In this document: positions 1 through 56,274 of the stretch, piece after piece
Layout of the letters: each line of letters opens with the position of its first letter
Position numbering within the stretch: position 1 is the first letter of the stretch
Origin: Mesotaenium endlicherianum
Lineage: Eukaryota
Assembly: GCA_009602735.1 (NCBI GenBank)
Contig: WELA01001451.1
Location: 24,080-80,353 of the forward strand
Length of the DNA stretch: 56,274 bases
Direction of reading: 5' to 3'
The notes under the pieces: model-generated
What the model was told of the DNA's origin: nothing
What the model saw: the letters and a program-made list of their open reading frames with translations, nothing else
Databases searched by the model: none
Made by a program: the position numbers and the translations under genes

Positions 1-38
<38 letters not shown>
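1..38. repeat. (GA)n microsatellite in KNL1 intron
   Basis: Direct reading. Confidence 0.95.
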
Positions 39-40
<2 letters not shown>

Positions 41-85
41 CAAAGGGAGAGGGGAAGGAGGGCAGCTGCAATAGCGCGCACGCAC

Positions 86-3000
86 CAGGAGCCGGCGGTG
101 CGTCTCGGCGAGACGCTCGGCCTCGCGCAAGCGCCTGCCGCCCTTCCAGTCGAGGCACTCCTTGGTCGACATCAGCCTGCACCAGCACCAGCATCAGCAC
201 TGACACCAGCAACAGCACCAGCTGCATCGTGCAAGTGACACAGCATCACCAGCCAAGATAGCGTTTGATTCCGCAATGCCCGCGGCCGTAACGGCTCCCA
301 GTGGCTGCCCCAACTCGTGCCATTGTTCTTGGGGGCGTGCCAGAGCCGCCGCCCACAAGCCGCCGCCGCAAACTCCTGGCCAGTTGCTTATAAAACCCAC
401 GACAACCCACAATGTTGGTCCCTTCACGCAAGGGAGAGTGGGCGACGTACGTGCAGATGCGCTTGAGGTCTTGCATCTTGGTCCGCAGGATCGCCATCTC
501 GTCGCCGCTCGCCACCTGTCACGGCACCGCATACGCCCCCCACACCGGCAGCAGCAGCATGCGAGCGTGTGTCAGGTCAATCCTGCCCCTTCCACGCCTG
601 CGAAGTGCTGGTGCTGATTTGCGCATGCAGCATGTAGCTAGAAGGGGGAGTTGAGGAGAGATACAGAAGAGAGGAAGTGAAAGAGGCGGAGATACCAGCG
701 CTGACACTACCGCTCCACGCGCCTACCTGGATGAAATCGAAGACGGCCGGGGGGTGCTCCAGGGCGGCAGCCATGGCCGAGTGCAGAGCTGCGCGCTTCT
801 CAGAGACGAGCACCCGCAGCTCCTCACACGCTCTCTCCTTGGCCTCCACCTGATCGCAGAGCGGGAGAATGAGGGTGGAAGGCATGGACAGGAAAAAGAG
901 GATGGTGGATAGATCAGGAAACAGGACGGCAGTGCTCTTTTCAACAACGTGCGAGCAGTCACATTTGCTGAACCCCGAGTCGTCTCGCGTCGTCTTGTGG
1001 CCTCACAATGAGCCTGTCAGTGGTGGTAACATAGTCAAAACAGTCAAAGACCAGTCAACACTGTCAACGCAGTCAGCCTTGACCAAAAGAGCACAAGAGG
1101 AGGTCAGACACTCTTAAGAGGGATGCTCAAGGAATCACGGACGAGGGCAATTGCAGAGGGAAGGAAAGGGAGATGTAGATAGTGGGATGGAGAGAGATGA
1201 GGGGGCGAGGGGGGGGGGAAGAGAGAGGGGGTTGAAGAGGGGGGAAAAGAGTGCAGAGGGCACCCTACCTGGGGCTTGTGCAGGAATCTGTGTCTCAGGT
1301 GGTCGCCAACAGAGCCAGGGTCTCTGTGGCTCTGAGCACAGAAGCCAGGCTCGGCTGCAGACGGCTCAGCAGGCCAGCCCGTGGCAGCCCCTCCTCCTTC
1401 CTCCTCTCCAAAATTTACCTGCCCTCCCACCCAGCGCACTGCTGGCGTGTCAGCTGTGCACACTCACAGGATGGCGCAGTGGTGGTACAGACACAAATTG
1501 CGAAGGCGTATGGGGCTCCCAGACCTTCTCACACTCGCACGCTCACACACTCCCACACTCCCGTCCACCGGAAGACCGCTCGCAGGGTTCCGCAGCGGTG
1601 CTATCCATCATAAGCCCCCACACCTTTACACGCTTGCTCACTCGCTCACTCTCGCTCGCTCACTCGCTCTTCTTTCCAATGCTTCAGAAGAGCCTCGGAA
1701 GACCTTCAGGAAGACCTGAGAAGGAGCTTTTCACAAGACCTGAAAAGGACCCTTCAAAGGGCTCTTCAAAGGACTCTTCGGAAAACTCTTCAGATGATGA
1801 GGTGATGCTGATGGTGATGATGACGAGGAGCGCACCTCGCTGGAGGTCATGGGGAGCACAGAGGTGTCGTTCTGAGTGATTCGTGGTCCAAGCGGTGCGC
1901 GTGCAGCACAAGTTGCAAGAGAAAGGCATCTATCACAATAAGCCATGTGTGATACGCAGCAGGAGGCTGACACAGCAAGAGCACGCACCTCTGCCAGCTG
2001 GAGGAACTCGTCAAACGATAGCTTGCCAGCTGTCCTGCACCTCGCTGCTTGCGCCGCAACCTGGTCGCTGCCGGCCTCCCCTGCCTGCTCCTCCTCTGCC
2101 AGGTCAGCTTTAATGTCCACCTCAGCATTCGTGTCGGGCCCGATGTTCACTGTCGCCTCGGGCTGTTGGCCGATGGGAAGTTGCCAGGTATCCTCCTGCA
2201 GGAACCCTCTGACGCAGGAGTGGCCCGTGAGGAGCTCGTGGGAGGCCAGGTCAGCTGCCTTGCTGGCGGCTGCTGTCGCCCATGCACTGCCACCTGCCTG
2301 GCCCGCCTCATTCTCTGGCCGGCTGTACTGGAAGGGCAGCGGCTGGGGCGTTGACGTGTCTCCTCCCTGGTGAGGGTAGTCGCCTTCATAGTCCTGCAGA
2401 GAGGGTAGGCACTGCAGAAAACGAGTTGGTGAGGCGTGTGTGGGCACGCGCGCGTGTGTGTGTGTGTGTGTGTGTGTGAAGCCCATAAATTGGGGCGCAT
2501 ACTAGACATCAAGGTGAGTGTGCTCAACAAATTGTGAGCCAAATACATGTGCAACAAAGCTGCACACATGCATACATGGGAGAAACTTGAGGTGGGGGGG
2601 GGGTGCGCGACGCCAGCAGGCCAGGTGGCTCCGCCAGACGCACACACACCTGCCTCCTGTCGCTCGTCCCTCCGCCAGCGACAGCCTCCCTGTGAGCTGG
2701 CATACTGCTGCCGTCCATCCAGCTGTCACACGCCAGCCCCTCCTCCTCCGGCAAGATGGTGGCACTGCTTGTCACTGTCAGGTCCAGACAGGTGGCAGCG
2801 TCTCCCGCCGCCAGGCCAGCATTCTCCCCGGCCGCCTCACCCATCCCTCCCCCTTCCAAGCTCAGCACCGCTGCCTTCTTCTCGGCCTCCTCTCCCTCTC
2901 CCTCCACCTCCTCCTGCTGCTGCTGCTGCTTCTGCTTCTGCTGCTCCTGCTGCTGCTCCTGCTCCTGCTGCTGCTGCAGCTGATCATGCGTGAGGCCCGC

Positions 3001-6000
3001 GTTTGCGCCCAGAGATGACACGTGGCAGCAGGCCTCAAGGAGGGGAGCTGGGGAGGAGGAGGAGGGGAAGGAGGAGGGCAAGGGCGACGTGACGACGACG
3101 TCGAGCGCCAGCTTTGGCTGCGACTTGAAGGGTTCCATCTCCATGGCAGCCTTTTCCTCCGCCTCCATAGCTGGAGCACTCACTACTTTCCCAGAGGGCT
3201 TCTCGCCTGCAGCATTGCTAAGCGGCCAGCTGGCATCATGTGCAGCTGCCACGTGCCCCAGTCCATCCACATCAGCATCCTCGCGCGCGCCCTCACCGCT
3301 TGAAGCAAAGGCATCCATTGCTGCTGCTGCTGCTGCCCTTGCTGCTGCTGCTGCCGCCCTTGCTGCTGCTGCTGCCGCCTGGGCATCTGCCCCTCCAACA
3401 TGTCGCTCCTCCACCTCAGCACGTGCCACCTCAGCCCTATTAGTGGGGCATGCACCTCCAGCAGCGAGTGCCAAGTCAGCCGTGGCCCGAGCCACATCAG
3501 CAGAGAGTGCCGCGGCGCCGCACGCTCCCTGCGGGCTGCCGCCGCCCGGGGCCCCAACAGGCGCAATGGGCGGCTGCATCGGCGACTGCACGGCCGCCAC
3601 CTGTCCCTGTCCCTGTCCCTGTCCCCAGGCCGGCGAGGCCTCCGGCGACGCAGACAATACGCCGTCCAGGAGACGCCTCAAGGAGTAGAGCTCGGGGGGG
3701 AGCGCGCTCAGGCGGGGCCGCGGGCGCTTGCCAGCCACTCTCTTCAAAAGAGCGGCGATTGGATACCCCGTCTCGGTCTGCCCCCCCCCTCCTCCCATCC
3801 CTCCGGTGGCTGTCGTGTCCTGCTCGTGAAAGCCTGGCAGCAGCTCCTGCCCGCCCCCCGCCGCCGCCACCTGTCGCCCCTCCACTCCGGATACGGCTCC
3901 CGCTCCCGCTTGCGCGCCTGCTCCCGCCTGCTCCCCCGCCTCCTCCTCCTCCACAGCCCGCTCGTACTCAAAGTGCAGGAAGGGTGTTCCCCCTCTCGCG
4001 CCTGCAGCTGCAAATGCAGCTGTTGCAGTCTCAGAGCCGTCGCCGCCCGCTGCCGCCCACCCAGGCTCTCCGACCGATGCATCCAGGGGCTGCGGCGTTG
4101 GCGCCAACGAGCTGTCGCCTTGGCGTGCAGCCACCTGTGCTGGCTCGGCAGCAGCAGCAGCACCTCCTTCTCCTCCTCCTCCAGCAGCAGCACAGGCACC
4201 AGCGCCAGTCGCAAGCAGTCCGGCTCCCCTTTTAGCGCTCTCTCTCCTGTCTCCAGCCGCTGCGTCAGCGATGGCCGCCGCACGCTCCCCCTCAAAGAGC
4301 GCCAGCAGGGCCTTCACGTCCACGCTGGCCTCGCCCGCCGCCGCCACCTGGCGCTGCTCGCCTGCTGCCAGGCGCCGCCTCTTGGCGCTCCTCGGCTCCC
4401 CCCTGTAGGCTGGGCCCGCGGGGCTGGCCCCCTCCTGCGCTTGAGCGAGCGCTCGCTTCCTCCCCGAGGCTGGGGCTGGGGCTGGGGCTGAGGCTAGGTG
4501 AGCCAGGGCACCAGCTGGAGCAAGAGATAGAGCCGGTGCTAGAGCTGGAGCTGGAAGAGGTGGGGCAGTCAGAGGGAGCACCCCAGAGGGCTCAGATGAC
4601 GGGTAGGCCCCCCCCAGGGCTGCTGCTGCAGACAGGCGGCTCCACATAGGGAGCCGGGGGGCGGGGGCTTCTTCTTCTTGGCTGTCACGCTTTGCTCCTG
4701 TGTCTCCTCCTCCTTCTCCGGCTGCTGGCAGAGCTGCAGCAGCTGCTGCTGCTGCTGGTGGTGGTAATGCCGCTGGCGAGGGAGGTGCTGCTTCTGCTGC
4801 TACTACTGCTGCTGCTTCTTCAGTCTGGACCACCATTGGTGCTGCTGCTGCTGCTGCTGCTGCTGGTGGTGGTGGCGGTAGTGGTGGTGGTGCTGCCGCT
4901 GCTGCTGCTGCTGCTCCTCTCAGTTCAGCCAAACCCGCCCCTGCTGCTTCTGCTGCTGCTGCTGCTGCATCGGGTGCTGCTGCTGCGGCGGCGGCTCCCG
5001 CATTGTCCCCACTCTGGCCCGTGTGGGGCAGCTTGCTTAGAAGACTGCCCAGGAAAGCCTGGCCCAGAGGGCTGCAGTCAACGTCCACTTCCATAACACA
5101 CGCCCCGCCACTTGCTATCATGGCAGCTTCTTGCGCCTCGCTGTCGACATTGACAGGCGGGCGGCGGTTGTCCCCGCCGCCGTCATCAGCTGCACCTGAG
5201 GCAGCTGAGCTTTCGTCCACCCTTGCCCTGCCTGCTGGGCTGGCATCGACAGGTGTCGCTCCGTCCTTGTCGCTCGCCTTCTCGGGGTCCACGTCATCAT
5301 GCCCTCCCCACCTCCAAGCCTCCAGCTCAGCAGCATCCACGATCCCCTTGCGCTGTCCCCCCCCTCCCCCAACCCCTCCCCCACTCTCCGCAGCTCCTCC
5401 CACACTCAGCCTTCTGCCCCCTCCGCCTCCTCCACCTCCTGCCCCACCTCCCTCCATGCAGATGGCCCCCCCGAGGCTCAGCCTCCTCCCCCCCTCTCCG
5501 CCAAATCCTCCTCCCCCTCCGCCCAGACCCCCCCCAACACTCAGCCTCCTACCTCCTCCTCCTCCTCCTCCTCTGCCTCCCAGTCCTCCGCTCCCGCTCC
5601 CTGTCCCCACCACAAACCCTAGATCCTCCACCTCCAGGCCTGCGGAGCGCACGCGTGGCCCGAGGCTGAGGCGCCTCGTCAACGCCCGCCTGGTGCCTGG
5701 TGCCGACGTCTTCTTTGTCAGCGACACCCCCAGGGCAGCGCACGTGCTCAGGTGGCCGCCACCTGTCGCGACGGCGGGCAGCGGCGGCAGGGACCCCGAA
5801 GAGCCGGAGAATAGGTCGGCAGCTGCAGCAGCGCTGCTGCCACCTGGCAACACGCAGGTGAGGGCGGCCGCGGCGACAGCCGCAGGGGCAGCGGCAGAGG
5901 CAGCAACACCTGCTGCTACGGCAGGCGCCCTGCCTGTGTTGCAGCCTTCAGACAGGGGTAGTCCTGGTGCCGGTGCCGCTACTGCTGCTGCTGCTGCTGC

Positions 6001-9000
6001 TGGTGCTGATGCTGCTGGTGGTCCTGCAAGCCCTTCAGTGTTGTTGAGGAGAGCTTGCTCGGGGCCCTCTGGCACGCGAATTGCGTCCTCCGGCACAGCC
6101 AGAATTGCTGAGCTGTTGCGCTGCTGAGCTGCTGAGGTGGCAGGCTCCTGCGCTGCTGCTTCTGCTGCTGTTGCAGCAGCTACTCCTGAGGCTGCTGCTG
6201 TTGCTGCCGGCGTTGCTTCTGCCGCTGCAGCTGTTACTCCTGCTCCTGCTGCCGCTGCTCCTGCCGCTGCTCCTGCTACTCCTCTTGATGCTTCTCCTGG
6301 TGCTGCTGCTGCTGCTGGCGTGGCCTCCTCGTCGATGCCAAGGTTGTCCTTGGCGAGAAAGTCAGCAAACGTGAAGCTGGCCGCCTTGCCCAGGCTGGAC
6401 CTGCGCCCGCGGAGGGAGGCTCGTCTGGGGCGGGGGATCTCTGTGTTGCCCTCATGAGGCTTGTCCATGCGGGGGGGCGCCGCGTGGCTGCCACCTGGCG
6501 GCTGCAGCCTGACGCTGTAGGCACGGGGCCCCTCGCCCTCCTGCTGCCGCATGGCGGCGGCGGCGCCCTCCACGCTCTGGCTGGGAGAGGCAGCGGCTGC
6601 AGGGGGCCTGCTGAGAGGAAGCCTCTGAGTGGCGGCGGCTGCGTCAGCACCCTTCTGCTGCTGCTGTTGCTGTTGCTGCTGCTGCTGCTGCTCAGCGTTA
6701 GCAGGAGCTGTATCCGGCGCTGCTGGGTCATCCTTGGGCTCTTCCTGGATATCGGAGGGCTGTGCGAAAAGGGGCCTGGAGGGGAAGAGGCTCTTCTTCG
6801 AGATGAAGGAGAAGTCGCTCATTGTGTTGTCGGCTGCCGCCAGGTCAGCCGCAGCAGCTGCAGCAGCAGATGTGGCGCCACCTGTGAGGGCGGCAACAAC
6901 GGCGGCAGCGGCGCCGCCCGGCGGGTTCCTCTCCCGCAGGTCGCGCCAGGCCTTGAATCCCGTGAAGCTGACGTCGGCAAAGGAGTCGACGGCGCTAACG
7001 TGGAGCAGCTCGTTGCGGAAGCTCGACGCGTCCATCGTCGGCGTGGCGGATAGTAGCTCGCCACCTGGCGGCAGAACGAGCGCCGGGCCGCCGGAGGCGG
7101 GCGGCGTAGGCAGCTGCTGCTGCAGGCCCGTGACGTCCATCGTTGCATCTGCTGCATCTGCTGCTGCCACCTGGCCATGCCCCTTCTCCCCCCCCCACTT
7201 CTCCATCCAGCCGAGGTTGTCAAATGCGCCCCTGTCCTCCCCTTTGCCCGCTTGCGCCCCCCCCTTGCTGGCACTCTCGCCCCTGCCCCTCCTCCTTCCC
7301 CCCGCCCCGGCCTGAAGCTTCCGCCGCTGCCGCCGCCGGGGCGTCAGATTCTCCTTGTCTTCAACCGCTGAGGTGTCAGGGTCGGGGTCCGGATCAACTC
7401 GCTCGCCGCTCTCGCCGAGCCGGCTACTCTTGCGCGGCTCAGCCGCAGGAGCTCCGTCCCGAGCCAGATCCCAAACCTGAGCCTGAGCCAGAGCCAGAGG
7501 TCCAGCCTGAGGCAGGCGGGGCTCCAGGGGGGAGGACAGGGGGGAGGACCGAGGGGACGGCTGGGGGCCTGGCGCCAGCGGCACCGGCAGATGCGAGGAG
7601 GAGGCGGCGTGCAGGCCCCCTCTTCCTCCTCCTCCTCCTCCCCCTCTCCCTCCCCCTCCCTCTCCTCGGAAGGCGAAGAAGGCCGTGGATACGTCGCCGT
7701 CGCCGTCGTCGTCGTCGGACTCGACGAGCTGCGAGAGGCGCGGCACCATGCGCGTGATGGTGCCCTCGTGGTCGATCTCCAGGTCCATGGTCATGGTGGT
7801 GTCGTCGTCGAGGCCGCCGCCCGCGCCGCCACCCGCCCCGGGGCCTGCGGCGCTGTTGAGCAGCAGCCCCTCGTCGAGGCGGACAAAGGCGCTCATGTCC
7901 ACGGGGCCCGTGTGGCCGGGCTCCTTGCCCCCGCTGCGCACGCGCGTGGGAGGGAGAAGCCGAGGAGGGGGGTGGGGGTGGGAGAGAGGAGGCGCATTGG
8001 CCAGGGAGGGGGAGGGGAGAGGGCAAGAGTGAAGGAGGGGCGAGGGGAAGGGAGAGGGAAGAGAGGATGAGCGGGGAGGGCAAGAGAGGGGGAGGGGGGA
8101 GGGCCTTGCTTGTCAGCTTCAGCCAGGGGGCAGGCGAGCCAGAATTCCTAAGGGGAGCGGCAAGCAGGCAGGTAGTCTCGAGGGACAGGCAAGCAATGGA
8201 TCCCAAGGGGGGGCGGGCAAGCAGGATCTCCCAAGCGGGCGGGAGGGCAAGTAAGAGAGCAAGCATTCTCAAGGGGCCGGGGTTAAGCGCGCATTCCCGA
8301 GAGACGAGCAAGCAACCGAACCGGGACGAGTCGGGCTTGTTTGGATTTGCGCATAAGATGGGGCATGTGGGGGATGGCCTGCGTGCGGGAAGGGAGTTAC
8401 GGAGCTGTGGCACTGAGAAGCCTGCACGCCCGGACACCTTTGTGAGGTTGCATTGCTCGAATGCTACAATGCGAGCGTTCGCGTGCGCGCGCGCGTGTGT
8501 GTGAGTGTGCGTGTGTGTGGGGTGGGTGCGCACGTGTGTGTGTGTGTGTGCGTGCGCAGGTGGGTGGGTGGGGGTGGGTATATGCTTGCACACAAGAGCA
8601 CATGCAAGCCTACACGTGCCTGTGCATGACAAGGGAGCTCAGAGCTGCGTGTTGGTCTGATTGAGGACCAAGGACAGGACGGGTGATGCACTGGCAGCTG
8701 GATGACTTGGTCAATCACCTGGCCGACTTGGTCAGCCTAGGGGAACTGGGAGCCCCACTCCTGCTACCCTCCCCATCCCCCACTATTGCCATTCTGTTTA
8801 CCCTAAGCCAAGTACGCAAGGGAACCCTCGTGCCCTCGTGCCCTCCCTGTGACAAGCCAAGCAGTGCACTGAAATGGATGGGCAAGATTTGCTGCGAGGG
8901 GGTCAATCTAGGGTCCAGATATCATCTTCATAGCAGGCCAGTGGGAGCACGAGGCTTCTGAGCCACGCATTGAGCTCGCGCAAGTTGCGCAGATGCTCTG

Positions 9001-10297
9001 CACGAGCGTGCCGGACCCGTTCCCCACTTCCCGCATCGGGCCACCTGTTCTGATGCCCCCGTCTTGTGGCTCCCCCTTGGCTGACCCAGTGAGTAGAGAA
9101 CAGCAGTGTTGTGCACGACGGGGCAGGGTGCATTGTGCTGCTTGTTCGTTGGAATGCTGCTTGTGACTCTTGGGCAAGCTGATACGACCGGTGAGCATCT
9201 GCTGCTATGGACAAGGGTGAGGGTGAGGGTGAGGGTGAGTGCGAGGGTGTGAGTGGGGTGTGGGTGAGGGTGAGGGTCAGGGTGTGAGTGGGGTGTGCAT
9301 GTGGGTGTGGGTGTGAGTGTGGCTATGGCAGAGGGTGTAGGTGTGGGTGTGGGTGCGGGTGTGGCCATAGGGGGGGTGGCATGTCTGGGTGGGGGTCGAA
9401 CTGACCTGCTCAGGGGAGACACAAAGTTGCGCGGAGAGTAGAACTCCCCGCTCGATTCCTCCCCAGGGGTGCTCCTGGGGGCCGGGAATGCCATCTCTGG
9501 GGCGTCCACAGGGCTGCCAAAAGCCCCCTGGGCTCCTTCATGCTGTGATTCCGACCCTTGAGATGAAGGATCGATGGCCAGAGCAAGCGCCTTCCTGGAG
9601 GGCAGAGCTCTGTTGCCTGCGCTGTCAGCCGTGGGAGTCAGGGCAAATTTTTTTGCCGTTGACGCCTCTGAGGCCGTGAGCTGACACGTGTCCTGTTCGA
9701 TGTTCAATGTCCCCGTGAATCCGAGAAATGTGCGGACTGTGCTGTTGGTCGGCAGGGCCTTGTCCGCAAATTCGGCGTCAGGGGGAGTGACGTACTCCTC
9801 ATCTTTGACATACACCCTGACAGTAGCCTTCTCTGCAAAGCTGACCCTTCTGTTGTGAGATGACCTTCTCTTCCTAGTCTTCTGGACAGGCGTGAATTCT
9901 TCATACACCGCGTTCGGGTTTACTACGAGTTTAGGCCCTACGCCTGGTGATAGCCTAGGGCTTCTGCGGGGACTGAAAGCGTTGCTCCTCGCAGCAATGC
10001 CCTTCAGTATCTGCACATGGTTGAGCATCACAATTGGCAAAGTTGTTTTTGAACATGACACGTTTAGCGGGTACAGGGTTCGAAGCGGACACGAGTTCAA
10101 GTAACATGATGATCACAGTGCAGATTTTTCAAGGAAGAACGAGAGATGCTGAATCCTTGAAAGAAAGCGTCAACCGTAAGAGGGAGAGCCCGAGATGCAC
10201 GTACAGAGGTCGGAGTTGACGGACAAGGTCTCTCATTCTCTTTGTCATCGGACAAGAACCTCTTCCTCCTTCCTCGATCAAGCTCAGGCGTGCCCAT
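86..10297 (-). CDS. KNL1: Kinetochore scaffold KNL1/Spc105/Spc7-like protein, spliced, 3' end beyond left edge. Exons: 10297-10205, 10010-9406, 7933-2650, 2393-1989, 1418-1269, 849-727, 515-451, 176-86
   Basis: All junctions are GT-AG and phase-consistent. Exon 1 ends PSTPTS and exon 2 starts ILKG, giving SILK, followed by RRVSF (9851-9837). Long disordered middle with MELT-like motifs. The C-terminal exons LSFDEFLQLAE|VNF, HKPQ|VEAKERACEELRVLVSE...HPPAVFDF and DEMAILRTKMQDLKRICT|LMSTKECLDWK resemble the Spc7 domain pattern from memory. Extra exons within 7934-9405 cannot be excluded. Confidence 0.82.
1685..1795. repeat. Degenerate ~12-bp tandem repeat (e.g. AAGGACCCTTCA) in KNL1 intron
   Basis: ggacccttcaaa gggctcttcaaa ggactcttcgga aaactcttcaga. 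Confidence 0.7.
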
Positions 10298-11264
10298 TTT
10301 ATACCTTTGAAAGCATAATATCAGGATCTGCGTGTTTGACAGCAATCTTTGCAGACTCTTTAAAAGAAGAGGCAACTACCCTGCAGTTTATTAGCCAGAG
10401 CAATAAGAATACATCGTGCGTAGAGTTTTTACAGCAGTTCATCGGTGGTGCTTGCAGTCTAGTTGCGGGCCTGGTCTCCATCAGCCCTCATGATTGATCC
10501 TACCGTTACGTCCAGTTGCACCCATCCAGACTGCAGCCATCGACAACTGGAGGTTATTTGAATTTGAAGCGCTCTAGGTCAGGGCCGCCTAACGCGGATG
10601 GGCCTGGAAAAAACAGGTTCATACTTATGGGTGTGAATGAGGGCATGGCTCCTCTCGCACCCTCGACAAGCAAGATAACCGAAGTCAACAGCAATTTCTA
10701 TATCACTTTTGACTGAAGTCAATTGTTTCAACGAAACGTCAACGACAAATTTCAGCCATGACCATATTTGCCTACTATAGTCTTCAACGCTTGTCCACTG
10801 GAGTATTTCAGTAGATAAGGCGAAAAAAGATAAGGCATTTTGTATGAGTGAAAACTCCGGGAAAGCCAATTGGAGGCGAGCCGCCCCCATAGACCTTCTC
10901 CATTGCGTTTGAACATTTGTGTTCGTGATCTTACGAACACTCCAAGGCACCTAGCTCTCGATACTTGTACACTCTAAGCCGATGGAGGGACATGTTTAAG
11001 TATTACCAACATTAGTATACTACAATGTACCTCAAGTGGGACATGTGACGGCCCCCGTCTACAGCGTGACAATGACGTGAACCCATACGACGGATGCCCG
11101 CGCATGTATCGTCTGCATATCCGCTTTAGCTTCTTCTCGACACACTTTGCTTGGGAATGCTGTTGGCATGCATTGTCATGTCTGCACATTTCTTGAGCTC
11201 TGAACATCTCCCATGATTGTGTTAGCTACCGCCCTAGAGAGGTCACCTAAATTCATGTGACAAA
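10298..11264. promoter_or_regulatory. Divergent upstream region shared by KNL1 and mTERF
   Basis: Head-to-head start codons about 970 bp apart. The region is AT-richer and repeat-poor. No specific elements confirmed. Confidence 0.45.
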
Positions 11265-12926
11265 ATGGCTTCCTTGCAAACGGTTAGGTGTCATTATCTA
11301 ATCAACATACGAACACATATATCCGGAAACTGTCATTCCGCGAGGAGCTCGCAGGCCTCTGTTCTTCCTGCTATTCCTTCTTGTGGCTCTTTCTTTGGAA
11401 CCAGATTATCATCGAAGCCTCGCATTTGCATTGTCACATTCCGGCATGCTACAGCATGTCAACCGAGGGCTGAGACCATTCTCGTTGAGGATACCAGCAA
11501 TGGCGAGAAGGACAGCTTGCAAACGCTGTCCCACCCTAGTCTCGAACTAGAAAGGTCGGGAGTGAAGAGTAGTATTCAACGACGGAAAAAGGTGACAAGG
11601 AGAAAGTCAGGTGTGCTAGGAATCCGCAGAAAAAGGACGACGTATGTTGATGACGAGGTAGAGGGGGACAGAGCAGGGTCAAATGCTGCAGAAAATTCTG
11701 AAACAGGGGGTGTCGGTTCGGGAAAGAAGAGGTCACTCACCGACGAAGAAAAAAGAGCAGAATTTGAGAGGCTCAGGCGTCTCTCTATAACCCTAGGGAA
11801 CCTCAGGCTCTACGGCAAAGAGGAGGTCGACGAGGTCGTGCAGGCGCTGCAGGCGAGGTACGCCTGGATCACAATCGCCTCGGAGTCCGTGAGAACCGTC
11901 GAGTTCATGCTGGGGCTGGGGTTTAGGGTCCCGGAGGTGTACAAGATCTTCAGCAAGTTCTCGGGGCTGTACCAGCTGCGGCAGGGCGACAGCGGCACGG
12001 TGGAGGACATTGTGGAGAAGCTGGAGGTGTTTGACCAGTATGGCATGTCGGAGACCAGCTTCGTGAAGACGTGCTGCCACCACCCGCACCTGATCGGCGC
12101 GGGGAGTGCGCAGGTGGAGGAGGTGCTGCACTTCCTCAAGGAGGAGTGCCTCGTCCACAACTTCGACCGCGCGGTCAACCTCGCGCCCGCCGTCCTGCGC
12201 TTCAAGCCCGCCACGCTGCGTACGAAGCTGGAGCATATCAAGGCGCTCGGCATCCGGCGCGTCGACAAGGTCATGGCCGGGTGGCCGAACGTGCTCACCT
12301 ACGGGCTGCAGGAGCTGACGTCGAAGTTCGCGTGCCTGGGGAGCATCATCGGGCGGGACATCCTGATCGACGTGCTCGAGAGCTGCCCCTCGCTGCTGGC
12401 GGCGAACGAGGAGACGGTGCGCGACACGCACGACGAGCTCCTCTCGTCGTTCGGGCCGGAGCTCTTCCGCGTGCTCGTCACCAAGACGCCCAAGGTGATC
12501 GGCGTGAAGCGCGCGACGGTGCGCGAGACGTTCGGCAACCTGGCGGACCTCTTCGGGTACGACGGCGCGCTGCAGATGGTCACCGCGCAGCCGTCGCTCA
12601 TCACGCTGCAGTGGCGCACCATCCAGCCCAAGATCGACTTCGTCACGCGCCGCATGGGGCGTGGCCTTGGCGAGATCCAGGGCGACCCTGTGGTGCTCAT
12701 GCGCAGCCTGCGCAACCGTCTGGTGCCGCGCTACGTCGCGCTGCAGCGCATCGGCCGCGCCGACCTGCCCGTCAAGCAGATGTTCTGCCACTCCGACGAG
12801 ACGTTTGAGCGCCGCTACGACGTCGACCTCGACAAGGTCCGCGCAGACCTCGACGCCACCGACGACGACGACGATGCCACCTCCGCCGCCGTTGGCGACA
12901 GCAACGCCTATGCTGCCCCGTTCTGA
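11265..12926 (+). CDS. mTERF family protein (553 aa, intronless) with likely organellar transit peptide
   Basis: Uninterrupted ORF with a Ser/Arg-rich N-terminus. Repeated helical units (HPHLI, APAVL, WPNVLTY, CPSLL, TPKVI, QPSLI) and the C-terminal SLRNRLVPRY signature typical of plant mTERFs. Confidence 0.88.
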   Translation: MASLQTVRCHYLINIRTHISGNCHSARSSQASVLPAIPSCGSFFGTRLSSKPRICIVTFRHATACQPRAETILVEDTSNGEKDSLQTLSHPSLELERSGVKSSIQRRKKVTRRKSGVLGIRRKRTTYVDDEVEGDRAGSNAAENSETGGVGSGKKRSLTDEEKRAEFERLRRLSITLGNLRLYGKEEVDEVVQALQARYAWITIASESVRTVEFMLGLGFRVPEVYKIFSKFSGLYQLRQGDSGTVEDIVEKLEVFDQYGMSETSFVKTCCHHPHLIGAGSAQVEEVLHFLKEECLVHNFDRAVNLAPAVLRFKPATLRTKLEHIKALGIRRVDKVMAGWPNVLTYGLQELTSKFACLGSIIGRDILIDVLESCPSLLAANEETVRDTHDELLSSFGPELFRVLVTKTPKVIGVKRATVRETFGNLADLFGYDGALQMVTAQPSLITLQWRTIQPKIDFVTRRMGRGLGEIQGDPVVLMRSLRNRLVPRYVALQRIGRADLPVKQMFCHSDETFERRYDVDLDKVRADLDATDDDDDATSAAVGDSNAYAAPF

Positions 12927-12979
12927 GGTGCTTACTCTCTTCCCGCTATCGCCTTCCTCCCCCCTCCCACGCCCCCCCC

Positions 12980-13663
12980 NNNNNNNNNNNNNNNNNNNNN
13001 NNNNNNNNNNNNNNNNNNNNNNNNNNNNNNNNNNNNNNNNNNNNNNNNNNNNNNNNNNNNNNNNNNNNNNNNNNNNNNNNNNNNNNNNNNNNNNNNNNNN
13101 NNNNNNNNNNNNNNNNNNNNNNNNNNNNNNNNNNNNNNNNNNNNNNNNNNNNNNNNNNNNNNNNNNNNNNNNNNNNNNNNNNNNNNNNNNNNNNNNNNNN
13201 NNNNNNNNNNNNNNNNNNNNNNNNNNNNNNNNNNNNNNNNNNNNNNNNNNNNNNNNNNNNNNNNNNNNNNNNNNNNNNNNNNNNNNNNNNNNNNNNNNNN
13301 NNNNNNNNNNNNNNNNNNNNNNNNNNNNNNNNNNNNNNNNNNNNNNNNNNNNNNNNNNNNNNNNNNNNNNNNNNNNNNNNNNNNNNNNNNNNNNNNNNNN
13401 NNNNNNNNNNNNNNNNNNNNNNNNNNNNNNNNNNNNNNNNNNNNNNNNNNNNNNNNNNNNNNNNNNNNNNNNNNNNNNNNNNNNNNNNNNNNNNNNNNNN
13501 NNNNNNNNNNNNNNNNNNNNNNNNNNNNNNNNNNNNNNNNNNNNNNNNNNNNNNNNNNNNNNNNNNNNNNNNNNNNNNNNNNNNNNNNNNNNNNNNNNNN
13601 NNNNNNNNNNNNNNNNNNNNNNNNNNNNNNNNNNNNNNNNNNNNNNNNNNNNNNNNNNNNNNN
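12980..13663. other. Assembly gap
   Basis: N run. Other gaps: 14670-15175, 34401-34441, 51645-51955, 53949-53999, and single N at 30564, 41525 and 45144. Confidence 1.
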
Positions 13664-16600
13664 CCAACCCCGGTCCCCCCCCGGCCCCACTGCCGTGGTC
13701 GCACTTGCATGCTTGTCTTATGTTTTTCAACCTCGATCGCTTCATCCTTTCCCGTGCATCACCCGCTGTCGCTGCATTTCTTATTGTCTTGTTTCTCATT
13801 TCCCGCACACGTATCTTGTATCTTTCATATTCCACATGTCACCCGTGATTTGCACTCCGGCTCCGGCTCTGGCTCCAGCTCTGGCTCTGGCTTTGGCCAG
13901 GTTCAGAGCTCGCCATCGTGGGTAGCGGGGGCTGGGGGGGCTGGTGAAGTCTGCTTGTGGCAGAAAAGTTGATGGCCAGACAGATAGAAAGTGGGGAGAG
14001 CAGGCGAGGAAGCGAGGGGGAGGAAGCTGAGCCTTCCGCCAACGTCGTGTCTCGTGAAGTCGTGGCTGCCCGAGCAGCCCGGGCAGCCCCGACAGCTTGG
14101 GCAGCTTTGTCCTCGCCAAATCAAACGCCCCCCGTCGCCTTTCTCTCAAGCGTGCGACGTGGTCCTGCCCCTGGCTGTGCAGGCTCGAGGAGGGGGCAGC
14201 TCGGACTTGGCAGCAGCTCAGCAGCTGAGGAGCCTCTCTCTCTCTGAATGCAATGTGCCTGCTGGCTGGCTGGCTGGCTCAGCTGGCTAGCTCAGTTGCG
14301 GAGCAGCGCTGTCCATTAAGCAAAGGCATTCGCTTGCGTCCAGGTGCATAGTTGCGCAGCTTCACCGGCAGCAGGCAGGCAGGCAGGCAGGCAGGCTCTG
14401 TGAGTGTGCGTCTGCACATTGCTCAAGCTTTCCCGTGCTGCAGACAGGTTTCTGCGGGCCTGCACCCTTTGGTTTGATGGCCACGAAGAGAAGGGGGGGA
14501 GGGGGGGGATGAATTAAGGAGACGGCAAACGTTTCCCCAAAGTGGGGTTCCTGTGCAGCTAGAGGGGCACACTTTGCAGGGTTTGCGGTGTTCCCACATC
14601 TACTTTCTCCTCCCCCCCCCTTTTGGGCCCCTCCTGGTGACTGGGGGACGGGAAGGAGAATGAGAGGGGNNNNNNNNNNNNNNNNNNNNNNNNNNNNNNN
14701 NNNNNNNNNNNNNNNNNNNNNNNNNNNNNNNNNNNNNNNNNNNNNNNNNNNNNNNNNNNNNNNNNNNNNNNNNNNNNNNNNNNNNNNNNNNNNNNNNNNN
14801 NNNNNNNNNNNNNNNNNNNNNNNNNNNNNNNNNNNNNNNNNNNNNNNNNNNNNNNNNNNNNNNNNNNNNNNNNNNNNNNNNNNNNNNNNNNNNNNNNNNN
14901 NNNNNNNNNNNNNNNNNNNNNNNNNNNNNNNNNNNNNNNNNNNNNNNNNNNNNNNNNNNNNNNNNNNNNNNNNNNNNNNNNNNNNNNNNNNNNNNNNNNN
15001 NNNNNNNNNNNNNNNNNNNNNNNNNNNNNNNNNNNNNNNNNNNNNNNNNNNNNNNNNNNNNNNNNNNNNNNNNNNNNNNNNNNNNNNNNNNNNNNNNNNN
15101 NNNNNNNNNNNNNNNNNNNNNNNNNNNNNNNNNNNNNNNNNNNNNNNNNNNNNNNNNNNNNNNNNNNNNNNNNNNGGGGGAGAGGGGGGGTCGGTATATG
15201 TAGCAGTTAAGACGGAGAATCTTCACATCTCCAAATGCCGCGAGCTACGCAGTTTGGTCAAAGGCTCCCCACTCTGGCTGCTTCTTCTTCAACGGCGTCG
15301 AAAGGCAACGGGGGAAGTTTGAATCCGGAGACGCGAGGAGGGCCAACAGGTGGCGTGGTGAATGTATGTGGGGGCCAATGGCGCGCACCTGCCTTGTCTC
15401 CTGCGCTAGGAAATCCGCGGAGGCGCTGCATATCGTGTTCGGACAGAAGCGGACAGACGGGGTAGATGAGGCAGGTGCCGCTTGCTATATAGGCTGCTCT
15501 CTTGCGGTAGGCCAAGTGATTATTCTTGCTCAAGTCGAGTATGGTGCGCACCCTGTTGTTGATAACTGTTAGCTGTTAGCCGAGCTCAAGATTCTTGACC
15601 TCATGGAGGAACTCCGTGTTTCGATGACTAGTTATTGTACGGAGCGTTGGGAGGTCTTTTTATTCTTTGTCTTAAATGTTGTGTACAGCTGCTCTAGCCC
15701 AAGGACCTGGAATCGTGCGAGAGCACTATCTAACGATTCAACGATATGCTCATACAGGTCTTATCATGTTCAGGTCATTGTCGCATGTGCTCTCGGACAG
15801 TGCACTCGTGAAGGTTGACATGTGGAAGACATCACCTCTCCTCTAACATGCTTCTACCGTGCTCAAGTGTGTGAAAATTATGGTGTAAGCAAGTGGAGTT
15901 CCTCACCCTGTTTGCTGAGGGAGTGCTGTAGTGGGTAACAGTCTAGTCTGCCTTCCAAACTTCACGACCTCACTAAGTAGCCAAGCAGTCAAATTGCTGC
16001 TTCTTGTGTTTGACAAGGCTATATTTACAGTTATGGAGTGATTTTTGTGCAATCTCCGCGCTTGCATGTATACTGGTTGTGTGTCTATTGTTGATAGCCC
16101 GTTACTGGAGTTGACATTAGTATTTAACACAATTGTCTCAGTGAAGCCATGCTCCTTATTCATTTCTAAAGCGGGACCAATCCCTCCATGATCTTGATCA
16201 TGCTTGCAGATGCATAGAAAACCAGTCTAGGCGCATTTCACAAGCCCTATTGTTGATAGCCCGATACTGGTCTCATCTTTTCTATGCAAGATGCTGGTTC
16301 TGGACGGGCAAACGCACTGTCCACAAAAAGTACTGACGTAATATAGTCAGGAAAGTGCCACAACCACCACACGAAGTATGACACAATCGCAAACACTGAA
16401 CATAGTCATTTAAAGGCACATGCCACCCCAGAGAATTCAATGTCGCAAGGCATGAGCGCGGAGAATAAGCTGCACAATTCAATTTTTAGTCAACTTGCAC
16501 AAGTTGAAGTCCTAGGAACATAATACCAGGCAACAGTTATGACAGACAAGCTACCACATATGTAGTGCTGGGCTTCATTAGTGCCACAACGACGCCATAC

Positions 16601-16772
16601 TGTACAGTTACGCTGTCCTATTAATACCTACCACTGTATTGTACATTACACAGAGGTCTAGACTGCAGCCTTCATCGGCTCTTCCGAGCTCAGCACTACC
16701 ACGGTGCCCAACTTGAGAGAGCTTGTTCATACAACACTAAAGGGGCAACCTAGAGTCAGCCTGCAAGATTCT

Positions 16773-18375
16773 CTACGCAGAACTTTCCACTTGAGCTGCT
16801 GCAGATGCCCTCTTGGCAGTGATGTCCTTGATGGCGGCCTTGATGGCATCCTCCGCCAGCATACTGCAGTGAAGCTTTACGGGAGGCAGGGACAGGTGCT
16901 TTGCAATCTCACTGTGCACCAACAGGAAAAAAATGTGTAAGAATTGAACCGAAGTATAGAGCACGTAGTAAACAATAAGGGCATGTAACAGCACAGAGAT
17001 TGCGCGCATCCACATGCTTCTAAATAAGAAGGGTAACGCCATTACGAGTAACAAAGGTAACCAAACAATCAGGCTTGACATTACAGCCCCTGAGCGCACA
17101 CACACAAGCACACACAGTTTTGCAATCACCACTTGTGAAGCTTCAAATGATCAGGAGCTGCCTATGACCAAGAAATATAAACAACCAGAGCAAATGACAA
17201 CCAAAATCCTCCAATATTGCAAACGTATTGCGTTTCGATGTCTTGCAATATTAGAAAGTACAAAGCATGTAAGAAACTGTACAAATCAATTTTTAGCTAG
17301 AGAGACAAGCGTACTTCACCGGCAAGCTTTAAAACTACTTGTCACAATATAAAACAATCACAAGGACTTCATACCGAGGAAGCAAGGTGCAACTTTGTAC
17401 GAGGACCTGGACTTACCTATTTTTTATAGTCGCAGCTTCTGTCAAAGCCTTACCCTTGATCCACTCAGTAGCTGCAAGGACACAAATAAGAGTCCAAACA
17501 AAACATCCCAATTAGGTCTTCATGCCAGACAGAGGACCACAGATAGCCAACCACTATCTACAAACATTGGTACCTCATTACTATAACATGAGAAATATGC
17601 AACATGCACCCGACGAGACAGGCCCTTAAGAATTATTGACCGTTAAGATGATGTGTATTTGCTTATTCTCATTATCCCAATCCTGCCTGAAGCAGATATT
17701 ACCCCCGTCAACAATATAATATTCTGAAGTAACCTGACTAAGCTTCACTCTTCACCACACCACACGATAAACAGGTTCTTTTCTACGACTACGACCTAAT
17801 CATCTCGCATATGGAGCAACATGTGATGGACATAACCACCAGCCCATTCCCTCCCCCCCCACCCCTTCTCAACCTCAATGAGATCGACGCCATGAGAAAC
17901 CGGCTGAATAACCACTAGGGCCTTAGTAACCCCCAAAAGAAGTATGCTCACTGATGAAAAAAAGGGGTGCTTATTTCTTGCGTGTAAGTTGGAATTCTGG
18001 TGTAATCTGTCTAGGAGTTATTATTGTTACTCAACATGAAAGTAACATAAGAAGCCAAGACCGTATGACCATACCTACAGACGAAGACGCGATTGCGGAT
18101 CCACAACCAAAAGTCTTGAAGCACGAGTCAATAATAGTGCCATCCTCGGCAACTCTAATCTGCAGCTTCATAACATCACCGCATGCTGGAGCACCAACCA
18201 GCCCTGTGCCAACGTTTGGATCCTTCTTATCAAACGAACCCACGTTCCTAGGGTTATCATAGTGATCCACCACGTTCTTATGGTAGCCCCTTCCCGTCAA
18301 GGCACCGATACTGATGTGCTTTTCTCCTATCACCCCTCCCTTAGATAACAGGGAAGCGACCTGTGAGCGCAACAT
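16773..18375 (-). CDS. ISU1: Mitochondrial Fe-S cluster scaffold IscU/ISU. Exons: 18375-18075, 17471-17417, 16911-16773
   Basis: YHKNVVDHYDNPRNVGS, GAPACGDVMKLQI, FKTFGCGSAIASSS, ATEWIKGK (55-nt exon found manually) and LPPVKLHCSMLAEDAIKAA. GT-AG phases are consistent. Confidence 0.96.
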
Positions 18376-19526
18376 CTCGCTCAACTGTCTCCGGGAAAAA
18401 GGTAGTCGACGGTCCAACAGCTATGGCCACAAAGTAGGCTTCACAACCAAATACAATTCACAGATGTAGGAAGGTGGAGTGCGCATGCAAGATGTATGCA
18501 AGGGAGACTAAATTTAGCAGCGTGTTGTTCAGCTTTAGCCTATATGAACCAATATGAACCCCTTTCGAACCAGAACACGACGAGGCTCCGATCGAGTTAC
18601 GACGCCTGCGCGAACGGTTCGCGCGTGAACGTTATCGACGTTTAATTTCGTCTAGACAATATAAAAGTGTACAATCTCTGGCCGTACACAACAACGACTT
18701 ATTACGCAAGCGACAGACAAGCTCGTACCAGAGTAGTCCGTGAATTCTGACTAGTCTGGATTAGACTACGAGCCTGCTACGAGCACCAAACGAGCACGAC
18801 CTCCACTGCCAAGTCGACACCACCGTCGATGACTCACTAGCTCACACCTTGCTTGTGCTTGCCTAATAAGCATGGCGAAGCACCGCTTGGCACTCGTCCC
18901 TTTGGTGGACAACCATTGCTTGATTCTCTGCAGGATGCTCTACTAGCTCTGCTCTCCTGCTGCTCTTCTAGCAGCTCGAGCGACGATTGGAGCTACAGCA
19001 TGATCAGTATACCAATGGTAAAACATCATCATTGAAGGCCTAGCCCTTGAACGAGTCCATTCATTTTTTTTGACAATCGAATGGTTGCAGTCAAACAGGT
19101 CGTGACTGTCCAGCTTCTTCTAGTCTGTTGTCTGTTTAGTCCATCCCTGAGTGGGTTTGGAGACTGGAGATGATTATGTATTGTTTGAGGCCCTCTGCAT
19201 GAAAAGGGAGATTAGTAGGCCAGGTATCTGAGCCAGGTCAAGACCAGTGAGGACAAGCTTCGGAATAGCTTCAGAAGGCTTTGTAGTCAGTAGACCTGCA
19301 TGCGTACTTTGATTCAAACCGAATATATATGAATCTGGCGCATGGTGGAATGGTTCGGAAAAAATGGCTGCGTCAACCTTTCTTGAGCTCATTACATCAA
19401 GGAAAGTCATATGTGGGTGCAAGCATACTCCTTTTTCTCGGTACGTGAGAGGGACAACTGCTGAAAACGATATACACACAAATAGTGGGATATATCAGTT
19501 GGTCACCGCTAAACAATCGTTGAAGG

Positions 19527-22500
19527 ATGTCAAATTATAAGCAATGTCCCTTACTCACGTCTACGAGGAGCATACGATATGCTTTAGCACATCCTGTAAA
19601 TACGATCGCCAGTACAGTTGACAATGCCTACTGTCACGGCCTCCAGTTGGCAGACGACCTTCTAGGCATCGCCTTCTCATCATTAGACAGATGGAAGAGG
19701 CTGCAGGTGGAGAAGGAGCTGAGAACTTCTCTGGAAGCTGTAGAGTTTCTACATCGGCAGGAGGGATTTCGTTATAGAGCTTCTCAGAACGCTCTGGTGA
19801 CTGCTGCTTACATGGACCTGGCTTGCTTGCTCAACCATCTACACTTTGAATCATGCAGGCCTAACCATCATGGTACAGTCTGTAGGCAAGGGACTCCAGT
19901 TGTTACAGGGGACCTGCAGCAGTTTGGCCGAACGAATGTGTGCCTGCCCTTTAGCATCATGCAGACAATGAGCAGGTTCACATCCCTCCTGGGTCTCTCG
20001 CAGCTATGGCTGCAGGTCGCCTTCTGCATTGAGCGTAAGCTTCTCAAGCTGCTAGCAGCTGCAAGCATCTGGAAGGTGCTCTCCCTCGGCCTGGGAGGGC
20101 ACCCCCTGTGGCAACTTCGAGATTCGAAACAGTTGGAGAACATCTTGAAGGACTGCAACTTTTATAGCCAGAGGGTCCCCAGGTCACTTGGCGGGACAGC
20201 TGTAGCTCTCCCAGCGAGCCTCAGAGCACGTGGTGGCCGACAAGGCCCAGCCTGGGGCTTGTATGTGCACAGGGAGGGTGGCCATGGGCAAGCTGATGGG
20301 GGCTCTTGGAGCAAGCTGAAGCTCCTCGAGCAAGGCAGCGAGGGTGCCAATAAGGGAGCCAGAGCGGGAGCCAGTAAGGGAGCCAGTGAGGGAGTCTCTT
20401 GGGGAGCCAGTAAGGGAGCGAGTGTAGGAACCACTAATGGAGCTGGTAAGGGTACCAGTAAGGGAGCCACAGGTCCTGCATCACCTGATCTGGTGTGTTA
20501 CAGAGGGCAATCTGACAATGATGCCCTCAGTGCCCAGGCTCCTCCAGCTACAGGCACCTGTCACCCGTCCCATGCAATGACCCTACTCAGCCACATGGAC
20601 TCTGCTGCCAGGTCTTCGCCAAATCCTAGCATCAGGGTCGGCACGGCACAGAAGCTCGCGCGCCTCGTCTGCCAGCGCGCGCGCCTGCCCTTTGAGTTCT
20701 ATCAAGACAGCAATTTTGCGCCCTATAGAGATCTGCAGAACCTCCTCGCAGCCAGGCACAAGGCAGAAGCCGCCGGGGCTGACCAATGGGGGGAGCCGGG
20801 CCTGCCCTTGAGGAGCAGCGGGGAAGAGATTGGAGGTGCTAGGGGGGGGAGCGTGATCTTCATCCATGGCATCGGATCTTCATCGTGCTTTTGGAGGGAT
20901 TCCATCTTCAAGGCGCTCTCAGACGAACTCTTCACCACCCACAGGATCTTTGCCCCAGACCTGCTGGGCCTGGGCCACAGTCCCAAGCCCGGCCTCGATG
21001 TAATTTGCTGCTCTTCCCACCTGGTCCTTTTCCCACCTGGTCTTCTTCCCAGGCACCAAAAAATACTTTGGAAGGCGGTCGGTTGCACGTGTGTCTGCCT
21101 GCGGATGCATGGCGGCAGGCGCTATGGGTCTGCCTGCGTGTGCTTGCACCTCTGTGTCTGTCTGTCTTCATTTGTGCCTGTGCCCTTGTGAGAGAGTGCG
21201 TCTCTCTTTCTTCCCTCGCAAAACTCGTTTCCCTCCTGTTCCTGGCCCTCACCTCATACTTCCAGTCATACTCCCAGTTTCTGTCTTATCGAGTGGCACG
21301 CCTAAACAATGGCACGTCTAAGAGTGGCACGCCTTATCAGCGGCACGCCTAAGAGTGGCACGCTTAATCATGGCTTCTTATGAGGATGACGGCGATGCTC
21401 AGTTTCTGCCAGTGGTCTGATCGCGAGGGCTGCAAGAAAGGAGCATACTTCACTTCAGTTTGGGAGAAAAGTACCGACATGCCCTCTCCTTCCTCTGGAC
21501 GTGGCAGGAGTGTGCATACACAGTGGAGGACCAAGCAGCTGCCATCAGGCGCTCTGTGATCGATGCACATCAGCTGCCCTCCTACCACCTTGTTGGCCAC
21601 TCCATGGGCTGCCTGGTGGCGCTCTCGCTGGCTGCCCAAGCGCCTGCAGCGGTGGACTCCATCACTCTGCTGTCTCCCACAAACTGGCAGGTGCGCAAGC
21701 TGCCCTCTGGTGTCTGCCAGCTCCGCACACACATGGCGCGGACCGCGCACGTGCGCGTGTGTCTGCGTGCGTGTGTGCGCGCACGTGCATGTGTCTCTTT
21801 TCCTCTCAAACCCGCCGCGACCTTTGTCCCCCCCCTAATGCACGCGCTGCAGGTGCGGCTGATCCGCGGGCTGCCCAGCTCCAGCTCGTGCTCGTGCTCG
21901 TGCCGACAGCTTCACTCATTTGAGCGCTCTCTTTCATGATCTGGTAGTTGACGCGGCTATGGCCCACCCGGTCCCTGACTAGGGTGAGGGTACCTGCTGC
22001 GGAGGCTTCGACTTGGTGCGCTAAATTACCGTGCTGTGCTTTGCTGTGCTGTTTGGCTGCGCTTCATCCATGTGGCAGCTGGGCAGCAAGGCTCTGCTCA
22101 CGCCGCACAACCCCCAGAGGCTCTCCCGGTGCTCCCTGCAGACGCTCATGCTGCCGCCATCTGGCAACCTGAGGCACTTGAACCGGCTGCTGAGCAACCT
22201 GGCGATCCCTACGCTCACCAAGATGGTGGCCCGGGCTGTCATGCCCGCCAGGTACTTCATGCACTCGCCGTCACTTACCGGCTCCTTTTCGTTCCTTACC
22301 GGGACTTCCGTCACTTTCTGGCAGGCTCTTTCAAGCACTGTTGCGTTCTTGCTGGCACTTATGTACGTCTTCATGCACGCACGCGCACAAGCACTCGGTT
22401 GCACTTCCAGGCACTCTCAGGCACTTGCATGTGCTTGCATGCACTCTCGCACTCGCCTCTCCCCGCAACTCTTCGGACCTCTCGGGCGCTTGCTGGGTAC

Positions 22501-23617
22501 TTTCAGGCGCTCTTGGGCACTGTCGTACGCAGCAGTGGAGTTCAATTTGCAAGTAGACGGGGCGCAATGGTTGGCATGCAGCGCAGTGAGACTTTTTGTT
22601 TCCAGTAGAAGCACCTTGCCCCTCCTCCTCCTGTCTATAAGCCCCCACCAACCAGCCGGACACACGACTCCGTGCCTTCATGGCCATAAGGCTCGGTCAC
22701 TGCGTAGCTGTGAGAATAATAACCTGCGTGAGAGCATCTGAGCTGCCCGTGTGCTCTTCCGCATGTTTCCCTTTGCAATTGTGCCAGCTGTTATCCGTTG
22801 CACCTGGAGCGCCTGTTGAGAGCACTGCCTCTCCCCCCTTTCTCTCTCCCTCTCTCGCTTGCTCTTCCTCTGCTGCCTAGCAACTCTGTTCCTGCCCAGA
22901 GCATCTCCCTGGGCGGTCCTCTTCTGACTAGCATGGGACTAGCATGCCTGTGTCTTCACCACGCAGGAGCCACAAGATTCTTTTTATTCCGTCAGAAACC
23001 GAACAAGCATGCGGCAAATATGAAGAAGGCCAATGTTCTGTGCCTTTGGGCAAGGGGGGGGGGACTGGAAGGATAATATTTGTTAAAAGATGTGTTCTTA
23101 TCTGCTGTTTTGGTATATCGAAATGTGATAAACACGTCATTTGCAATTGTCGTTGAGATAGTATGCGGTACGTGATTGTATTGATTCACGCCTATCAGAA
23201 GAGGAAGAGGAAGAGGAAGAGGAAGAGGGAGAGGAAGAGGAAGAGGGAGACGAAGAGGAAGAAGGAGAGGAAAAGGAAGGAGGAGGAGCAGGAGATTGAG
23301 AAGCACATCAACAGGAGGGTAGGAAGCATGTCTCCGGTTCTCTATGTGTTAGATGTCACGCGCAAAGCTGGATGGACCAGCCAGCACACTGACCTCGCAG
23401 CACTGACACCTCCCAACGCTGACACTGCAGGTACCCGACGGCGATGCTGGACGACATGATCGACTCGCAGCTGCACTGCCGCCCCCTGTGGCCCACCTGG
23501 CGCGAGGTGCTGACTCGGCACCGCGTCGACCCCGACATGGCAGTGCTGGAGAGGGCCGGCAAGCGCGTGCGCGTCATCCACGGCATGGACGACGCCCTCT
23601 GCCCCTTCCAGTGCAGG

Positions 23618-23666
<49 letters not shown>

Positions 23667-24279
23667 TGAAGTACGCCCTGCGCCCTGCACATACCCCTGC
23701 TGATGCGCAGCATAGTCCTGGCATTGTCCTGGCTATTTTGCACGTACGCTAGGCTGCACCTATGCGAACTCTCGACTCCACGCCTTGTATTTGCAGCAGG
23801 TGTGCGTCCTTGACCTGGTTTGACGACATCTCATCTCTCAAGCTAAGCCTTATGAGCCTGTTATCAGAATGGAGTGCATTTGATGTGCAGCACTCGCATA
23901 GAATTTGCACTCATTTTCGGATGCAGCATTCTTGCGGCTGATGTCCACCCTGCAATAATTGCAAGCAAGCCCCCGAGTTTTTTCTTATGTTTTGCGCAGC
24001 ATGGACCTGGCCGATCGCTTCTCTGTGGTGTCCTTGCTGGGTGTTCCTGCTGGCTCACACGAGCTCGTCGTTGGCCGAGAGGCTGCCATAGCCAAGGAGA
24101 TCGAGAAGGAAATACATAGTGGATGCTCCCTTGCTCCATATAAGGACGACTGTAAGCTCTGCGAGCGTGACAGGTGGCTGGGTCAGTGCAGCCCCATGAA
24201 GGGCTTCGACAGCCCTGAGCTGCCTGTGAGCTCCCCGACGTGTTCACACGTGCACCAGCATGCTTATAGAATGTTGTGA
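19527..24279 (+). CDS. BODYGUARD-like alpha/beta hydrolase. Exons: (19527 or a later ATG near 19959)-20999, 21508-21690, 22079-22251, 23431-23616, 24000-24279
   Basis: VIFIHGIGSSSCFW, APDLLGLGHSPKP, nucleophile HLVGHSMG, VIHGMDDALCPFQCS and catalytic His in GSHELVVGRE. Motif order matches plant BDG lysophospholipase-like proteins. Start codon is uncertain. Confidence 0.8.
21290..21372. repeat. ~15-bp minisatellite (AGAGTGGCACGCCTA-like, about 5 copies) in hydrolase intron
   Basis: The GGCACG core recurs at about 15-bp spacing. Confidence 0.8.
23197..23290. repeat. (GAAGAG)n purine tract
   Basis: Direct reading. Confidence 0.9.
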
Positions 24280-26366
24280 CTTTGTAGGAAGACCTAGTAG
24301 AAGTGCAAGCAGTAGGAAGGATCAGCGTTAGGACGGGGAACCATCCCTCGAGTTGTAGAGATGAGTGCTTCAGGCAACGGGTGCCGCTTAACTTCGCGTT
24401 GAGGGCAAGGCATCTGGACAGGTGGGCACATGCATGGGGTTGTACAGAAGAGTAGATCGTAAGCAGGTACAATATCTTTTGCCAAGTATCTGGATGTGAT
24501 GTATCATAAGATATGCCCCTTTTTTTGTCTTCTGGCAGCTGCAGTTCATGTTATATCCTTTTTTGTAACCTGAAAAATCCTCCTTTTTTTTGATGGTAAA
24601 ATTGATTACTTGGGTGAGTGCAAGAAAGTAGCTACTGTTGTATCTATGTATTACAAATCTGTCGATGCTTTTTCATTTTGAAAATCACAGCTATGTCACT
24701 TGGCTCTATACAATTCACTTGTAGCTCATTTCATTGGATGATTGGCTGATGGACACTATATGCAACATATCTATTGCCATTCTACACATAAATAGTGCAT
24801 GCTTGCAGTCCCGGCAATTTGGTGTTGCTGTGCGGCACAGATTCTGTCTTTCTTGTCAGCACAGCCCAAAGCTTTGATTTATGCGTACGTATCTACTCTC
24901 TCGCATCGCTGTTTCTAGTTCCGTCGCTATTTCTTGTTGGCACAGCCCGAAGCTCCAGGTAACACTATACCGCTTTAACTGAATTATTGATACATGTAGG
25001 GTATACATGTGTATATATAACAGTGCCTCTATTTCCTCTTGCAGATGTGACCAAATTAATGTCTTGCCTGCTACAAAATAAAGCTCACTATATCACCCTT
25101 GGTGCTTGAAGTTGGTCCATCGATTGCCTTCACTTCCATTGTTTACTTGTAATGCGCTTAGTGTATATGCATCGTTCAACTTTTGGGAAGCTTCAATTCT
25201 GCGTCTAGCTCCATCTCCAGAAAAAGATGGAAGCGACGCGTACCTATTTTTAACTTATTCGGTGCATAGTTAACTAAATTGATGCACTATCCACAAGATT
25301 CTAGAAGCTTGCAGTCTAGCTTTAATTGAACCCTTGCATACAGAAAAGATGCATAAGTTTAATTTATATTTCATTTGCTCCAAGCACATATCATTGAAAA
25401 AATGCAGCATGCAAAGGAATATACACTCTTATGATTTCCAGAACTAACACATCAATACTTGTCTCACGCAGCACATTCTTAGGACGCGGTGCAGCAAAAA
25501 GGACTACATTCATGACGCATGCAGGAGACACGTTACTAATATGCACATGCTATCAGTTTGCAAACTGCTCTACATGTCTTCGAATCTCTACACGTCTTCG
25601 AATCTCCGCACAGCCATCGCCATCTTAACAATGTTATGCGCAAACTTAGTGACTTCAGCTTTACACATCTAACAAACATATAACGGACTTCTACGTAGAT
25701 CAAAATCCAGAGTACGAGGCCCAGACGTGAACTTTCTTCCCCATGGAAAAATGCATGATTGTCATCAATTGTCTCATAAGGACTTATTTACATATCAAAC
25801 TACAATGTCCCCATGTATTTGTCTCCATTGAGTGAGACTTCTGAAGTACAACCAAACAAGCTTTGGGGCGCTACGCTCCAAAAGGTTCACAACCAATCAG
25901 GGCACAGCAAATGCCCCGAGCGGAGCAGAACTAACCTTCAGTGACCAATCTTATGAAAGCAACTTTTTAACTAAGTAGGCTGACATGCCTACATATGCCA
26001 CATATAATGTTGAGCATGGCGTAACCAAATGGGGAAGCACTTGCCTGCAAACAAATCAGCAGGCAAACCAAATTTGAGATGATGTTGCACACAAATTGTT
26101 GCATGCACATGGAAGGCAGATAGCAGACCAGAAGCAAGCCAGCCAAATCTGAGTGGCTGAACAAGAGGGCGGAACAAAGGTATAAGAGTGCCATCCAGCA
26201 GTAGTTTTGAAAATCAAGACCGTAGTCAAGTATTTTCACACCCTTAATTTAAATTGTCCACATACAGAAAGTACAGCACAATAAATGAAAGTCACCTCTG
26301 ATATTTGAAGGCACATATTCTTTCAGTTTCATGGCTATAGACTCTCGCTAAAGTCCACAACTTACC

Positions 26367-26576
26367 TCACTTGCCCGTTTTGCGCATAGCCGCAATGGCA
26401 TAGTTCGCCGCAGCAAACACCCCCGCATGCACTACGGTAGAGGGGAAATCAGTCCTGCCGGTAGTTCCAACATCAATTGGTTGCTTATCGCCCGGAATTT
26501 TAAGCAAGATGCCCGGCGTCAAAGCCACAAAAAGCAGGGTCGGAACCAGGAGCGGTCCCAAGGCATGGTTTGACAT
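26367..26576 (-). CDS. DUF3339 family small hydrophobic protein (69 aa)
   Basis: LGPLLVPTLLFVALTPGILLKIPG...STVVHAGVF matches the plant DUF3339 pattern (GPV...LFVLLSPGLLFQLPG...SILVH). Confidence 0.82.
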   Translation of the reverse strand: MSNHALGPLLVPTLLFVALTPGILLKIPGDKQPIDVGTTGRTDFPSTVVHAGVFAAANYAIAAMRKTGK

Positions 26577-27887
26577 GGCGCTTAAAGAGGAAGAGCTGCT
26601 AATCTTCTAACAAACACTTCTAATGAATGCAGGCAGCTGTATTGGTAGGCTCTATTGGATGGATTATTGTCACAAGTACACTCCGTGAAGAGGCGAAGAC
26701 TGGGCACAACCTTCCCACCTTTAAAATGAAATAACCTCGCCCGTTTTTGCATTACGAAGCAGGTGTGAGCCATTGCAAGAATTGGCCGGACACGACGAGG
26801 CAAGGATACTCTAGTGGCTGATTGTTTACCGACGTGGCCGATGCAAATTTCTGCTCATCAAAGAAAATGCAGGGGGCCTGCTAATGCCACTTGCAAATAA
26901 ACTGGTTAAGCAAAATCTGCATGCAGATGCTTCTGTCCAAGCAAGAAAGGATGACAATACGTGTAAGATAGTGCTACAACTATGGCGCTAAGTTGGGCTT
27001 ATGAAGGTCGACGTTGAACTCGAACGCCGGGGCAGGCTAAACGGTGACGAGGCCCGTGTACAAGACAAGCCATTGACGACGTCCGATATACGAGGATTGA
27101 CAAACCCCCCCTTTTTTTTGTTTTTCGATTTTCTTTCCCTTTGGTGCACTGCGTCGAAATGTCGACTATATATGCTCTTCCAATTCTAACGAACCAACAC
27201 GTATGTAGATGCATGGGATGCTAACTGGCTGCGACTTTTTTGATTCATTGAAAGTTTTCGCAAGAATTGCAAGTCGGGCGCAACGGATCCTATTCCATTT
27301 ATTTACATCGCACCCATCAGGGCTAAAATGGGCTGAATAAATCGAAAAGTTTGAAATCATGCCGCAAGCGAAAAAGTGTCGCAGTGAACGCCCGAATTTT
27401 GGAGGGAGTTATCACCCATGTGTAGATGTGTGTAGATGGCATTGACTCGCGGGATACGTTCACAGTCCACGTCGGGCGAGGAGGACCGTGGCCAGTCTTG
27501 TCGAGTCTTGCCAAGTCTTTCCCAGTCGTGCCGGGTGGATCGAGTTTTACGAGACTACAATATTCAACAATATTGAACATTCTGCTACAATGAAACATCA
27601 ACTGAACAAAAAAACAATCTCAAAGCTCAGTGCTCGCTGCTGGTGCTTGCAACGCTGGGAGAAGGTCCCCACCTAGCTGTTCCCATCAGTTCCCATCAAG
27701 CCGAGCTATAATTATCAATCTTCCCAGGCCTTTAAGAATTATATTTGTCACCAGCGTAACCCTTCCTAACTGCTGGAGCTAGCATCATAACGAATACAAC
27801 GGACGCTGTTTCTCGCAGTTTGGGTCAGTGTAGGCGGACGGCACTTGATTCTGCAGTGGTTATTATCATCTGGTGCGGGACACACGT

Positions 27888-30162
27888 ATGGCTAAGTTGG
27901 ATCCTTCACGAATTTCCGGTCACGTATTTGAAGAGGTATAGTATCATTGCCTTAAATGGTTTGAGTAGTTGCTCATTTTTTAAATGAAGGTATGCTTTAT
28001 GAAAAGTATCATCGTACGTCTGTATGGGCAATTCATTTTCTTGTTGAAGCTCTTTATGTACGGCACACCTGACTCCTTTCTTTCCTGTTTTTTTCCCCCT
28101 AAAATGTGAGCAGACCGAGTTTGAGTATACTGAAAGGTGTGCTGCCCCACACTATGCTTCACCCATCGTGGCTTGTGTCTTCTCACATGCACTAGTCGTA
28201 TACCCGCTCTTGTTTTGAAGGTTACGTTCCGGACATCCTGATACCACTTCAAAGCCATTCGAAACGACAATGTTCTTATGGTGCAAGGCGTGGGCAGTAT
28301 AATAGTGACAGCTGGATTCCATCGTCAAGAATATGATTGGCTAGACTTACGCTGTGTACGTCCAGAGTTCTTCATGATACCATCAAAGCCTGTACCTGCA
28401 GGCACCCATGGTGGAAAGTTACAGCTGTCACGCCTCCCAACCCTGCTTGTAGGCTTACTATGGGCACCAGTCTGGCACCAGCAAACAGGTGTGAACAGGG
28501 GTCTGAACGGGGATGTGAACAGGAATGTGAACAGGGCTGCAATTGTTCTGCATGGGGGAAGTAGCAGATGCCTCACCCTACACTCTCTGAGCTACTCCCT
28601 CTCCGCGTGCGTGTGTGAACAGGGATGTGGCCCTGTACGCTCTCGGAGTAGGGGCAGGTGGCGCCAATCCCTGCGACGCCCTGGAACTCCCCTACGTCTA
28701 CGACAGCCCCTTCGAAGCCTCCTCCTTCAAAGTAAAGCTCTCCAACTGACACTTGGCAGCGTGCCCGCAGCATGCCTGCAGAATGCCAGCAACATGCCAG
28801 CAATTTTAATTAGACTACACGCCCTCACATCTCAAGGAAGATTCCTCAACTGCTGCCCTCATGGCAGTCCCAACACCAGTCGTCACTCCAGAACCGACAC
28901 GTGTCATCGTGCCGGATCCGGCACCTGCCTTCCACCAGCGTGGTGTACCTTATTCGTGAGATGGCTATCAGTGAGAGCTTACACGTTTGATGGTGCGCAT
29001 GAAGAGCACATGCAGCAGAGACCCCTAAGACGAGATGCCTGCAGGCAGGAGCTTTGCAGAGCTGCTACCACTCCACCGGAGAGGCCCCTCTCTTCTGTTT
29101 CCCTGATGCTCCTGCTCATGCTCATGCTCCTGCTCATGATCGTGCTGATGCTGGCGCTGGCGCTGATGCGGATGCTGGCGCTGATGCGGATGCTGGCGCT
29201 GATGCGGATGCTGATGCTTATAGTGATGGTGATGCTAGTGCTGAATGCTGATGCTGGCGCTGATGCGACTACACTCGCTTATGGCGTTGTGATTGGTCCA
29301 GGTGGACAAGCCAGCAGGCGCTGTCTGGCTGCCTGCTGCTCCAGCTCTGCCTGCCTGCTAGTGCCCATACCGTGCACCAAAATACTCTTAAGCTTCATGT
29401 AGCCTACCAGTCTCTCTGTATATAATTTTGTTCATATATATGTATATGTGTATATATATTATATATACATACATGCATATATATATGCACATGTATATGT
29501 ACATATATTATGTACAGCTTTGAGCAATGGTTTTAGTATGTCTATGACACGATATGCATGCGTCTTTATTACGTAGTGTGTAAATACATGGCCAAATCTG
29601 CGTTATTTTGTGTGGGTTGTTTTTAAGGTATGGACACACTCGGACGGCGTGCGAGTAGATATTGTGCAGATCGCAGTGCATATGGTGCAGTATATACAGT
29701 GCTATTTGTGAGTATATGTGAATACATGTGTACAATTATGTTTGCTTGTACATACACATGTGCTTGTACATATGTGTGTCAATATGTACACACATATATA
29801 TAATATGTGTACATATGTGTGTCAATATGTACACACATATATATAATATGTGTACATATGTGTATGTGCATGTAGACGTGTGTACCGCCTGCTGAAGCGG
29901 GTGTCCTCTCGTCACGTGGTTTCCTGCCTGCCTGCCTGCCTGCTCGCCTGCAGGTGCTGCCGACGTTTGCGGTGCTGTTCCCGGCCAGCATCATCGACCA
30001 GTTCCTGTCTCTCGACGGCCTCGTGTAAGGCAGCCTGTCCTGTGCGCTCGCCTTCCATCATCAAAGCATCTGCCAACCCTAACGCCAACCTCGAACTTAT
30101 GTGCTCCCAAAAATTGTGCTCTATTGTCGGAAGAGACGCCTGCTCTTCTAGGCGCACGCGCG

Positions 30163-30217
<55 letters not shown>

Positions 30218-33200
30218 ATATTCAGGTGTGCATACTTGCACCCATATATCTGCGTACACATACATATATATGTATGTATTTATGAATGACACATGTGATG
30301 CGTCTCTCTCTCTCTGTGCGTGGGTGTGTTGTGTGTGTGTATCTGTACACGTGAATATTGGTTCACACATTTGATCCTTATCCCTGGTGTCTGCTTTCAG
30401 ATTTGACCCGAAGCTGCTGCTGCACGGGGAACAGTTCCTGGAAGTATACCGCCCACTCCCCACCCACGCCAAGGTACCCCCATGCTCATGATAGCTATGC
30501 TCTCTCACCCTTTCTCTCTCTCTCTCTCTCCCTCTCGTTTCTACCTCTCTCTCTCTCTCCCCCNGGCGCTCATGTCAGCTTCCCCACACTCTTCAGTACT
30601 CTCTTTCCCCTTTCAGCTCAGGGGAGGGCCTGCAGGCCCCTCCCGCTGCTGGCCGTTCTGCCGAGCTTCATCCTTTCCCATCTATGTGTTTGTACAAATT
30701 AGCACGTGCGCTCTCCCGCACTCACCCCGCTACTTGCTCCCCCTCGGCTCAAAGGGCTGGCCGGCCCCTTCTATGGTTCACGCGGGCGCACGCACACACA
30801 CACAAGCACACGCGCACACACACACACACACCCCCATACGCATACACACGCACACACACACGCACATGCACACACACGCACACACGCACACACGTGCACA
30901 CACGCACACACACACACGCGCACGCACACACACACACACACTCACACACAAGCATGCACTCATGCACACGCACACACACGCATACACACGCACACGCGTA
31001 CACATGCACACATGCACACACACACACACACACAGCCACAGACACAGAGGTGCGCAGGAGCGCAGATGCAGGCGCGCGCGCAGCTTCGGCACGGACCTAG
31101 ACTTGTTTGTACAGCCTCTCTCCTCCCCAGCTTCGAGGAGGGGTAAGACCCCCCCCCCTCTGCTGGCGGTGCATGCTGAGCTCCAGCCGCTGTCATTCAT
31201 TTCTTCATGTGCATCAAGTGACGCGCGCGCACCACCCCACACTCTGCCACACTCTCCCCCCCCCCAATCCCCTCCCGCCTGCGCAATGCCAACGCCTGCA
31301 ACACGCCTGCAAAGAAGGGGGGAGGAGGAAATCATGGCTGCCATGGCGGCAGAGCGCGCGCTGACTCCGCTTGCAACGGCGGCACTCTGCCGCAGCTTTC
31401 GAGAACTCGGTTTAGGGCACCCCCTTGCAAGCCTGGGCCTGCCCCGGCCCCTGGGTCTGCTCGCCCTCGCTGGCTCGCTCTAGCTCCGGCTCCGAGAGAG
31501 CCGTGGCCTTAGGGGTTTGACGATTAGGATCTAGGGTTTACAGTCGAGGGTTCAGGTTCTGGGGTAAGGGTAGGGTGTAAGGGACAGGGGGTGGTGTAGA
31601 GGCAGGGTGCCAAGCTTGAGGTTTTGAAGGGCAGCTTGTAAGCTTCAGACTGATGCTGGGGTGACAAAGCAGCAGCAGCAGCAGGAGAAGCGTGAGCAGC
31701 ATCGTGAGCAAGCATTACCCTGGCAGCAGGAGCAGCAGCAGCTAGCAGGCGAGGGAGGATGGATGGTACTGTGGGGCCCTAGCTAGCGCCCATCAGCCTG
31801 TAATGGCCGCCCGCCTGCCCGCCCACCTGGCTGGCTGGTTGACTGGCTGACTGGCTTGCTGGCTGGCCGGGTGATGGTGGTGGTGGGGCAGGTGCGCAGC
31901 AGGAGCCGGATCTCCCGCCTCGAAGACAAGGGTGCGCACTCTCTCTCCTCTCCCTCCTGCTCCCCCTCCTCCACTTTCGCCCCCTCCTCTCCCTCCCGCC
32001 CCTCCTCCCCCTCCTCCTTCCCCCTGCGCCCGCTTCCTTCCTGCCGCCGCCTGCAATGCACGCACAATCGTCGGCCGTAGACTGCCCTGCGGCCTCAAAG
32101 TTTGAAACTGCAGCTCCACCTCGACCACTGGCGGCATATGCGCCACATCCGGAGGGGCGACCCGAGAAGTACGCGCTTTGAGGTCCTCATGGTGGCCACT
32201 GGAGGCAAACGAGGGTGGGGCTGGGGGGTGCATCTGCGGTCTGCCGCTATCGCTCACAGCAGAGCCTGACTGCCTCCCCTGGGCACCACCTGGAGCTGCA
32301 GGTGCCGGGGACGGTTCCCTGCATTACCTGGCAGAAGGAGGTGTGCGGTTTTTTTTTTGTGATCCTCCGCTGTCGGCGAGAAGCGTGCCCCTCTCCCCCC
32401 GCGGTGCGCTGCGCTGCGCCCCCCTCCCTCTCCAGTGTCTCGCTCTCGAGCTGCCCTTGGGGATGCGGGGCAAGAGTATGGCTGCTGCTTCTATAGATGA
32501 TAGTCGATGTGCTGCTTCTGCGGACACAAGGGCGGGCAACGCGCCTCGACAGGCCGTGCGGGGTGGTGCCCTCTCTCCATCCCCGCCCGCTGTGCGGAGG
32601 CCTCGTTGGCGTCAAAGCTGCAGAACCGTGTCGGGGCGTGTACGCTCTGCGAGTGGCTGCAGCTTTGCACCCCTTTGCACCTCCCCTCCTGGGGTGGTGC
32701 AAATCACGGGGTTGGGGGGGGGCGAGAGGGGGGTCCCAGAGGCATGCGCGGGGTTGTAGGCAACTGGGTGAGTGTTTTGGATGAAGAGGGAGGGGGCAGG
32801 GGGGGACGAGGGACCTGCCTGAATTGGAGTGGAAAGGTGGAGGTGCGCGGGAGGGGGCGGGAAGAAGAGGCGGAGATGGGCAGCAGGCCTGGCCGGGTTT
32901 CGTGTTTTTTTTCTTTTTTTTTATAAATAATAAATTCTCTTTTGGAAATTCAGCGAGTATCTCCTCCTGAGCGCGGCGCAAAGCTCTCTGGCTCGTTGCT
33001 CTCCCGAAGGGAAGCGCGGGAAGAGCGGCCTGAGGAGCGAGTGTTGCGTTTCTGGCTCTGGCTGCCATGCAGTCTCGTCTTTGACCTCTAGTGCATTTGG
33101 GAGCTCAGAATGGGAGCGAGGAGGAAAGGCCAGCAAGAAGATGTTTTCTCCCCCCGTTAATTGGTGAGCCCATCCTTTCTGAGGGCATCGTGGGCTCCCT

Positions 33201-36200
33201 GGCTCATTTCGTGTCTTTCGAACGGGAGCCGGGCGAGGGGGGGGGGCCAGGCAAGGCGGCGCTGCTGGAGGTGGAGACCGCCAGCTTCGACGCGCGCTCG
33301 GGCGAGAAGCTCTGCCTCGCCAGGTATGGCTGCCGCCGCCGCCGCCGCTGCCGCCGCTTCTAGCGCTGCCGCTGCTTGTGCTGCCGCTCGCGCCTTGCCA
33401 GGTGTATCTGCCGCCGCTGCTGCCCCCCCTTGCGCAAAATCTCGCATTTGTTGTGTCGTGCACGGCTGCCGCCCTCTGTCTCCTGCCAGTGGCGGGGGGA
33501 AGGGGGGGGGCTCTGCCCAACCGGGTGCGGCTGCCACTGCTGCTTGTGCTGTCGCTTGCAGACGTGCTGCTGCCCATGTACGTAGTTTTGAATGAAAGTT
33601 GATTTCTCGATTGCCGCTGCCAAACGCATGACAAGCATGAGTTGTCGGCAGCCATGCGGCGCTCGTACGTAGTTTCTCCCTCATCTCAAGCTCGCCATCG
33701 TACCGGTCCGCCCATTCTCTCCCTCCTCAATCTTGGCAAAGAAGAGGCTCCGATGCCACGTGGCGGCTCGTGAGTGGGGCCCCCCCAGCACCGCCAGCGC
33801 AGTCACGAGCTCCGATGAATACGAGCAGAGCCTAGTGTACCCCTACAGTCATCCTGTGAGCTGTCAATGATTTGAGCAATATTGCATCGTCAGTGCTGGT
33901 GCTGGTGCTGGTGCCGGCGTCTCTGTCGGCTCATCAGAGCCCAGGAGAAGTCTCCGCTCCCGGAATTTGGAGGGTCCTTGACAAGCTCCGCGCTCAAGCG
34001 TTTTTTCATAATGAGAGAATCAATTTCGGGGCCGGGGGCGGCATCTGGCCGAGGAGAGGGTGGAGGGGGGTGCAGAGCTTCCTGCTTTCTCAGAGGAGCT
34101 GGGGGCTTCGCCACGTCAGCGCCAGCCACGCCCGGCTCAGCTCGCCAGCAGGAGGGAGGGGGGGCACAGGCGGCAGGCACCGGGAGGAGGCCTGTGCAGC
34201 TGCTCGCGCCGCCGCCAGCTGGCAAGGCGCCCACGGCCACGCACGAAGAGCGCACGCACGCGTCGCAGGTTCCCTCCCTTTCCACTGCGCTCGCCTGGCA
34301 CCTGCTCTCCCTCTCTCCCTCTCTGTCTGGTTTTTCTGCCTGGTCTGATTTCCCGTCCTCTATCCATCTCCTCCCCCACTCCTACCCCAATCTCCCCCCC
34401 NNNNNNNNNNNNNNNNNNNNNNNNNNNNNNNNNNNNNNNNNCCCCCCCCCTCCTCTCATTCCAACCCTACCTTTGGCCCAGCCTTAGAGTACACTTACAG
34501 GCCTGCAGAAAGAAGCTGTAAGGGTCAGATTGGGAGTGGTTTTCTGTGGGAAGGAGGGAGGGAGGGCGGGAGGGAAGGGGGAAGGGGGTTCTGTCCTCTG
34601 ATCTGGGGCTCCTCCGTGTCACTGTGCGTCTGCAATCTCGCTGACTCCACGTGCCTCTCTCGCGTCGCCAGTCAGTTAACAGCTTCGCCAGTCCGTGTGT
34701 GTCTGTCTTCTGAATGTGTGTTGCGTACGCGTTGACGGCTGTATCGGCATGTGCGTTGGCTCCACTGGCGTGGAAGGCCACCTGTCGCCTGTGCTGGCGT
34801 GTGCATTCGCTCCGCGGGCGCACGCTCACACAGTTCACAGAGCTGCCGGCAGCGGCGGTGGCGGTGGCAGTGGCAGTGGCGGCTGCGGGGCGCTGTGCCT
34901 GCTGTGGCAGCTGCTGGCGCATGCCTGTAGGGGAGTTACGTCTGTCGTTGTGGGTGCACACTCGACAACGCACCTTCTCTCCTTCCTTACTTGTTATGTA
35001 TACTAAAAAAAAAGAGCTCTGATGCCCAGCCGGCAGAGGCACTTTGGCCGCGCCAGCAGAGATTGCAGGACATCGCAGGACGTCAAAAACTCAGGGTTGG
35101 GGGCGGGGGGCTTGAGGTTTTTTGTCCTCTGACCCTGACAGCTGGCTGCTGTGCGGGCTGCCCTGCCTGCGGCACCGTGCGGAGGGGGGCCCGCTGAGCG
35201 TCACACGTGCTGCTGGCGGCGTGTCACTGCATAGAGAGGGTTGCTGATTGCTGCACGGCTCTGAGGCCGCACGCTGGCCACCCATTGATGATGACGATAA
35301 GGATGAGTGGTACTAACTTCGGGTTTGATAACGGCGGCGGCAACGGACGACCGCGACGAGAGTGCACGCATGCGCGTGTGCGCGCATGCGCGTGCATGTT
35401 AGCAGGCGAGCATGAGTGCATGTACGCACACGAAAGCACATACGTCAGGTGAAATAATTCGTTCTAAATATTGGGGCATGTGGGGGCATGTGGGGGATTA
35501 TGGGGGGGGGAGCGGGAGTATGGCTGGCTGGCTGGCTGAGCGTGGGCAGGCTCTGCTGTACCGGCTGAGTGGGGACCACAATCCGCTGCACGCGGACCCG
35601 GAGTTTGCGGCAGCTGCTGGGTGCGTGGTGTCAGTCCCTTGCTCTGCCACTTGGCGTCCTGGCACTCCTGCCACGCAACGTCCTTGTAGCTTTGCTGCAT
35701 CAGGCTATCTTTCCTTCCCGCCATGCCACCTGGATGTCCTTTGCAGCGCATACTTTTGGACATCAGGGGGGGGGGTTGGATAGGCCTTCTTATGGGGAGT
35801 TGTGAATCGGGCAAGTTTAGGGTGTCGAGTGAAGTTGATCGCTGTTGATACAAATCCCAAGCGACAGAGATCATCATATCTCGTCTCGTCAAAGTTCCCC
35901 CGATTGCCTCCCAAGCATGAGCGCACGTGGTCCCGCACTCTCTGCTCCAATCGGACGCTGCCAGCCGTCCCCACTGTAAAGTCAAACTCTCCTCCCACAG
36001 CAGTCTGGCAGCACACACATGTGCTCCCTGTCACTACACCAACCCCCACCCCCCAACCCCTCCTCCTTCCTCTGTTGGCGTTCTCGCCCCCATCCTCCCG
36101 CCTTGCCCTTGCCCCACTGACATGCTGGTGGGCCGGGCATCGGCGGTGGCGGTGCAGGTTCGAGCGGCCAATCCTGCACGGTTTGTGCACGCTCGGGTTT

Positions 36201-36761
36201 GCGACGCGCGCCGTCATCCGGAGCCTGTGCGGCGGGCGGCCGGAGCTCCTCTGCAGCGTGCAGGCGCGCTTCCTCCTGCATGTGTTCCCGGGGGAGACTC
36301 TTGTCACCCACATGTGGCTGCAGGAAGACCAGGAGCAGGAGCAGGAGCGCGAGAAGGAGGAGCAGGGCCAGATTAAGGATGAGGCGGGGCATGCTTCCCG
36401 GCGGCAGCAGCAGGCGTCGACGTCGAGGAGGCAAGGCTGGCAGGCTGCTCCTCCCTTACTGTGGCCTCTGGCCTTTCCTCGGGGCACAGTTGTGACCTGC
36501 CGAGCGATGTTCAAGTCTTGTTGTTTTAATTTTCTGCGTGGGCTGGCAGAAGCAGAAGCACATAGATCCAATGGGACAGAGCGTTTGCGGCTTACCTGGT
36601 GCGTGGGCTCCCTCGTGATAGAGCTTGTGCGAGGGGCTCACTCGCTTGTCTCTCTCGTTGTGCGTGCCCGCAGGGTCATCTTCCAATGCAAGGTCAAGGA
36701 GCGGGGCAAGGTGGTGTTGGCCGGGGCGGCAATCATCACGCCTCCGACTGCTCGCCTCTAG
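27888..36761 (+). CDS. ECH2: Peroxisomal enoyl-CoA hydratase 2 (MaoC/hot-dog fold). Exons: 27888-27935, 28114-28136, 28623-28731, 29954-30024, 30401-30473, 31892-31931, 33251-33323, 34076-34268, 35550-35620, 36158-36430, 36674-36761
   Basis: [59 protein letters not shown], hydratase-2 motif [32 protein letters not shown] and C-terminal PTS1-like ARL. All phases are consistent, with the last intron read as GC-AG. Confidence 0.93.
29100..29270. repeat. GCTGAT/GCTGGC hexamer-based (18-bp unit) repeat in ECH2 intron
   Basis: gctgatgcggatgctggc repeated. Confidence 0.85.
29430..29880. repeat. Alternating purine-pyrimidine (TA/CA/TG) low-complexity tract with a ~42-bp tandem duplication
   Basis: tgtacatatgtgtgtcaatatgtacacacatatatataata occurs twice in about 29766-29850. 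Confidence 0.8.
30785..31045. repeat. Compound (CA)n/(CACG)n microsatellite
   Basis: Direct reading. Confidence 0.9.
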
Positions 36762-38672
36762 GAGGCGCGCAGCGCGCAGCGCGTAGCCGTGACGCTGCCA
36801 GCTGGATTGATGGCGGTGCTGCAAGCATGCGTGCAAGCATGCTGTGTCCAGCCTTTTGGTTGCCAACTAAGGGGGCTGGAACTTGAGGTTGGAACTTGGA
36901 TGCTGCCTTGGGCCAGGGGGACATTTGAAACGCGAGGAAGCATGTCTATTCTTGACCTGAATGTTTTTTCTTCATCAGTGCGCTGGAGCTTGGGGGCAAA
37001 AATTAGGTGGTGACAGCTTTTGGATCTTGGTCTTGTAAATACCGGATGTGGCCAAGACACTGAACTCTGGGTGGGCCCCACCGCTCGTGATGAGATGTGT
37101 TCATGGCGGCACTAGAGATATTTCTTGGGGGATATACGGCTTGTAACATGTGGAAGTAGTAATACTTTCGCAGGTTACTTGGTATAGAAAAGAAAACCCC
37201 GTCTTTTTTGTTACGAGCCTCGATTAACGTTGAATGGAGCAGCACAGTGGAGTTGGAGGCTTTCAGACTGCGAGTGGGTCTGATGACGAAGTGAGGGGTG
37301 TATTTATTGCAGTTGCACCACGTATAAGCTTCAGGGCTTGCTTCCTTTCGCCTTCCTTTCGCCTTCCTTTTGCCAAAGACGCGTTGCAAAGTGTTGTGTA
37401 TGATCGACTATTTTATCACTTTCTTAATTAAAAAAGTGGTGTTTGCATTGGCATTGAATTTCACGAAGGTTGCATGTATCACCATAATGTTCGTGGTGTG
37501 TGTCCATATAGTACGGGATTTTTATTCGATTAATACCAGACGTGCAGGTACCTGCTTTTTGTAGGTGAACTGGAAAGAAAAATTCTAAGTTGGAGAATGC
37601 GTGCAAGATTTACAATTCGTACAACTACTCTACCTATATGTGTGTGTCTTATTGGTTTTCTGCGTTGAGCTTGATAAGCATCCAAGTGCTCCAAGCGCAT
37701 GCTTGCGAGTAAATGGTGTGCCTATTGCCACCAGGCGTAGAATGTGCGTCTGCCAGGCTGCTCCAGCCTCTTCTGCAGAGTGTGTTTGCCTTGGCCCTTT
37801 CACCTTGGATTTTACACGTGCCCTATTGTTTGCTGCCAGGGTTTGGCCGTTTGACAGAGAATGATGAGAAAAGAGCGATGACTGAAGAAAGATTATAAAT
37901 ATCGCACAGTGTTAATCAGGTTCATAGATTTACGATATTTCGCTTGTTCATCTTGCTGTCCCCGTCTTCGAATTGTTAAGAGAAAAGAGACGAATGGTTC
38001 ATGCATGCGCCTCCCATTTGTTGTTTATGCTGCAACAACGTGTGCAGATTGTCTTTGTTAAAAGGGGCTGCTAGAGATTATGAAGATCCCTTTTTCTCCA
38101 AGCTTCCTGCTCCTCAAACTTCTGTGCTTGTCCGAATGTACATGAACAACTTCCGCGTCCTCTTGTGTCACCGTAATTACAATCATGTGACGGCCAACTC
38201 TGCTGAATTGATTCCCTTATATGTCCTATTAGCCGAAAGTAAGAAAATTATGCAACTAACTTCTTGTTGAAAGGGTCCTGAGGATGGGGGTCAGGTATAA
38301 CTATCTGACCGACCGCTTAACTACATGAGAAAATAGATATAAATTCAGGACATTATGAGATCAGATATGCATATGTAAGAAACAATGCAGCAGTGCATTG
38401 TCAATGGATCAGTTCGAAATTGAACATTCTGTCAATAAGTCATTTGCAATTTATACATGAACAACTTATTAGAACTATGCTTCCACTCTCATGCTTCTCT
38501 TGACCCGTATGAGCTCAGCCGTCCAAACGCCCCCACCTCAAATTCTTGGTCATTTCATATTCAACCCTACGAAGACACCTCAATCAGCGCCGCCGCTAAG
38601 TATATACACAAAGCTATACTTGACCATAACACTGGAACTGGAGGACCTGCTACAACTTTTTACATTAGTGAG

Positions 38673-41600
38673 CTAGCTCAAACTGGATGGAGCAGCTCCA
38701 TTATCCTTCTTATCAGTGACACCTGCCTTCTCCTTCCCAGTGTCCTTCTTGTCAGCCCCGCTCGCACCCGACTTGTCCTTCCCGTTGTCTTTCTTGTCGG
38801 CCACGCTGGCCTTCTCCTTTCCGTTGTCATTCTTCCCGCGGCTGCTCCCGCTCTCCTTCTGCTCCTTCTCCTTCTCCTTCTTCTCCTTGGCGTTCTTCTC
38901 CTTCTCCTTCTGCTCCTTGGTCCGGTGCTGCGGCTTGAAGCCGAATATGTTTGCGACTCTCTCCACACCCTTCAGGAAGAAACCTGAGAACCCCTGGGGA
39001 GGGGCGGGCGGGGGAAACTCTGACGCCGGCATCGCAAAAGGCCCCAACATCTTCTGGAGCGTGCCCAGAGTCAGGTAAGCGTTCGCCTCTTGCAGCGGCT
39101 CTGGCGGCAGCACGGGCAGCGTGTGGTCCCGATTCCTGGGCGAGACCTGATGGCAACCACGCCACAAGTGATTTCTCAACAAGGGGAGATTGTTGAGGTG
39201 ATTACCAAAAGAGGCAGGCAAATTTTCCTGGGATTGACTCGAATGAAGTACAGAAAGGACAGTATGCGCAGATATGAAGCCAGCGTGCGTCTGTAGATGT
39301 TTTCCCACTCGGGTGCACAAAAGAGCATACGCTACGAACACACACGGACTAATTTGAAAAACCTGGCGTGATTACCTGCAAGGTACACTTCTTTCCAGAC
39401 AAGCAAGTGGCTTTCTTTTTCCCCGAGGAACAAATGCTGATAAGAAAGAGAAAAAGAAACAAAAAAACAAGAGACTATCCAAGTTGCCGTGTGACGTGCA
39501 ACACCCGAAACCAGACGAACCACTCTGAGGGACTATCACGAGGTCGGCCCGGCAGCACAGAGCCCAGGGCGAGGGAAGACAAAGGCAGTGAAGGCGAGAG
39601 CCCAGCCCCACCTCGAGGAGGTTGAAGCTGGAGCCGGGGCTGAACATGAGCTCGATGCGAAATCGCTTGGGGTCTGTCAGCTTCACCTGCAGCACAGCAG
39701 CAGCAGCAGTGCAGGGGCAGCATAGGCACCAAAGCGCAAGGGGGGGTCAGTCAGCTTCATCTGCACAGCAGCAGCGCAGGGGCAGCACAGGCGCCAAGCC
39801 GCAAGGGGGGGAGAGCGGCACTTTTCACTTCCCACCGCCACATTGAACGTCCAGGAGCCTCCTTCTGTGCTCCCCCTCCTGGGGCCGCCTCCTCACTCAC
39901 TGTGAGCTTAACCGGAAAACATAAACTCTGAGAAAAGTGGAGGCTCTGGCTTCTCCACTTGACTCGTGCTTGAGCAAAAAAACGGGAACTTTTTGGGAAT
40001 AGTGAAGCGTCTGTGATGTAGAACCAGGAAGTTTGGGCTCCCGTGTTGTGCTTTTGAGGCCCGACGATTCCGAGCTGTCGCCTACCCTTCTCTCGTATCA
40101 CCTCCGCTCGGGTCTCATTACATGGGCCTCGAGATGCCATCTGTCCGGGATACCAAAAGGTCCGGAAATGCCCTGGAAAATGAACTGGCCCACGTGTTTT
40201 GCACACAGCAATGATGGAACCTCCAGGAAGAAATTCAGCCCAGAAGATAGCCACGGAAGCCCCGTCTGCGTGGATCTGCACGCATCTGCCAGGTGGCACC
40301 TCAGCTTGCTCGGCTCACCTTACCTCACCTGACCTCGCCGTTCTTGCACATGCGGTAAACGACGTGCAAGAGGTTTGACGCTTAAAGTCCGCCAGGTGGC
40401 ATCAACTCAGTCAGCGCAACTCACCTCAGTGTTTCTCGTACACACGGAAAACGGCGTGTGCGTGGGTTCGGGTACGGGGTCTGCCAGGTGGCAGGAGGCC
40501 CAGCGCAGACGGCGCGGCTCACCTCGGTGTTCTCGTACATGCGGAAGACGACATGCGTGAGGTAGTCGAGCTCCTTGGTCTCGAAGAGGCGCCGCAGTGC
40601 ATCGTCCGAGATGAGCGCGCTCGAGTCCTGCTTCGTCGCCTCGTCCAGGTAGCTGTAACGCAGCACGTTGATCAGCGAGTGGATGTGCGACTCCTGTTTA
40701 CTCGTCCCCCCCCCCATCGTTTTGCACAACATCGTAATTTCCCACGACATCGTAAATTCCCATGACCCAATGCCCCAAACCGCAACACGACGTCCAATGA
40801 CCCAGCGCCCAACAATCCAACGAGTACTCCCCCCCTCCCCGCCCATCCCCATCCCCATGCCGCAACCGCCCGCCCAACAAGCACACACAGCGAAACAGAC
40901 AGCAACATCAGCGATGCAATCCCCCGGGGCCCGCTGTTGCAAGTGTGAGGAGGCATGTTGCAGGGCGTAAGCATCCTGACACACCAAGTGGGCAGGTGTG
41001 CTAGTGGAGTCGTCGAAAGAGCAGGCGGGGTGCTGTTATAAATTTGAGGAACGGAGCAATGCGAAGGAAAAGGCCTCTCCGTGGTGACCTACTAACTTGG
41101 AGGAGCCAGCAAACCATCCACCCACCCAGAGATGTGACCATCTGGTGATGGTGGCTGCTATACAGGGACACATGGCGAGACAAGAGGGCCCAACATCAAG
41201 ACGTCGCTGGTCTGCAAAGCAAGGACTCCCTAAAAGCACAGCCACAGGGGAAGGATGGCGGCAACCACCCTTCTGTTGCCGCAAGAGCTCTTGCTGCAAC
41301 TGAAGAACCACAGCGGCAGGGCAGCAGGCAAGGCCCGCCCGCCCCGCGCTCCTGCAAGCTGCCAACATCGCCTTTGCCCTCCTTTTTATATTTCCCGACA
41401 ACAAGTGGCAGGCACGTGTCTCATGAGGGTAACAGTGGGAAATGGGGCCATGGCGAGGAAGAGAAGGTAGGGCCCCAGTGAGGAAGCGAGAAAGCGCGGA
41501 GAGGGGGGTAAAGGGGGGGGAGGGNCCCCCAAGCCTCGTGCGCGTGCGTCAGTATGGCTCGCGTTCTATTACTTAAAGCCTAGTCTCCCGCCATTCTGGT

Positions 41601-42515
41601 CCTCGAGGGGCAGGAAAACATGGAGAAAGAGCTGGTCAAGCAAGGAGAGAGAGCCACAACCCAGCTGCCAGAGAGCGCACTGTATATTTGCATAGGGCTG
41701 GCTTTCCCCCACGTCTCTACTCTAAGTTTGTAAGAATGCATCGGATTGACAACGCCTGTGCCAGCTGTTGAGACTTGAAGCCGAAACCGCAAGGCCCATG
41801 GGCAGCAGCACCCCCGATAAACACAAAGTTGTAAAACCTCCTGTACTTTCAAACAGACACTAGACAGAGCGTGAGAGCCGGCGGTGCCACCCGACCACAT
41901 GATTGCGAGCCACGGCAGCAGGCAGCGGGCGCGGCAGGGGGGCCGCAGGCGGCACCGGGCGGCAGGAGGCGGGCGGCGGGCAGGGCGGCAGGGCGTGCTC
42001 ACTTGGGGTCGAGGCGGTACGACGTCTCGATGTCGCTGTCCTCGTCGGATCCCTTGTCACTCTTCTGCGACTGCGACTCCGACAGCTGGCGCTTGTCGCT
42101 GGAGGTGCGGCGCGGGTGCGGGCGCAGCAGGTCGTCCATGGTGGAGCGCCGCGTGAGGTGCTCGCGGTCGCGGCCCTTAGGCGCGCCCTTGAGGGCCTCC
42201 ATGGCCATGCCCACCTCCACAGCCTCGTTGAGCGTGTTCTGCATGTCGATGAGGATCTTGCCCAGCAGCCGGTGCGCAATCTGGCATGGGGCGCGCGCGC
42301 GGGGGTAAGGGGTGTCGACGTGCGTGCGCGCTCGCGCGAGCGGAGGGACCAAGTGAGTGCGTGCGTGCGGATTGGAGAAGTGCACGCATGTGACGGCACA
42401 AACAAGGACATGAATTGGCACACGCATCATTTGTATGCGTGCGGCCGTGCACGCGCATGCACACACACACATACACGAACGAGTACACACACACACACCC
42501 CCCACACACAAACAC

Positions 42516-42546
<31 letters not shown>

Positions 42547-45087
42547 GAAGCACACATACAAGGTGGAGGCATTTAGCAATGAAAAGACACAATCTTTCCT
42601 CCAAGACGTGCACTCAGTAACAGATGTCAGGATCACGTGTGTGAGTGCTCCCCACCCACACACGCACAGGAAAAATACACTCACAGACAAATGAACACAC
42701 ACCTATAGTATACATGCACGCGTGAAGGCTTCCCGTACACTCTAAATACACTCACATGAGATGCTTTTGCATACTTGGCACATCCACTCAGACATGCCCC
42801 AATCCTAGTCACGGCGCCACGGGACAGCCACAGCACAGTCTCGCCACTGCCACCATGCTGTTGACAACCAAGGTGCAAAGCGTTTTCCATCCATCTCTCC
42901 TTTCATAGCCTCCTCACACACTTACAGAGGTGGCCGCCACATTCAGAAGGAGCCGCTGTCCTGAGCCCAGGGACGCAGAACGACGCCAGCGCACCAGGGA
43001 GAACTGCCCAATCTGTCCCCCCTATGCTCGAGCTGTGCTCGACAGGCAGGCAAGTGCCGCCGCGAGCCTGCACTGCACTGCACACTGTGTCGTGCCGTGA
43101 CGTGTCGCGAACCTGGTGTTCAGGCCATGTGGCGGTAACAGGTGGCATGCGGCGCGCAGGAGCCGTACCTTGGAGCCGATGTCCACCTTGGACTGGGGGT
43201 TGATGCCGTACTCGTTGGGGATCACGCCGTCTGCCAGCGCCTGCTTGCTCGTTGGAGGAGGGGAAGCGAACACGCCACAGCCACAGCCACAGCCACAGGC
43301 GCAGTTGCAGCCAGAGCCACAGCCACAGCAACAGCCATCACGCAGCGAGGGCACAGACGACGGGGAGGAAGGGAGTGGACGTTGAGAGTGCGCCACTGCG
43401 AGCTATGAGCTGCCGAGCAGCGCAAGCACACAAGACACTCAAGCAAGTGGCCTATGGGCGCAGAGCAAGCTGAAAGGCGAGGCAACAGTGCAGTCCTGCA
43501 TACCAGCAGCAGAGCGTCTCGCAGCAGCAAGGGGTGTGGATCTTATGGAGAGGCGGGAGGGGGAGAAAGCGCCGCAAAAACACGAGGTCGGCACACCTGT
43601 GGCCTGATTGATACTCAGGGAGAATAAGACGGGAAGTGAATTGCACCCCGGTTTCAGAACTCAGCCCTGACACAGGACGATGCGAAGATGCCCTTCACGC
43701 CGGCTCGGGTCTCAAGAGGGGAGGATTCGAGCCTGAGGGGACACTTTGACTCCTTGTGAGACAGCCTATGAGACGCTTCAGGCCTTCTTGTGGGACACTA
43801 CTGCTCCTCATGGGGCAGCGTAGGAAATCCTTCAAGCCTTCTTTTGGGACGCCTTCAAGAAACCCCCGGCTTACTGAGGAGCTCCAGGAAAGCCACAGGA
43901 CCCTCGAGGGGCAGCCAGGGGCCACAGAAGGCTCCTGCAACGGGGGACGCCTACAGGAGACCAGGCGCAGAGTATGTCACCAGACGCACACTCTCAGCTT
44001 ATGAAGGGAGAGCCTAGAGCCCCAAAGAATGTAGTAAGCCTTCAGGACGGCTCCGGACGCCACGGAAATACAAGGGGAAGAAGGGAGAGACGGGTAGAGA
44101 CCGGTGGAGGGAGGGAGGCAGGCAGGCAGGGAGAGAGGAAGTGCTGGGTGTTGGTGAGTGGGTAGGGGAGGGGGTAGAGGGGTAAGGCGGGAGAGGAAGA
44201 GGGCAAGGCGCGCACCTTGACGACGTTGTAGAGGTCGTCCAGCCCCGTCAGCTTCAGGTGCTGGTTGTGCAGCAGGTCGTACCTGGCACCCACGCACGCA
44301 CGTGCGTGCGGGCGGGCAGGCGGGCGGGGGGGGGGGGGAGAGAGATACGGACCAAGAGGGTTAAGACCCTCGTATGGACAGAGTCAGTGGCGGTGATACA
44401 GTGACAAGCACGAGCTGAGCCTTCCAGAAGGCGCAAGAGTGAGAGGAGCAAGTGCACGGGAGGGCACACAGCCCCGCAGAAGCAGGAGCACGAGCAGCAA
44501 AATCAGCAGCAGCAGGAGGGCAGCAGCGTGCGGGCACCGACAACAGCCTTGGCACGCCGGGACAGCAAGCAGGCGGGGGAGGGAAAGAGGTTGGAAAAGG
44601 GGGGCAGGCGAAATGAGAGGGGGGGCTGAAGGACGCACTTGCAGGAGTCGTAGATGTCAGGAACCTTGCTGATGTTGTAGCGGCTGTTTTTTTTCCTCCC
44701 ATCCCCCGCCCCGCCCCGCCACGTCCCCACGAAACGAATAAGACACAGCCCATTTCCCGCAGACCGAGTTAGCAGAAGAGCGCGTCAGCACGCCGCTCAG
44801 GCTGTCTTCTGCCTCTCACCCTCTTCCAAGACATCATGTCCTGCAGCTCTTCTGCGCCACAAGAGACCCGCGCCTTTTCCAAGCACAGAAATCCTTCAGC
44901 ATTTTCCCCTACCGCACTCCCACTCCACCGGGGGAGACAGAGGCTTTGCTCTGACCCAAACCCGGGCACAATCCCTAGAATACGGCACCTCCTACCTTCC
45001 CCCCAAGTGCAACCCGCACTTCACTCTCCATACTGAACGCGACATTGCAGCAGCAGCAGCAGCAATTGAGGCAGCATCGATAGCGAT

Positions 45088-45120
<33 letters not shown>

Positions 45121-45144
45121 GGGGGAGAGGGAGGGGGGGGGGGN

Positions 45145-45196
<52 letters not shown>

Positions 45197-46111
45197 GAGC
45201 AGCGGCAGTGGCGTGCGGTGTGATGACGCACTCTTTTCGCTCGTTGTAGATGTCGTTGTCGAGCTTCTTCCAGCGCGCAAACATGAGGAGGAAGCCCTCG
45301 GTGCCACATGGCAGGCCGGCGGCGATGCGGTCCTCGTCCAGGCGGGCCTTGCCCAGCAGGCGCGCCGTGTCGTACGACGGGATTGCCTCCTGGACAGGTG
45401 GAGCGCCCCCGGCCACCATCGCGTCCTCCTCGTCCTTGCAGAGCTCCTTCACTTGCGCCGTCACATTCCGCGTCAGCTCCGCCTGCGCCGCCCCGCGAGT
45501 CGCCCACCAAAGGGAGAAAGCACCACAAGAGCAGAAGCTTGAGCATGCCAACGCTCCTGTAGCAGAAAAAGTTCTCCAGAGAGTCAGCCCTGGGGGCCAG
45601 CTGTCACGTTCCGCGTCAGCTCCGCCTCCGCCGCCCCGCCAGTCACTAGAGAAGACAAATCACCAAGGGAGCAATCGAGGCTTTGTAAGCAGCAGAAGCA
45701 TCCCAAGGGGTCGTCGGGGGGCGCCAGCTATCAGGTTTCGCATCGGGCACCGCAGAAGACGTGCTCAGCAGCTCATTGATGCCACCACTCCATATGCAGC
45801 AGAAACATCTCAAGGAGTCAGTCCAGGCGAACAGCTGTCACAATCCGAGTGAGGTCCGCATGCGCTCCCGCCAGTCATCACAGAAGCAATAAGCAGAAGC
45901 GAAAGCAGAAGCAGAAGCAGAAGCAGAAGCACAATCAGAATCAGAAGCAGAAGCGGAAGCAGAAGCGGAAGCGGAAGCAGAAGCAGAAGCAGAAGCAGAA
46001 GCAAATGCCATCGCTCCTGCAGCAGAAGAAGCATCCCAAGGGACCGGTCCAGGTGGTCAGCTGACGACCTAGCAGTGGCCGCAGAAACAGAAGAAGCACG
46101 CCAATGCTCCT

Positions 46112-46142
<31 letters not shown>

Positions 46143-49100
46143 AAGAAGAAGAAGAAGAAGAAACATCCCAGGGGTCAGCCCAGAGCCCGGGAAGGCAGCC
46201 CAGGGAGAGGGGAAAGAGCGATGGTTTCTCCAACAACACCAGCAAACAGCACCAGCAACAGCACCAGCCGCTGCGAGAGCGCCAGCACTTGCTCCTGCAC
46301 ACGAACCAGCACCAGCACCAGCACCGGTAGCGATAGCAGCGGCAACGAGCGCGGGACGAGGCAGTAGGTGCGCACCAGGCGTTTGAGGAGCGCCAGGCCG
46401 CTGGGCGGCAGGCCGCCGCCGTCCACGAGCCAGGGCTTCTCGGGGCTGGCGGGCTGCGGCAGCGATCCGTCGGGGCGCGTCATTATCTCGTACAGGCTCT
46501 TCTGCAGGCACGAACGCAGCAGAAGGAGCACGCACACCACTTACCACGTAAGAGTACGGGTCACGCCCCTGCTCGCTCTTCTGCCACGTGTCATGCGTCT
46601 AGTGCGTACTGTGCGACGCCTTCCGCTGGCAGGGGTGCAGCAGCGGACACGGCATTCATAGAAGAGAGAGAGAGAGAGGGAGAGAAAGAGAAGAGATAGA
46701 AAAATGCAAGCCCTTGCTCTCCCCGCCACAGGCCAATTCCGCCACGTGTCAAGGCCTGACTGCCCACTCGCATGCCTGCTGAGATCGGTTTGCCGGCTTC
46801 TGCCTTGGCCAGCTTGAAAGGAGAGACGAGCTCCTCATCTGAGTTTCGCCTTACCTCAGAGTGAAAGCACTAAGGCTCGGTCAGCTGGCTCGCGGGATGA
46901 CCACTCGAGAGAGCCAGCTTGAGAGACCTTCACCTTCCTCACTAAGTTAGTGCCCTAAACCCTGATCCCCCAACGCCCACTTTCATAGAGGGGGAGGCAA
47001 GTGACATCTAAACCAAAGCTTAGCAAGCTCCTCCTGCCAGTAGCCAGCCCGACACTGAGCGTCCCAGCACTTGGCCAGCATTCATTGCAAAGACAGCTGC
47101 ACTCTTTCTTCTGCACCTTTCAAACTTCGTCAGCATCTCTTTTTCATTCTCCTTGCCCTCCCCCCCACCATCTCCTCTCTGGGGGCAACAATGTTCTGGT
47201 CTCCCTGTTTCTCCATGTCGGAGAGATATTTCCCACATACAAGAAACAGGAGAAATAGGAGAAATAGGAGGAAAAGAACTGGGCCTACGCCACGCACTCG
47301 CCCACATGTACGTCTCTGCCTATCTTACATCTCAGACGAGGCGTTGCCATGTTTGCAAATTTGCGAGTGAGCGAGCCAGCGAGCCAGCAACTGAACAAGC
47401 GGGCTTGCTACGGCTTCTCCTCGACAGCCGTCCCTCTCCATCGTCTCACTATGCCGCCCAGGCCGCCAGGGGGACGTGCAAGAGGAAGCCACAAGAAAAA
47501 GTTGGGAGAAGGGCAACGCTGCTACCTCCTCAGTACTCCTGCAGGCATCCATAGATCAAAAGCACATCACAGTTGGCCTCTTTCACGCTCTCGCCTCATC
47601 CCTTTCCACTGTGCCTCTCCTTCACTCTTTCTCACTCTCCCTCTCTTGCTCTCTCCTGCTCACCTTCTGCTTCTCGATATCCTCGGAGGCAGTGTCGAGG
47701 CCGTCCAGCATGGGGGAGTCCTTGCTCACCAGGCTCACCTGCGCCTCCACTCCCCGCCCGCACCCGCACCCAGAGCCAGAGCCAGAGGTGGAGCAGAAGA
47801 ACCTGGTTAAGGTGCCAGAAATCTCGCGGGTGCAAACGCTTGCAGCGACAGTGCAGCGCAGAGCCAGTGCGCGCAAGAGCGCAACACTGCTTACGGCTGT
47901 GGCATCGAGCGGGGCGACACTCTGCAGCAGAAAAATGATATGATAGGTCTGATGTAGCAGCTCCGCATGCCAACAGAACAACAGACACGGGGCTAGCTGA
48001 CAACGGACCTGCAAGGGGAGGTGGCAACCTCTTCTTGGCGGAGCAAGGCTAGCAGGAGGAGGTAGAGGGAGGAGGGAGGAGGGAGGAGGGAGGGCCAGGA
48101 GGCGGGAGGAGAGAGGAAGAAGGGCAAGGAGGTGCGGAGGAGAGATGAAGAAGGTCGAGGAGGTGCAGAGGAGAGAGGAAGAAGGGCGAGGAGGTGCGGA
48201 GGGAGGAGGAAGGGCGAGGAACAGGGAGAAGGGAGAAGCGAGGGCGGGGGCGACGCACCAGGATGGGAGTGAGCTGGCCTTCCAGGTCGAGCAGCCCCTT
48301 GGCGAAGGCCGCCGCCGACATCTGCACAGACGCACGCACGCGTCGTACGGCACATCATGCAGCTCCCATCAGCCACCTCGCAAGGGCGCCAAGTCGTTGT
48401 TTTGTTGTGCAGAGACAAAGGAGGGTACGGGGACGGAAGAGAAGAGGGAGACATGGACAGCGGGGTGAGTTGAAAGACGGCTTGCTTGGAAGGCAAGAGT
48501 TGCTCTTCAAGGCGGGAAGTGCCGCTTGCAGCAGCTCAATCCAGGAGGTAGAGGAAGAGGTGCGGCTGACCTGGACGCGGCCCTCGTCAGAGCTGTAGAT
48601 CTTGAGATCGTGGCGGTACGTGCTGTGCAGGCGAATGAGCCCCGTGCCCTCGCCCGCTTCCACTGGGGAGCACACGCACAGGCACAGGCACGCACATGAA
48701 CGCGAACACGCACACGCACACAGGCACATGCAAGGGCACGCACACGGCACAGGCAAAGCAGCAGGTTGGACAAGGAGTCAGCACACAAGTCCCATTCCAC
48801 GACCGTATCAGCAAGAAAATGGGGCTGCCATGGCGCCGCAGCGCTTCAGTTGTGTGTGTGTGTGTGTGTGTGTGCGTGTGGGCGCGCGCGCGCGCGTGAA
48901 CATGCAAGCAGAAGGCCCGGGCAGGCCAAAGAGGGCAGAGAGCAGGATCCCTTGTCCATTCTTTCAAGAATCGTCAAATCAGAAGGAGTGCCAGTAAGAC
49001 TGGCAGCACTCAGCCCCTCACAGCCGGAGCTGCAGATAGGGACAGGGTGTCCGTGAGCATCGGATCTGAGCATCAGCAATGAGCATCAGCATCAAACATC

Positions 49101-49825
49101 AGCCTGAGCACCAACATTGCGTTGGCAGTCTGTCTCCAGCGCGTCGTCTGCTGCTGCAGCACACGGGGCACTATGAGCGGAGCAGCGAGGCACTCGGGAG
49201 GACGCAGGAAGGCGGGAAGGGGTGAGGCAGATGCGCGGGCAGAGGATAGAATGAGGGGATGGATGGGTGTGAGGGTGAGAGTGAGAGCGAAAGTGGCACC
49301 TGGATACATGTTGTTCCGGAATGTCCTCCCGAGTTCCTCAGCCTGCGTCGCCACCCCCACCCGGCACACGCACCGCATGCACGCACAGCAGCAATGATGG
49401 TACGCCAGCACATCTCTTTTTCTCTCTCTCCCTCCCTCCCTCCCTCTCTCCCTCCCTCGCTCCCTTGCTCCTCGCTCTCGCTCTCGCTCTCTCGCGCTTG
49501 CGCTCGCCTCCCTCCCTCCCTCCCTCCCTCCCTCCCCGTGTCACATGAAAGCATAGCTTCCGCAATCGAATAGGACCTTCTCCACCCAGCAGTGTAGCAC
49601 CAGCACACATGTCAACAAAGCAGTGAAGGAGTAGCTCCCCCACAAAGTTGGGTTTCCTCCATCCAGCAGCGGAGCACCAGTCAGAGCACGTCGTTACTCC
49701 TCTGATTACACAATGTCTCCTCCACTCATCTACCGTGACTCCTGACAACTACAACGCAGCTCACCAGCCACACTCAACCCGCCAGCGCAACACACAAAGC
49801 CATCTCTGCACATCTCTGCAGCAGA

Positions 49826-49856
<31 letters not shown>

Positions 49857-52800
49857 AGAGCAGTAGCAGCAGCAGCAGCAGCAAGAGCAGCAGGAGCAGG
49901 AGCAGCAGCAGCAGGAGCGGGAGCGGGAGCAGGAGTGACGATGCATACCTGCTTGCGGCCGGCGTGCGTGAGGACACCGCCGTACTTGAGCACCATGAGC
50001 GCCTCCGTGGGGCGCTCCTCCGTGGGGCCCCCGCTGCCATTGGGCCCCCCCTCTGCGCCGACGTCCTCCTTGTGCACCATGGCCCACTTCTGGGGCTTTA
50101 GCTGCGCCTTCCTGTAGATGCCCGAGAAGTGGCCACCCTGACTCCACGAGAGCGACAACAGAAAAGAAGCGGGAGGACATGCAGGCAGCCAGGTGAGTGT
50201 CAGACGGCCACGGCCAGTCAGTGGCGAGCGAGTCAGCCAGCCAGCTGCACCTTCCTCTAGATGCCCGAGAAGTGGTCCCCCAGGCACAATTCTAGAGCAG
50301 CAACAGCAGCAGAAGGAAGAGGAGGAGGAGGAGGAGGCAGCTGGGTGGGTGTCGGTCAGCCAGTCAGTGGGTGAGCAAGTCAGCCAGCCAGCTGCGCCTT
50401 CCTCCAGATGCCCGAGAAGAGCCCCCCCCCCCCCGCGTCACCACAAAACAAGCACGTTGTTGACACACCGGCAGGAGAAGGAGGAGGAGGAGGAGGCAGC
50501 CAGGTGGGGGTCAGTCGGCCAGTTGGTGAGTGAGTGAGCCCGTCTCCCCCAGCTGGGCCTTTCTGTGTGCCAGAGAAGTGCCCCCCCCAGGCACCACACA
50601 CCACAAGCGCAACAACAACAACAACAACGACAACAACAGTTGGAAGAAGCAACCAGTTGGTGGGTTGACTTGAGAAGTGCCCCCCCCCCTGGAGCAGAAG
50701 AGGCAGGAGGAGGAGCAGGAGGAGTAGGAGCAGGAGGAGGAGCAGGCGAGAGCAGGAGGGAGGGCCTGCAAAGGCAGCAAGAGTACGAGCGCATGCACGC
50801 ACGCGCGCGCACGCACCTCTTCTAGCACTGCTTTCACATGGCGCAGCTTCTCTGCATTCTCAAAGTCCTCGGCCTCGCTGTCGCTGTCTCTCCCTAACCT
50901 GCACACAGAAGAGAAGGACCCACTCAAGGCCCCACTCAGCCCTGAGCCAGCCTGCCAGTGAGCCAGCCGCCCCCCCCGGCACAGCAGCGCCCATGCAGAG
51001 GCAGATGGTGCGCTTGAAAGCAATGCTGAGACAGCACCTGTCACATTCTGGCAAACTATTTTCTCCAGGAGGCCAGCCAAATGCTGAATACTTTATCTGA
51101 GCCCTGCAAGAAATCAGGGACTGGGAAAGCTGACTCCTGCCCGACAAAGGTAGGAAGAGGGAGGGGAGTAACTGCTCCAGATCCCCTCCGCCCTCACTCT
51201 CGCTTTTTTATTCCTCGTGCACGCAAGAGCAGTCAGCATGTTGGCGAAAGAGTTTTGCGTGCTCGACAGCCAGGCCAGGGATGACAGCGGACGCCAGCGA
51301 GAGCACATGACAGGTGTTACTTGTGGGTGCCCGCCAGCTCTCTGCAGTTGACTTTGACGTGCTTGCAGCAGCAGGCAAGCTCGCACCAGCTCGGTGGGAG
51401 CAGCGGCAAGGGTGGGGATGCGAGAATAGGGGGGACAAGGGCAGGGCCTGGGGCGGCCCATCGGGGGGTGAGAGGCGCAGGAGCTGGAGTGCTGGATATT
51501 GTGAGAGTGATGTCTAATTAAACATATATTACGTGTATATATCTTTTGCATACTATTAAAAACTATATGTGTGAACGAGCACGACATACGGATTACTTAG
51601 ACAGCTAAAAAAGCTCAGGGGGTGTAGGGACATGGGGGGGGGGGNNNNNNNNNNNNNNNNNNNNNNNNNNNNNNNNNNNNNNNNNNNNNNNNNNNNNNNN
51701 NNNNNNNNNNNNNNNNNNNNNNNNNNNNNNNNNNNNNNNNNNNNNNNNNNNNNNNNNNNNNNNNNNNNNNNNNNNNNNNNNNNNNNNNNNNNNNNNNNNN
51801 NNNNNNNNNNNNNNNNNNNNNNNNNNNNNNNNNNNNNNNNNNNNNNNNNNNNNNNNNNNNNNNNNNNNNNNNNNNNNNNNNNNNNNNNNNNNNNNNNNNN
51901 NNNNNNNNNNNNNNNNNNNNNNNNNNNNNNNNNNNNNNNNNNNNNNNNNNNNNNNNGGGGGGGGGGGGGGGGGGTCTACGAAGATGCGGATTGAACGGCT
52001 TGGAGGGTACAGGGGGTGCTAGAAAGTTCAAGGGGGTCTCCTAGTGTAAGGGGCGTTGAGGAAATTGAGGGGGGAAAGAAAGAAAACAGAGGGTGTTTGG
52101 GGGGCCTGCTGCATGCCCCCTTACGACAGAATGACTGCTGTGGGCCCCCACGGGCTCGAGTTGGACTTGCTTGGGTGGCTGCGGGTGGGAATAGGGGTGG
52201 GGCTGGGGCTGGACCACACGCACTTGACAGAGGGCACAAGCATGCGGAGGGCGTCCAGGAGATCCTGCAGCTGCACCGCGCTCTTTAGCTTTGCCTGGAT
52301 GGAGAACGCCCACGCCCATAGCCACACCCACACCCCCCACAGTCACGCCCACGCCCACGCCCACGAGTGTGAGGACCCGGCCGTCTTAGCAGTGCAAGCC
52401 AGGTTAATAATGCTGGGGGAGTCATGTCCATGTCTGTGCACAACTTTTTGCCCATACCCGTGCCAGCAACTGCACGCGCGCCGCATGCACGTGCGCACAG
52501 AAATCGATGCAAACGAGGCAGAGGAGCAGGGAGACAGCGACGACAAGGGCCGTCCTTCAGATATACGTGCAGTGCCTTGTATGTGTGATGCTCATCCTGT
52601 ATCTTCAATGCTTGCAGGTCTCTGAATTGATGGTAGCCACAGAGCTCTGCGTTGAATTACAGTTTTATAACACAGTGCTGGAGTGTATCACGTGTACACA
52701 CATATACATGTTTCCATGTAGATATTCATGTATACCTACATGTAAATATAAGAATGTGTGTAAACGTGTGTAAGTGCCCACGTGTAATCTGCGCATGCAC

Positions 52801-55795
52801 TGGATGCAGTGTATGTCCGCACAATATACACATCACAGTCCAGAAGTGCGCACAAGAAGCCGTCATAACTAAAAAGCGAGAACGCCGCCCGCGCCGTCAC
52901 TCAGAGTGCGCACTGACTAAGAGCCAAAGGCACTAGAGCTATGCCGGCAGCAGAGCCTTGGCCCTCGGTCTAGCCCCAATGGCTGTGGGATAGAGAGGGG
53001 GGGGGGCTGCACCTCAGCGCGCGGCCTGCCTCCGTTGTACTTGAGCATGAGGTCCAGCAGGCGGTCCTGAGTCACTTTCAGCTTCACCTTCTGCTTCGGC
53101 GTGCGATCCCCACTGTAGAACCAACACGCACGCACGCATGCACGCACGCACAGGCACGCGCACGTGGCAGCGAGCGCACGTCAGCTTCTGAGGTCAGCAT
53201 GACACCATCAGTAGGAGGAGAGCACACAGCACCACAAACCAAGACCCTCCTCCTCCCTCCCTCCCTCCATCCATCCACCCCACCCTCCGTCCCTCCATCC
53301 CATGATCCGTCCCTCCGTCCCACCCACGGTCCCACCCTCCTTCCCCGTCAGTCTGCAGGGTGTGCGCATGGGCATTCAAAGCTAATGTCTAAATGAAGGG
53401 AAATCTCTGAGAGCTACAGCACAGCTCACAAGTACGCCGAGGTCAACTACTGCAGCTCCGCACCCACAACAAGCTAAACTGTCCAGCCCTCGATAACTCG
53501 CTGTTTCGGACGACGGCCGTGGTCCGAGTTCAAGTCCAGCAGCCCGCACGCATGCCGGGCTCACGCAGCGCAGCAGCGCAGCGGCGCGCACTCACTGCCG
53601 GATGACAGCAACCCGCATGCATTATCGGGCTCAAGCAGCGCAGCAGCGCGCACTCACGGCCGGATGACGGCAATGATCAGAGCCTAAGTCCAGCTCGCAT
53701 GCATATTTAGGCTCAAGCAGCGCAGCAGCGCGCACTCACTGGCGGATGACGGCGATGACGCAGCGGAGCTCCTCGCGCTGCCCAAAGGTGCTGGTGGGGA
53801 CGCTGCTCTGGCGCGTGAAGTCGGGGGACGTCTCCCCGATGCTCCACGGCAGCTTGTTGGGGAGCGGGGAGTACAGGTGCGGGGCGACCGTGCTGATCAG
53901 CATGCCTCTCAGAACACACGCCGCGTCGTCGTAGTACCTGGGGGGGGGNNNNNNNNNNNNNNNNNNNNNNNNNNNNNNNNNNNNNNNNNNNNNNNNNNNA
54001 GGGGAAGGGGTTGGGGAGGGGGATGGAAAGGGGAAGGGGAAAAAGGGGAGGGGGGAGGAGTGCAAGCAGGCAAGCAGGAGCAATGCAACGATTCATGAAT
54101 CAGGGCCTTTGGGCTGATGCCTGTCGACCATCTTTTGGGTCGGGGCATGTGATATGAAATTTGGTTTCAAAAGGTGGCCAGGGGACATCCACATACGCTG
54201 GTGCCACCTGTGCCAGTGGGCGTGGAAAGGTACTACCGGAGTAAATTGGTCTAACTCGGTTTCTACCGGTGTAAAGTGGTGCGAACGGGACTAAGTTGGT
54301 GTTGAAAGCAAACTTGCACGAGGGAAGAACCGTCACAACACAGGAGACAAAGCCACGGTATACCAGCAGTAATCAACAATAATGCGAGGGAGGAGAACAT
54401 CAAATGATTCACCCCACAGGGCGGCTTTTTCCCAGCGCAAATGGAATGGGTGCAAGGGGCCCTCCATGTTCAAACCTTCAGCCGCCCCCGTTATACACCC
54501 AGCTTGGGCTGCTCCAACCCTACATGCAAATTCAAAGCTCACACAACCCGGGATTCGGGTCTTGTTCCCTGCCCCCGCAATATATGGGGGTCCCACACAC
54601 ACCTATGTACTGCCATTTCCTGCCCTGCAATGGCCTGGCTTTGATAAGTTCTATCTTATTTCCATTTAATATGTTTAAGCCAAGCAAGGGCTCCAAGCAG
54701 ACCATGGCCGCAGAATTGTGCCGCGGGGGAATTTCATGAAAGGAGGCACTTGGGGCTAGAATTAGGTGTAGGGTTTAAGAGGCAAAGCAATGTGGCCGAC
54801 CGGATATGAGCACCGCAGGTTGTTCAACCCAAAGAGCTTCACATGAGAGGAGATGGTGGATGGGGGATCGATTCCTGCTCACAGGGTGTTCAGGTTAGGG
54901 TTTCGGTTTTGGGTTCTCCGCAAATAGATAGGGCTGGTGCGCGCTGCGCGCTGCGCGCCTACAGCCGGAATAATTTGCGCTCGCCAGGCTGTCTGCAGGA
55001 GAGCTTGTACCCTCAGCCCCTCAAGGAAAAAAAGGGAAGACTTGAGACTATAATAGTGCTGCTGCTAGCGTCGCGAGTCTGCATGTCGATCCTTCTTTCT
55101 ATTCGCGCTTCGAACCGCTTCTTGCCATCCGTTTGCTCGCTTCTCCTCGAAAAGTGGTCGACATTCAGCTCCCGGTTCTTGGATCTCATTGCCAACAAAA
55201 TTTACAAGAACTGTTCTTTGCCAATTTTGGGAAAAGCAAAAAGAAACCAAACAATGCAGTGCTGCAAGAGTGTTCGAGATGCAAAAATCAATGAACCTAA
55301 TCCAACACAGCATATGATACACACCACGCCACACCACGCCACGCCATGCGATGCTTGTCAGGACAGCCGCAGAGCAACACGGGCAGTCTCAATCGGGAGG
55401 AGCGGAGGACCGCAGAGGCCCGCAGCGGGGTGGGGCCTTACTTGTGGGAGTTCTTAACGAAACTCCACCCGTTCACATCACACACAAAAGACTTGCCATT
55501 AGAGCGCAAGAGATCAAATCCACAGACCTGCTCAAGAAGGAGGGGACACAGGCCGGAGTGAGATACTCACCCCCCTCCCCACCTTAGCCCCCCTCTGTCC
55601 AGCGAGGGAGGAGGACAAGAAGTTCGTAAAAAGTTTCTGAGAGAGAGCGAGAGAGAGTGTTGAAGGGAGATAAAGGCCGCAGACGTGGCAGAGGGAGCGC
55701 CTAGCTTACTTGTCAGAGTTCTTAACAAAGCTCCACCCGTTCACATCAACGACATACGACTTGCCTTTCAAGCGCATGATATCAAACCCACAGAT
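38673..55795 (-). CDS. VIP1: Bifunctional diphosphoinositol-pentakisphosphate kinase / histidine acid phosphatase (PPIP5K/VIP1/VIH), 5' part beyond right edge. Exons: [55795-55710 OR 55527-55442], 53937-53740, 53112-53013, 52294-52224, 50898-50817, 50137-49949, 49342-49300, 48662-48571, 48321-48259, 47738-47664, 46501-46376, 45482-45232, 44683-44639, 44282-44216, 43240-43169, 42280-42003, [one exon missing near 41525], 40693-40523, 39686-39612, 39146-38673
   Basis: CGFDLLR...[22 protein letters not shown] (ATP-grasp kinase), [20 protein letters not shown] (RHxxRxP phosphatase motif), [56 protein letters not shown] and RIELMFSPG. Phases are consistent except at the gap. Confidence 0.95.
45890..46160. 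repeat. (AAGCAG)n and (AAG)n microsatellites in PPIP5K intron
   Basis: Direct reading. Confidence 0.9.
55442..55527 (-). CDS. PPIP5K alternative exon B ([29 protein letters not shown]), closest to the canonical plant sequence
   Basis: 86 nt, GAGCAG acceptor, GTAAGG donor. Joins 53937 in phase (AA|G TAC TAC). Confidence 0.9.
55710..55795 (-). CDS. PPIP5K alternative exon A ([29 protein letters not shown])
   Basis: 86 nt, GAGCAG acceptor, GTAAGC donor, open frame, paralogous to 55442-55527. Confidence 0.8.
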
Positions 55796-56274
55796 CTGCT
55801 CATCGTGGCACAGGCCGCCGAAGAGGCGGGAAAAATCCCCAAGTCAAAAACAAAAAAAAAAAACCAAAAAAAATTTCCACCAAGTGAGTAACCATATGCG
55901 CAGTAAATCACAATTCTCATCACCTGCAACTATAGAATCAGCGGAAGGCATTACAACAGCTGCCCAGCCATGGCTCAGCCGAGAGACAGTGAGCATTCAC
56001 ACGTGGAAACATGACGCGAGGAAGTAATGACATGAGAAAAGGGGCTGGAGGAGGAGAAACACAAAGCGGAGGTTAACGGTGGACAGAGAGAGAAGAAGAA
56101 GAAAAGATGGAGGGGAGGTTGACGATGGAGGGAAAGGGAGAAGACAAATAGAGGCAGCGATGGAGAAATTGAAGGAGATGAGAGGTAAAACTAAGTGCAA
56201 CATTCTCGACTCTCCACACTCTACGCAAAACTCGGGGGCTGGTGTGCAATGGGCGGGACCCGCCGGGCGCGGGG

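What the first reader, a model, noticed from the sequence alone, without database searches (positions are those of the whole stretch)
55442..55795. Tandem duplicated, probably mutually exclusive exons swap the catalytic core of the inositol pyrophosphate kinase (PPIP5K/VIH)
Seen: two 86-nt exons 182 nt apart, each with its own GAGCAG acceptor and GTAAG donor and the same phases (0 to 2). They encode [29 protein letters not shown] and [29 protein letters not shown]. By my count 16 of 86 nt differ, giving 6 synonymous changes and 8 amino-acid changes, with no indels or stops. GFD and DVNG are kept in both. Including both exons shifts the frame and hits TGA inside exon B, and skipping both also frameshifts, so only one-or-the-other is productive. 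Both exons have lower GC3 than neighbouring exons. Established: this segment carries the metal/ATP-binding Asp/Asp/Asn residues of the ATP-grasp kinase domain that makes InsP8, the phosphate-status signal. Inference: one gene makes two kinase variants that may differ in ATP affinity or regulation, where angiosperms use paralogues (VIH1/VIH2). I know of no description of such a switch in this family, but I cannot search.
Basis: partly seen in the sequence, partly recalled or inferred. Interest (0 to 1): 0.9.

Follow-up and report, generated by a model that had tools for sequence, protein, structure and literature searches.

The report
Algal phosphate-signal kinase swaps catalytic exon
A green alga related to land plants carries two side-by-side copies of the exon for the catalytic core of its phosphate-signalling kinase and splices either copy into its messenger RNA, so one gene likely makes two enzyme versions, the rarer of which is predicted to hold ATP differently.

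Summary
Real and expressed. Two 86-nt homologous exons (A 55795-55710, B 55527-55442) encode the metal-binding hairpin of a PPIP5K/VIH kinase in a zygnematophyte alga. In 7 raw RNA-seq runs both join the same upstream and downstream exons: B→C 147 reads, A→C 48. Exclusivity is leaky: 32 reads join A to B (frameshift, stop in B), and the introns flanking the pair are partly retained. The A share does not differ between the six runs tested (p=0.75), so no regulated switch is shown. B is the canonical copy. A keeps all four ligand-contact residues and its changes are more conservative than chance (p≈0.004), but it puts Met at the leucine that sandwiches the ATP adenine in fission-yeast Asp1 (Met in 0 of 320 homologues). 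No second copy was found in relatives, with low power. The design, homologous mutually exclusive exons policed by reading frame, is well known in animals. I found no report for PPIP5K. The scan had no note on this gene, but noted the same design in octopus Ras and sea-urchin Argonaute. A functional difference is predicted, not tested.

The parts
55710..55795 (-). Exon A, 86 nt, phase 0 to 2; derived, minor copy of the kinase metal-binding hairpin (differs from B by V1I, L6I, L7M, S9L, N10K, F14Y, C16V, H28D)
   Evidence: Sequence; joined to exon C by 48 reads in 7 of 7 raw-read runs; upstream-exon loose ends in 62 reads from the 5 runs where a row is shown
55442..55527 (-). Exon B, 86 nt, phase 0 to 2; canonical, major copy, the one in the public gene model P0001
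   Evidence: joined to exon C by 147 reads in 7 of 7 runs; upstream-exon loose ends in 130 reads from 6 runs
55528..55709 (-). 182-nt GT-AG intron between A and B; can be spliced out (double inclusion, stop at 55475) or retained
   Evidence: 32 A-to-B junction reads in 4 of 7 runs; depth 1-28% of exon C in the four runs
53938..55441 (-). 1504-nt intron from B to C (holds a 51-N gap); partly retained
   Evidence: Joint 'skips 1504'; depth 6-16% of exon C in four runs
55796..56274 (-). 3' part of the intron upstream of the pair (upstream exon lies beyond the window); partly retained
   Evidence: Depth 2-33% of exon C in four runs; identical loose end at both acceptors
53740..53937 (-). Exon C, shared downstream exon (end of kinase domain, start of phosphatase motif)
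53013..53112 (-). Next constitutive exon; whole bins inside its two flanking introns have depth 0 (control for retention)
38680..52294 (-). Remaining exons of the PPIP5K/VIH gene (histidine acid phosphatase domain and C-terminus)
   Evidence: tblastn of P0001, P0006 and P0377 on the window; the 3' end is my reading of the sequence

Best explanation
The alga's PPIP5K/VIH gene carries a tandem-duplicated exon for the kinase's metal-binding hairpin and splices either copy to the same flanking exons, so it likely makes two active kinases, the minor one predicted to bind ATP differently. Shown: B is used in about three quarters and A in about one quarter of junctions into exon C; both-in transcripts also form and carry a premature stop; flanking introns are partly retained. 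Inferred: the reading frame, probably with nonsense-mediated decay, does the policing rather than a physical block; exon A has been kept functional by purifying selection; its Leu-to-Met change at the adenine-sandwich position, with Cys-to-Val next to the second metal ligand, shifts ATP affinity or turnover. Because PPIP5Ks balance kinase against phosphatase activity by ATP level, the two forms would have different InsP8 set-points.
For: Junction reads in 7 of 7 raw-read runs from three study codes: B→C 147, A→C 48 (A share 0.25, 95% CI 0.19-0.31); by distinct read starts 102 and 37. Same upstream loose end at both acceptors (130 reads at B, 62 at A). No skip-both joint or loose end among the rows shown. 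Exon positions 5, 17, 19 and 25 align with Asp1 Asp321, Asp333, Asn335 and Lys341 (alignments; roles from PMC9765450 section 8) and are identical in A and B. Position 7 is Asp321+2 = Leu323, which sandwiches the adenine with Val195 (PMC9765450 passage); it is L in 311, I in 9 and M in 0 of the 320 fetched proteins (of 399) that match the ungapped pattern. Selection on A: flank similarity between the copies is not significant (p 0.07-0.33) while the exons keep 70 of 86 nt with no indel; dN/dS 0.34; BLOSUM sum of the 8 changes +6 against a neutral mean of -7.5 (p=0.004), and positions 17-27 untouched without a stop in 0.5% of 50,000 neutral simulations. ATP level shifts the kinase/phosphatase balance of yeast Vip1 (PMC6731061 passages).
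Against: Exclusivity is poor: 32 of 80 junction reads leaving A go to B (0.40, CI 0.29-0.52). The A share does not differ among six runs (chi-square p=0.75) or between the two larger studies (p=0.68); sample conditions are unknown. Short reads do not show upstream-A-C on one molecule. All catalytic residues are the same in both copies and L-to-M is conservative. Seven of the 8 changes fall on the A side against only 6 synonymous differences shared between both copies, so dN/dS on the A branch alone could be near 1 (my inference); A scores below all 112 distinct family segments, which fits relaxed constraint as well as a new function. Keeping just the four ligand residues is not rare by chance (14%). 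No tandem copy in 80 of 80 metagenome loci, of which only 2 show this exon with intron boundaries; no A-type protein among the hits listed. No protein-level evidence.
Confidence: 0.5

Rival explanations
1. Exon A makes a working kinase that is functionally equivalent to the B form. It is kept intact only because a quarter of the mRNA uses it, and its extra changes reflect relaxed constraint on a minor isoform.
For: Constant A share across six runs. Six of 8 A states occur in other single-segment homologues (I1 in 24, I6 24, K10 30, Y14 102, V16 2, D28 20 of 112). Catalytic residues unchanged. No conservation found outside this species.
Against: Four changes hit columns invariant in 112 of 112 streptophyte homologues, one of them an adenine contact; such a cluster is unlikely to be kinetically silent (inference). 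Losing A's splice sites would be a simpler fate than keeping a copy that wastes many transcripts.
Confidence: 0.27
2. The pair works mainly as a dosage valve: double inclusion and intron retention divert transcripts to decay or nuclear detention and so set the amount of enzyme, while the A-form protein is a by-product.
For: 32 A-to-B reads; the three introns around the pair carry 1-33% of exon C depth while whole bins inside the next two introns carry 0; retention upstream of A is 27-33% in X10 and X11 but 2-5% in X13 and X14. Steady-state counts understate NMD substrates in worms (PMC13247117 passages).
Against: A poison exon would not need to keep a conservative, stop-free kinase sequence. 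The retention difference follows library type (PCR-selected 150-nt versus cDNA 100-nt libraries), and A-to-B use does not differ between studies (p=0.75).
Confidence: 0.18
3. Exon A is a decaying pseudo-exon and its junctions are splicing noise.
For: Lowest profile score among 112 distinct family segments; no homologue found; much double inclusion.
Against: A quarter of junctions into exon C in 7 of 7 runs; flanks decayed while the exon has no indel or stop; changes conservative (p=0.004) and positions 17-27 intact (p=0.005).
Confidence: 0.04
4. The pair is an assembly artefact (two alleles or paralogues stitched in tandem).
For: The window has N gaps, one in the B-C intron.
Against: RNA reads join A directly to B across the 182-nt intron and cover that intron; no letter differences are listed in either exon; both copies join an identical upstream and downstream exon.
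Confidence: 0.01

Closest known systems
Homologous mutually exclusive exons of the frame-shift/NMD class (Hatje et al. 2017, PMC5740500; passages read)
   Same: Equal length, same phase, homologous; each exon has reads bridging the other; length not divisible by three, so joint inclusion shifts the frame; joining reads are tolerated in that class (83 of 377 such human clusters have them).
   Different: Described there for human and fly genes. Here a streptophyte alga, and a high share of double inclusion (40% of junctions leaving A). PPIP5K terms gave 0 hits in that paper's 10 supplementary files.
MXE events at enzyme functional sites (Lam et al. 2021, PMC7954323; passages read)
   Same: Fold kept, variable residues at or near a small-molecule or catalytic site (9 events there affect catalytic residues).
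   Different: Those variable residues are mostly surface-exposed and chemically radical; here most are conservative and the catalytic residues are unchanged. The word 'plant' does not occur in that paper's main text.
Pyruvate kinase M1/M2 and ketohexokinase A/C exon swaps (recalled, from no call)
   Same: One metabolic kinase gene, two homologous exons, kinetic or allosteric differences between isoforms.
   Different: Those are tissue-regulated, conserved and biochemically proven; none of that is shown here.
PPIP5K/Vip1/Asp1/VIH kinases (PDB 3t7a, 8e1h, 9gr8; PMC9765450; PMC6731061)
   Same: ATP-grasp kinase plus histidine acid phosphatase; all metal and phosphate ligands in this segment are kept in both exons.
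   Different: No duplicated hairpin exon among the homologue proteins listed or the loci fetched; Arabidopsis uses two genes, VIH1 and VIH2. A review notes alternative splicing of human PPIP5K1/2 without naming such a swap in the passages seen (PMC13573052).
Predicted MXEs in Arabidopsis (Kassiopeia, PMC3923563; passages read)
   Same: Plant-lineage candidates for homologous MXEs (99 internal candidate exons).
   Different: Predictions described as preliminary; the paper says reports in plants are rare. The pair here has junction-read support.

Membership tests
Homologous mutually exclusive exons (Hatje 2017 criteria) | Neighbouring exons of similar length, same frame, homologous, own splice sites | tested here: met
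   86/86 nt, 70 of 86 identical, AG/GT at both
Homologous mutually exclusive exons (Hatje 2017 criteria) | Junction reads from each exon that bridge the other | tested here: met
   A→C 48 reads bridge B; upstream→B loose ends in 130 reads bridge A
Homologous mutually exclusive exons (Hatje 2017 criteria) | No joining reads, unless joint inclusion shifts the frame | tested here: met
   Met only through the exception: 32 joining reads, frameshift with stop at 55475
Strictly exclusive MXE (steric or spliceosome block) | Intervening intron cannot be spliced (donor to branch point under 50 nt, or U2/U12 mismatch) | tested here: not met
   The 182-nt GT-AG intron is spliced out in 4 of 7 runs
Docking-site/selector MXE | Competing RNA pairings with one shared site | tested here: inconclusive
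   Fold z -0.05; 12 duplex tests, best 3 of 60 shuffles, none shared by both exons; only 480 nt of the upstream intron are in the window and no relatives are available for covariation
Regulated MXE switch | Ratio changes with condition, tissue or stage | tested here: inconclusive
   A share 0.11-0.33 over 7 runs, p=0.75 over the six larger; counts small, conditions unknown
Conserved MXE | Pair shared by related species | tested here: inconclusive
   0 of 80 metagenome loci have a second copy, but only 2 show this exon with introns; annotated Closterium, Spirogloea, Chara and land-plant proteins listed are all B-type; eukaryotic genomes cannot be searched here
AS-NMD | Double-inclusion transcript rises when NMD is blocked | not testable with these tools
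   Premature stop far upstream of many later introns
PPIP5K/Vip1/VIH | N-terminal ATP-grasp kinase like human PPIP5K2 and Asp1 | tested here: met
   P0001 against 3t7a E=5e-123, 8e1h E=2e-98; exon peptides hit the same chains
PPIP5K/Vip1/VIH | C-terminal histidine acid phosphatase domain | tested here: met
   PF00328 precomputed on P0001; its exons map to the window
PPIP5K/Vip1/VIH | Metal ligands Asp/Asp/Asn and inositol-binding Lys in this hairpin | tested here: met
   Positions 5, 17, 19, 25 identical in A and B
PPIP5K/Vip1/VIH | InsP8 synthesis by each isoform | not testable with these tools
   Needs an enzyme assay

The most novel reading that the evidence does not exclude
A close algal relative of land plants tunes its phosphate and energy signal (InsP8) by splicing: one VIH gene makes two kinases with different ATP thresholds through a swapped adenine-pocket residue, and the choice, together with unproductive double inclusion, is set by phosphate or energy status.
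Probability: 0.2. Interest if true: 0.8.

Novelty: new member of a known kind. Interest (0 to 1): 0.52.

Why it matters
PPIP5K/VIH enzymes turn ATP and phosphate levels into InsP8, the signal behind plant phosphate-starvation responses. A natural isoform pair that differs only in the hairpin lining the ATP site is a ready-made test of how the ATP set-point of the enzyme is encoded. It is also a read-supported homologous mutually exclusive exon pair in the plant lineage, where the one source I read calls such cases rarely reported, and it is missing from the public gene model P0001, which has exon B only. If the isoforms turn out equivalent it remains a clean example of an old exon duplicate policed only by reading frame.

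Tried and rejected
No whole genome is held, so gene copy number and a genome-wide MXE background could not be tested. The run search listed no holder on record as RNA (not evidence either way); raw-read runs with the same species label were laid instead. Contig run X1 gave one 170-nt piece of the A-B intron only. Word-index search with exon A plus intronic codons: 1 candidate, none significant (weak). HMMER search of exon A against 1.84 billion representatives: 572 hits, best 150 listed, none above 85% identity; 50% clustering would hide an A-type isoform. Double hits checked and rejected as exon pairs: P0134 (partial repeat), P0135 and P0136 (unrelated repeats), P0287 (moth; broken first copy with interruptions). 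Docking/selector idea: an intron element at 54276-54289 complementary to both exons was no better than shuffles (16 and 49 of 60). A possible cryptic exon inside the A-B intron (pyrimidine tract plus CAG, then GTGAGT) has no joint. Single-sequence AlphaFold of P0001 was useless (pLDDT 33.7) and was not used. The profile-based neutral test (0 of 20,000) is biased because part of the profile was retrieved with exon A as query, so I rely on the BLOSUM test. Literature: 10 searches (only the top 3-30 rows of each were seen) showed no paper on such exons in PPIP5K/VIH/Vip1. Supplement searches for PPIP5K and fly gene names were blank in PMC7954323 (6 files, only 36,517 characters), PMC5740500 (10 files) and PMC8373072 (1 file). 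The Drosophila MXE survey (doi 10.1038/ncomms3460) is not held, so an independent pair in the fly orthologue is not excluded. bioRxiv supplements were closed.

Full report
Observation. On the minus strand two 86-nt exons, A (55795-55710) and B (55527-55442), lie 182 nt apart, each between TGAGCAG and GTAAG. They differ at 16 nt: 6 synonymous codons and 8 amino-acid changes, with no indel or stop. Either one joined to exon C (53937-53740) is open; both together stop in exon B at 55475. The peptides match only PPIP5K-family kinase chains at significant E-values in the PDB. Exon C finds P0001 at 98% identity, a record whose source name is jgi/Mesen1; I read that tag from memory as the zygnematophyte Mesotaenium endlicherianum. 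The next hits are Closterium and Spirogloea proteins. P0001 contains exon B only.

Expression. Seven of nine raw RNA-seq runs with the species label were laid, 6-24% of each being read. Junction reads B→C per run (X6, X9, X10, X11, X12, X13, X14): 2, 26, 37, 52, 9, 13, 8, total 147. A→C: 1, 12, 13, 14, 2, 5, 1, total 48. A→B: 0, 5, 7, 16, 0, 4, 0, total 32. Counted by distinct starts the totals are 102, 37 and 26. No skip-both product appears in the rows shown. So both exons are real and used, and an assembly artefact is excluded.

The exclusivity is leaky. Of 80 junction reads leaving exon A, 32 go to exon B (0.40, CI 0.29-0.52), so nothing physically blocks the 182-nt intron. The introns around the pair are also partly retained: relative to exon C, depth is 6-16% in the B-C intron, 1-28% in the A-B intron and 2-33% upstream of A in the four runs, while whole bins inside the next two introns are at 0. 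In the stranded runs these reads are sense. The higher values are in the PCR-selected libraries, so library type may explain the spread. Some A→B reads may come from nuclear intermediates. Folding and duplex tests gave no support for a docking/selector structure. The pair therefore belongs to the frame-shift class, which the criteria of Hatje et al. accept as mutually exclusive at protein level (PMC5740500 passages). Removal of double-inclusion RNA by NMD is inferred.

No switch was seen. The A share of junctions into exon C is 0.25 overall (CI 0.19-0.31), ranges 0.11-0.33, and is homogeneous over the six larger runs (p=0.75) and between the two larger studies (p=0.68). Counts are small and conditions unknown, so regulation by phosphate or light is neither shown nor excluded.

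Which copy is derived. Among 112 streptophyte homologues, positions 1, 6, 7 and 16 are invariant and match B; A differs at all four, and also at 9, 10 and 28, while at 14 A has the common Tyr. In a wider eukaryotic set of 112 distinct segments, six of A's eight states occur naturally; Met7 and Leu9 do not. Two genomic loci with land-plant-like sequence show the same 5' exon boundary and a matching 3' boundary with a single copy (L011, L018), so the 86-nt exon looks ancestral and the duplication lineage-specific as far as can be seen.

Selection. Similarity of the intron flanks of the two copies is no longer significant (p 0.07-0.33; a shared 9-mer upstream remains), while the exons are 81% identical. 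dN/dS between copies is 0.34 on few sites. Against 50,000 neutral simulations with 8 residue changes, the observed changes are more conservative (BLOSUM +6 against -7.5, p=0.004) and positions 17-27 stay intact without a stop in 0.5%. Against this, keeping only the four ligand residues happens in 14% of simulations, A scores below every family segment, and the A branch alone may have dN/dS near 1. My reading: A is kept as a working kinase segment under weaker or shifted constraint.

Structure. Aligning to fission-yeast Asp1, exon positions 5, 17, 19 and 25 are Asp321, Asp333, Asn335 and Lys341, the metal, gamma-phosphate and inositol-phosphate ligands (PMC9765450 section 8). All are the same in A and B, so the catalytic residues are not swapped. 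Position 7 is Leu323, one slice of the Val195-adenine-Leu323 sandwich (passage). Exon A has Met there, seen in 0 of 320 matching homologues (311 Leu, 9 Ile; 399 proteins fetched). Position 16, next to the second metal ligand, changes Cys to Val (Val in 2 of 320, Ile in 33). That position 16 also lines the nucleotide pocket is my recollection of ATP-grasp folds, from no call. ATP concentration shifts the balance of kinase and phosphatase in yeast Vip1 and ATP falls in phosphate-starved Arabidopsis (PMC6731061 passages), so a change in ATP affinity would move the InsP8 set-point. This last step is a prediction.

Relatives. A metagenome scan gave 469 confirmed stretches; the best 80 were kept and none has a second copy within the flank held, but most are intron-free at this place. 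Protein searches listed no A-type sequence. These tests have little power: close relatives are scarce (next best exon C identity 56-63%), gene models keep one exon, and clustering merges isoforms. One parallel turned up: Trebouxia proteins carry an optional 28-residue repeat of the helix that follows this same exon boundary.

What is known. Homologous mutually exclusive exons near functional sites are an established class in animals (PMC5740500, PMC7954323; passages), predicted but rarely reported in Arabidopsis (PMC3923563; passages). Ten paper searches and three supplement searches showed no such pair in PPIP5K, Vip1 or VIH; only top rows were seen, and the fly survey was not available. The scan's notes hold nothing on this gene or genome and list the same design in an octopus Ras and a sea-urchin Argonaute (unchecked).

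Verdict. A real, expressed, leaky homologous exon pair in a central phosphate-signalling enzyme, missing from the public gene model: a new member of a known kind. The adenine-pocket change makes a functional difference plausible and directly testable, but regulation, conservation and protein-level evidence are lacking. Interest 0.52; 0.8 if a regulated ATP-threshold switch is shown (probability about 0.2).

Noticed in passing
Proteins P0289, P0299, P0365, P0366, P0370-P0376 (Trebouxia): Eight members and both representatives shown carry or lack a 28-residue insert right after the boundary that ends exons A/B here; it repeats the kinase's C-terminal helix. P0371 has it and P0372, same locus tag, lacks it (P0373 also lacks it): an annotated in-frame cassette that would swap that helix, an independent event at the same junction.
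   Followed up: partly
window 38680-42002, minus strand: The public model P0001 ends at 42002, but Spirogloea and Marchantia homologues match further exons at 40693-40520, about 39686 and 39149-38850. About 20 residues between 42002 and 40693 find no match; that exon may lie in the gap marked by the single N at 41525.
   Followed up: partly
window 46235-46375, 43875-43940, 42772-42804, minus strand: P0001 includes stretches here that the two homologues do not match; probably intron sequence wrongly read as exon.
   Followed up: no
window 55789-55802 and 55521-55534 region, minus strand: Both acceptors are tandem (GAGCAG, NAGNAG type); loose ends show only the distal AG in use.
   Followed up: partly
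window 55528-55640, minus strand: The A-B intron holds a pyrimidine tract ending in CAG and, 43 nt before B's acceptor, a strong donor-like GTGAGT; no reads join these sites, but the donor-like site could weaken B's acceptor.
   Followed up: partly
window 53113-53165: Reads from another (GT/GC)-repeat locus are laid here with many other letters and loose ends; mapping noise, not variation of this gene.
   Followed up: no
   Followed up: no
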